Below, in pieces: positions 1-64,000 of a DNA stretch of 64,000 bases. Under the pieces are notes generated by a model. It worked only from the letters and a program-made list of their open reading frames with translations. It ran no database searches and was not told the DNA's origin. This DNA comes from Massalongia carnosa (lineage: Eukaryota). Both the position numbers and the translations under genes were made by a program. Position 1 is the first letter of the stretch. The number at the start of each line of letters is the position of its first letter. The DNA lies in NCBI GenBank assembly GCA_965645245.1, contig OZ287068.1:1736001-1800000 (forward strand). Reading direction: 5' to 3'.

Positions 1-1512
1 CATCTTGTCGGACGTGCGAGTGGTTACTGCCTTTCAACACCCGGAACCGCGCTATCCCAGACATGGCGATGTTTTTAATCATGTGGCCATGCTAGGCAAG
101 GAAACAGATTATGGCGTTTAGATAGCAATCGAAAGGTAAGCTCAGAGCGCGTTGGTTGTCATCGATTCCAATAACCCAAGCACTCGTGTGATAGTGCCCG
201 AAAGTACAAACGGTAGCATCTACGGCGGGGAGGTTTCGGCCGCCTGATCAGGAGTAAATGTACAAGGTATATTGAGACCACACGGACGTTCCTTTGGGCT
301 CTTTGGCCAAGAATCATGTTCCAAAAGGGCATTCTTTGCGATAGGCCATCAAACTGATGGGGGCTTTGCATTATTAATAAGGTATCCATTGTCAGTCTCT
401 GCTCTTACAGGCTCAAGATATCATTTTCAGTACGCAACCTTGCATAAAGCCTTATAGACAACTAAATTCGTCGCCTGATTGGAGAGCAGCACATGACGCT
501 TGGAATAGCGGTGAATCGATGGCATAGCTCAGAGCTCAGTGGAATAGAGAAACTCAGCAAAGTGGCGGATTCGTTGCCCCTATGATCTTCTATAAGACTC
601 GTTTTTTGGGGTGTAAATGAAAATCCTCCCCAAGCCATGCACCCAGGGTGCTACATGTAGCAGATGAGAGATATAGGGAGGGGCGTTTCGTGGCCTCGAG
701 ACCAAGTTTTGAAAGATAGATAAATTAACTAGATATTGCAAGACCAGGTATTAATCTTGCAAGAAACATAACGGTACAGGGATGGCGTAAACAACCTTGC
801 AGTAGTATATTGAGTAAAATCCTGCATATCTAGGAGCTACATTGAACGTAGACGAAGAGAATCGACTGGTCCAAGCAGCGATTTTGAAAGACTGATTAGT
901 GATAATCGTTGTTATAGTTCACCTGTGAGATAAATCCCAGTACTTCTTCTGGTATCATATGATCGTTAACTTCAAGCAACGGCAGCTGAATCCTTTCCAA
1001 CCCCATTTAAAGCACAAACAAATGTAACAAGATAAACGATAACTCGGCGCCGGTCTTTTATTGTAATTCCATATAGAGTTCATGCCCGTATTGCAATGGC
1101 CAGCCAACAACTCAAAGCAGTTGATTTGGACCGCATGACGCGTTAGATGCTCAGGAACTAGAAAATACTATAAGCTTGAAAGCATAGATGAACGCTGTTA
1201 AGTTCAGAAATTCAGCGGCTTTCGTTTTCGATTCATTCGACTAATTGATAACATTATCCAATGTGCTTCTCAAGAGGACCGGGCCCGTATTTTGAGCATA
1301 TCATGTTCTGATACTTTCCTGAACTAATAGTGGTGTAAAGCTTGAGGTTTTCCCATTGAATTAAAGTATTAGATGAAGTCTCCATGTGCATGGTAAACAG
1401 GAGAATGTGCTCCAAGTAACAGAAGGACAAGGCATCATGAAACTGAATTCATGAAATACTCCTCAGTATGCAAGGCATCAGTCAAAGACTATCGATATGC
1501 TTGCTAAAGGAG

Positions 1513-2253
1513 TTATCCTAGCTTGTTAGTCGGAACAGATGGAAAGAGCGTTGGGTTCATGAGCGTATTTAGGCGCTCTCGATCTCTTCGAGCAATCTCA
1601 GCATTTCGTTTCCGATCAAGTCGTTTTTGGAAGAAAACTCTAGTTGTAATTAGTGTAAGAGTTAGGTCATGGTTTCAGGGCTATACTTGTTGAGAGCGTA
1701 GATACGTGGTATCTCTTCCATAACTGTCGGTGCTACATCTATTCCAGCGACGGTCTTGATCTTGAAAGGCTCAGTATCCATTTTCTTCTCTGAGAGCTCA
1801 TGCCAGTAGTGTTCACCTTGTCGTTCTTCTCCTTCATTAGTTTTTCTTCCTCGTCCTCCTTGAGCTTGTCATTCTCGGTCTTCTTCTCTTTCCCCTCGTC
1901 TTTACCTTTTTCCTTCTCCTTCTCCTTCAATTTCCTCTTCTTCAGTTTCTCTTCATATTCCTTCTGGATTAGCTCTGTCTCACGGTCTATCTCCTTTTGC
2001 TTTTTCTTGGCTGTAACCTCTGTCTCATCGATAACCGGAGAACAAAATCCACGGTCTTTGAGGTGGGTTTGACATACGGGGAAAAAGTCCTAAAGTTGTA
2101 TCAGTATACCATGAATGCTCTAATCGTACCTAGTATCGATACTCTACTATCGGGGGTAATTAAGAAGCTGGTCGTAGGTTTGTAGCAGATGTCGCAAGGT
2201 TTGGCTGATGTCTCTGCTACCCTTCGCAGATGCCAGATGTTTAAGAGAGACAT
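1513..2253 (-). CDS. VFA1: VPS4-associated protein 1 / DUF1742 family protein (4 exons)
   Basis: Manual splicing gives MSLLNIWHLRRVAETSAKPCDICYKPTTSFLITPDSR|DFFPVCQTHLKDRGFCSPVIDE...KE-rich coil...|IKTVAG..PRIYALNK|VFFQKRLDRKRNAE...LFPSVPTNKLG*. CxxC...CxxH and the FPSVP end are typical of this family. Introns are GT-AG. Confidence 0.8.
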
Positions 2254-3089
2254 GGCGGTAGAGCAACACACATCTACCAAATGAAAAGGTATGCAAGCGG
2301 AACTCTAAGCGACTTCTTCAGCCCTATCAATACTCTATGCTGGTAAATCGGAGGGCATAACAAATATTCTCAGAAATTGGTGCTCTTAAGTGCGCATTTT
2401 CTACGTATTAACATATTGGATGTTTTGCAAATTCGTCCGACTGTACTATCTAGTGATGCGAGCCATTTTCCAGCATCTCCTACGTCCCTAACGCCATCAG
2501 CCTTCTCCGATTATCGATGCCAACGCTGATTCTTTCCACTTTTCTTCTGCTCATCCCATATCGTTACTTTTCAAGTAAGCTCTAGGCATTGTTTGATGTC
2601 TTTTCTGATGAGGAACATATTCGGCTTACGTTGAGCGTAAGTGAAATAAAAGAATACAGACATAGAAGAGCGTATGAACAAGTATCTGTTGTCTAACCAA
2701 ATTCTGCCTTATCGATATCAGAATAGACAAACCAGCTACGATGTTGCTCCTCATGCTTCATTTGAATCTTATCCTAGCGTCAGCTCCACAATGCCATTAA
2801 GCGAGACAGCGTGTCTTCAGCATTACTTCCAGGCAACATCTTGAAATTTCAACAAAGGCGATTTAAATGGGTGTCGCACACTCTTGACTTGGAATAATAG
2901 AGTGGAGCAAGTAGCAGTATGTGTTTTAAAGAGCCTATACAGATCGTCTTCTAGGTCTGATATCCATCTGGGACTTCTCTCACAAGCACATGGCTCAATA
3001 GAATTTGGTAGCTTTAGTTAAATGCCGATTTGAAAATTGCCATGGCTCAGCTCGAAATTGGGTTCGTCTTTTATGCCACGTGCAGAGAG

Positions 3090-3761
3090 AGGTTGATGAA
3101 GATCTTCGAGGTGGGTCATCTATTCCCCTACCTGATACTCTGCTGGTGTAACATATCTTGAAGAACTTGAGCTTACATACGTGGTTAAAGGATTGGTGTT
3201 TCCAAAGGCCGTCTCGAGTGTTCACTTTCTGCGCCGGATTACCGGTTCTTCTATTAAGACAGTCATTTTATCCTCTATAACAGAACCCGTGAATGCAGCT
3301 TTTGCTGATATGGACCGGTGCATCGTGATAGTAGTGCCGGCTAAATGCGCTATGGTTTCTTCGACCTGTCCCGCATCGTCTAAACTCGGTAGTCCAAGTA
3401 CTAACAGCCCTAATGTTCCTATTCACAGATTAATCTTCCTTAGTAGTTGATTTTCAATGGATGGATGAAAGGCTACATCTTCGGCCGCCTTGCTCAAGTC
3501 AGATATCACCGGCTTCATGCCGTTTAATCTCGTTCCAGGCCTAGTTATTCTTCTAATCATAGCATAACTGACTTGCATAACGGCGGTAGAGTATGACATC
3601 TTCAAAGCGTACTTTCTGATCTTCCCTAACGCAGTCTCTCCTTGAGCTCGAAGGTAAGGTACGTCTACCTCCGGCCAATTTTCACAAATCATTTTCAACG
3701 CTTCTCCCTTCTTGCCGCGTTGTCTCTTCACCTTTCGCCCAGTTCTTAAGTTCGTCTCCAT
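3090..3761 (-). pseudogene. Interrupted reading frame of unknown family (probable pseudogene)
   Basis: ORF 3423-3761 continues in the same frame past TGA (3423) as IGTLGLLVLGLPSLDDAGQVEE...IRRRK. It then hits a second TGA and continues again. No family recognised. Confidence 0.3.
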
Positions 3762-6116
3762 TTGAAAAATCTTCTCTCAAGAGTGAGTTTCGTATTCTAT
3801 ATTTGTCTGCATCTCCCTCAATAAAATTCTACCATCCTATTCGCTTGACAACGCCGGCTGAAATAGGAGTGGGTTAGCTGCTCGGCGCCGTGCAACTTGG
3901 CCTCCCAATGAGAGTATCAAGGAAGCCAGTAGCTACGTCCAAGGAAACAAAAGACGTGCTACCCACCTCGAAAGCTTTTAGCTCCTCGCCTATAGCATCA
4001 AATGATTGCTCTATAGCAGGTCAGAAAGCCTACTAGTACGGCCTGCGTAACTATTAACAAAGATAGCTGCTGTATTCTCTTTGGTGATCTTAAGCTTAGG
4101 GCAGAAAGAGAAAGCAACGCTACAAACAAACAGAAAAGGTCGGTGAGGACAAGGTATTAGAGCTATTAACCGAGCTCAAACAAATTTAAGAGAAACCAAA
4201 GCGGTTCGGTGGGTTCAAACCGAGAACGTAATAGCTACGCTTACTATGACTATTCAAAATTATTTGAGAAGAATAGTGGTAGTGGAAACGGTGGAAAATA
4301 GGATAAGTGATACAGGTCGGCGCTTGTATGACTGGGCCATGATGTCGACAGTGTTGCCCTCAAACGTGAATATGCTGCTGAGTCGGGCTTAGCGTACGTC
4401 TAATGCTTAACATTCAGGCTTTCAATCTATCTTCGTTATAACCACAAGTATGAAATACGTCAAATAGGGAATGACTCTATTTGTTACCAGTTATCATAGT
4501 CTTTTTTATGGTTGATTGGGTATATAAGACACTATTAGTATCACTGATCAGTCTTCAAGAATCGCTAACTGGAAAGTGTTAGGCTCGGATTCTTTTACTA
4601 CTAAACTCGTTTTTTTAAAAGGTGAGAAACGCAGGTTCAAAGTGGGACAACGAAGCAGCGCGGCAGAATGATAATTCAAAGAGTTGCTAAATAAAGAAGC
4701 CTCCAAACATCGTAGCGGAAGGGGAAGAAAGTCACAATGTCCGCAATTTTAGATACCTTTCATATAGAGATAGTATGGTCATTTTATAGTGATGATATAG
4801 CGATTTGTGGTTCAACCGTTCTGAACTCTGGTTTTATTGTCGTTGTCTGTTCCTTTCATACATTGGCTGTTCATGAAGTTGTGTCTGGTCTGATTCTTGA
4901 GCTGCATAATCTGGATTATATGAAGTGTAGTTGATCCATGTTGTATATTATTATTATTGGTTTGGGAGTTGAATATCCCGGGTCTTTCAAATTGACTTGA
5001 AGTAAATCATACAAATCCCTTATTCTCTGCTAAAGTATTTATTTCAGAGAGACGAATGATTCCCATGGTACTTCAATTGTTTAGACACGTTCCATAGATT
5101 ACATCGCGCTCTTTTGGTATTCGATGTGGGTTTCTTCAAGGCAGTCTAGGTGAGAGCCTTTTTAGCATCGTAGTTTAGCATCGTAGTTCTTCTAGGCTGA
5201 AGGGAAACAGGTCTCGTTCTCCCGCAGTCTTGACTTAAAGTGGGTTTCTTATACGTAAAGAGAAGCGAATTAGTTTATCCTTCAGACTCGTCACAGTGAA
5301 GGCACATGTCATGTGAAAGCCTTCTTTTTGGGGCCATTCGCCATTCTCAGGCACTTTTGCTGCTTGTAGAGATACTTCAATACTCCTCCCTAGAACAAAA
5401 GTGACTTGACCTTAGACCAAATCACATAATGACCTGAGGGGCAATTGGTGGTTTTGTTGTTGACGGTAGCTGTGATAGTAGTTTCAGCTTTACCGCTGTG
5501 TTCATACGCAACCATGCCAGCTGAATCAACTATATTCATGAAGTATTGCATTATCTAATATCGTAGAAGTAGGCCCTTGGATGGCTATCTACACCGAAAT
5601 AATTATCAAGCAGCAAAGGAACTTAAGCCAAGAGAATGACCTATGCCTGCATACATCAGTCGATTATAGGACGGTCTTTATGGAGCTACTTACTACTTGA
5701 TCGCCTTCAACATGCGCTTTAAAGCTGAAGCCATATTCACTTGGACTATGCGAAATTCCTCTGAGCCAGTGCCTTCTTCTATTCCTCCTCCAAGCCTCTA
5801 TCTAGGAGTTCTGACGTGCATGTTAGTCTGTGCGATGTATACTCCATCCGTCCTATTTGCGAAAGCCATGTGAGTGGATTTAACTAGATGAAGGATTCAG
5901 ATTAGATTACAGTGGATTTAAGTTAACTAGATTAGATCCGGTTAACTAATAACCTAGTTAAATAGTAGTTAGACTCTATTCGCTTATCTTCTCTAACCTT
6001 ATTTCCTACAAGCCTATTGCGAACACTTCGTTCTGGGATTGAAAGCATGCAATATTTTTGGCAAAGGTCTTGTCCTGTCCTGACAAGTCGGCGTCATTGT
6101 ACGGCAGTGAAGTGTC

Positions 6117-8003
6117 ATGACATCTGTGAAGTACGACCTTGGGAAATCTGAACATGTTCATGCTGCGAGCAATCTCAAACTCAAGAGTCAATGTTCCATA
6201 AAGCTTTACTCTTCTCTAGGGTGTATATTTCCTTTTTCGGACCTATTGCAGGAGCTCGACTCTTTGATATCTTCTGATATCTGGGTAGCTCAAGAGAATG
6301 GGCTACAAATCTCTGTTAAAATCATCACCGATGATCTTGTTAGCCAGGATTTCGATCGAAACATATTTGTGGACGGCCTACGTACTCTGATCTGTGGAGC
6401 TGAGGTGTTGTTAGTCCTTTCGATTTATCGATAGGTAACTGACCATTGCCACTGCAGCTATGGAACCAGCTCGACTTTAAAGCATCTGTAGTAGCTCCAG
6501 GGGAGTTATTATTGTCAGAAGATTTTCGAGTCTCTCTGTCCAGTAGGAGTGCTCCTCGAGGACAGCCACTCGGGATACCGCTTGCATGTTTAGAACATAT
6601 TCAGATGACGTTCATATTTTCCTGCTCAATTAGCCCTTGCATACATAAAAAGCACAAAGTCGGACCTAGCTATGAGGGATGCGCACCTATCTTATTAAAG
6701 GACTTCGTTTCGACGAAGCATCTGGATCCACCGGATCGAGTCCAACCTCAGCTCCTTGATGCAATGCTTCTGCCCCCTTATGATATCTCACAACATCGAT
6801 TGCTCCTACAGCAGCCTAATGATGCAGAAGACGAGGAAAAACCTATAAGAGGTAACTATTTCACGCTAGTCCCATCTCTTCCCGTCAGAGAACGTCTCTT
6901 CAATCTCACTTCGCGGAATACAGCCATGGAATTGCCACTAGATAAGCCTGCGACTAAAAGATCCATGCTAGCCGACTTTCAGGGCGGAGATAAAATAGCT
7001 TTTGCAGATCTGACCAAGTTACTTGATGCAGGGCTGCGTACCATGATCTGTGGAGACAGGATAGGACGCTCAGCTGGAGTAAACCTTTCAAGTGCACATC
7101 CCAGGGCAAATCTTGCTAAAATATCGCCGGCTTTGTTTCGCCCTGGTTATCTCTCTGTGAGTAATCTTGGAATATTCTAAGAGGGAGTGGCTTTAGCATT
7201 CCTGATTTGAGAATACCTAGGCAGTTTGGGAGCATGACCGCCTTTTTGATACCATTGCACATAGGACTATTATGATACATATCCATACTAAGTGTGCAAG
7301 TCTGCGAAGTAAAATCGGGTCTTTGATAAACTTTGCGCCAAATGAATATGTGGACCCTGATGGGCTTACTGCTTGTGCACCGCAAGATGCAATCGCAAAT
7401 GCCATCCGGGCTCGTTTATGGAAATCAGTCGTATCGAAACTTCTCCATTCCTCGGAAGCCGCAATCCTCAAACCGTTAGATTGGACAAACGACTCCTTCC
7501 CTCGAATCTTGAACGCAGAAGCGATGCTAGACCAAGGAAGTCCCCCAAACTTAGAGGATTCGGAACATTCTGCTAGCCCTCCGCTTGACGGTGTCGATGA
7601 ATATTTGCTCTTTGAGAATGACGAGGAGAAATCAGAAACGATCTCAGGTAAGGAGATTCTATTCGAGGAGAGTGACCTCAACCATGAGAGCGAAGCCTTA
7701 GATGACATACTTTTCGAGAACGATGGAGTGGCTTTGACCGATTTTGGCGACGACAACGAAGAACTATTATGGAGAGAAGAAAACGAACCCAGATACATCT
7801 TCAGTAGCGATAAGAAGGAGCTTCTAGAAGCCTTTAATGAAGAGTTACTCGATAGGGGCGATCCACTAGAAAGCTTACAGCAAGATTCGCTTGGCGAAAA
7901 TAGAAACCTGCTACTGGAAGATTTTCTCCTAAGCTATCAACACGAGAACTCGACCTACTCGGAGCAACATGCCTGGTTTGATGAAATGCTCATTAGTAGC
8001 TAA
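6117..8003 (+). CDS. Conserved fungal hypothetical protein with acidic C-terminus (3 exons; start uncertain)
   Basis: ORFs 6117-6434, 6446-7180 and 7272-8003 can be joined through plausible introns (~6405-6456; GTGAGT at ~7157 to TAG at ~7220). Contains the segments LAKISPALFRPGY and IRARLW. Confidence 0.55.
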
Positions 8004-8330
8004 GGAAAAGCACTTCGACTGTGAAGGAGATAAGGATCAAGGGACTTTTCTTATTTGTACTCTTGAGCAAAGGTTGGCCTCTTGCTTGGGCGATGTATGT
8101 CGCCACTTGCACACACCCTTTTAAACCTCAGTACGATCTCGAAAGCACACGCCGGATGTACTGGAGTAATATTGATTGTCTAGGGTTCAGCTGAAATACC
8201 AAATAAAGCCAAAGGACTCACAAGCTCTCGCCACTCCATGCATGTATAACTTACTGCTTCCTATTTCCTCCGCCCGACCCACCTTTTGTCTCGCCGGGAG
8301 TTTATCTTTTCTACAAATCAGACACCTCGC

Positions 8331-9260
8331 CTACTCCTCACATACATACAATCGCTCCTCAGTTATCCGCTGTCTCACGCCCTTGGGAACCAAATCATTC
8401 AGAGCCTTCCAATCCCCCCTGCCCACAGCTTCCCTGGCCTTGGTAGAACTTACCCCACCCATCTTTCCACTTATTCCGCCCCCCAGCTCAATCCTATCTG
8501 CCCACTCTCTCCTTCCCCCCTCAGCCTCCCTTTTCCCATCTCTCAATGCCTTGAGATACGCAGTCTGCTCCTCCGCCTCTCCCCAATTTTCCCCTACTCT
8601 CCGGGTTGCCCGAACCTTTGAATCACGAAAGAACGCTCCAAGCTGCTGCAAGGTGTGTTCAGGCGGGTAGTAGACTGGATTCAGCAAGCGGATCAAGGTG
8701 TCAAACCCGATGAGATACACCTGTTCAAACCCTTTTGCAGCCTCCCCAATCGAAGGTCCATAAACCCCCGACTCCGCGATCGCAGCCGCCTTATCGGAAA
8801 AATACGGCTTGGTAGTTACGCCTATGTCGACTGTCACCGCAACATCTTTACTTAGAGCATGTCTCTCCGGCTCGCCCTTAGTATCATGGTCTTTAAACGC
8901 TTGCAACATAGCTTCCACCTGACTCACAACCTCCCTTGCCAGTACAGCCATCATGCCCAGCCTCTGTTCCAAGCTCGTCGGCGTGCTTGCCTTGTCCGCA
9001 TTCTGTGTTGCGAGTAGTAAGAGCAACCTCTTCTGGTCGACTGGATGACGGTCTGACAATAGGGCGGAGGTGACAATGTTCAGGTGGGCAAGCGTAGGCG
9101 GGTTAAAGGAAGAGTCGAGGATGTAGAGCGTTTTTGGCGGGAGCGCGGGGAGGGTGGAGAGGGAAGAGACTGTGTGAAAGATACGGAAGGGAGAGTGGGA
9201 AGATGCAAATGCGTGAAAAGCTGTTTGTAGGGTGGAAAGGGAGGGTAGGGAGGTGGACAT
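8331..9260 (-). CDS. POF1: Nicotinamide-nucleotide adenylyltransferase, Pof1-like (cytidylyltransferase fold)
   Basis: Motifs LYILDSSFNPPTLAH (HxGH-like), LLLLATQNADK, PYFSDK and GFDTLIRLLNPVYY, VSSTKAR. Probable start MSTSLP at 9260; single exon. Confidence 0.85.
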   Translation of the reverse strand: MSTSLPSLSTLQTAFHAFASSHSPFRIFHTVSSLSTLPALPPKTLYILDSSFNPPTLAHLNIVTSALLSDRHPVDQKRLLLLLATQNADKASTPTSLEQRLGMMAVLAREVVSQVEAMLQAFKDHDTKGEPERHALSKDVAVTVDIGVTTKPYFSDKAAAIAESGVYGPSIGEAAKGFEQVYLIGFDTLIRLLNPVYYPPEHTLQQLGAFFRDSKVRATRRVGENWGEAEEQTAYLKALRDGKREAEGGRREWADRIELGGGISGKMGGVSSTKAREAVGRGDWKALNDLVPKGVRQRITEERLYVCEE

Positions 9261-9538
9261 CTTGGAAGGTCTGCTAATTCGACTGGCGGTCTGCACATTT
9301 GTGTTTTTATTCTGCGGTGTGACGTAACTGCGGCCTGGGGCAGAGTTCTTCCGGACCGATACGTCGTGCTGGGTACAGGCCATGCAGGTACGAATGCGAG
9401 AGGACCCCCCTCTCCAGTGATTGTATATCTCCGGCGGAATTAAGGCAACTAGACTCTTCCCACAATCTCAACCCATCTGCATCTCAGACCATATCCATTC
9501 ACTCTTTTACCCACCAACGACTCCGGTTGGTTCTGGCA

Positions 9539-10814
9539 ATGGCAATGGCTTTCAACATCTTAGATCTGCCGTCAGAACTTCAGCTCATGGTGTTTGGCAA
9601 CCTGAGCGATCTTGACGAAGCTCTATACCTGGCAAGCACCTGTCGCCGTCTGTCCACTCTCTTTAACAGGAACAAGCGCACCATCGCAAGGACTATCATC
9701 GTTTGTCGACCCCAGTGGTGGTTTTTAAATTCTCCTGCTGACATGTGTCTCCTAGCTGTCCTCTGATGTTTATGAATACGATCTGTACCTGTCCAGCGTT
9801 GTTTCTGGCAATGCAAAGATAGCGTCGATATGTGAGGAACCTTGGGATAACTCATCCCCTAGGAATAGGCCCCTGCGCAAAGTTTTCGTTTCCGGCCTTA
9901 GTGAGGAGTGGTCCAGCTCGCTGTCAAGGGATCAGCTGATTGACGGAATCTGCCTCCGTTGGCAACGCCTCCGAACCATTCGGAACTTATATGCCGACCC
10001 TACAGTCTCCGCTCAATTCGACGCTTTTTGGCGAGAAATCATCGCCACCGACAGCTACGACCAAGCGGCCACAGCATTCGCCAAGCCAGGGTTCACCCCA
10101 TTGCGGTATTACCATTATGAAGAGCAATATGCGCGTCGTTTCAGCCTGGACTTCAAGGGTCGCTTCCACAAAGCTGTTATTCTCCAATCCATCGGGATCG
10201 CCAACCGCCAGCTCCCCAAGGGCTCCGACCACAAGGACGAGTTGATAAGGAATGTATTCGCGCAACAAGTGTACTATGAATGGAGCCAAAAGCTTCCCAT
10301 TACACACGGACATCCAACGATATCCTCGCAGCAAATGAAGCTCGATTGCCTTGAGATCTTTGACTTCTTTTACATGTTCGGGCTGCGTAAAGTCCTCCCG
10401 GTCAAGAATCAGAACCTGTGGATACTGAGCAGCCCGGAGGAATGGCAGATTCACGAGTACGTGGTCCCTACCGGGATCTCCGAGGGGTGGTGCTGGTTTG
10501 CCTGGCTCGACAGTCAGTGCATGGCCCTCCAGCCGGAGGACTTGGCCGAGTTAATCATCGAACACCCGTTGCAACCCTACCACCAATTCCCCTCGGACAT
10601 GAAGGACTACATGGCGTGTCGCGGTCTATTCGATTTCGATATCCTCAGCGACGTCAAGTGGTGCACCGGCTATTCGCGATGGGCGATGGTGGATGCCCTG
10701 GGGATCGGTCCGCCGGGTAATACGGTGAATATGAACCCGAGCCTCTGGTGGGATTGGTTCCGGGCCCATCACGGATCACCGTTTCAGCAGGAATTTGTGT
10801 GCCCGCTGGATTGA
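9539..10814 (+). CDS. F-box-like domain protein (2 exons)
   Basis: N-terminal ILDLPSELQLMVFGNL...LASTCRRL is an F-box signature. An intron at ~9701-9755 joins in frame to ORF 10101-10814. Confidence 0.7.
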
Positions 10815-13800
10815 CGTTATTATTTTCTCTTTTTTTGGTGAGGGGAAGCGAGCTGCGGAGTGCCTTCATTGCAATGAAAGGTCGCTCCATGTATAACATA
10901 AGAAACACTACTATACAACCACACCATCCACCGAGTTGCCGCACATAGTTTGGAGGGGGGGGGAAGGGAGCTGAAATACTGAAGAATGCTCACGCACCTT
11001 CAATCAATCTCCCGTCGACGGAAAAGCTAGGTTAGAAGTCATTAGCTTAGTTGCCACTCCGATTGTTCTCCAAGTACGAAGAGGTTTTTTTCTTTCCCAT
11101 CAAAGATTCCACAACCCTCTCCGTCCCCTCAAAGAATAACGCTCACTTTTTAAATCCGTCATCATCGCCCTTATTATCATCATCATCATCGTATTTTACA
11201 CCCCCCCATCCCATCCCAAAAAGAACGACCGGACCAGTTCATCCCTCCTCTTGCACGACTAGGTATATACCTATCTCTGCAACGCTCGTGTAAAAAATTC
11301 GTACAGCTGATTCTTCTCTTTTGGTTTTTTTTTGGTTTTCTAAATTCCTATTATCCCTCTTCCTCTTCCTCTTGGGTTGGTTGGCTGTGCTGCGTGATGA
11401 TGGGGGGAAACACGGTGCTGGATGGGATGGATAGGTACATGGATAGGTGGATGGATAGATACCGGGGTTGGAAAAGGAGATAGTACTGTATGAAAGGAAA
11501 GGATTGGAAGATATTTTGGGGGGGGAGGAAAGGAGAGAGAGGAGATTTCCCTGTCTAGGCTCTTGATTTGATCGTCTGCCTATCTACCTACCTACCAACC
11601 TACTTACTCCGTATCTGTCTGGCAGTGTCACGCCATGTAGGTAGGTAGGTAGTACCCAGGAATGGAGGAAGCCCTTCTCCTCCTCCTGCCAGCGGTATGC
11701 TGGGGTAGGGACATAAGGACATACGCGCGGTTTTTGGCATCTGTAGGGCTGGTGTCGGAAAGGGAGGTGTGGCTGAGAAGGTTTTAGGAGAGAGGTCGAT
11801 GGTTGGATTTTTAGGGGGATGGAGGGATGGAGGTACGGAAGCGGAGGAGTTTGCTGGGTGCTTAGCGAGATAAAAGGATGGGAAGGAAAGAAAGGGGGGG
11901 GAACGATAGAACGAGAGGTGGAGAAAAATAGTGACCAGAAGAAAAGGTAAACATTTTTTTCTTTCTTTTTCTTTTCACCATTGACAACGAAAAGGGCGTA
12001 CCTACCTACCTCTGATGCACAGGGTTACGTAGGCAAGTGAGGATCCGGGCAGTGGAAGGTAGGTAGGTTTGTGTGTGTGTATGTATGGGAGTAATACATA
12101 GGTAGAACTTCTTCCGACCTTTCAGGTAGGTTTGGAAATCTAAGCTTGAGGGGGGTTTTCATCGATCATCTACCGAAACCGTGGGCTTATTTTTGCACGT
12201 ACCAATCCCGCACTGCACTGGGCCGGTTTCGAATAAAGTGCGTGCGTCTCGCAGAGGTTGGTGGGGAGGGAACATGTATAGGAAGTCGCTCCGAGCGGTA
12301 TGTACTTCATTCGACGTTGACGTAAATATAGCAAGCGCGGAAGGGTTGAAATGAGATGAATTCGAGCCATGACGAGAAGAGCGAGAAGGAACGATGATCC
12401 CTCGACGGAATGGTACGATGTGCCAGCCTATACACATGCGTTCCGGGGTTATTCGCGAATTCGTAGAATGCAAGCAGCACGGTTACGACCACACGATAGG
12501 TGTGTAAAGTTAGGAACGTTTCAAACCTACCTACCTCACCTGCAGTTTTGTACCGAGTATCCTTCAGAGACGTCTGGTTCTATGGACAATGAAGTGGGAG
12601 CGAATGCGCCATCCAGCATCATGACTCTGCACCGGACAACTTCGGAAGATGGCATGAGAAGCGCTGAGCAAATAAAACATCCCTATTGGCAATCGGGTGG
12701 TACCCTTACCGTCAGGGTGAACGAACCTCGACATCGCTCCTGCGTTTAGTTTCAGCGTCTACGCTTGATTTTCTATATCCGTTAATATGCTCTAAGAAAG
12801 CTGGTCAAAAGCAGTGGTGATTGTAGGTTCTCCGCTCTCCTCTCCATTTGCCATGATTCGCTGTCGTGTCTCTCCGCTTGGTAAGGCTCATGGAATGGCG
12901 CAGTCGTTGAGCATGTACTCTATATGGTCGCTCTTTCCTCAATTCGGGCTAACTGCTAACTCTGGGGTTGATCACCATAAGATGCCCGGCAGTCTGCCAG
13001 CCTTGGGGTTCAATTACGGCAATGATGCAGGACGAAGCAAGTCATGCAGAGTAGGTACTCTGCACCGTCGGTCGCCAAGGACTTGCTCTTGGACCTACAG
13101 CTAGGTACTGGTCATTCCCGCCACGATGAAACTCGAAACAGCTTCAAGGACCCGAAACAAACATTCTATCCCAACGATACTCGGTACTGATCGTCATGTT
13201 GGAGTGCCAGGCCCTTACGTGTTGGTCTCTGTTAATCTAAGAGACATGCTGCAATGATACAGAGTGTCTCATTGGCGTCGTTCGGTTCCCGGTTTACAAA
13301 CGTTGCGAGGCAAGGTGATTGGAGTGAATTTAACGTTACTCGGAACGTGCGACAATGCATCCTGTCGTGTCCGTTGGGGCCGCCTACAGATCTGAGGTGG
13401 TGCAATTTGCGGCTGCACCTTGATCATGCGAGATTGCGTTTCTCGCATGTCCCGCTGTTCGTTCTCATTTCGGTGCACGAGAAGAAAATGATCATGTCAC
13501 GTTAATGATACCTGTTTGGCTTTCACGACGAAGTGATCGAGGCCGTCAACTTGTCCTCATGTTGGAGCAACATGAATCTCTAGGATTGGTGGGGGACAAA
13601 AGACTAACTCCGCAAACGACAGGACGACGGTAAAAGCGCTTGGTGGAGAAACACCAGATTAACCGCCAGCAAACAACGACTGTTTGACGCCGAGAGTGAT
13701 GCTGATGATGGTGATGGTGATGACGATGGTGACAATGATGATTTGTCGTGTGGCTGATTCAAGAACAAGGCACTTTGATCTCCCTTTACGCTGACATCGA

Positions 13801-14495
13801 TCACTTTTCACCCATTTTGGGGTTAAGCGCATAAACCGTCCAGCCAATACGCATTCAACATGGGGTTAAGCATTGTGGGCTAATCCAGTTCAGGCACAAA
13901 TGCGCGTAGGGATCCACATCTCGTCCGTCAGATCCCCTGTCGGATCCCAATCATCGTCACATTATCCTTGTCACCCTTTTCAACCAGAATCTTTTGTTCC
14001 TGCATCGTCCCAACACTCGCCAACGCTCGCCCATGCTCGCCAACGTTATTTTGGCCCTTTCCAACCTCCTGTCTCATATTTAGCCCCACACCGCACTTTA
14101 CAGGCTAGCTGATCTGATCCTAGTTCACGGCAATCATGGTGCCCTTCTCATTTCCCCTGCGCCTACCCACCGCCCTCTTCGCCCCCTCGAACCTTCATAT
14201 CATCTTGCTCATCCTCCGGAAATTCTACTTCCCTTTTTATCACATTCTCTTGCATCTTGTCGGCGTCGAGACTTTCATTCTTTCATCCAAAGCTGTCACT
14301 CCTTTGCGAATCGATTTCGCACCACACTCCTTCAGTCAACACGTTTTCAGCTCAAGAAGATCCAATCCATTTTGCGTTACCACTATCGACCGTAAAATAT
14401 CCACGGAAGAGAAGAAGCATTAAAAAAACCATTCTGCCAAGTCGTCCCATTCACCCCATCACCAGCAAAAAGTAAGATTTCTGGTGCAAGTCAAC

Positions 14496-15796
14496 ATGTT
14501 TGGTAAAATCTCCGTTGTCTTCGTCGTGGCGTTGGCCGTGACTGCTCAAGCGGGCCATGGAAAGCACCATCACGCCAAACGCCATTATGGCCCAGGATAT
14601 GGAGCGGTCTCCGCCAACACGACCGCTGTCGTGCCGCAGTCAACGCCATCAATCTCTCCTGTTCCGGTGTCCAGTGGTACTGCACCGGCGGGTACCAGCA
14701 TCAGCGGAAGCCTCCTTCCCTCCCTCTCGGTCCCCATCGGAACCAGCCCTGGTGCCAGCCAGCTTCCTTCCAGCTCTGTTCTCATCGGGACTGGTCCCAG
14801 CGCTAGTCAACTCCCCTCCAGCTCCATTCCCCTCGGGACTGGGTTCAGCGCTAGCCAACTCCCTTCCAGCTCTGTTCCCCTTGGCACCGGACCCAGCGCT
14901 AGTCAGTTCCCCTCGAGTTCTATTCCTCTCGGGACTGGACCCAGTGCTCCGTTTCCCTACAGTAGCGGATCCCTAAGTGCCAGCCAGAACCCATCTAGTC
15001 GTACAGCACCCAGCGGTGCTGGAGTAACCGGAGCACCAGGAAAAGTCTTGGTGGTGACGAGCGACAGTGTTTTGACCTACACGGTAGGCAGCGGATCATC
15101 CACGACTGTTGTAGTTACCACCATTCATCACACCAGGACTTCCACAGTGGTTGAGGTAAGTGTCGAAAAGATTTAAGCAATAGATAGAAATAGCCAACTG
15201 ATTCGATAAACAGACGATCTACGCATCTAAGTCCTTGCCGACTAACCTCGCACCTACCGCCGCTCCAAATTCCCCGGAAGGTCCAACTGGGACGAAGAAG
15301 TCTTACGTAACTTCGACCAATGTCATCACCGTCTATCCTGTGCCTGCAACTGAGGCTCCGGTGGTGGGTCAAACCCACATCAATGTTGTTGGCAGCGACT
15401 GCCCAGCGCAAGTTACTGTCACCGTTCCTGGGCCGCAAGTAACAGTCACGGTGGTAAGTCGATTTGTATGCCTCAAATGTTTGCAGCATTCGTTAACGCA
15501 ACACGTAGACTGCCACCCCCTTGCCCGAGTCTTCAGGACCAAAAGGAAGCGCTACCGAAGCCCCGTCTTCGAGAGTCGAAGCAAGCGCTGCCCATGGGCC
15601 AACTCCATCAGCGCTGCCTTCCCTCAGCAGCAGCGCTCTTTACAAGAACGGCACCAATACCGAAGCCAACACCCGCCGTACCAAGACCAATTATGCATCC
15701 ACCGGATTCTTGACGCGTACCTCGCTCAGTTTCACCGACAAGCCAACTGCCACCAGCATCGTCTCATCTGCTGCAATCACCGACGCCACCGACTAG
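14496..15796 (+). CDS. Secreted Ser/Thr/Pro-rich cell-surface (mucin-like) protein, 3 exons
   Basis: Signal peptide MFGKISVVFVVALAVTAQA, then HGKHHHAKR. Internal 16-aa repeats and CPAQVTVTVP. Introns at ~15156-15213 and ~15454-15509. Confidence 0.7.
14727..14966 (+). repeat. Coding tandem repeat, 48 nt x ~5 (S[VI]PLGTGPSASQLPSS)
   Basis: Five degenerate 16-aa units are visible in the translation; 48-nt period. Confidence 0.85.
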
Positions 15797-17171
15797 ACCC
15801 GGTGATCTCTGGTCCAGTACAATTCTATCAAGCGGATTTGGAAGCGGCGCGCAGGACGTGCTGGATATGATGATCATCTGCAGTTGAGCAACACATGTTT
15901 GATCGCTTCAGGATAAGCGGGCATCTTATTCCTGGGCCATCAATCTTTGGCCTCGATTCATGTATTTTACTGTTTCCTGATCCTCCCCCATTTTGAAAGA
16001 CGCCATGCCAAGGGACAATGTACGTGATCATGGCTTCTTTCACGCTCGATATCTTGTGGTGGCTTGATGTTAGATATCCCCAACGTATGCGGAATACCGG
16101 TCATACATTCTCCCTTGCTTGACCTCTTATCCATCGAATCATGAAGTGTGCATGACGAGGAATGACAACACATCGGTCCAATGTCGAACTACGTAGTAGT
16201 CACAATATCAAAGTTTGGCGTATGTGGAGTTCTGACCCCCTCCATACCCCCCGCTCCACCCATTACTCCCGGTAGCAATAGCCTATGCGTGATGACCAAT
16301 CCCAGGCCCTGAGGCACGTTATATTCACATCACGGAAGGCACCCTGACGCCGAGTGAGCGCGTTCGGACAATCTGATGCCCCTGGAAGCATCACTAACGC
16401 TTGTCCATCATTTCCTTCTAGGGCTCATATAGACAGCCACATGGATTAGTGACTATTGTATTAATTACCACCTAGTTAAAGCTCCTGATCGTTACGTCAT
16501 GAGGCTGTGGTGGGTTAAGACTGAGAGTAAGATGCTTTGAACGGGTGGCGGTGTTCTTGACGTGTGGCTCGTAATTAACGATGTGGCTCGTACGGATGGA
16601 TAGGTAGCTATTCCCCCTATTTTAAGTACTTGAGGGGAGGCTAAAAGGCTTCAAGGCTTCGTTCAGGGTGCAATTCATGAAACGAACGGGTTGGGGGCTG
16701 CGAAGGTGAAGATGGGCTTTTCTTTTCGGCTATAGTTGGACAGTTGGGCAATGAATTGAGGTACAGGGAACTGAATGCATGAAAGCCTCGGTCCGGCTCC
16801 TCCATCCTCAGCCTCCACTTCTTGAATTGTGTCATGTTCTACATTTATCGCATCTTCATCTTACCATACTTATGACCAGCACTCCGTAGTTACGATTGAT
16901 TCACGCTTCATTCTTTTCTTTGCCAAATCCTATTGATTCCAGCGTACAGAGTACGCTATTATCTACATTCTACATCCATATTACGTTCACTATCGTCATA
17001 CTCGAAACTCCGCGCCTGCCGGAAACGGCTGACCATCCAGTCACTTCAACAACTAACCGCACGCTGTCAAAGGATCAGACCCACGTACTTCACACGCCGG
17101 TGGAATTCCTTTGTTCTCGTATTTTCCAAAGTCCATCGACTGTTCTCCTATTGTGAAGGAGTATTTTCAAG

Positions 17172-19994
17172 ATGCGTAAGCTAGATGAATCTTCAAATCA
17201 TGAGGAAAACGCTTCAAACAGCATCCGTCGGAGTATTTCAGAAGAGGTACAAGATCTGGTGATGTCCTCGGACGGGGAAGGACCTGGACCATACTTTCCG
17301 CCTCCACATATCGCGGCACGCTTCAACCGGCTGAGGAACAATCGCCACAAGTCCTCCGCCGCTTCATCTCGCCGGAACTCCTTGTCCTCGCATCATTCCA
17401 GCAGATCGACCCGTTCCGCCCACGGAGGACCTCAAAGCACTCATATTGCCCAGCATCTACGTCGAGCATCGATTCTCGAAACTCGAAAGGCGCGGTTGGC
17501 GGACAAGGCGGCTCACGCCGAGAAAGTGAGACTCCGAGCGGCACTGGCTAAGGCAGCGCCGCGGCTATCTACAAACAGCGAAGAGCGTGCGGCTGCTGCC
17601 AAACAGGCCAGGGAGAGGTTCCTGGCACAAGTGGCGGCTAATTGCGCCGAGGAAGTCAGGCGTGCGAAGCGGGTGGCAGAAGACACAAAAGAGAAGAAGG
17701 CTGCGGAGCACCTGAAGCTGAAGGGTGACATGGAGGAAAGACTGGCCGAGACCGAGAGAAGAAGAGCTCTATACCAGCAAAACCAAAGACGGTCACGGAC
17801 TCTAAGTCTCCCGCCTGTAGAAGAGAAGAAAGCTGTATTGCAGTGTTGGAGTCCAGGAAACGAAGATCAGGCGGCTAGGCTGATCCAAAAATTTTGGAGA
17901 AACCGGCGACGTAGGCAAATAGTACTTGATTTCATGCAACTGGGGCTAACGGTGGAGAACATTCGACAAACGAGTTTTGAGGATGCCGGGGCGTTGTTAA
18001 GCCAAGAAAATGTTCTCACCTGCACTTCCAAGTTGTTAAAGCTTTTCGGTCTTCAAGACAGCAAGGGGATTGCTGTTGGCGATAATACAGCCGCCCGAAC
18101 ATTCCTGAGCACCTTTCTGCTTCTGGGTCATCCTGCCCATGTTCTAAGCCAGGAAGGCGAACGAGAGAAAGATCTCATTGTGAAAGCGGAGGCTCTCCTT
18201 TTATCTTTTGGAGAAGTCGTATCCACGTCTCCTGGTATCCATGACACCTTGCCTCTTTCTTCACAATCTGTCGCTCTTGCGGAGTCCTATTCGTCTTTTC
18301 AAGCCGCATTTAGCGCATGGAAAGACCACGACTCTTCGGTTCTTGTGCAGGCCATGGTCGCGCAATTCGTCGAGTTAGATGCCATATGGCAGACCGTCAA
18401 AAATGACACAAATGGCGACGTGGCCGCGGACTATCGGGAAGGAATTCGCAGGAATCAGACTCAGCTTCTAGTTCGGCTCAAACGACTCGCTGGTCCAGAG
18501 GATGCCTTGAAGATGATCAAACTTGGTGTTAGACGCAACAGGAAGTCAAAGCTAAAGCAAAGCTCCGTGAGCGAGGTCAAGTCCAGAGCTACATCAAATG
18601 TAGCAAGTTCTTCTTCAACTTCGGCATCTCGTTCAAGAGCAACTCGGGCCAATGTTGACCCAGATGAGCCTTCAATCGCAGATCTTGCAAGGGAGTTGCG
18701 AAATGCCACGAGTTTGATGCCAGATAACCGGACCGTGGTCCATGAACTCGCCATTAACAAAGAATACAGAATCGACATGAAAACAAGAATGGAAATGCGA
18801 GATGATATAGTCCAAGTGGCAGTTTGGAGCATGCGACGCCAACTTGCCTCTGGAACCGGTGATGGCTGGATTGTTGCAATGGCCGGAACCGTTCGCGAGA
18901 AGCTGCTCGGCTTGGTCACTCCTGGAAAGCCGCTTTATCATTTGATTTCAGAGAGTCTCGACCCGAACCTTGTTGCTAGCCAAGTCAAGTTCGGATCGTT
19001 TTCCTATCAACAATTCTTCTCCTTCATGGACACCGTCTTGCCAAAGCTTTGCGCCCCTGTTCGTGACGCAGAAGTGAAAGCTCTGACCGACGCTCACAGT
19101 GAAGATCCAATTGAACGTTTAGCAAATTTGAATTTTGTTATTGATCAGCTATCTCTTGATAACGCTAACTTTACGCTACAAAGCCATGCTCCTTTGCTCA
19201 TCAAAGAGGCTGCTATCTATGAACACAACTATTTCGCAAAGATTGCAGGCAGGCGTCCGCTTTCGAGAACGTTGCGCTGGTGGGTTCGCGCAAGGGGTAA
19301 ACTAGAAGAAGAAGCTTCGAGACGAGCTGTCGATGGCGTTCCTCTCTCTGCAAACGGTGTCACTTCGGACAAAACCTATATGCGAGGACTTATAGACTTG
19401 GCATTGGCTGTGTCGCCACTCCAGGTCGGTGATCTCCCAGAAACTTTGGAACTGGATCGAGAACGAATCACTCGGATTCGAGCCAATGTTCTCCGAATGG
19501 TCACTATTGAGAGCATTTTGGTTACGGCGAAAAACCTCTTGAAGCGCGACGTCCGGTCACAGTGGAAAGCCGAAGCGCAACGAATGTGGGAGTTGCCATA
19601 CGACACCCCGCAAGCTTTTCTCTCCGTCATCGATTCTCGCCACGCCATGCCGCTTTCCACCAAAACCCAGCTTTCAGGCACGATCGAGCGTGTTCTCGTT
19701 GACGCAAGAGCCTCGCAAACCACCCACGCGGTCATGAAGGTGCTTCGTCGGAAGTTAAAGGTACATGTCTTCACCCGTCTCTCGGCCTCGAGCGCAGAGG
19801 AGCGCGCCCGAGCGATGACCACGGCGAGTGAGGTTTTGTCGTCGGTTGGGCTACCTGAATTCGTGGAACAGATTGGCACACTTGTGGGCGAGCTGGCAAG
19901 GGTTGGGGAAGTGGACCGCGCTGCGCATGGCAAGTGGTACGATGAGATCTCGGTGATCGCTGCGACGGAGCAGGATACCTCCAACGAACCCTGA
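17172..19994 (+). CDS. TCP11 (T-complex 11) domain protein with IQ-like motif
   Basis: 940-aa single ORF. IQ-like AARLIQKFWR; TCP11 motifs HELAIN, KLCAPVRD, LSLDNANF and LPETLELDRERI. Confidence 0.85.
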   Translation: MRKLDESSNHEENASNSIRRSISEEVQDLVMSSDGEGPGPYFPPPHIAARFNRLRNNRHKSSAASSRRNSLSSHHSSRSTRSAHGGPQSTHIAQHLRRASILETRKARLADKAAHAEKVRLRAALAKAAPRLSTNSEERAAAAKQARERFLAQVAANCAEEVRRAKRVAEDTKEKKAAEHLKLKGDMEERLAETERRRALYQQNQRRSRTLSLPPVEEKKAVLQCWSPGNEDQAARLIQKFWRNRRRRQIVLDFMQLGLTVENIRQTSFEDAGALLSQENVLTCTSKLLKLFGLQDSKGIAVGDNTAARTFLSTFLLLGHPAHVLSQEGEREKDLIVKAEALLLSFGEVVSTSPGIHDTLPLSSQSVALAESYSSFQAAFSAWKDHDSSVLVQAMVAQFVELDAIWQTVKNDTNGDVAADYREGIRRNQTQLLVRLKRLAGPEDALKMIKLGVRRNRKSKLKQSSVSEVKSRATSNVASSSSTSASRSRATRANVDPDEPSIADLARELRNATSLMPDNRTVVHELAINKEYRIDMKTRMEMRDDIVQVAVWSMRRQLASGTGDGWIVAMAGTVREKLLGLVTPGKPLYHLISESLDPNLVASQVKFGSFSYQQFFSFMDTVLPKLCAPVRDAEVKALTDAHSEDPIERLANLNFVIDQLSLDNANFTLQSHAPLLIKEAAIYEHNYFAKIAGRRPLSRTLRWWVRARGKLEEEASRRAVDGVPLSANGVTSDKTYMRGLIDLALAVSPLQVGDLPETLELDRERITRIRANVLRMVTIESILVTAKNLLKRDVRSQWKAEAQRMWELPYDTPQAFLSVIDSRHAMPLSTKTQLSGTIERVLVDARASQTTHAVMKVLRRKLKVHVFTRLSASSAEERARAMTTASEVLSSVGLPEFVEQIGTLVGELARVGEVDRAAHGKWYDEISVIAATEQDTSNEP

Positions 19995-20515
19995 TCTCGC
20001 CGGCACCTGCCTAGGTTTAATAATTTACGGGAGTCTTGATGGGTTTTGAGGCTTTGGGGACGGCGTGTGGCGGCTGAGATTCTCCTCTTGCAGTTTCAGG
20101 CTTCACCAGGGAAGGATGGGGTTTTGCTCTATTTTGATGATTACGTGGGAGCTCTTCTGATCATGTTTCTCTTTGTTTTCCAGTACATTGATCTGTTCCA
20201 AGCCTCCTTCTAGTTTACTGGAGGCTTTGGACGGAGGCAAGGGCTTCTGTATTTACAATCACACAAATCACACATATGACAGCAAAATTAATGAGGTTCA
20301 TACAAGTTTGTTATGTCTTTGGGCCAGTTGATATGATGAATTTCATGTTCCAACGATAGTTACATAACTACAATTGCGAGGAATTCTCCCCGTCCGTCCC
20401 TTGTTCTTTCGGAACGTGGGACCACAAACCAACGGGTAAGAAAAACGGGTGACCGACACCGCAATTCCGTATAACACCGCGCACTCATCCTATTCTTTCG
20501 CATGCCCGCACCACC

Positions 20516-22336
20516 ATGGCCGACCCCAAGCTCTTGTCCGCGACCCAGATCGCCGCCCACAACTCGCCGCGGGACTGTTGGATCGTCGTCGCCGGCCAAG
20601 TGTGGGATCTGTCGGAATTTGCGCCGGAGCATCCGGGTGGGGCTGGCGGTAAGTTCCTCCCTCATACGCCCTTGGCGGTCCCGGACAGACCACTCCGAAT
20701 CCGCCGGAAAACTGATGAGCCGGGGACAGTTATACTTAAGTACGCCGGTCGCGATGCCACGGAGGCATATTCCCAAGTCCATGGGTCCTTGCTTCTCTCG
20801 CAAACCCTTACCAGCTCCAAGCTGAGAGGCACGCTCGACCCCAACACTCCCTGGTCCGAACCACCGCCTTCGTCGTCCGGGAACGCCCACCCACCGCGGC
20901 TCGACGGCAAGAAACCGCCACTCTTCAGCCTCCTCTCCTCGCACGATTTCGAGTCCGTGGCCGCGAAAACGCTCACGCCGAAGACCTGGGCGTTTTACTC
21001 GTCCGCGGCTACGGACCTGATCACGGCGCGCGCGAACAAGTCATTTTTCGACCGGATGTGGTTCCGGCCCCGGGTGCTGAGGGATGTGCGGCGGGTGAAT
21101 ACGCGGTGTGAGGTGCTGGGGGTGGCGAGTGAGCTGCCGCTGTTCGTGAGCCCGGCCGCGATGGCGAGGATGGTGCATCCGAGTGGGGAGAGGGGGATTG
21201 CGGCGGCGTGTGCTGGCAAGGGGATCGTTCAATGCGTGAGTGGGACTGTTACGCTGCGCGTTCGCGTTACGCCTTGCAGCGGAGACGGGGGGGGCTTTGT
21301 CGGTATTTTTCCCGTGCAATCGACTGATTCTACGGTAATGACAGGTATCTACCAACGCCTCCTATTCTATTGAAGAAATTGTCTCCGCCGCCCCTGATCA
21401 TCCTTTCTTCTTCCAGCTGTACGTCAACAAGAACCGTTCCTTCACCGAATCGCTCCTTCGACGAGTCTACGCTCTTGGCATTCGCACCATCTTTCTGACC
21501 GTGGATGCCCCAACCCCAGGGAAACGCGAAGCAGACGAGAGGGTGAGAGCCGATGAGAGCTTCAGTTCGCCGATGAGCGGTACTTCGGCCATCAACGATA
21601 AGACTGGGGGTGGCCTTGCGAGACTGATGGGCTCGTTCATTGACGATCGGTTGAACTGGGGTGATCTGGGCTGGTTGAGGACGGTGTGGAGTGGGATGAT
21701 CGTGCTCAAGGGGGTGATGGGGGCTGCGGACGCGAAACGGGCGGCCGAGGAGGGGGTCGACGGCATAGTGATTAGGTGCGTTGATGCTGCATCTTACCCG
21801 CGAACTCCCTGGCGGCGTCGGCTGACGGGTTGCGAAGCAACCATGGGGGAAGAAACCTCGACACTTCGCCCCCGTCTATCCTCGTGTTGCTGGAGCTGCA
21901 ACGGTGCTGCCCGGAGATATTTGATCAACTCGAAGTCTTCATCGACGGTGGCATTCGCCGAGGAACCGACATTCTCAAAGCCTTGTGTCTGGGAGCGACG
22001 GCCGTGTCGATCGGGCGAACGTTCCTGTACGCGCTCAATTACGGTCAAGAAGGCGTGGAGCATTTCATTGACAGTACGTTATCTTCCACTCCAACCCCAT
22101 CCGGTTTGCATTTCTACGCACATCCCATGGCGCGTGGGAGATGGGTGCAGCGAAATCGAAGCTGACAGACGGGGCCAGTCATGCGGGACGAACTCGAGAC
22201 GGCGATGCAGCTGGTTGGCATCACAGACCTGTCACAGGTGCACCCTCGGCTCGTCAACACTTTGGATGTCGACCATCTGGTACCTTCGACGCCGGACCAC
22301 CCTTATGCGCGATGGGCGCCAAAACCCAAGCTGTGA
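20516..22336 (+). CDS. Flavocytochrome b2-like FMN alpha-hydroxy-acid dehydrogenase (cytochrome b5 + FMN domains), 5 exons, ends PKL
   Basis: Heme motif HNSPRDCWIVV...HPGG; RPRVLRDV, TVDAPTPGKREADER, SNHGGRNLD, DGGIRRGTD. C-terminus ..HPYARWAPKPKL*. Confidence 0.9.
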
Positions 22337-23218
22337 CCGGCCGTTGTCTTCCTTACCGGGCTTTCGGCACGCTGCAGCGTTCCAGGATGCGCTCGACTGG
22401 GGGGTGGCGATGCAATGGAGACATGCGCAGCGATTCTGCTGAGCGGATCATCGAGGCTTCCTCCCTACGGATTTGCGGGGTATCTAGCGGATCTATCTCC
22501 GCAGGTGGAGTGAGGCATACGGAGTACGAAGTACAGAGCACCGGGTATTCGTATCAAGCGTAGTGTCTGGGACAAACAAAACTCCATCGATAGCCGCCAG
22601 CAGCGTGGGGTAGAGATTACATCCGGTTACCTACGTAGAAGGGCAAAAGCGATAACGTTCACACCAAACCTTTTCCCTCCCCCCGTCTCCGCATCACATA
22701 AGCGTTGTAAAGAGACAGTTCCAACCGTCGTGGAGGGGTTCACTTTTACCGCATGCAGAACGAGAACTCGCAGCGGAACGGACGGAACGAACGAACGAAC
22801 GGAGGCGGAATGGGGGCGGAATGATTCCCTGTGTGGCGGGGTTTGGCAACGCTACGGCACAAGAAACTCCCGGTCTGATGCGGTTCAATACGCAACCGAC
22901 GGACGGAAAAACAATAAGACGCAATGACCGAATCAATCCCCATCAATTGCCATCATCAACATGGACCTCAGTGCACGCATCATGATTCATCTCAGGCCCT
23001 ATCCCACCGATGCAGAGCTAGCAAGGACAGGAAGCCTGCGCGGGGGAAGCATCGTTGCCAGTCGATCGGAATATAAATAAAGCTTCATCTTTTACCACCC
23101 TTCCCGCTTCATTCTCTTCTCTTCTCCCATTCAAGCTACCGTTGTTGTCGGAAGTTCACCAAGCACCAGACACTTCCCGCAGACCGACTCGTCCATCCCC
23201 ATCAGACCGTCGTCCGCC

Positions 23219-24792
23219 ATGTCGGATCCCAACAACCCCAACATCAAGGAGAGGAGCACTCCACAGTGGTCTCTGTACCAGCGCGAGAACTTCTGGAAAC
23301 CCAATACCGGCGAGGTTCCTCTGTTCAATACGGGTGGGAACCACTTGGTATGAGAGACGGCATCGACACCCGGGTTGACTTGTGGTGCTCAGACCCTGGC
23401 GCGTTGGAGGAACTGGCAAAGGAGAAACTCACTCAAGGAGGATGGTAAGGTTTTGGTGGCTATCAGCACTTTCCAGTTCTTGAGCGAGACTGACGTTCTC
23501 CTTTGCTCTCAGGTACTATGCCTCCTGTAACGCTGGCCTGTCGCATACCCATCTCGCAAACCGTACGTTCCAACGAGCCTGGTTGTTTTCTCGTGATGCT
23601 GACGAGCTACAGGCCAAGCTTTTTTCCGTCATCGAATCATCCCTCGACAGCTTGTGGATACCAACCTTCGAGACACCAGCACCACCATCTTTGGCCATAA
23701 GGGTACATGGTAGATCCTACGAATGCTAGTCTAGCTGACTGATCCTAGTCTCTGCTCCCTTTGGATTCGCTCCGATTGGCATCAATAAGATATACCACCC
23801 CCTTGGCGAACTTCCCGTCGCCACTGTCGCGAAGGAGCTCAACCTCCCCTACTGCCTGAGCACAGCCGGTAGCACGGCGATTGAAAAAGTTGCCGAAGCC
23901 AATGGCCAAGGGCCTCGTTTCTACCAGCTCTACATGCCACATGACGACGAGTTGACCGTCTCCCTCCTCACACGCGCGTTCAAAAGCGGCTTCGATGTCT
24001 GCATGCTCACCACTGACACGTGGCAGCTGGGCTGGCGTCATGCCGATATTTCCGCAGGCAACTATGCGTTTTACCGAGGCATCGGCGCGGAGATTGGACT
24101 CACCGATCCCGTGTTTCGGAAGCGTCTCGAAGCCCAAGGGATCGATCCGGCAAAAGACCCTCAACGTGCGGGGGCGGCATGGATTGATAGCGTCTGGCAC
24201 GGTCGAGCGTGGAGCTGGGAGAAAATGCCATGGCTCATCAAGACGTGGAAAGAAATCAGTGGCGGCCGACCTTTCCTGCTCAAGGGCATCCAAAGTGTCG
24301 AGGACGCCAAGAAAGCCGTGGAGGTCGGCTGCGATGGCATCGTGGTGAGCAACCACGCGGGGCGCCAGGTTGACGGGGCGATCGCCAGCCTGGACGCGTT
24401 GGAGAACATTGTCGCCGCCGTGGGCGACCAGATCTACATCACGTACGACAGCGGAATCCGCGGCGCGGCCGACGTCGTCAAGGCGCTGGCGCTGGGGGCC
24501 AAGTTCGTGTTCGTGGGGAGGTTGTGGGTGTGGGGATTGAGCATCATGGGAGAGGCGGGGGTGAGGCATGTGATGAAGGCGTTGCTGGCGGATTTCGACA
24601 TCCTGATGTGTGTGGGTGGGTTTCAGAACGTGGGGCAGATGGACCGGAGCGTTTTGGGTAAGTTTGTTTATATTATTATTATTTTTATTTTTCCCCCTTC
24701 GAATTTCTCTACGATCCAGGCTAACTCCTCCCCCCCGGCTAGAATCCTACCCCAAAGCCTACAGCCTGATGGCCGAAAAGTCCAAATTGTAG
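23219..24792 (+). CDS. FMN-dependent alpha-hydroxy-acid oxidase / lactate 2-monooxygenase-like protein, multi-exon, ends SKL
   Basis: RIIPRQLVD, FAPIG, TTDTWQLGWR, LKGIQ, VSNHAGRQVDG and DSGIRGAADVVKALALGA. Last exon ESYPKAYSLMAEKSKL*. Confidence 0.9.
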
Positions 24793-25981
24793 GATACGCC
24801 CCTCACACCATCCGGATCTTCCACGGGGGAAGTGTTCGGGGGAGGAAAGACGGACAGGCTGATGGTCTCTTTTTAACATGAATGATAAAGGACTAGAAAG
24901 AAAAGGGTTTTCTTCGTTTTTTAGGGGCGCTTTCTCGTTCGAGTGTTCGGATTGAATAGCTTTCTTCTTCTTGACCTAGTGGCTGAATAACTGATTACTA
25001 AGCAACTCTTTCAATTTAACTCATCTCATAGTCGAGATCTTTTTATTCTCCCTAATTCCTGTCCTTTCCTTTCCTTTTTTTCTTCTTCTTCTTCCCGTCC
25101 TTTTCCTTGCATATCTTATCTATACTACCCATTCGAGAAAGAAAAGGAAGAAAGGAGTAGGTAGGTAGGTAGGTACTAGCTGTCTGGCTACCTGACTGAC
25201 TGACCAACTACCTGCCCACCCACCTCCCTAAACACCGTACCTCTAACTACAGTACCCAAATCCGCCTTCTCGACCGATTAAACGATAAGGAAACCCCCAT
25301 CCCATAAACCCCATACCATACCACACATAATCTACATCTACATCTATATAACAGCATCCGAGCCCGCCCCCTCCCCTTGGCGATTCGGGGATTTTTATGG
25401 ATTTAGTTACGGGCTTTAGTGAGAGAAAGAGAGGGAGAGAAGGCGGTTGTTGGAATAGGTGCGTATGTATGGACTTTTGTCCAGGGTGCGTGCGTACGGA
25501 TCTCGAACCGGTTCGGTCTTGATTTTTTGGAGTTTTTGGTTTTTTTCCATCTCTCATGTCACACAACAACTCTCGATTCGGGTCCTGATCTTTTCGTCGT
25601 CATCGCTCCGCTCGCTTCCAGGGGGGGGAATGAAAATGATGAGAAAATGAAAAGAAAAGAAAAGAAAAGAAAAGAAAAGATGTGGTTAGGTATCTGTAAC
25701 TCACTTGTGCATTAAACTAATGGGTATGTATACATACACACATACATATATATACTTTACATATTGTACCGTGGATCAGTTTAATCATTTCCCTTTTTCC
25801 TCCTTCTCGGAAACAGTGTACATATACATCTAACGTACATACATATCTACCAAAAAAAGAGAAAAAAAACTAACCGGCTACCCGCTAAAAATCACCTCCG
25901 AGCACGCATTTTTCTATTTCCCCCGCCGACAGTTATCACCAAAAAACACACGCAGGAAAAAAAAAAAAAAAAGGAACCCAG

Positions 25982-28012
25982 TCAATATTTATCCAGGAAA
26001 AGATAGGGGAAAAACCCCACCAGTACAATTCCCGTACCTAGTTCCGTCACCGACTGATAGCGCCTCACCGCCGCATTTTTATGTGAGCCGCCCACTCCAT
26101 GCGACGAGCTGAATGATCCCCAGTGCAATTTAGCTCCATCGTGGCCACCTTTGGGATCTGCTTCTCTGCGGGCCACGTCGCCTGCGTTGGCGACGGCAGG
26201 CTGCACGCTGGAGGGGGCGGGAGGGAGGTGGGGAGAAGCGGGCGCGGAGAGGGGAAGGAGTGCCAGGGCGCCTGGAAGCGCGTGGAGGAGAAGGATCGCA
26301 AGGAGGAGGGATAGGGCGCTGGAGGAAGAGGAGGAGGACGAGGAGGAGGATGAGGAGGGGGATTGTCTTGCTACTGCACTGGATGAGGTTGCCGCGCTCT
26401 TGCCTTCGGAACGGTCTTTCACCTTGCTGGCTTTGGCCGTGCCTTTACCCGCGATGCTCGTGGCGTTCGCGACAACGGCTGCACTCTTGCCGGTCACGTA
26501 TCCATTCGCCGTGCCGACACCGCTCGAGGCGGCGTAAAATACCTTCCCCCCCTCAGATTGAACGTCACTCGCGATACTTTGAGCTCGGTCGACCGGATGA
26601 AATTCCGGGGCTCCGAATCCTCGCTTGGGATAGGCGTGAGTGACGGTGGTAGCGAAGGTGCGGGCCAAGAAGGGCGTCGGTGTTGGACCTGCCGCGGCGG
26701 TGCTCGTTAGGGGAACGGTTCGGGGAGATGGCGGTTCGGACACGGCGCGCGCTCGCCTGTGAGTTGGTTCGCGGAATGCTATGCCTCCGAGCCAGCGAAG
26801 CTTCATGGTTGGAGTGATGGCGCTCGCGGATAAGGCAACCGACGTAACTCCTCCCGCAGCAACTGGATCCCCCACCGTGGTCTGTGGTCCCCGTGTCTCG
26901 GAGTCCGCTTCGGCTCTTTGATTTATTCTAGCCGCGATCCCCGAATAGGTTTCTGCCAGCTCGTTTCTGTCCGGTTTGACACCCGCCGGGCTATCTAGCT
27001 GAATGTCCGTTTGAGCAGGGGCCGGTGATCTTGCCAACATCTTAGACTCTATAGGGCCCTTGAAATTTTCACGAGCCAGATTGCCGGACTCAGCGCTGTC
27101 TTCTATAGATATCGTTGGCAGACCTGACCGTGCGTTGAGATCTGTGGGAACGATTTCGGGGTTATTCGCTGGAGGCATGGGTCCATCGCTGCTGTCGAGC
27201 TGGCGATGAGAAACGACCGTTTCCTCGCGTTTATTTGACTTGCATCCTCCGTCTGCTTTGCATTGATCTCTATATGCATCGGCTTCTATAGACATCTCTA
27301 CGTCTGGCGATATGCCGTTAGCGGCATCGAGGTTCGCTGGAGGCATGAGTTCGTCACTGCTGTCGAGCTGGCGATGAGAAACGACCGTTTCCTCGCGTTT
27401 ATTTGACTTGCATCCTCCGTCTGCTTTGCATTGATCTCTGTATGCATCTGCTTCTATAGACATCTCTACGTCTGGCGATATGCCGTTAGCAGCATCGAGG
27501 TTCGCTGGAGGTATGAGTTCGTCACTGCTGTCGAGCTGGCGATGAGAAACGACTGTTTCCTCGCGTCTATTTGCCTTGCATCCTCCGTCTGCTTTGCATT
27601 GATCTCTGTATGCGTCTGCTTCTATAGACATCTCTACGTCTGGCGAAATGCTGTTAGCAACATCGCCCGTTGTTGGAGCTGCACTATCGATTGGACTGGG
27701 GCTCAGGGTGCTTGAACTTGAGGTAATGCCCACGGAGCTGCTGATAATGATAGTGGTGGTGCTGCTTGGAGCACCGCCAGCATTAGGATGGATGATGAAA
27801 GCCCCGATGTGAGTGTTGTCGGGTATACCCTTGATATTGTCTATAGCCTCATGAATTATCTTTAATACTGGCGTATCATTGACCAACGACCTGGGTACAC
27901 GAGAGTTTCCGCTGCTGGGACTTGTTGATGATGGCAGCGAAGCCGACAATGTAGTAGCCCAGCAGATCGAGCGGGAAAGTAGAAGTGGAATGACGAAGGA
28001 TGATAAATACAT
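25982..28012 (-). CDS. Secreted repeat-containing precursor with Kex2-type dibasic sites (KEP-like)
   Basis: Single long ORF. Signal peptide MYLSSFVIPLLLSRSICWA, three 56-aa repeats each with RR/KR, an internal hydrophobic segment and a hydrophobic C-terminus. Confidence 0.7.
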   Translation of the reverse strand: MYLSSFVIPLLLSRSICWATTLSASLPSSTSPSSGNSRVPRSLVNDTPVLKIIHEAIDNIKGIPDNTHIGAFIIHPNAGGAPSSTTTIIISSSVGITSSSSTLSPSPIDSAAPTTGDVANSISPDVEMSIEADAYRDQCKADGGCKANRREETVVSHRQLDSSDELIPPANLDAANGISPDVEMSIEADAYRDQCKADGGCKSNKREETVVSHRQLDSSDELMPPANLDAANGISPDVEMSIEADAYRDQCKADGGCKSNKREETVVSHRQLDSSDGPMPPANNPEIVPTDLNARSGLPTISIEDSAESGNLARENFKGPIESKMLARSPAPAQTDIQLDSPAGVKPDRNELAETYSGIAARINQRAEADSETRGPQTTVGDPVAAGGVTSVALSASAITPTMKLRWLGGIAFREPTHRRARAVSEPPSPRTVPLTSTAAAGPTPTPFLARTFATTVTHAYPKRGFGAPEFHPVDRAQSIASDVQSEGGKVFYAASSGVGTANGYVTGKSAAVVANATSIAGKGTAKASKVKDRSEGKSAATSSSAVARQSPSSSSSSSSSSSSSALSLLLAILLLHALPGALALLPLSAPASPHLPPAPSSVQPAVANAGDVARREADPKGGHDGAKLHWGSFSSSHGVGGSHKNAAVRRYQSVTELGTGIVLVGFFPYLFLDKY
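27163..27658 (-). repeat. Coding tandem repeat, 168 nt x 3, near identical
   Basis: Unit ISPDVEMSIEADAYRDQCKADGGCK[AS]N[RK]REETVVSHRQLDSSD..PPAN; tgcatcctccgtctgctttg recurs at 168-nt spacing. Confidence 0.95.
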
Positions 28013-29470
28013 CTTTCTCCAGCGGGAAAACGGTGGTTTTCCAAAAAGAGAGGAATATGGGTGATCTTTTAGAATAGATAGCGAGAGAGTAGGCTGAGAG
28101 GTGATATGCTGGAATCTCAAAGGTTGAACGTATTATGGAGGAAAAGAACCTGTAGCTGCCCGTGTGATATGTGGAGCAACACTAGGTGTAATTAGGTATA
28201 GAAGGTCCGGCTTCTGTAAAGTGAGGGTAGATCGAAGATAACGAGTCTACTTAGGATAGAACAACTTTGGGAACGACAATGTAGGCCATCAACAGGACGG
28301 GCCTGGGGTTTTATGTAGGCACCAGATTTTCCACAGATGCTGTGAGGCGGAGACGTGAGTGAATGAACGGGGGAGTAGTCAAGTGAACGGAACCGATCCA
28401 GTGGCGTAACCTATGCAGTAACTCCTGGCTACACAAGCTTTATGAAACAAATTTAGGGGGAAGAAGTGAAATGCAAGAGATTACGCGAGAGAGAGAGTGT
28501 GTGTGTGTGTATCTATGGTGGTTTCGGTCATTCGCTTTTTCTGAAAGATTTCTGGCAGTTTCATCAAAAGCTGCTGCGGGACTGGCAACGCGGGCTGAAA
28601 CATATTTTGTGGTAAGTGAAGTGGGTGGAGTAGTAGTGAAGTAATGAGGAGAAAAAAGATAGTGGACGAAATAGTAAATGAAGTAGCAAATGGAACATCA
28701 AGTAGGTGAAGTAAGAAATGGGGCGGTAGGTGAAAATGATAATCACACTCTGGTAAGAGAATAGTAAATGGAGTATTGGTAGTAAGAAACATTGCCCCTT
28801 TGTTAATCCTGCTATATCTGCTGCTACAATCCTCCCTTAATCAGATATTTCACCTGTGACTCAAGTTCGATATAATTATTAAACAGTAACCGCTTAAGAA
28901 TCTCCCTTGGCCGTAATATTTGAAAGTTTAACATCAGTCAAACCATCGTGCAAAGGGGGAGTGGAAAGTACTTATGTAGTTATGTAAGCCTCCAACGAAA
29001 TTTGTGCCAAGAAGGAGGAGAAGAAGAAGAAACCCCCCTTGGCTGACTTGACTAATCCTGGATAAATTCGCCTACAGAATTGATTCAGTTCCTTGTGTCG
29101 CCCGTATTAATTAATCCTTCATCCTAGCCCTCAATAGAAACTGATGAGGGTGGATTTTTTGGGGGGGGGGAGGATGAAATGGAAGTGTCGGGAGTAGAGA
29201 ATCTAGCACCATGAACCTTACGATTTCCATCACAGCCACGCGCGTTTGCGTATCTAGTAAAGAGAGGGTGAGTATCGAAATAGAGGAATGGAACGAAAGC
29301 TGACCTGGGGAAAAATAACTAGACGAGGAGGGTAGAAGATACATGGCATCTCCTACCAACTCTCAATCCATCAAAGAATCAAAACCCCTATAAATACCAA
29401 CGCAAACATGGTCCAAACTCCCAGCTCTAGACCAACCCAAATCCCCTTTCCTGAAATTAATTTACCCGCC

Positions 29471-29798
29471 ATGCTCCCCTCTTCACCTGCATTAGTGATG
29501 TTCCTATACGTCTTAGGCTTCTTCGACTCCGCCTCTGTCGAGCCTAGGATGTTGTTTGCCGATGTTGTTGGAGAAACAACTAGTAGGAACCCAGGGTCGG
29601 AAGCTGGAGCATTGGAGGAAGAAGCAAATAACGAGGTAAAATCGGATGTTGCGAAGACGGCGTGTGAAAGTATGGCTGTAATCAGGATAAAATTGATACC
29701 TGCAAATCTTTTGGGTGTCAGACGAAGCGGGTGCTGTTACAGTGCCATTGTGGGAGGCGGTAGTGGTGGTGTTTGCCAGGACGCTGCTTGCTTGCTAG
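29471..29798 (+). CDS. Putative small secreted, GPI-like protein (2 exons)
   Basis: TATAAATA at ~29389. Signal-like MLPSSPALVMFLYVLGFFDSA. Intron GTATGG 29670 to CAG 29721 gives the tail NEAGAVTVPLWEAVVVVFARTLLAC*. Confidence 0.4.
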
Positions 29799-31854
29799 AT
29801 CAGCGATGAGAGGCTTGTTGTTGTTACCAAAGTAGATAGGGTGGCCGGTAGAGCTATTGGTAACGTGGTCGATATCAATGTTGAGAGCGTGGTTAAGAGG
29901 GTTATTGGTAGACTACTATACCAGGAGACTTGTTGGAATAACAGACGGGAGAGCCGTTAGGATTTTTGTTAGTAGTAGCTCTGGGGGTACGCCTCGTAAG
30001 ACTAATTCCCCAAGTCCATCCAGGACGATGGATCCTAAGAAGGGAATAGTATTCGAGGACGCAAAAGCCCAAAGAGATGAGCATAAGATCAGCAGAAAAG
30101 GTGTGATGGTTGAAACTGCATTTTATCTTAGTTTAAGGGAAGCTTATGACTTTTGGTGGTAAATTTTCTTCTTAGGGACAGGAGATTTAAGAGGAGATTT
30201 AAGAGAGATGGTATTCTTTGAATGCGAGAAATGTCAATGTCTTAGGGATGGGATGTAGTACAATATTTCACATATACCGCACTAATTTCCTCCTACTCTG
30301 GTTTCGTCGTTTAATGTTAATGTTAGTGATGGATGAATCAATCCACAAGAAGTGATCGATTGCTGCGAAATATCATCTTCGAGTCGCTTCACAACCAAGT
30401 GTCGGCGAAGTCGAAACTCGATAACTCGAATATAGAGACATAACAATCATTCTTCATATGAAGCGTTTGCAGTGCTTTCTATTTTTTGAAGAGAGAACCG
30501 TCTTCTAGCGGCTGGCAACTGCACATATCTTCACCGGCCAATAAACTTATCAAGGTATGATTCTGATTTTCCCAGCGTTTGGCAATTATCAATGAGTACA
30601 ACCCAATCCTCCTACTCAGCTGAAAAAAAGTGGTTTGCCGCAAGTTTTTGTGCAAGCAGGTAAACCATGACCTTTAAGCATCCCGCTGGGAATAAGCCAT
30701 GCAGGAAAGGGGAGGCATTTAAATGAACATATCTTCCTCTGAAAGCTCTGTCACGTTAGTGGCATCTGTAAATAGAGACGTTTATAATAGCAGCTTGTTT
30801 ATATCCCAAATCACAGTGATCTTGATTTCCAAACCAAATGATTGCCAGCAATAGCACTCCGAGTTTCCAAGTCTCTTGTTCATATAATTCCTTCGTGTGA
30901 AATTGGTGATTTCCGCTTCTCGCAATTGCCAGACCCGAGTCTTTCAAGTTACCTTCCCTTGAGCTTTCTCAAATCGTCCTTCTATTTGTTTCCCTGGAAG
31001 GTGCTCTCTGGATCATAATGTGTGATACGTTGAAGGTTGTCACGGTGTGTTTAGACAAATTTCAAGGCTATATGATAACCCCCATGGTGACAGGGGTAAC
31101 CTGCGATATTCCTGCTTTAGAATCAACTAGCTCTTTTGGATATGGGTAATCTTTGCCAACGATGTTATCCGCATAGCCACAGGAACACCGGAAACGAAAA
31201 AAAAAGCTGTCAGATATATTTAACTTGAACGTAGTAACAAGGAGATTCTGGTAAGTGACAGCTTTGAAGTATAAGAATACTGTCCAAAGCCTTCTTGCAA
31301 ACGAACGATCAAAACCCGGAATTTCTGCTGCTTCTCTGTATACGTAACCTCAAGAAGACCATGGCACCAAGTCCGTAATGATGAACCCCAAGCTCCTTGT
31401 GGACTTGAATGTATTTTGAAGAGACTGACGAAGGCTAACCAATGGGATATCCCGGATGTACCTTTATAAATATGTCCAAAGGAGTAACATAAGAGCGGAT
31501 CCTTGCATTGGTAACCTTAGCATAACATAATCAGCACCGCTTTCTATGGCTAATGTCTTAAGAACTACCAGAGGTGTATTGCAATAAGCATTTGATAACT
31601 CTGAAGGTGTAGTCGAAGCGTCTCGGCTCTTGGAAAGACAGTATGCTGTAAGTTGTAGTTGAACAGATGACTAGTAGAAGATCGAGCAATAGGATGAAGC
31701 AAATAGTTGATAGCTGATAAGGTAAACGACTTAGCCTAGACCCAGCAAGCCAAAGAGGATTGGAAGGGTATCTGTAGCTACTAGAGAAACAATATTCCAT
31801 TTTCCGAATTTTTCTTGGTCAAGTATTAGTTTTCGATAACTAAAATTTATCAAG

Positions 31855-32050
31855 TCCTTTATGGTCGAGTGGTCAAGACACCTCATCTCCCCTCTTAAGG
31901 CCAAGGATGGAACTTCCCCGGGAGTCCGTAATCCATCCTTGCGAATCGCATGCCACTGTGTAAATCCTCGTTAAGTCTGAGAGGGTTTCGTGTACCAGAT
32001 CTGCCAAGCTTGAGCGCAACACTCAACTTGCCGGCTGGGAGACATTTTGA
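31855..32050 (+). ncRNA. Candidate structured Pol III non-coding RNA (unassigned family)
   Basis: A-box TGGTCGAGTGG (31862-31872) inside a perfect tRNA D-arm. Several stems (e.g. 10 bp, 31902-31911/31932-31941) and a closing helix. T-runs at 32045-32057; B-box GGTTCGAGTC at 32107-32116. Confidence 0.5.
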
Positions 32051-33440
32051 TGTTTTTATAGAAGGGGGAAGGGGGTGGTGATCGGAAATTTTTGGAGAAG
32101 GACGGTGGTTCGAGTCTTGGTTTTGCAGGATATTTTCAGGGGTTTATTTCTTTCCAAGGTCTTTCTTTTTCTTTCAACAACACGGAAAGCTTAAATTTTC
32201 CTAGGAGATGGCTGCACTTACATCGTTCTTACATGTGCCTCTTCATCAATACCAAAATACTCAACTATCCACCCCAAACAACACAATCGCCACCCTAGCT
32301 TGCCCAGTCTTTAATCTGCCCCATAAACTTAAGTACCGATCACCTATTCGCGCCGGCACGACCACTATAGTAACACCACCTACCTATCCGTACCATCAAC
32401 CACCACCACCACCACCACCAACAATAACAAGAGCAACAACGAAAGAATTCAGAAACGCTTCCACTTCAACGTTGCACATACTAAGCTGCAAAATACACAA
32501 CACTAATCCTAACAATGTGCTATTTGCTTATTCATATCCCACGACACCTCCCCATATTAAATAGTAAATATAACATAAGAGCTTGAACACAGCAGCGTTT
32601 TAAAGTAGATGAAAAATTTTGTCATCAGCGAACAACGCGCTTCCATTCAAGCGTACCTCCATATGTCGAGGAGTATATCGCCAAATTAAATTAGGCTAGC
32701 AGGCACAAAAAACGCTACAGCGAAGAATTTAGAAAGCTACCACGATTGGCATCCCTTTGCAGATTTATCTTGTTTAAAAAAAAAAAAGGGGGCCGCAGCG
32801 CCCAATATCTTTATCTCAAAATGCCGCACAGCATAGAGCCCAAGAACTTTCGCAAAGCTCTGCGGGTTTTCAACACGTCGATCTGGGCAAAAGATTCCAT
32901 ACGGTGGTATTATAGACCTAATTCATAGATAGGTAGGTTGGTTAGAGTGTAGTCTCTGAACTGGCAGGGGCATGCATCCGCGCGCTTGCATGGCTCTTGG
33001 CAGGCCCGGCACGCTAGTTACTAGGGAGCTGACTAAACATTATTCTCTAAAATCACACACACCCACTTCCTTGTAATCATGAGAAAATGCATTCGCTTGC
33101 CTTTCAAAATTCGGAAATATGAAATGGAAAGCGAAACCTCTGGATTCTGGAATCGACTTTTGACTTTAAAATTGATCTAGTTCTCTCACTGCTCTAAAAG
33201 GCTGCACAGAAACTCAACCGCCAAGCATCCTCATCATTGATGAACACCGTGTCCATACCAGGCGTTAAAATACCCAATTTCATGGCCTATCAAAGCTCAT
33301 GATGACTTGGAAACACCTCCAACGCATACCTAGTTCACCCCTACTTTTCCATGACACATATTTTGCCATACTCGGAGAATATCCAATCTTGCTCCCCGAC
33401 CATTCCTAGATCTTCCGTTGAACCGCATCCACAACTGCAG

Positions 33441-34598
33441 TCAGTCATCACCGGAGAGATCGATAATCTCTTCTGTGGTCGGGGAAGTAGCAGCCTTAGG
33501 TTTCTTTTCCCAGGCTGATTTTATAATCTTTTCATATTCTTCATCCCGCTCTCGTTTGACACCCTTCTCTGCCTTGAGTGGCCCTTTAGTTTTGCTGCGT
33601 GCAGCCTTCACAAACAGGTCAGCATGTCTGCATCAGCTTTTGAGCAGAGAGGGAGATGCAATACCATTTGCGTCCTAGCATATCCTCGGAGTTCCTCTTG
33701 GGTCCATTGCTCAACAGAGCGATGCTTCAAAGCAACAGGAGAAGGCGTCCTGGGAACCAGTAAATTTTTCTGTAGAGCTTCTGCAGTGTTTTCGGAAAAA
33801 TTTTTTTGGTGGCATGGTATGTTCTCACTTCGTGAATGATATTCAAACTTAAGAACCGCATTCGGAGAGTTGCAGCCATCTTTGTACTTAACCTCAAAGA
33901 TCTCCTTGGAATTGACTACCCGCTTCCTTCCTAGACTGCTTTGGTCCATAAGTCATGTGGAGATGTAGATTATATGTCCTTACCTGCAAGAAAGAATCCC
34001 TTTTAAGTTTTCCTCCGAAATCTCGGTAATTGGTTGCAATTCTCAAGGTAAAATTGATCGAGATCCGTTAGTGATCTTCCTCAACATTACCATGCGGTAA
34101 ATTTTGACATCTATGCTCCCCAACGCACTGAGAGAGTCTCTGGGGAGCCTGCTAGTATCTACTGCGGCTTCTACGACTGCAGCGGTGAGTGACCGAAAGC
34201 ACTACTTAAAACACCAACACTTACCATGTCTTAGCTCCTGAAACGTGAACGGCCTCCGTTCCCAAATATTTTGGTTTGAAGTCTCTGAACCATGGACGCT
34301 ACGTTTCCATTGATGTTTACTCTGTTGAATTTATCCTTGAGCATCATCACAATTTCCACGAAGATGCCATCTAAGTAAATCCCCATAGCAAGAGCGTCCG
34401 ATGTCATTCTATATGATCTGAAAACCGAGATATTTATTATGAAGCTAGCATTGGAAATAGCCTCCTAGCATTGGAAATAGCCTCGACGTGTTTGACTATC
34501 ATGTTAGGGCTTTCGTTGTTCATTTGTTCCCCCTCATATCGATGGGATTGCCTCACATCGATAATCACGTTAATCTCAAAATCTCCAAGGATGGCCAT
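33441..34598 (-). pseudogene. Pseudogene of a conserved fungal family (DUF7918-like), introns retained
   Basis: Reconstruction: MAILGDFEINVII...VEAISNA/SFIINISV..LAMGIYLDG...RPFTFQEL|..LGSIDVKIYR..ISEENLKG|..FEYHSR..LLVPRTPSP..EELR..|..VKRER..IIDLSGDD*. Broken by a 20-bp duplication, another frameshift and an in-frame TGA. Confidence 0.65.
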
Positions 34599-35205
34599 TT
34601 TTCCGCTGAACGATTAGAACTAATAGCGTATTCAAACTAAATAAATAATTGGAGATAGCAGCATATGTTGGTGGCACACAAATAAGACAAGAAATAGGAG
34701 GGACAAGGTTTGTTAAGGTATGGAAGTAATTAGAAGGTACCAATTTTGAGTGAGGTAAACCTTTCAGCATACGGAATCTTTCGCTTTGTTGGCATCTAGC
34801 AGATTCCCGATAAAAGCATCGTAGATAAGGAAACATCTGCTGGAGTTGTCGCTGTGGCTCCCATACATCCCGTTGTAGTCAAATACCGAGGAGACTACAA
34901 AATGCTAACCGGCTTACTTGCTTTGCACGTTACAAATGAACTCAACTGAATTTTATGGAGAAACGCCCGAGGATAGTTGGTCGTTTCGGGCATGTACTGT
35001 GGTGTAGATATATATGTAGAGGAAATCCTCATCACACCCTATCCACCATGAATATTATCGCAAACAGGCCTTGAACGAAGAATACCAAATCTTGGCATAT
35101 GCAACCAACGCCAGTACAGGCTGCCTTTCCCCCATTTACGCCGACCAAATCTGCATATCAAATCTGGCATGCAAGTGTTGTAAAGTGAAACCGTTCTCCA
35201 CTTCA

Positions 35206-36208
35206 TCACCACGGCCCAACTTGAACTGGGAGATTGGAGCCATAAGTTCCTGACAGAAGCTCGTGCCTGACAGAGGTTATGTCATCGCCACGGGTGTTGT
35301 ACTGCTGGCCGGTAGACTGGCCACCCATCCATCCTAGATTGGCGCTTAACTCATTCATGGCTTCCTGGAGCTTTCCGTGGGCTTGCTGGTTATGCTTCGA
35401 AATCTTCTGATCCCATCCACCATACTGAAGTTGTATACCGCCTGCTCGTTTGGCTGCTTCCCGAATGACTAAAGTCCATGCTCTTGAAACCTCTTCATAC
35501 GCGTTTTGCTTGTGCAAATTGTTCTGAAAAGAGCTCCATTCTGGAAGGCGGTGGACAATATCGGTGGCACTGTCCAGAAAAGCAAGTGATACAGTCGTCT
35601 GGGTCTCGTTTGGTGGGAGGAAATGTGGGGTGAAGTCGGCGAGAGCTTCAAGAAGGTTCATCAAAGCTTGCTTCACCCGATTGTATGCATAATCCGAAGT
35701 TGAATCGCCACCGAAAGGAAATGAAGACTGTAGAGCTGATTCATAATTCTTGAGGACACTGATAGCGGATGGAACGCTGGGTTTAGGAGCGCTGTTTTCC
35801 ACCTCTGTGCCTATTGACGGATGACGTGTACATATCGACTGAAGAACCCCTCGTAAGGACTCGGCATCCAAGGTCTCCAATAGTCGCGATAAAACAAGTG
35901 GTCGACCAACAAGACTAGATCTGGGTCGCTTAGTTTGTCGGTGAGCAGGCAATGAACGGGATGATAGACCAGGCGAGTTTGTCGGCGACGCAGACATCCG
36001 ATCGTCTGAATAAGACTCATCATCCTCGGCCTTCCGTTTGCGAGTGGTGGAATTACTGATCGCAAATGATACTATGAGGTTGGTATTAGCATACGTCCAA
36101 GTGGATAGCAAAGGTAGCCGCTGGACGATACACACCGGAACGTGAGGGCGAAAGGCGGGCAGCGAAGAGATGATGAGGTGGAGGAGGAGTGGCCATGATA
36201 CTATTCAT
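35206..36208 (-). CDS. STS1: Tethering factor for nuclear proteasome Sts1/Cut8 (2 exons)
   Basis: [49 protein letters not shown]. First exon [10 protein letters not shown] at 36208. Confidence 0.9.
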
Positions 36209-36787
36209 GATTGGAGAAGATGCTTTATAAACCTTAGTTTGACGATGTCAAGCTCTTTCAAGATTTAGGAGTTGCGGGGGAAAGCTCCTTTTTGAAAAAG
36301 ATTGAAGATGAAGATACAAGAGCTTGGAAGAAGTGGGGAGGAACAATCCGCTTGTTTTGGACATGGTCAACTCTTGGCATTTCCTTCCAATGAAACGTCT
36401 TTCAATCGTTCATCAAAAAAATCCGACGTCTTGATTCACATTTACCGTCTTTATCACATCACATTCAGTGGGAACTTGTGTTTGAGTAGTTGTACCTTGT
36501 AGAAAAGGCAGAATTGGTTGCGTTTATTACAATACGCCACCGTCCCGCTATGCTCTACCTGGCCGTTTGATCAGCTGCTGGTAGATTCCTTGCTCGATTA
36601 GTTATCGTCTATCATTCCCATCTTGCTCAATCCTCCCACCAATGAGCGATCTCCATGTATTCCAATGCGTTCTCATAAGCTTATTTACGGTTCAACAGCC
36701 GACCGGGCTGAACCAGCATCATACAAGCATTCATACCCCAAACACCTTGCAATATGCGTATAAAACGGTTGAAACATCTGGGAATAT

Positions 36788-39700
36788 TCACAAATACAGA
36801 GACTGTGCAGCAACGATATCTCGGCGAACCTTGGTCAGCGATTGTTCAAACTTCTGTTCCAGGTCTTCGCTTCCCATGACCTTCGCGGCCTGTGCCATCT
36901 GCCTTAACAACTCCTCCAAACGTCTAAAAAGGCGGATCAAGCTGCCTTCGTATACATCAGTCATTTTACTATTATTGTCAGCAAAAATGAAAGTACTCGT
37001 AAGAATTCAGGCATACCAGATATCTGCAAACGACTTTCCATGCGCCCAGGCATATACTACCTCCATTAACTGATACTTGAAGCCTTGCACGTATTCATCT
37101 TCGTTAAGAGGCAATTTGCTCTCTTGGGAGACCTTCGAGACCATCCTTGCTTTTGCTTGGATTTCACGGAACGGTTTTGCAAGCACCTCTCTTAAAGGGG
37201 GTGCTTCGGATTTTTCCTCGAAGATGAAGCAGCTGAGGACAGCGGCACACAATTCCGGGGTAAGCTCATTGAAAAAGCGGTCGAATAAGAGCTCGCTAAG
37301 AAGCAGTTCATCCCCTGTGCTGATCTCACATGCAACCCGTGCTTTCAGCTCAACGACTTCGGCCTCGTTGATGAAACCAAAGCGGCGTAGGACACGCTTT
37401 CGGCATTTAAGTTCATCCAGTTGCATTATCGATAGAGCCGCGGTGATCCGTTTCTTCACCGCTCTAATTTTTTCCGAGATCTCTATCTTTCCAGCATACT
37501 GGTTATACAAATCGGGAAGGCGAGGAGAATTATGCAGAGGGTTGGACAAGAGCCGAGATTCAAGAACTTCGATTTTCTGCTCGTGATTAGGTAACAGCAG
37601 TTGATTGAAAAGGTTAGACCTACCCTGAGGAGTTTTTTGAACGATGCATCCGTGATACCCATATTCTCAATCGGATCAAGAACTGCAATTCCGTCTGGAA
37701 ATCTTCGCTTTACCTCATCAAGGGACTTGCGGACGGTGTTTCGCTGATCAGTTGATTTCAAATCTTGAGGCAGGAAGATCCTGACGTGACCGATGGATTC
37801 AACGCAGTTTAGTAATACTGGTACAACTTCCATCTTGACTTTATCTCCCTCTACTGCTGGTCTGATTCCCGGCGGTAGTGAATTGGAAGCTCGTGGTCCC
37901 ATAGTAGAGGATTCGGCCACCTGAAGCAAGACGTCTATTACGTACGACTCTTGGGGTGTGATTTCCTCAGCCTTCTGGTCTTTGCTGCGTTTGACTGCAG
38001 TAAAGTTAACGACTGCACCCCATCCGAAATCAAATTCCTCGTGTTTCACCCTAATAAGTCGACCTGATTGCATGAATTGGAGGCAGTAGTTTGGATGATT
38101 GATCACATCGCGCATGTCTTTTGTATATGTACTCAGTTGCTGCCTTAGGTCATAGTATTCGCGAATTGTACCCTCGTCTGATATTACGATGTCAGATCTT
38201 TGCGATCCAAGTTCATGGAGCTCTGAAGCACTGTTAGTAATGTGCGGCTTCTGAAAAATGCCTTGGATCCAACCAACCTTTCTCAAGACCGGAGACACTG
38301 GCGGTGTTTTGGAATTGATAGAAACATTTTTCCAACATGAACTCGGGGGATATGCCTTCAACCCTCATCAAATTTAGGATCATGTTGTAACCCAAATAGA
38401 AAGCCGAGTTCAGCTTGTCTTGCTCGCCTCTTACAATTTCCTTAGCGACGGCTGGTTCCATCTGCTCGTCTATCATCATAATTACAATTCCTCGGTCATC
38501 AAGACCTCGTCTGCCGGCCCGTCCAGACATTTGCACAAACTCCGAGGGACTAACCCACCTCAGAGAAACGCCGTCAAATTTTCTAACACTTGTAAAAACC
38601 ACAGTCTTTGCAGGCATATTCAAGCCGATGGAGAAGGTTTCTGTTGCGAATAACACTTTAATGAGCCCTTCCTGAAATAGAATCTCGATAGTTTCTTTTA
38701 ATATCGGTAGAAGCCCTGAATGATGGATACCAATCCCTCTCTTGAGTAGTGGAAGGATATTCTGAATTTGCGGCAGTTGTTTGTCGTCGTCTGATAGCAT
38801 CTCCAGGGCGTTGTTGAAGACTTTATCGACCATAGCCTTTTCCGATTCTTCGTTGAATGTTAAATTACTCATTTGGAGAGCGTAAGATTCGCACATGTTT
38901 TTGCTGAAACTAAACACAATAACTGGGTTATAGTTTTTCATCATTATCATCTTGACAATCTTGTAAATATCGGAAGGTCCCTTAGTTCCCCCTTTGTTTA
39001 GCTTTTTATCCTTACCTTTACCTCTGCGTTTAGCCATGGCATCCGCAGGATCATCTCCTAATTTATCAGCTATGGTGTTCATAGCCTTGTTGAAGTTGTC
39101 TTCTCGAAAAACTCCTTTTTCATCAACAACTAAATGTATCCCGTCGGCTCCTTGGGGGAAGAAATAGTGCTGTAAAGGTGTAGGGCGAAAATCGGTGTAT
39201 ACTACATGACATGGCTGGCCATGAGTTTTGGTAATCCATTCAGCGAACTGCATTGCATTTGGAATTGTGGCGGACAGAAAAACGTAGCGGACTTTGTCTG
39301 GCAAAAGTATGATTGTTTCTTCCCAAACGACCCCACGAGCTACACTGGTCAACTTTATCATCTTAAATATCAGCCGTTCTTAGGCTTACCCTTGTCCCTC
39401 ATGTAATGAATCTCGTCGAATACTACCCAGGCCACCTCCCGCATAATCTCCGAACCTCTGTACAACATTGATCGCAAAATCTTGAAAGTAAGCTTTGGAA
39501 CCACCTTGAAAAAGAACATGACTTACTTCTGTAGTCATTACTAGACATGTCGCAGTTGGGTTTATCGTTACATCTCCAGTCATCAGGCCAACATCTCCAA
39601 ACTCGGCCGCAAATTCTCGGTATTTTTGATTACTCAATGCTTTGATAGGGCTTGTGTAAATAACCCTTTGGTTGTTTTTCAGGCTCTGGGCGATGGCATA

Positions 39701-40255
39701 TTCGGCCACCACTGTTTTCCCTGCGCTGGTGTGTGCAGATACCAGGACACTCTCGCCCCTCTCAATAGACGCTATCGAAACCTTTTGAAAAGGGTCCAAA
39801 GTAAAAGACCAAGTCCTTGCGGGAGTTTCAGGGGCCTTGTGTTCTGAAATAGGAACATAGTTGTAGTCCGGAGGTAGCGCAACCTGATGCCTAACTTGAT
39901 GAGACAACACAACAGCAGTACCCTCTTTTGACGCCAGAAGCCCAGCGGACGCAGCAACTTCTCGGGATTGTTCGGTTTCAAAGGTGTCTGTGACTACAGG
40001 CTCTGCTGTTGCCTCCCGTCGTTGTCTTTTGGGTTCTGAATGGGGCTCATCCATTAGATTATGTCTATCATCTTGCAGCTTCTCCGTGTCCGTAGCATCG
40101 GCCATCACGGAATCCCGATCTCCATCAATAACACCAGCCGTTTCTTTAGCTTCCCCATTTGCTTGTCTCTTTTTGATCCTGTCTTTTCTAGACTTTTGAT
40201 GGAGTGTGTTGGGCCCAGATGACTGATCCTCGAAGACATTAAATAGTTCATCCAT
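36788..40255 (-). CDS. MTR4: ATP-dependent RNA helicase Mtr4/Dob1 (Ski2-like), multi-exon
   Basis: [57 protein letters not shown]/arch region, EGSLIRLF and terminal SLYL*. Confidence 0.97.
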
Positions 40256-40516
40256 GCTTTCTGGATCTTGAATGCCGCCTGGGAGGATTTTGACAGAGTT
40301 TCATAGGACTAGCGCATATCATGAGAATTTGTAACTTACGCTGCCGGAAGTTGCCGCATCGGTCTGATGAAATTCCGAGCCTTTGCCGGATTGAAAAAAC
40401 CTTTTGTCATGTCGTTGAACATCTTAGAACACAATCTTAGGGAACAGTGTTCTTTTAATAACCCCTACAACCACCCTGGTTGCTGAGCTTGCTAATATTT
40501 TCAATTACATCTCGAT

Positions 40517-42489
40517 ATGGCAGACGAAGAGAGACGAAGCTCGAAGCGGTCTCGTTTTGACCAGACTGAACCTGAAGTTAAGCGTTCATCCCGCTTTGAT
40601 CGACGTTCACGTTCCCCCGCAAACAGACACTCAGACTCAAGACGAAGCCGTAGTCCTATACATTACAAGTCAATGTCCAGTCCTTCAGAAGACAAAAAAA
40701 TCTTAGCTCTTGATCCAGCGGCAGCGGCAGGTAAATTAAGCAAAGTCTATAACTGAAAGGGTTAACTAATTTTATCATGCAGCGGCCGCAGCAGCCCGAA
40801 TTGGCGCTTCGATACAGGCCAAGAAGGGTATACAACATGTGGATGTTCCACCCATTCGTGCAGTGAGTGATTATAAACCTTTCATTGAGAGTGTCGTAGC
40901 TTACAATAAGTTAGACGGCAAGTCCAGTGGGCAAGGTCTCTTCCCCGGGCATTTCTGGTTCTAGCACTAGTAATATTAATGGAGACATGTACATTGCGGA
41001 CGGAGACTATATCAAGGATATTGAAGTGAACGATCTCCGAAACCGATACACGCTGACCAAAGGCGCGACACAAAAGATGGTAAATATTCTTGTCATACCC
41101 ACTGATATATTCAGGCACCTGTTTCACGAAACTATAAGATTCATGCAGTTTTACTTTCTGTCTATCATTCTTGGTGATATGTTGAAGCTTACGATCTGCT
41201 GACATAGCACGTTCAAACCCTCATTGGCATCTGCTGACCTCCGCTGCGTGACATCTAGATTAAGGATGAGACTGGCGCCGGTACGCACAACCTAACGTTT
41301 ACAGACTTTGGAGAACAGAAGCTCATCAGTGTAAAGATGTCACGACACGAGGAAACTATTATCCTGACAAGAGCATGGCGACCGCCGCCGTGAGTGCTTC
41401 CATGGTAACCGCTAGTGGGTCTAATGAAATGCTAATAGTAATACTAGAACCCTCCTTTATATCTTCATATCACTAGTACTTCAAAAGACGGTCTCGAGAA
41501 AGCGGTACAGCGTGTCGAGGAGCTTATGAAGCAAGAGCTTCCTAACCTTGTAGATGAGAGAAGATTTAGACGTAGAGAACCTGAGCAGGTTGAACGTGAT
41601 GAGTTTGGTCGTGTAAGAGACTTTACAAAATTTTGGTAATTTATCTAACTTACCGGCAGCGGAAATGGCCAGAGGAAAGAATTCCGATTAATCTTGAGCC
41701 TATCCCCGGGTTCAATTTACGTGCACAGGTGGTGGGTCATCAAGGCGCTTACGTGAAGCATATTCAGCAGGAGACCCGGTGCCGAGTTCAAATCAAGGGG
41801 CATAATTCAGGGTTTATGGAGCATGGCACAGGGAGAGAGAGCGACGAGCCAATGTACCTCCATGTAGCGTAAGCAACATGCATCTGCATCTATGCTTCAT
41901 AACTAACCAAAACCAGAGGGCCCGATCCACGAGAAGTTCAACACGCCAAAGAACTCTGCGAAGACCTCCTCACCAACGTCAAGGAGCAATACGAGCGTTT
42001 CAAAGAGAATCCTCCTCAACAAAACCGAGGTTACGGCTCCACTGGCTACCAGCAAGGAGACCGTCAAGGCTATGGTGCTCCATTTGGTGCCTATGGCAGT
42101 CAGCAAACTCCAGCGCCAGCCGCTGCAGCCATTCCAGCACCTCCAGGAACTCCAAGTGCACCCGGAGCGGGGAGCCCCACCGATTACAGCGCGCAGTATG
42201 CGCAGTATTACGGCGGTCAAGATCCGTATGCGGCGTATGGCGGCTACCAGGCCTACGCTGCATACTATCAACAATATTATCAGCAGCAGGCCCAGCCAAC
42301 AGCCCCAGGCGCTGCTCCTCCAAGCCCGCCGAGCGATGATCCCCCGCCTCCACCACCACCAAGCGGCTCGCCACCCGCTGTGAATGGAGCTTACAATAGC
42401 GTGAGTAGTCTTGAGAACCTGATAGTTTCCAATTCATGTGTGGTGTTATTGACTCCCTGGGCTAGGTTCCGCCACCTCCGGGCTTGTAA
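40517..42489 (+). CDS. KH-domain RNA-binding/splicing protein (KHDC4/BLOM7-like), multi-exon
   Basis: RS-rich N-terminus, IKDIEVNDLRNRYTLTKGATQ, VTTRGNYYPD, PPLYLHITS, FNLRAQVVG..YVKHIQQETRCRVQIKG, and a Y/Q/P-rich tail ending VPPPPGL*. Confidence 0.85.
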
Positions 42490-42982
42490 CACTGGAAGTC
42501 GACCAAACAGGTCCTGGCTTTGATGCGGAATCGGAAAGATATGAAACCAGTTTACTAGTCTACCTTGGGCATATTTCGGTGGCATAGCAATGTCTTTGTC
42601 AAAGTGATCTTGTCATGTTACTGCCCCCTTTGTCGTCCCTTCTTTGCCCATGTTATCTCTCCTCACAAGGTTGTGGTGGCTCAGGTCGTTCGACGGCTAC
42701 ATCTGTATTTATTATTGGAGGCCTTTGAACGATGCCGTCTCTAAACTGTAACTGGAAAAGAAATTCTTCCGCTTCAGATCCAGTTAGTTTAAGCGATGTT
42801 GTAACTAGACGATAGTTTCTCTGGCGATATCTGCATCTCATCCCTAACTGTGTGCGCATCAACCTCCGCACCTTCAACTCCCATTACGAATGCCCCTGAA
42901 CATATTCAAAAATCCCTTTCCGTCTTGATCGCAATCCAACCGCGGTACAATGCCCATCGATCAAAATCAATCTCCCGAAAAG

Positions 42983-44635
42983 CTAACCATACCCCTCGCC
43001 ATAAAAGTCCTCCCGCTGTTTCTGCGTACTGACCCATTCCTCGCTCGCCAGCCCTTCTTTTCGACGCTCCTGGAGTCCAGCCGCATCCTTGCAGAAATCA
43101 CACGCGAAATCGCACCCGTTATGCGTTTCCCCCTGCTGTGTTTCGCCGAAAAAGTCGCGGATGGCAGCGTGCCGGCAGCGAGTCACACTCTCGCAATATG
43201 CGACCAGTTTCTGGAAACTATACGCGCGGGTTTGGGCCCGGACAGCATCCTTCCCGGCAGCTCCGCCGCCGTTGTTGTTTTGATGGCTAACGTGATTCCC
43301 CGCAGCGTCCTTGCCAATCCGCCACGCGACACGATCCCGTTCCTCGCGGGAGTAGAACAGTACGCACACTGCCGCTTTGCCATCGCGGCCCGCGCGGCCT
43401 GCTTCCTGATAGTAGCCCTCGAAACTTTTGGGTAGGCTCCAGTGCACGACGAAGCGCACGTCTTGCTTATCTATACCCATGCCGAACGCCGTCGTGGCAA
43501 CGATGACGTCATGCCCGGGCTCATTGGCGATCCATTTCTGTTGGCACGCGACGCGATCCGAAGTGGAGAGGCCGGCGTGGTAAGGGGCTGCGCCGATGTT
43601 GTTGGCGCGTAGCCGGGCGGCGAGGGTATCGCAATCCGCACGGAAAGGGACGTAGATGATGCCTGAGACGGCGTCTGCACGAGTCCGAGTGGCTACGAGT
43701 TCTAGCTTGCGAGCAGGGTCAGTAGCGCGACGGGTATGAATTGCACGGAGCCAAGTAAGGAGTTCGTGGAAGCGGGTATCGGACTGGTCGGAGGTGAAGC
43801 GGAGTTCGTAGTGTAGGTTGGGCCGGGCGGTGCTGGCACAGAAAGTGCGAAGAGTGGCGGGGTTGAGGGAGAGGGTGGATATTATGGAGGCGCGAACGGC
43901 GGGAGTAGCAGTTGCGGTGAGGCAGATTATGGGGACGGAGGGGTAGGTGCTCCGGAAGTGAGAGAGGTGGGAGTAGGCGCGGCGGAAATCATGGCCCCAT
44001 TCAGAGATGCAGTGAGCTTCATCGATTGCGATACGGGCGAGTTCGCCTTGCTCGTAAATGGTTTGGAGGCAGCGTTGAAAGGATTCATTGAGAGTGTATT
44101 CAGGAGTAATGTAGAGGAGGCGGGTGTGTGGATGACCTTTTTGGAAGTTTAGCGGGGGTTGTTTTGAACATGGAAGGGTTCTGTTATACCGCAGCGGAGA
44201 TCATTGATAATTTCTGTGCGGTCTTCAGGGAGGGTATTGGAATTGAGAGTCGCCACAGGGATATCGGCTGCTTGCAAAGCGGAGACTTGATTGTTCATCA
44301 AGGCAAGCAGCGGTGATATGACCACGGTGATACCATGATCGATTACAGCAGGCAATTGAAAGCAGAGGCTTTTGCCAAATGATGTTGCTTTGAGAGATCA
44401 GCGGGAAATCTATGAAGTATATATTCTTGGTGTGAAAAGATACCAGCTTGCACGAAGACATCATTGCCTTCTAGAGCTGCGTTGATGATTTCCCGCTGAA
44501 ATGGTCCGCTTCATGTCAGCATATGCTTTTATCGAAGCAATGGGCTCACCTGAAGCTAGTCTTGCCAAACACTCTCCGTAGCGTAAAGTCGATATCGACG
44601 GGATGGTTCTTCTTATCGATGAAAGTTGGGGACAT
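42983..44635 (-). CDS. Short RecQ-family DNA helicase (core + Zn-binding RQC part, no HRDC)
   Basis: ATSFGKSLCFQLPA, ISPLLALM, IDEAHCISEWGHDFR, AFGMGIDKQDVRFVVHW, YYQEAGRAGRDG, CRH...CDFACDFC. Confidence 0.92.
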
Positions 44636-45215
44636 TACGAGGATGTTGCTCTAGCCGCATAAATCTCTCCTGTTTGCATATGTAAGTAACCCTTATGCAC
44701 GTCAACTCTTGATGGTCCTGGCAGTTCAACGAAAAAGCTTAAACCCCCTAAATAAAGCTTAGCTCGTCATCCTCAGGTATATGTATGTCGTCACCTTGCT
44801 AAAAGCTGCATTGTCACCTCCCATTACTGTAACCCTTCACTAGGTTTGAGAGCTTTCATCAACCAGCTAATAAGGAGGAGACGCTACCGAGTTATGTACG
44901 TTTAAACACCGCTGAATCTGCACTTAAGATGGAGAGGACCTTTGTAGACTAGCGGACCGAAGACGTTGATGACGAGCGGCTACAGTTACTGCCAGCGCCA
45001 GGGGAGAAAGTGGCTAAGATTTGGAGGCGAATCATGGGGATTCTAGTGCGGAGGTGAACTCTATGTTGTAAGGTTTTCGGATCTAAATATGAAGGAAAAG
45101 AACCATTTCCTCGAAGAGGATTCCCAAGACTTGGGGAAGATACACCCGGCTTTTCTATATCTTTCAAAATACACCCTCACCAATAATTCCAAGTCAGAGC
45201 AAACCATCAAATCGT

Positions 45216-46339
45216 TCATACACCCCGCGCGTCCCCCTCCCACGCCACGATACCATCAGCATACTTCCTCGCCTCTTCCTCCATCTTAACGACGCTGATC
45301 CTCCCCTCTAATGCATTTCGCACCCCATCAACAACCTCCTTTTCGTCCATGACCTCACCCATAACCTGTCTTTCCTTGCGCCAATATACCTCTCCACGCA
45401 TCCGCAACCCCTCGTCCCGTACCACTACGTTGCGTACAATACCCACAGCGTTTAAACGCGCCTGCGCGTTCTCCAACACCTTAGTGGCAGCCTCCATCCT
45501 CTCACCTGCATTTGGTGGCACGGCGAAGATCCGGTTTGTGGATGCTGCCCATAGGAGTCCTGCCAAAATGGCGTCGGCAATACAGATGGTGATGCCGCGA
45601 ATAGTACGCATGCGCCAGTGAAACAGGTCGAGGTCTTCAGGGCGTAGGACACGCGCATTGGCTTTGCTATCGTGGGTGCTGACAATATAGCAATCTGCAA
45701 GCGCGATTGCGACGCCCAGGCCGATAGCGCCTGACCGCCACCTTAAGCCGTACTTCCCAGACACAGCAGAGGAGGTGGCCAGGCCAAGGGCGAAAAGGTG
45801 CAGCAGATGCGGGAGGAGAAGCGAGGGGAGCGCATAATAGAAGTATGTCGAGGGCTCGTCAGATATGCAGAAGGGACAATGCGTCAGAACGTCAGGGCCG
45901 TATGTGAGATAGAAGCATCGGGCGTCTAGAGAGGCAAGGCGAGGTCGGAGCTGGCGGTCGGACTCGGTGAGGGTGGTACTCGGGCGGATCAGGCCAAGGC
46001 GGGTGAAGAGAACGTCATTAGGGGTCTGGAGGCGGGAAGACGTGACGGCGAATATGTTTTCGGGGGAGAGGAAGGGAAGGGTGCAAATAAAGGCGATGGA
46101 AGCGGTGATGAAGAGGATGTTAAGGGCTCGGAAGACGGGGACAGGCGTGGCTCGGATTGGGACGGGGGAGGTCTTTGTAATGGCACGCTGGGTCCGGTAG
46201 TAACTGATTAGGCGGGGGAGAAAGAGGGGACCGAGCGTGAAGAGGACGGTTTGAAGCCTGGGATGGATTACCAAGGACTTTTTGGGTGTGGGTGGGAATG
46301 GTTGGTTTGGACTTACGTAGATAGGTTTATGGTGACCAT
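45216..46339 (-). CDS. Conserved fungal multi-pass membrane protein of unknown function (2 exons)
   Basis: Long ORF with several hydrophobic segments, PENIF..TSSRL and YGPDVLTHCPFC. Short first exon from ATG 46339 with a GTAAGT donor. Confidence 0.7.
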
Positions 46340-47040
46340 TTTCGCAATTGGGTTATAATAGAGTAATGGGAACAACCATTGTAACTAAATGACTCTGAGC
46401 ACAGAAGGAATGAAAGTTGGAATGTTGAAGCTTGAGAAATGGAATTAATATTGGAGAACGAGAAGACACCTTTCAAGCGACTGGTCGGTTACAAGAAAGA
46501 TGCGATATGAGCTAGCACCAATTGAGCTAGCCAACACCGAACACTAACTTCAAAGTTCGACATCAAGTCTTCACAGACCAACCAAATACTTGTGCCACCT
46601 ACAATGAATAAGGTAGCCAATGACTCATGTTCAGGTGCTCCAAACGTGAATCTACTTGAATCCTCTCGTTATGTATACATGTTTAAAGTCCAGCAATGAA
46701 ACCGAAATCCTCTTCTCTCAGCCCTCTTTGGGTGTGTCTCCATCCTCATGTGCTCTGGAGTAGCACTCTGTACTCGACAGAGACCAAACCACGGCACTTT
46801 CGAAGCTTTAGAGATCCCTATTTCAATGATCCCTCAAAGTCAAAAAGTCATGCCAATAGAGAGCCCCATAGCTTCTGCCAAGGAGCTTCTCACTTCGTGT
46901 TGCAGTATCACAGCGAAAGCCATGAAAGACATTGCGTCAATAAGATGAGAGACATTGGTAAAAAGAATTCATAGGTATCGAAACACAGCGGTTGATCTCC
47001 TTTCTAGCTTAGAGTCAGCAAGAAAATCCCAACCCTAACT

Positions 47041-47892
47041 CTACAGCTCTTTTTTATCTTCCCTTCCCCCAGGCCTCGCTGGGACAGCAACCTTCCGTGT
47101 TCCCTTCTCCTTTCCTGCTGTAACCAGTACGTAGGTTGCCACTATAGCTGCCCCAACAAGCTGCACCACAGTCGCGCAAGCAATGCCCCACATCTGGATA
47201 CTCACACTCCCTGTCGGCGCTCGCGGAAAGGCTAGTAACCACTCCACGTAGCCTGGCACCCACCCTTGCGGTAACCAGAACATAGGCCGTTTCGCAAACC
47301 ACCATTGCAACAACACGCGCAGGCCATTCGTGCCTAACCAGCGAGTAGCTGTGACCACTTTGTCAAACGTGCTTCGGAATGACTGTAGGGAGGATGCTAT
47401 TTTGCACCGCAAAGGGAGGAAATCAGCAGCATGTAGAACTCGGAATTTCGGAACTTCGTGAAGGGTGTATGAGTATCTATGGGATCGAGAGATGGAAACA
47501 TCATCCCTACAAATTTCCTCGTATTGCGTGACCGCCTTATCATGCTGCCGCCTCAGCTTGGCCCATTTCGCAAACTCGTCCTGCGAGCTCGTGCCATTCA
47601 GCTCCCGCTTTAGGCGAACCACCTCCGCCCGAAGCCGATTCTGCAAGGTGACCGAAGCCCCAGTGGAGGGGTAGAATCTGGCGAAGAGCATCCATAACTA
47701 TGTGAAAATAGAAGCCAAATAAAATGTCCGCGGTCAGCGACAGGGTTTAGGAACTCTCTCTTTTCTTCTCGGGGGGGAGTTGCGGAAGGGGGCAGTGGGG
47801 CTTACTAGGCTGTTGATGACAGGCGCGCCGACGGTGTTGACAAGGTGGATGAGTAGCTGCAGCAGAAAGACTACGACGAGAAGAGAAAGCAT
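47041..47892 (-). CDS. GET1: Guided entry of tail-anchored proteins 1 (GET1/WRB), 3 exons
   Basis: MLSLLVVVFLLQLLIHLVNTVGA, SSQDEFAKWAKLRRQHDK, PMFWLPQGWVP..VEWLLAFPRAPTGSVS. Confidence 0.93.
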
Positions 47893-48062
47893 GGTTGGTG
47901 CTCAAGTACTCTTGATTCCAGCACCGGACGCATGGAATCAGAAACCCGTTCCACAAGGTTAATTCCCCTAAGCGGGAAGGTTCAGCCCTACGCCCTATAC
48001 ATAGCATCCAACTCCATAAAGTACGGTAACCCCCACCATCCCCGTCCTTCTTCCCGCCCCCA

Positions 48063-49265
48063 ATGCCGCATCCCCTCCCCCTTCCCCCCACCTCCTCCTC
48101 AACCTACACCCACCTCATCTCCCTCCTCTCCTCCCACCCACCACACATTCTAGAACTCGATATCCTCCCCTCCTCCTACCCTCCCGAGATCCTCTCTTCG
48201 AGCTCCGCCATCGCCATCCCGAAACCCCTCCTCGCCTCCCTCTTCCTCACCGCCCGCCATGCGTTCTTCTCCCATCTCGTGTCCCAGACGACGAAACACC
48301 CTGGTGGGGTGGTTCGCGCGGAAAGACAAGATCACGTTCGAGATCCCGGCATAGCCTCCTCTTACGACGCGGCTTTCTCCGCGACCCCGATACTCCTTCT
48401 GTGGGATCCTAACCACCTCACCGCCGCGAATTTCCGCAAAAGGCATCTTTGCACCCTTTACGCTTGCCCTACAACCCCCCTTCCCGAAACCTTCAATAAG
48501 CCTACCCCGTTCCAAGAAGCCCTAACAGCCGACCTCGACCTCCTCTCCTCTCTCCTCACCTCACCCCTCCCCAAGCACCCCAAAGCCCCAACGCTCTGGT
48601 CCCACCGACTCTTCCTTCTACGCACCTTTTTCGCCGATTTTGCCACCGTCACCGCATCGTTTCCCCCCGCCGCGTCCGAAACCTCCTCGCAGAAAAGAGG
48701 CGAAGAAGAAGCGCAAGGGGGAAGCGAAGAGAATCGCAGTCCTGGTACAACGCTACTATGGACGCACGAGCTAGCCCTTGTAATGATAGCCGCCGAGCGC
48801 CATCCTAGGAACTACTACGCGTGGGACTATGCTCGGCAGGCATTAGGGTTGATATCTTCGCAGCCACTAGATGCGAATAATGGAACAGCCGAGCGCCGCG
48901 GAGGAGCAGAACCCGATAAAAAACGCCTCGTAGTAGCAGCCGGAAGCGTGCGCGCCGTACAGGCATGGTGTTTCCGGCATCCGCGGGATATCTCCGGGTG
49001 GGCGTTTCTGGAGTTTCTGCTCCGGGCGCTGCGGGGCGGTTATTCTTCTTCCTATTCCTCGCCTTATGGTAGGAGTAACTTGCGCTCCTCCCGCATCTGT
49101 GAAATGGTGTTGGAAGAGAAGGAGCAGAAGCAGGAAGAGATACGAGAAAAAGATAGAGAAGAAGAACAAAGGGTGCTACGCGAAACGAGAGAATTTACGA
49201 AAAAGTTTGCGTGGAGGGGCGGTAGCGTCGAGTGGTTTTTGGGGGTTATGCAAGATGATTGTTAA
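48063..49265 (+). CDS. Protein prenyltransferase alpha-subunit repeat protein (PTAR1/Ecm9-like)
   Basis: LLWDPNHLTAANFRKR, KHPKAPTLWSHR, ERHPRNYYAWDYAR and HPRDISGWAFL PPTA-type repeats. Confidence 0.85.
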   Translation: MPHPLPLPPTSSSTYTHLISLLSSHPPHILELDILPSSYPPEILSSSSAIAIPKPLLASLFLTARHAFFSHLVSQTTKHPGGVVRAERQDHVRDPGIASSYDAAFSATPILLLWDPNHLTAANFRKRHLCTLYACPTTPLPETFNKPTPFQEALTADLDLLSSLLTSPLPKHPKAPTLWSHRLFLLRTFFADFATVTASFPPAASETSSQKRGEEEAQGGSEENRSPGTTLLWTHELALVMIAAERHPRNYYAWDYARQALGLISSQPLDANNGTAERRGGAEPDKKRLVVAAGSVRAVQAWCFRHPRDISGWAFLEFLLRALRGGYSSSYSSPYGRSNLRSSRICEMVLEEKEQKQEEIREKDREEEQRVLRETREFTKKFAWRGGSVEWFLGVMQDDC

Positions 49266-49819
49266 GATAGATAGAGGGATAGATACCCAAAGGGATAAGT
49301 ATGGTAGGTATGGGATGGGAAACCTCGAACCACCAAGGTAGAAAGGTAGGTAGGTAGTTAGGCCTTCCTCAACGCATATGACCTAGCCAACCAACCCATC
49401 AATGACGAATCGGTTCCAAGAAAAACCACCGCATTCACCACAACAATAGCAGAGGATGTTGACGCAAACACGTGAGCGAACTCGCGTTTTCAAAAGCTTG
49501 GCTCATTGTGGGAAGGGATGGAGATTGCACGTGAGAGAAAAAGTTCTGTAATCTTCGATAAGTGTGGCTTTTTGTACAAAGAAACAAAGAATATCAAATG
49601 AGGGTATCATGGTTCCTTTCCCTCGTATTTGCGCCATAATACATGTTGAAAACAATGAAAGCAAGAGAATTCAACTCTCTCGAGCAATTGAACCCTTTGC
49701 CTTCAATCAACGCTCTAAAAAAACTGTAAACTTCCGGCTGTTCTATCACAAGGCAAGGCACCATGGGCCCGCTCACCCTCATGTACCTCGTTCACTTTAT
49801 GGCACTCCCGCTACTTTGT

Positions 49820-50566
49820 CTAGATCCTCCCTCCCATATTGGCAGGATGATGTGCCGGATCTGGCTGCTCCACATCAGCGCCCAGGGGGCTGAACTTAGA
49901 AAACTGGCTAGGAGAGATATTATTGACGGGTGCGGAGATGTTGCGCATTGGCTGACGGGTTTCAGACTTGGGGTTGGTGTAGTACGAGGGCAAGGTATCG
50001 GAGCGAGCGAGGTGGAAGGAGCGACGCCGGGAGGTGGCGGATGAGGCAGATGAAGCGACTTTCTGCGTAGCGACGGCACCGTGAGCGCGCACCATGCGGG
50101 CCGTCAGCTCCAACTTGTTGTTGCGAAAGATGTAGCTCGCAAAGATGTTGACGACTCCGAGGACAAGGACAATAATGCCGGCGGAAATGACGATGCGCCA
50201 CGAGTGGATGCCGAGGGACTCCTCGCTAGTGGCCTTCTTGTTGAGATTACCAAGGATGGAAACGCCAACAGTAAGCATGAGGACGCCGAGGGTGACGAAG
50301 CCTGAAGATGGTGACAGCAAGGGCCAGTTGCGGGCGGTGTAGCTACGAAATATAGAGAATTCAGTGAGCAGGAGGAAGAGGCTCAGGAAGGCCGTGATGA
50401 TGTGGGTGACGGCGTCGAAGAAGAAGAACTTCGAGACCACAAATGTTCCAACTAGCATGGCGATGCTCGCCGCGGCTGCGGCCATGAGGCCTATGATGTT
50501 CATGACGCGGATGATGTTGAGGACCACATATCCTGGGCCAGCCAGAGAGCGTTTAAAGAGAGGCAT
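49820..50566 (-). CDS. Conserved fungal 4-TM membrane protein of unknown function
   Basis: LAGPGYVVLNIIR..., FFFFD, NWPLLS..SGFVTLG; four hydrophobic segments and a disordered tail ending HHPA. Confidence 0.7.
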   Translation of the reverse strand: MPLFKRSLAGPGYVVLNIIRVMNIIGLMAAAAASIAMLVGTFVVSKFFFFDAVTHIITAFLSLFLLLTEFSIFRSYTARNWPLLSPSSGFVTLGVLMLTVGVSILGNLNKKATSEESLGIHSWRIVISAGIIVLVLGVVNIFASYIFRNNKLELTARMVRAHGAVATQKVASSASSATSRRRSFHLARSDTLPSYYTNPKSETRQPMRNISAPVNNISPSQFSKFSPLGADVEQPDPAHHPANMGGRI

Positions 50567-51699
50567 ATTTGATAATGGCTTTGAAAGAAGATTGATAGCG
50601 AGAGATTTGGTTTCTGGCTTGGTAATATTTGCTCGAACGAGGATAGATAGCAAGAGATAGTAGCTCCAAGGCGCTATTGATAAATGAAAATAAGGATTTG
50701 GTAAATGTAAGACTGGCCTGCAGTGAAGACAGAAGGGGGCAAGTATTAAGTTATAGTTAAAGATGAACGCGGGTTCAGTGAGAGCAAGAAGAGATGAAGA
50801 AAAAGAAAATGGCGAGTCCTGTAAAACAAAGGTTAGCTGATAAGAGAAAGAGACAATGAATGAGAAAGAAAAAAGAGGGAAAGCGAGGTGAATTAAGGAA
50901 GTTATTGTCGTCCCGCGCTCGGAACGTGAGCCATTGTCAGTGCAAGGACAAACGAAACTGTTTGTTCCTTCTTCAATGTGTTATTCAAGAACGCGCCAGT
51001 CGCGACAGAGAAGCATGATTGGTTCACGTCTCTGTGATACTTATCCTAAGGTAGACGAAGCTGTAAAGTCACACCTTTACTCATCAGCCAAATTTAGATC
51101 CGAGATCGAAGCAAATGAGCAGCGTTTGGATGTTTTCGATCCTGGCCGTCATAGAGGACGTGAACTGTTAGGGCGTGTAGTGGTGGTCGCTGGTCGCTGG
51201 TCGATGGTGGATGCTTGATGCTTGATGCTGGATGGGATTTTGGAGTTGCCTGTTTCAGATCCTCGTTGGCGGCTACAGGCAGAGTTGAAACAGAGACCGG
51301 GATTCCGCGCGAGGTACGAAGTAGTGTCGAGTCGAACCTTCTTTGGCTAGTGATAACGCGATTGGTCTGTAGGTCTGGAGAACGAGCACGTATACTCTAG
51401 TCCTCATGAGACAGGACAAAGGCAAGATGTAGCTAGGTATCTTGCCCGCTGGTGGTCATGTTGAAACAGTGTGGAATATCAATCGTTCATGAGGCTCTAG
51501 AGGTTCTGATAGGCCATTGTATTTAATTCCGACGCTAATCAAAGCTCCGTAATAAACCTCCAAAACTCGTTCCTAAATTTAAAACATTTCTATTCTGTCA
51601 GCCAACAATCATACTTTCTCACTCCACAGCTTGAAACTTATCCCATCAACTATCTCTATACCTATTATACCCAGTGATTTATCATTGGACTTAAGCAAC

Positions 51700-52199
51700 A
51701 TGGCCCGCGGAAACCAGCGTGACAAAGCCCGTGAGAAGAACCAGAAGGAATTAGGTGCCATGGTAAATTCTACTGCCCCATTCCGCCCTTCCTTCTCCAA
51801 GCGTCATGTGTGTCAGATCTGATCGAAAGCTATCTCTAACGATTTTCCGCGCAACAGAAAAAGAAAAATACTGTAAGTGTTCAAAATCCGCTACATTCCC
51901 TACGCGGCTACATTCTCTCCAAGTTCCTTACAGCTGATGCCCCTGCCCTTAGCAATCTGGCACCGAATTCCAGCGCACAAAAGAGCAACAAGCTGCCATT
52001 ATGCGCCAGAAACAAGAAGAAGGTTCGTCTTCTCCTGTATCCCCACGCCCCCCCGGATTCTCCCTGGCAACTCCACCTCCATTCCGCCTGCCACCAACAC
52101 GCCTTCTCCCTTCCCAAACCCAAAACTACATCCAATGATACAAGCTAACTATCAACCCCTTTAGCGGACCAGAAGAAACGCACCGAAGAGAAAAAATGA
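51700..52199 (+). CDS. SERF/4F5-family small EDRK-rich protein (4 exons, missed by ORF track)
   Basis: Spliced product MARGNQRDKAREKNQKELGAM|KKKNT|QSGTEFQRTKEQQAAIMRQKQEE|ADQKKRTEEKK*. Confidence 0.9.
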
Positions 52200-53219
52200 A
52201 ATGCATCCGTATATCATGCATTCACGCATCACGATGAAATTGATTCTCCGATAACGCATATCCGGGCTGGAGGCGCACGGAAGATAAGCGGGATGAAAGA
52301 GGCACGAGAAACAGCTTCTCAATGATCTGAGGGATAAATTTGAGATGGAAATGGATGCGGTGGACAATTTGCCAGATTGGAGGTTGGGGGTCTGTTTTGT
52401 TTTGCTTCCTCCAATAAAAGGGGGAGATAGCGAATGCTGCATTTCCAGGAGTTAAGACCGCCAAGATATCTTGTGAACTATCTATGCAACCCGAATTTGT
52501 CTTACGCGTTAAAAAATCCGCCTTCTTTTTCGCTATTACCCCTATACATCGCTTTCCATGATTTTCTTCCCCCTCTCCACTGAATCAATCCCGCTCGTAC
52601 CGTCATTTCTTCTCTCCTTCCCTTACCTTTTCCGCCGGGTTTATTTCGATAGGGGGTTCAAGTTTGCCTTCTTCTCCATAAATCTTTAACTCCCTCCACA
52701 TCCCGAAAATCTCTCTCTTCCTCCTCCCCGTTTCGCTGAGGAAGGAAAGAAAGAATCGGTTAGTCAGTCAGTCAGTCAATCAGTTACCGGGTCTAGGTAA
52801 GGATTTGCTTTTGAATTAGGTAAAAAAGCACTTAATATTGAAAGTAGACAAGTGTCTATTGTAGCAGATAAGCCAAGGATGATTATTAATGTAATAGAAT
52901 ATACTGCTCTTAACAAATCTGATTGTTGCTCAATAAAATAAAATATATACCTTTATCCTTATGGTCTAGGTATATATGTAGTTCGCAGAGTAGAAGCTTA
53001 TGTGGTGTTTGCTTTTTGTAAGAGATGGATAGGGAGAGAGAGTGACTGTTTTTTTTTTGGTTATAGGGTTGGTAGGTAGATGGATAGATAGATAGGGAGT
53101 CGTGGGGGGGGTTGACACGGCTTTTATGCTTTCTGTTGTCTTTTTTTTGGTTGGGACGGGGGGGAGGAGACGGGAGAGACAGGGGAGAAGGGGGGGAAAT
53201 GGAGAGGCGTTGCATCTTC

Positions 53220-53303
53220 TTTCTTTCTTTCTTCTTCTTCTCCTTCTTCTTCTCCTTCTTCTTCTTCTTCTTCTTCTTCTTCTTCTTCTTCTTCTTCTTC
53301 TCC
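53220..53303. repeat. (TTC)n microsatellite
   Basis: About 84 bp of near-perfect TTC/TCC units. Confidence 0.95.
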
Positions 53304-54060
53304 TCGAAACTTCCGTTTCCACGCTCCTAAAATAATCCCTCCCCCCCAAACCCCCACAAAAAAAACTCCCTACCTAATCCATCCATCCTCCTCCCCGTTC
53401 CCAATCCACAAATCCATCAGATAAACAAATAAAGACCCCAGGAAGGGAATGAAAGACTGAACGGGCGCAAAAAAAAACTAAAAAAACGAAAGGAACAAGA
53501 AGGGAGCGAGCGGGATGAAGGTAAAAAGGAAGTGGGAGAGAGAGAGAGAGGAAAAAGAGTGGATGGGAGATTAAGTATTAGATATTAGATACATACATAC
53601 AATCAATCAATCAGTCAAAATCAACATTATGCTCCCTTCCTTCTCCCTTCCCCTTGTCCTCAAATCAAACCAAAACCCCTCTATCCCTCCCTCCCCCCCC
53701 CCAAAACAAGAACCTCAAGCAATCTCAACCCTTCCAAAATAGGGTGCAACAACCCTCCAGAAACACTGGCATCTTCGGCTTCGTGCTGATGCGCTCCGTG
53801 CCAGAACATAATAGGGAGGATAGATAAAGATGAGCTTAGGTGATTAGGTAGTTAAGGTGACCATCCGATTTGGACAAGGATGCGGGTTGTTGTTGTTTGT
53901 GGTAGTTAAAGTAGCGAGAAAGAGCACAGCTGCCCTCCACCCGGCCTTTCACCCGCTCACATAGATTCTTGCTTTCGGGATACGCTCCCTCTCCGCAGTC
54001 ACTGACCCCCGCACGCCGAAAACGCATACATTCCCTCCCTACTCTTCCGAACCTCCGACA

Positions 54061-56139
54061 TCAGCTAATCGCCTCATTCCCCTCCTTCTCATCCCGCCGC
54101 TCACAAGCACCGGTTCTCCTTTTCCCATCCTCCTGCACCCCTACGACCCCGGCCATACCTGTACCTGTCATGCTTACCCCCACACCACCCTCTTGGGCTG
54201 CCCCCGCTCCCGCAGACCCCGCACGACGAACTAGCCCGTCGGGTCCCCATGGCTGCTCGTACAGAATCGGGGCCCAAACCCGCCAATGCAAGACGGCAAT
54301 GTGCGCGACCCGCTTCGCGATGCTGAGCAGACTGCTCTGGAACCGGCTCTCCGGCGCCCAAGGCTGCCGCTGAAGATGTAACTGCGAGACGGAAATATGT
54401 GGGGGCGGAGGGTTGAGATGGTTGAGCATCTGCAGGGGAGATTTGTGCATGATCACGCGGACTTCCTGGTCCACGAGTTCTGCGAGGTCGGTACTAATGT
54501 CGTCTTGGAGTTCGTCGAAGACGGCTGATGCTTGGTTCCAATATTCGAGCAGTCGGGTTTCCGTCTCGTGGAGGTGGGCATCAGAAGGCAACGATCGGTT
54601 GCCGCTGATTTCGTAGCATTCACGAACGATTTCTAGGGCCACATCTTTTGCATGCTGTACGGGACTGGGACTGGGACTTGATCCAGGCCCGGTGATGAGA
54701 TATAAGATGCGAGCGAGGAGGCCATCACAAACTTTAGCCGAGGGAAGTCGAGTTTGGCCAAGTTGGTGGAGGGTTTCGATGAATGTCTCGCGGCAGGCAG
54801 TCTCCGTGAGGCAGGATTGGAAATCTAGCTGTAAGAGGCGGAGGCGGTCGAAATCGTGTTCGAACGTTGAGGGATAATTGTGGTTGTTCGTGGCTATAAG
54901 GTCGACGACACCTCGTAGGAATGTCGAGAATTGTGGACCTCGAGGTCTGTTGTCTAGATTCTCCGACTTTGCTTCGAACGCGTTAAACCATGAATGTGCG
55001 TTTCTAAGGTTTCCGTCGTGCAGTATCAGGCGTAGGAAGACGGTTTGCTCAAAGTGCACAAAGTCATCCACCATGAGCAGCCGCAAATACCGAATTTGAT
55101 GGTTTGCCACATCCTACAGTTCAGTCAGCTTAATTGACTTTCTGCTGCACGCAGGCAGCAAATGGCTTACTAATTTCATCGTCTCTAGAATCCCGAAAAG
55201 TTGCCTTAGACCATCCACAATACGCCGTGCATCGTCCGTCTCCACTCCTTGCCGTATGGTCGAAACCATAGTAGCGACGAGTGGATCCCGCATGGGTGAG
55301 CATGAGCCTAGCAACAAAGCGCTAAGCCATTCGCTCAGGGATATGATATCGCATACGCCCTTCTCCAGCTGCTGCACCAATAAATCCACATCCAGTCGAG
55401 CATCCACAATAGGCAACTCCGCCACCGGAACTAGGGTCTTTAATATTTCCCGAACGGTTTGAAACATCCGTGGCAGTCTCAGGGGCACCTTGTCAACCTT
55501 TGCTGGACCCAAATGCCACGGCGACTCTGGAGAATTTGTGCTTCGATCCCGCCAGCGTGTGATGTATATGGCAAATTCGATAACTAGTGCATTCCAGTAC
55601 CCTTTTTCCAGTGCCATTTTCATCTTACCAACTTCCCCATGAAGGTTTGGTCTGAACAGAACTTCTCGATCAAAGTTGACATCATGCCGTAACCTTGGAT
55701 CATTCACAATCCTGACAAGGTCAAGCTCGCTAAGTGATGTCTTCGTGACAGGAGGATCGATGCTCGCAGACCAAAGATACTCCAAAGCGTTAACATCGAT
55801 GCCCAATCGATCTAGCTCTTTTGGCGTTAAAAACATTTCCAGCGTTTTACGTGTTAGGTCCCGCTCTCGGGGACACTCATACCGTTGGGATTTAGTACGA
55901 CGGTGTGTGGCTCTCAAGCTGTGCCTTTTCAGAACCTCCGTTCTGGCACCTTCAGGGGTATCTTCCGGCCCTCTTATATCACAAGTATTGTTCGGGCATT
56001 TCCCGCCAGCTAAGTCATTCTCAGCGCAGGTCCTAGTCGGTGGTCGAATGTCTTCATGAGAATTTACATGCGTAGGGTGATCTGTTGGTGGATCGTGAAG
56101 AAAATGTGCATCCGCTGGCACTGGTTTTTGGTATTTCAT
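54061..56139 (-). CDS. SOK1: SOK1-like TCP11-domain protein (2 exons; start uncertain)
   Basis: PPVTKTSLSELD, NDPRLRHDVNFD..FRPN, SCSPMRD, LETMKL|DVANHQIR, STFEHDFDRL, HIAVLHWRVWAPILY. Confidence 0.85.
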
Positions 56140-57970
56140 GATTGATTGCGGTGTGCGGTGGCTGGAGATGAAGATGGCTCGAAGATAAAGTCAAAAATGG
56201 GGAATAGAATTCGATGGTGAATTATATTCTAGTTGACATATTATTTGGATGTCGCACATGGAAGCATAGCAATCTGATTGCCTGCAAACAGTTTTAGTAC
56301 CTTTGTTCCTTCCAGAAAAGCCAGCTTTAGACATGACGAGAACAGATCCCGCGCTTTAATTCATATTTTGGTTCGTGAAAGAAATTATTCACCTGTTGTT
56401 CACTTATCGTAATCAATGTTCATCACAAATCCTCCGTCACACCGTTGACGAATAAGAGTCGCAGCAGACATTCAAGATAGTGCCAAAAGCAATTTACCCT
56501 AAAGTAAGCTGTAAAAATCCCAGTAGTAGTAATGCAATAGCAGGTATTTTTTTGGTATTCTCTCCCTTTCGAGAAAAGTGAGGCGGTTGTAGTAAAACCT
56601 TGGCCACTGGATCGAGGGATAGATCCTTGCGAACATCACGTTCCTGATTCGCATAAACCAGGCTGTGGCTTCGGGATGATCCTGATCTACTGATGAACGG
56701 TCTGTTTAGGTCAGGAATGAAGCGGAATCACACCGCCAATCGCCCCTTTCACCCCTTTAAGATATTTTTCTCTGACTCAGCCGAAGGTACCAAGTACAAA
56801 GTTTTTTCTTTCTGCGCCGGTCTAATTCGGCGCGACACATCATCACTGCTCTCCTAATAAAGCATGTTGGTTGAGGTTTGTCTGTGGCCAATAGATTTGC
56901 AGGGTCGCCGCATTCGGATCAGTCCATATTCCATCAGGCGTCGGAGTGCATCTTCTACAGGTAAGTCATGAAGAACGCATTCGTTCCACGCCGGTGTTGC
57001 TTGATCCAACATGAACGAGATATGTCTGGTGAGCCTTGGGCAATCTTACGTAACCTCGCACAATGAGTGACATCGGGCGAGCACGTCGGTACGGCCAAGA
57101 GTTTGATGTTCACTCGTCATTGGAGTCGCCTTAGGCGTCCACAGCGACCCAACGAAGTGAACAACGATTACAACAAGAGCGAGGCCTTTTGGGGTCGCAT
57201 ATCTCGGAAAGGCGCATCGAGGGCTGAAATCTGCAACATTCTCGTCGTGTTCCGTAACGGACGGGAGGTGTTGCTTGGGGGCTTTCGGTGCAGGGCTCCA
57301 TTGAGGCAGATGGTAGGATGGTGTTACATGATCTCGCAGTCCTAATGACCTTTCCATAAAGAAAGATGGGCTGAATTTGTGGAGGATTAAAAATCGTAGA
57401 AAAAGTAATGAAATCAGGACAGTAGGGATGGGGGAAAGATCTGCAGATATCCGTGTCATCAGTACCTTAGCACAGCTATACTTTATAGACATCCAAGATA
57501 CGTTAGGTTGCCCGGCGGAGAATGAGGCTCTGCGTTGCCTTCCTTTTTCTTGTTCAAATCATTGGAGGAGGGAGCTCGTCACGATTAATCAGCGTATATC
57601 CCCTACGCCGCCATTGATCCGCGTCTTGTTCGCCTCACCGCAGATCGGGTGCTCTTTCAACGTCATCCTCAACGTCTCCATAACTTCAATGATGATCTAT
57701 GTCGTCTATTGACTATTGAAATATATTGCTTCTTGATATTCTCATCATGTCTACGTACCTCTATACAAAGGGCTAACAACATGCTGCTCAAGATGCGTGC
57801 TTCATGGAGAGAGCGTGAATGTATAATCATGCCTCCTTTACTTGCTTTTCACTATTATTTCTCTCTTGCGTGTAAGTTGAAGCCTTTTTCTGGCCGTATC
57901 ATGATCATTTACCCCCATTATGTGTGGTCAAGTGATTAGTTAAGTCTCATTTTATGCATGTGATTTTCTA

Positions 57971-58030
57971 GGAAAAGGGAAAAGGGAAAAGGGAAAAGGA
58001 AACGAGAAAGGAGAAAGGAGAAAGGAGAAA
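57971..58030. repeat. 7-mer purine tandem repeats (GGAAAAG / GAAAGGA)
   Basis: Direct reading of the sequence. Confidence 0.8.
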
Positions 58031-58362
58031 AATGAGATGGATTTTCTTTGCCTTCCAAGTTCATTCCCTGCATATGGTACTTTTATCTTACTACCTGCTA
58101 CCTAGACACCCTAAATCAGATCTTCTGAAACTTAAAGGTAGCTAGCCGGCCTTTGTAGGTATGTTTGAGCTCCCTTCAATCTTTCTGTGCGGTCTGAAAA
58201 ATGCTTCATCAATTTCATTCCAACGACAAATAAGTATCTTTCCCAATCTAAATAGATGAACTTCCACAATCAAACCTCCAACCTTCATGCCAAGCTGCGA
58301 TAACCTCTTTTCACAATCTGTCTTTACCTAACGCGCTATCGTAGCTCACTGCAACGCTGACG

Positions 58363-60352
58363 ATGCATTCACTCTCTCTTCTGCTGACTTTGTTCATGGA
58401 AGCAGTCTTTCTAATACCCTCTACCCAAGCAGGAGCGGGTTCTCCGTATTTTGCGAGGAGCCTTGGACCCAATGTTCACAAGTACGCTGTCGGCAAGCTT
58501 CCCGATGTGGATCACAAGCTCACTCCAAGTTGGGCTGGTCAAATCCCCGTACAAGGTACCAAAGACGACGAGCTCTTTTTCTGGTTGTTCGAAGCAGAAA
58601 CGCAATCAAACGAGCTGCTCAGTACGTGCAGTCTCCATCACCAAGGTGATTCCTTGACTAAACTCGTGACCTCAGTTTGGTTCCAAGGGGGTCCAGGATG
58701 CGCAGGTCTCGGTGGCATGGCGAAAGAAAACGGCCCCGTGTATTTCCCCGGGAACAGTTCCACTCCTCAGCCCAATCCATACTCGTGGACGAAACTAGCA
58801 AACGTTTTGTACGTTGATCAGCCTGTTGGCACCGGGTTTTCGGGAGGAAGCAATCCGGCCAACAACAATACCGAGATCACGGCCCAATTTTACAATTGGC
58901 TGAAAGTATTTTACCATGAATTTCCCGGCTTGCAATCCAAGGATACCTATTTGATGGGAGAGTCCTACGCAGGCATCTACGTGAGTCTTGCAGCGCTTCT
59001 TGGCCTCGTCTCACTGAAAAATTGCTGGCTTTCCAACACCTTCCTACCAACACTCACCCATTACAGATCCCATACTTCACCCAAATCATCCTTGCGAACC
59101 AAAAATCCCTCCCAATCACCTTAAAGTCCATCACCATCGGTGACGGCAATTTCGGGAACATCGCCGCCTTAACGGACGTCCCAGTCGGCAAGTATCTTCG
59201 CGAGCAAAACAAACTCCTCAAGATACCGCAAGACGTTCTCGCCGCGTTCGACCGTGCCGACCGCCAGTGCGGATTTGACCAGGTCCTCCGCCAACTCATG
59301 TACCCGCCGCACGGTAAGATCTCCATCCCGGGCAACCCTGAACAGGAGAACTTCAAGCGCCAAGACGATTGCTTTTCCACAAATCCCAATACGCCCGCTC
59401 TGATCAACGAGTCCGTGAATGCGCTCTGCTACGGCGGATGCGCCACCTGGAGCACCGCATCCAACTACCTGCAGCACAAGAACCCATGGTCCGTCTCCCC
59501 CCCACCCTCCAAAAACCCTCTCTCTTACCCAAATCTCCATAACGCGAGTTCCCCCTACCCCAACCTCGCCGTCTTAAAGAAGAAGCTTAACCCACCCCCC
59601 ATTCCCCCTCACAGCTTTAGCATCTACAATATCAACTACACCTGCGGCACCGCCCCCCCACAGGCTCCCTTCCTCACCTACCTGAATCGGCCCTCGGTTC
59701 AAAAAGCTATCCACGCCCCCCGCAAGTCCTTCGAAGCATGCAACAATACCCTCCTCCAGGCCTTATCGGACGAACTTGTCACGCCGCCCGCGTACGAAAT
59801 CCTGCCAGCGATCCTCGCCGCGGGTGTGCCCGTGCATCTCTACAGCGCCGATTACGACTTTCTATTCAACCATATTGGCACCGAGCTGCTGATTCAGAAC
59901 ATGACCTGGTGAGTTCTCCCAACCCCCCCCCTTCTCTTGCAGTTATTCATCCCTCTCCACCAATTCCTCGAGAAGCCTAACCCCTCCCCTTCCAGGTGCA
60001 ATAAGCAAGGCCTCCAACAACGCCCCACTAACCCCTTTCTCGTCGACAGCCAGCTAGCAGGCCACTGGGGCGCCGAGGTACGTACCATTTTCCCCCATAT
60101 CTTCAATTCATTTTCCTGTTAGTCCACCTATTATTCATATATTCCCCCATCCATTCATTCATCACTTCTTTATTCTATTCTACCGATCTACCTACCTATC
60201 TATTCGCCTAGTTTAACCTCCAAAATTAACAGCGCGGTCTCACCTACCACCACCTCCTCCGCGCCGGCCACGCCGTGCCTGTCGACCAGCCTGCCGTGGC
60301 GTTCGCCTACGTGCGCGACTTCGTGCTCGGAAATGGGGGTTATCTTTGGTGA
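58363..60352 (+). CDS. Secreted serine carboxypeptidase, family S10 (6 exons)
   Basis: Signal peptide; LFFWLFE, WFQGGPGC, NPYSW, YVDQPVGTGFS, catalytic GESYAG, ADYD and AGHAVPVDQP. Confidence 0.93.
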
Positions 60353-61219
60353 TTGGGGTGAGGGGTGAGTGAGGGTTAGGGGAAAGGGGGGTTCTAAAGC
60401 AGAAAATGCGGAGGGGGCTAAGGGGCAAAGGGAACATGGCTGGGAAATGAGGGAGGGAGAGGGGCTTTATAGTCTGTATGTATGATAGAAAATAGCTGGT
60501 GGCGTTTTTTTTCTCTTCCACTTTATGCACGCGCCTTTTTCCGAAACCGGAGAATTCCCCATACATACACCACTGTCGAGAACTCAGCAGATAAACCTTA
60601 TCTGTTGTCTTTATCTGTACTCTGAGACAGGGGCTACAGCTACCCCCCCCCCTCCCCGGAAGGGGACGTTCGTGGACTACTATAACAAGAGGAGGGAACT
60701 AGAAGCGTTGATGAGCGACGAAAGAATGTTGTGGTGGTAGTTAGAGGGAGTTGTAGTATCAGCAGATGCTTTTTACAAAAAGTTTATCACGTCCTATCTA
60801 ACAGTAAGTCTACCTACCTACTCAGTTTCCTCCCTCCCCCTGCGCTCCGTATTCTTGATCATCTTCCCTTCTCATCCATCATTCAACTAGCAAGAAGATA
60901 TAGCAGCAATCCCCCGCTAGGGGAAAAGCCCATCTATACCATGCTAGGGTTGTGGGTTGGTGTGGAGCCGGGAGATGCCAGTGTAGGTAACTATTTTCGA
61001 AAGGCTATCTAGATATCTTTGGATTTCAAAGATGTATCTCAAAAAACCAGGGTAGCTGGTATAGTAAAGTGGGTGTGTGGTGTAACATCATTTAAAAGGT
61101 AAAAGGTAAAAGGGTGTCACTTCTATCTATAATTTGTCGAGCGAGACATCATCAACTCCATCCCAAATCGCTCGTTCCGTTTTTATGGGACTTCTTGTTT
61201 GGAATTGAAGCTCCTCCGT

Positions 61220-62759
61220 CTAGGAGCGATCATCCCCATAGTGGTCGTTATACTCATAATGGACAGGCTCCTCAGCCCAAAAACCGCCAAGACGCTGCTG
61301 CTGCCGAACCCAGAATTGATGATAGCTGGAAGTATCTGCAATAGAAACTTGTACGTTAGGGGGAAAACTGATAAGAGAGCGATATTGGCGGTAGATGGAA
61401 CGATGATAATAATCATTGGGAGATGGGTCTGTAGACGACGGAAAGGAAACGCGGTAGAAACCGACGGAAGAGGAACCGATGATTTGTAGGGGAAGCAAAG
61501 AATCAGTAGAAAAGCTTACCGCGTCGCTCTGAGATCCCCAATTGTTGCCCAACGTTCACGTAGCCTTCTGCGTTTAAATTGCCTGTTTTTTGGATTTGCT
61601 GGATGGAGTCTACGTCGCCTTGCCAAAGGGTGCGGCTACAAGATCAAAGTATTAATAACCAAACTTGAAAGACCGTATTTTTTCCCCCACTTTTAGGAGA
61701 GAGATTTCGAAGGATGTATCTTACCAAAACACGCACCGAACCTGCTGTTTCGTAGTCTGGCTCTTGGCCCATTTCTCAAAACAATCTCTGTGAATATTAT
61801 TCCCGCACGCAGCTTTGCACCATACAATCTCCTCGACATCGGGCTGAAATTCGGTGAAGCAAATGGGGCAGTCACCGGTGATTTCTTTGCGGTGGGAGAT
61901 GTTGAGATTATCATGGCTAGAAAGTGGAGGAGGGGCTTTGGAAAAGATTTCGCGGAGTTCCTATACTGTGAATCAGATATCGTGGGTGGAAAGCTTAAAC
62001 TCATAGAATGTGGTTTACGCATACAGAGGAGACAAAAGCGAGTTGGTATTGAAGGTGCTGCGGGGCTTTCAGTACATTGTGGAGAACCTTGTGAAAACAT
62101 ATAAGTAAAATATCGAAAAATATAGAGCGGAATAAAATGTACGTAGATGATGTGCTTGCACTGATGGCTTTTTCTGTAATCCGGGCATGTGCACGATGGG
62201 ATGCGACTGATGTGGATATTGTATAGATTTCCAGTTGAGCCAGCCATGTCTACCATCTCTTGAGGAACTTGAGCACTACCGCCGCGGGTACGATGAATAA
62301 CGAACATCCTGCAGTGAATGAAAGTCAGTTATGCTTGATGCAGATAACGGGAAGGGAGCAGGTCTACCGTTGCGAGATTGCTCGTCCAAGCTTCACATGG
62401 AAGCTTCGTGGGGGGGTTTTCCGAAACGGCCTCAATCTTTTCTCTTGACCTGTATCCTTCTTAACTAGTTTTAATCGTTTATTCCGGACGAGAAGCGCCT
62501 GTATTTCTTCCATCTGGGTATTATCGTGCTCAATAACTTCCATTTTGGCATTCTCATCCTCTACCATTGCTTTCGGAGTAGAAGCAAGCATTATTTTCTG
62601 TTTTTTTGAAGGCGTCTCTAACTTTGAACCATCATCTCTGTCTAGGATCTCAAGGCTTTCGAGCTTCCTCTTCTTGTTCGTAGCGTTTCTCAACATAGAA
62701 TTTGCCACTTGTGTTGATTTGGATCGTGTCCGACTCGACAGCGGCAAAGAAGCAGACAT
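61220..62759 (-). CDS. SWIM zinc finger + RING finger protein, multi-exon
   Basis: EKRLRPFR, MAGSTGNLYNI..PSCTCPD...QCKHIIYV (SWIM). RING CPICF...WCKAACGNNIHRDCF...CVFCR; last exon DTSSYHQFW. Confidence 0.85.
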
Positions 62760-63192
62760 GGTGGAAGTCGATAGATTGGTTTACTAGAGATTAAAATTTC
62801 TTGCAGTATTGGTAGCAAATGCCTTAGCTCACTATGAATAATTCTGCTACCGCCAGACATTAAAGGCGAAGATAATGAAATGCCCCTCCGGGAGAACATC
62901 GGATAATTAGTTGTCCGGGGTTTGCCCGCCCAGCGCAATTATGTCAACTCAGAGATAATCCCCTTATAAAATTCAAATTTCCATCTCTACTTGTCTCCAT
63001 GAATCTATAACTAAATTCCAATAAAGTGGTTTGACTGTTCAATACTACCATACTATTTCTGAATTAAGCCTAAGTTACCTGGAAGAACGCCATCAAATCA
63101 TCGCTAAATAGGGCACAGCTAGTTTTGGGTAATTGTATGAAAAATAGATTTCTCTTGCGTGCTTTGAACAGCGCTTCCGATGATACTTTGCC

Positions 63193-64000
63193 ATGGAAGC
63201 ACTACGAGAACCACATTCCGTTTCCCTGAAAGGTGGAAATGCCCTCTTACTTTGTTTGTTCAGCGATAGCTGATGAGACAATCAGTCTTACGGTTAGTTC
63301 TAGCCTTCACAATAAACGCGATTACTTATATCTTGCAGCTTGTCGAAGCCGTCGTTCGTTCAGCAGTTTCCTCTGCCTCTCCAGCCATCCGGAGGATCTC
63401 ATCCACCAAATGATGAAGAACTAGCAGAAGCTTCGCCCTCCAATGAAATAGATGACAAATTCATTATCAGTCCAATTGTATGTTGCTGAAAAGAGCCAAT
63501 GGTTTGCATTATTCAGGCTCATCTTTCTCGATAGCTTATTCTACCACCAGCCTTTGGCTCTGCGTATGTTGGAGAAACCTTTTCTTGTACGCTTTGTGCA
63601 AACAATGAGCTTGAACTAGGTGACGAAAAGATCGTCACCTCAGTGAAGATGGCAGCAGAAATGCAAGCACCGTCTTTAAAAATTCCGCTGGACCTCATGC
63701 CAATCGACGAAGAAGCTTCGCCTTCACCGGTATCACCGGGAGGCTCGATGCAAAAGATCGTACGTTTTGAGCTGAGGGAAGAGGGCAATCACGTCCTTGC
63801 TGTCAGCCTAAGCTATTCGGAAACCACCATGTCAACAGAAAATTCCGCCTCCAGCGGACGTGTAAGGAGCTTCCGAAAACTATATCAATTCGTTGCACAA
63901 CCATGTCTCAGCGTGAGAACAAAGGTTTCAGAGATCCTGTCTGCAAATGTTGACGATGAGAAACCTAAAGCTTCCAAAATCCAGCAATATGCCTTAGAAG
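63193..64000 (+). CDS. TRAPPC13 / DUF974-family protein, 5' part (runs off the window)
   Basis: MEALREPHSVSLK|VLR|LSKPS, LILPPAFGSAYVGETFSCTLCANN, LREEGNHVLAVSLSY and RSFRKLYQFVAQPCLSVRTK. Confidence 0.88.

Follow-up and report, generated by a model that had tools for sequence, protein, structure and literature searches.

A locus on the + strand of Massalongia carnosa contig OZ287068.1 has the organization of an RNA polymerase III (Pol III) gene in which an internal A-box is combined with a B-box behind the terminator. On balance, we favor the view that it would encode a small non-coding RNA of ~200 nt, the most diverged of a three-member undescribed family, with a protein-binding 3′ module. 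Promoter boxes, an AT-rich upstream region, T-runs, paralogs and a shared 3′ module are seen in the sequence itself. It is likely that the three loci form a functional Pol III RNA family; given such a family, the odds that the RNA acts as a protein-binding scaffold or decoy are about even. The initial annotation had proposed an undescribed fungal Pol III RNA gene. In its core, this proposal gained support from two diverged paralogs, both boxes, the AT-rich upstream DNA and the B-box of the genome's U6 gene, but its details concerning a D-arm, a closing helix and an ACA end were lost.

Genomic setting and promoter layout

Within the window (the whole 64,000-nucleotide stretch that was analyzed), the element lies in an otherwise non-coding interval, as had been noted, between a small ORF near 29.3-29.8 kb on one side and a multi-exon gene at ~33.4-34.6 kb on the other, which is followed by Cut8, Mtr4 and RecQ genes. 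The nearest named relatives of the neighboring Cut8 protein are from lichen fungi (Sticta, 83%), and a lichen metagenome also contains the window stretch. The multi-exon gene beside Cut8 (33447-34598, minus strand) keeps its synteny in many lichen and other Pezizomycotina loci, and the single exon of it that was scanned gave no Pfam match. Elsewhere in the window, a 716-codon frame (25982-28132, minus strand) codes for a Ser/Thr-rich, probably secreted protein with three tandem copies of a ~45-residue unit and no Pfam match.

The words originally read at the locus are where they had been placed: the A-box, the GTC/GAC pairing around it, a perfect 10-bp stem, the hairpins, ACA, T4, T5, the Sm-like word and the B-box. 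Taken singly, both boxes occur at chance level within the window (3 A-boxes seen vs 3.6 expected, and 4 B-boxes vs 4.4). For scoring, 28 of this genome's nuclear tRNA genes supplied the box matrices. The A-box (31862..31872), an internal promoter element found at the equal position in the two paralogous loci (L147 and L149), scored 11.9, in the tRNA-gene range of 6.9-13.1, and the B-box (32107..32116) scored 15.1, in the range of 10.8-18.6. The upstream 62 nt (31792..31853), a likely TFIIIB site, are 76% AT, compared with 0.68-0.95 for 19 tRNA, U6 and SRP genes of the genome, and an AT content of 0.72 is reached by 0.4% of the window tiles. Transcription would start at ~31842-31854.

The genome's U6 gene (L038), which like its SRP RNA gene is located away from the element, carries the identical 10-letter B-box at +122, 22 nt behind the gene end, so that the promoter layout of Saccharomyces cerevisiae SNR6 is in use in this genome. 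In yeast SNR6 the B-box is found behind the terminator, at an A-B distance given as 202 bp in the part of the source consulted here (PMC9136082). The distance from A-box start to B-box start is near this value in the three copies (245, 223 and 182 nt), and the order body, T-run, B-box of the window copy is identical in L147 and L149. In the window copy, the B-box lies 13 nt past the last T5 and 49 nt past the first. The locus thus has both marks of an SNR6-type gene, an internal A-box of tRNA quality and an extragenic B-box past a T-run. The predicted promoter is real by several measures (box scores, upstream AT content and the U6 B-box), and the SNR6 layout proposed for it was borne out.

Genome-wide searches covered 52 Mb in 25 contigs. 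When an A-box followed by a B-box 150-270 nt downstream was searched for, 4 loci were recovered, against ~0.7 expected and 0 in the reversed control. These were the window locus, L147 (contig C5), L148 (C5) and L149 (C9), all of them AT-rich upstream (0.69-0.77) and with a T-run ahead of the B-box. A relaxed layout search gave 14 matches vs 6 in the control; among the 9 examined beyond the first four, only L158 was AT-rich upstream (0.76), and the other eight (0.44-0.61) were rejected as chance or repeats. L164, on a tRNA-dense 70-kb contig that is probably mitochondrial, was left out, and L168 and L171 contain no boxes. L159, L161 and L162 (contigs C7, C9 and C10) are copies of a dispersed repeat that share a head, G-runs and a word resembling an A-box; this is probably the end of a transposon.

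The 5′ part of the element had been described as the head of a tRNA D-arm with no T-arm to follow. The latter is correct, with no tRNA reported by ARAGORN in the window and no T-stem around the B-box. The D-arm itself had to be given up: its A-box is the only family feature, and neither L147 nor L149 can form the D-stem. A tRNA with a giant intron was rejected as well, since ARAGORN found none with introns of up to 400 nt (default and 90% threshold), and both a T-stem and an acceptor stem are missing. As a separate observation on the tRNA genes of this genome, a tRNA-Arg(ACG) gene (L145 140-263; contig C1, ~3481458-3481581) has a 52-nt stretch within the D-loop that bears the marks of a spliceosomal intron, namely a GTAAG donor, an ACTAAC branch-like word and a TTTAG acceptor. 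In silico removal of the 52 nt leaves a 72-nt tRNA, as recognized by ARAGORN, and a literature search turned up no clear earlier case of a nuclear tRNA gene carrying a spliceosomal intron.

Paralogous loci and a common 3′ module

Homology between L147 and L149 is clear, with blocks that are 75-80% identical. The window copy is the most diverged of the three, and lacks the linker and loop-B motifs common to the other two. Shared by all three are a GGC linker, whose start lies 38, 39 and 38 nt after that of the A-box, then a hairpin A of variable length, hairpin B, TGTA, hairpin C, GAG and a T-run. In the window, the linker and hairpin A occupy 31899..31941 (stem probability 0.94-0.96), and the perfect 10-bp stem is read at 31902-11/31932-41. 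Hairpin A has 40 nt in this copy, compared with 13-48 nt between equivalent base pairs in the paralogs, and in a hand parse 3 of its 4 base pairs differ among the copies yet stay paired. Hairpin B (31962..31988; AATCCYY/RRGGGTT) retains its 7 pairs in 3/3 copies, with an invariant U-G pair and 2 pairs altered on both sides; its loop is not conserved in the window copy. It is followed by the conserved 3′ module (31991..32041), supported by alignment, descriptor and covariance model, that comprises TGTA, hairpin C and GAG. Hairpin C (31995-32038) is built of an invariant CCAG/CTGG, a 2-nt bulge, 3-4 bp, a pyrimidine.C mismatch and again 3-4 bp, a geometry found again in 0.07-0.9% of the shuffles made from the interior of each hairpin. 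One descriptor, fitted by hand to these copies, parses all three with every pair kept despite the letter changes.

The initial annotation saw in this region a multi-hairpin fold of ~160 nt. Single hairpins do fold beyond shuffles (z -1.8 to -3.4, for spans chosen post hoc), with hairpin B at z -3.4 on the + strand and -1.2 on the - strand, but the whole region is at chance (z -0.13), and seven + strand spans of 149-284 nt range from z +0.09 to -1.06. The helix TCTCCC/GGGAGA, which was thought to close the fold, is weak (p 0.24 for 4 bp), and overlaps and competes with hairpin C.

The relationship of the window copy to L147 and L149 becomes apparent when the 3′ module is anchored. In a 3′-anchored alignment, the window copy reached a score of 43 against L147 plus L149, and 0 of 2500 genomic controls (from a pool of 3016) did so, the maximum being 36. 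When a covariance model trained on L147 and L149 only was run over 97.6 kb, the window was its top hit (17.6 bits, E 0.0095), the next-best reaching 11.5 bits; these E-values are rough. The core pattern is present in 3 of the 4 layout loci and nowhere else in the genome (1 in the control), although it was designed from those three and shows rarity only. Other comparisons gave less: plain local alignment to L147 and L149 was equaled by 41 and 67 of 2000 shuffles (p 0.02-0.03), and nhmmer with the L147/L149 profile did not find the window copy in 1.09 Mb. In a machine-made alignment of just these three sequences, 82% of the cells are paired, a level equally high in 20/500 shuffles, and the RNAalifold covariation term is unfavorable (+0.88). 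The modest covariation is partly due to one-base register shifts that were left uncorrected. If the window locus were unrelated to L147 and L149 and not a gene at all, the chance-level single boxes, the chance-level overall fold and the link missed by nhmmer would be accounted for. Such a coincidence is hardly credible, because layout, composition of the upstream DNA and anchored 3′ module point the same way independently of one another, and by these sequence measures the window locus belongs to the L147/L149 family.

The family appears to be small. Three related loci were recovered, and not the many dispersed copies that the initial annotation had named as the mark of a SINE; a fourth member was not found in three further genome searches with exact patterns or a loose DNA search.

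Predicted transcript ends and competing identities

The first candidate terminator of the window copy consists of a T4 (32045-48) and a T5 (32053-57) run (32045..32057). As both paralogs hold a T4 within the body, on the 3′ side of hairpin B, and in 25 of the 28 tRNA genes a run of at least five Ts lies no more than 40 nt from the gene end, the T4 at 32045-48 is probably read through. In a near-identical lichen contig, the T5 at 32053-57 is reduced to a T4 (32057 T>G), and for the same reason the RNA would stop there at the second candidate terminator, a T5 at 32089-93. The RNA would then be about 200 nt long, or up to ~245 nt if read on to this T5. The second T5 lies inside the Sm-like word (32087-95) of the initial annotation; the word is present, but it is located beyond the conserved module and is more likely a terminator than an Sm site. 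A G-rich stretch (32060..32103), which L147 and L149 do not have, could form pairs with 31854-31895 in a transcript that extends this far, and these helices have p 0.65-0.96 in the long fold, yet their energy is not beyond chance (z -0.36 to -0.94).

The terminator of the window copy is the weakest of the three (L147 has T8), which bears on the idea that this copy is a decaying pseudogene of a real L147/L149 family, weakly or not transcribed. Its divergence, the loss of the linker and loop-B motifs, its T4/T5 stops and the T5 lost in the near-identical contig would fit such decay. Nevertheless, both boxes score like those of tRNA genes, the upstream DNA is equally AT-rich, and the stems differ from those of the paralogs by paired changes rather than breaks. 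Also, none of the 5 single-letter differences seen over 1.8 kb falls within 31845-32050, a number too small to carry weight. We consider a pseudogene unlikely and retain the reading of a functional, diverged family member. Sequencing runs yielded only DNA contigs; those from 2 of 4 runs span the stretch with an identity of at least 99%, and being near-identical they give no covariation data.

The position of the T-runs bears equally on a retroposon origin, in which the three loci would be old copies of a low-copy tRNA-derived SINE and the 3′ module a retroposition signal. The tRNA-type boxes, the tRNA-unrelated body and the T-rich end are features of such elements, and the Aspergillus tRNA-related SINEs are likewise described, in the text available for PMC5063351, as low-copy and without cloverleaf folding. 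Among these, Aspergillus fumigatus AfuSINE2 resembles our loci in its tRNA-type boxes, unrelated body and low copy number (PMC5063351, same text). Here, however, T5-T8 runs separate body and B-box in all three copies, so that the B-box falls outside the likely transcript and a retrocopy would lose it; the boxes are not degenerate. Flanking direct repeats are not above chance and the shared flank words have 5-6 nt, although old duplications could have decayed. DNA searches (a loose first look) find only three copies, and the core motif occurs nowhere else in the genome, so that no LINE tail carries its exact form. A SINE, which had been offered as an alternative at the outset, is thus improbable.

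A second such alternative was an atypical H/ACA RNA, or more generally a guide RNA for rRNA or snRNA. The element was said to end in ACA-TTTT, and these letters are present, with ACA (32042-44) after hairpin C and three letters before the T-run. In L147 and L149 there is no ACA, and the sequence goes from GAG directly to T. Since ACA is not a family feature, the H/ACA assignment falls, and no H box (ANANNA hinge) is found between the hairpins. Contiguous matches to rRNA, U6 and SRP RNA were scanned. A 12-nt complement to ITS2 and complements of 10-11 nt to rRNA would suit a guide, but the 4 complements of 10 nt or more compare with a mean of 2.3; this number is reached in 21% of 426 control tiles, and 14% contain a 12-mer complement. 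Only 7-mers of complementarity are common to the three copies, and no guide family in Rfam matches. A guide function is very improbable.

No known RNA was recognized. With Rfam 15, the window gave 0 matches at the gathering score, the element none at E up to 10, and L147-L149 none at E up to 0.5; the families covered include U1-U6, U6atac, SRP, RNase P/MRP, 5S, snoRNAs, Y, vault, 7SK and telomerase RNAs. This agrees with the earlier statement that the element is not U1, U2, U4, U5, U6, SRP, RNase P/MRP or 5S RNA. Apparent resemblances to U6atac, U4 and the RNase P T-loop were rejected because they gave no Rfam match and the words are not common to all copies. Telomerase RNA was rejected because the longest match to the CCCTAA repeat is only 4-6 nt. 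Two side observations were made on these RNAs and repeats. The RNase P RNA of this genome was unmatched by Rfam among just 15 candidates scored, and its gene may be diverged or interrupted. At the left end of the rDNA-bearing contig C3 (L044 1-600), the telomere is not uniform: besides plain CCCTAA it contains a longer variant unit, which accounts for 25 of 66 units over 600 nt; six other ends checked have plain repeats of ~160-170 nt.

Known systems, further units and significance

In a working model drawn from SNR6, TFIIIC would bridge the A-box inside the gene and the B-box past the terminator by binding both, and would place TFIIIB on the AT-rich upstream DNA; Pol III would then make an RNA with a U-tail and a series of consecutive hairpins. 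This RNA might act as a protein-binding scaffold or decoy rather than a base-pairing guide. The suggestion is based on where the invariant letters cluster: they concentrate in hairpin B, at the base of hairpin C, in TGTA and in the GAG by the U-tail, while hairpin A and the loops vary freely. An RNP-binding site would show this pattern. It is also based on the lack of a shared antisense target, complementarity to rRNA, U6 and SRP RNA being at chance.

The unit shares with SNR6 and the genome's U6 gene the internal A-box, the B-box past the terminator and the AT-rich upstream DNA. It differs in that its RNA body is not U6 (no Rfam match) and in occurring as three diverged paralogs with variable hairpins. 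The 7SK, Y and vault RNAs are Pol III products that serve as RNP scaffolds, conserved at their ends and variable in between. Our candidate resembles them in size, U-tail, a 3′ hairpin by the tail and a small paralog family, but it gives no Rfam match to them and has no conserved 5′/3′ closing stem. The obvious protein partners would be LARP7/Pof8 and Bin3, but the supplement of PMC8917221 lists neither Bin3 nor Pof8 as present in Cladonia, Lobaria, Xanthoria or Neurospora; the LARP7/MePCE partners of 7SK are thus listed as missing from these three lichen fungi.

Among filamentous ascomycetes, Neurospora crassa milR-1 to -4 are also transcribed by Pol III from intergenic loci, and they too have hairpins and end in poly-T (PMC3547838, as far as its accessible text goes). 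The three loci could accordingly be imagined as primary transcripts of microRNA-like small RNAs, the more so as the major Neurospora milRNAs are described in that text as Pol III products, partly with putative A- and B-boxes (PMC3547838). We regard this as rather improbable: the copies share no long stem, hairpin C is bulged, has 32-44 nt and varies in its arm letters, and hairpin A measures just 13 nt in L149. Moreover, milR-1 itself has neither an A-box nor a B-box in that account, using TATA-like elements (PMC3547838). A protein-binding small RNA remains the reading that we prefer for the family.

Two further loci look like additional orphan Pol III units. L148 1501-1742 (contig C5:2196640-2196881) and L158 (contig C6:556809-556941, minus strand) each combine an A-box, hairpins, a T-run, a downstream B-box and AT-rich upstream DNA, with no Rfam or ARAGORN match. 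Both are without the 3′ module of the family, as their anchored scores (10 and 15) compare with a control mean of 10.8, and L148 reached 8.3 bits (E 4.4) on the L147+L149 model.

Conservation in other fungi, a check proposed in the initial annotation, was not found at the syntenic site. The best 80 of 118 Cut8 loci from metagenomes were compared, 6 of the 80 showing both flanking genes. There, nhmmer detected no homolog (best E 2.5), the A-plus-B pattern was present in 2/80, neither of them a homolog, and ARAGORN on 46 and Rfam on 7 of the 80 loci found nothing. The three-copy model R1, run over 89 sources (1.12 Mb), recovered only its own three training copies. The lichens compared are distant (their Cut8 proteins are no more than 77% identical), and Pol III genes change position; for these reasons the syntenic absence limits conservation without refuting it, and says little on close relatives. 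In the prokaryote and virus collections, a strict pattern gave 0 matches and a looser one 28 and 3, none with the rest of the module; of the 31 loci chosen there for hairpin B plus TGTACCAG, 0 had CTGGGAG or a B-box behind.

In a survey of 15 fungal RNA motifs, none like the window RNA is described in the part consulted (PMC5640933). A description of this RNA family was not found in our literature search either, most subscription papers lying outside it. Within that scope the RNA is of no described family, and as a kind of gene, the SNR6-type Pol III unit is known.

To our knowledge, the set of known fungal Pol III RNAs is short: tRNA, 5S, U6, SRP, a few yeast RNAs and the Neurospora milRNA precursors. 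A rule that is easy to apply but outside standard annotation, namely to look for an A-box, a T-run and a B-box downstream of it together with AT-rich DNA upstream, found five orphan units in one genome. We tentatively suggest, as an idea that could well prove wrong, that filamentous ascomycetes have overlooked, fast-evolving Pol III small RNAs on U6-type promoters, at least five orphan units of which (the family, L148 and L158) occur here, and that the 3′ module binds a fungal RNP in a lineage without LARP7/MePCE. If a paralog family of this kind, unmatched in Rfam and with a 3′ module that is conserved and covaries, is real, it would bring a new RNA into the known set and probably also a new RNP.
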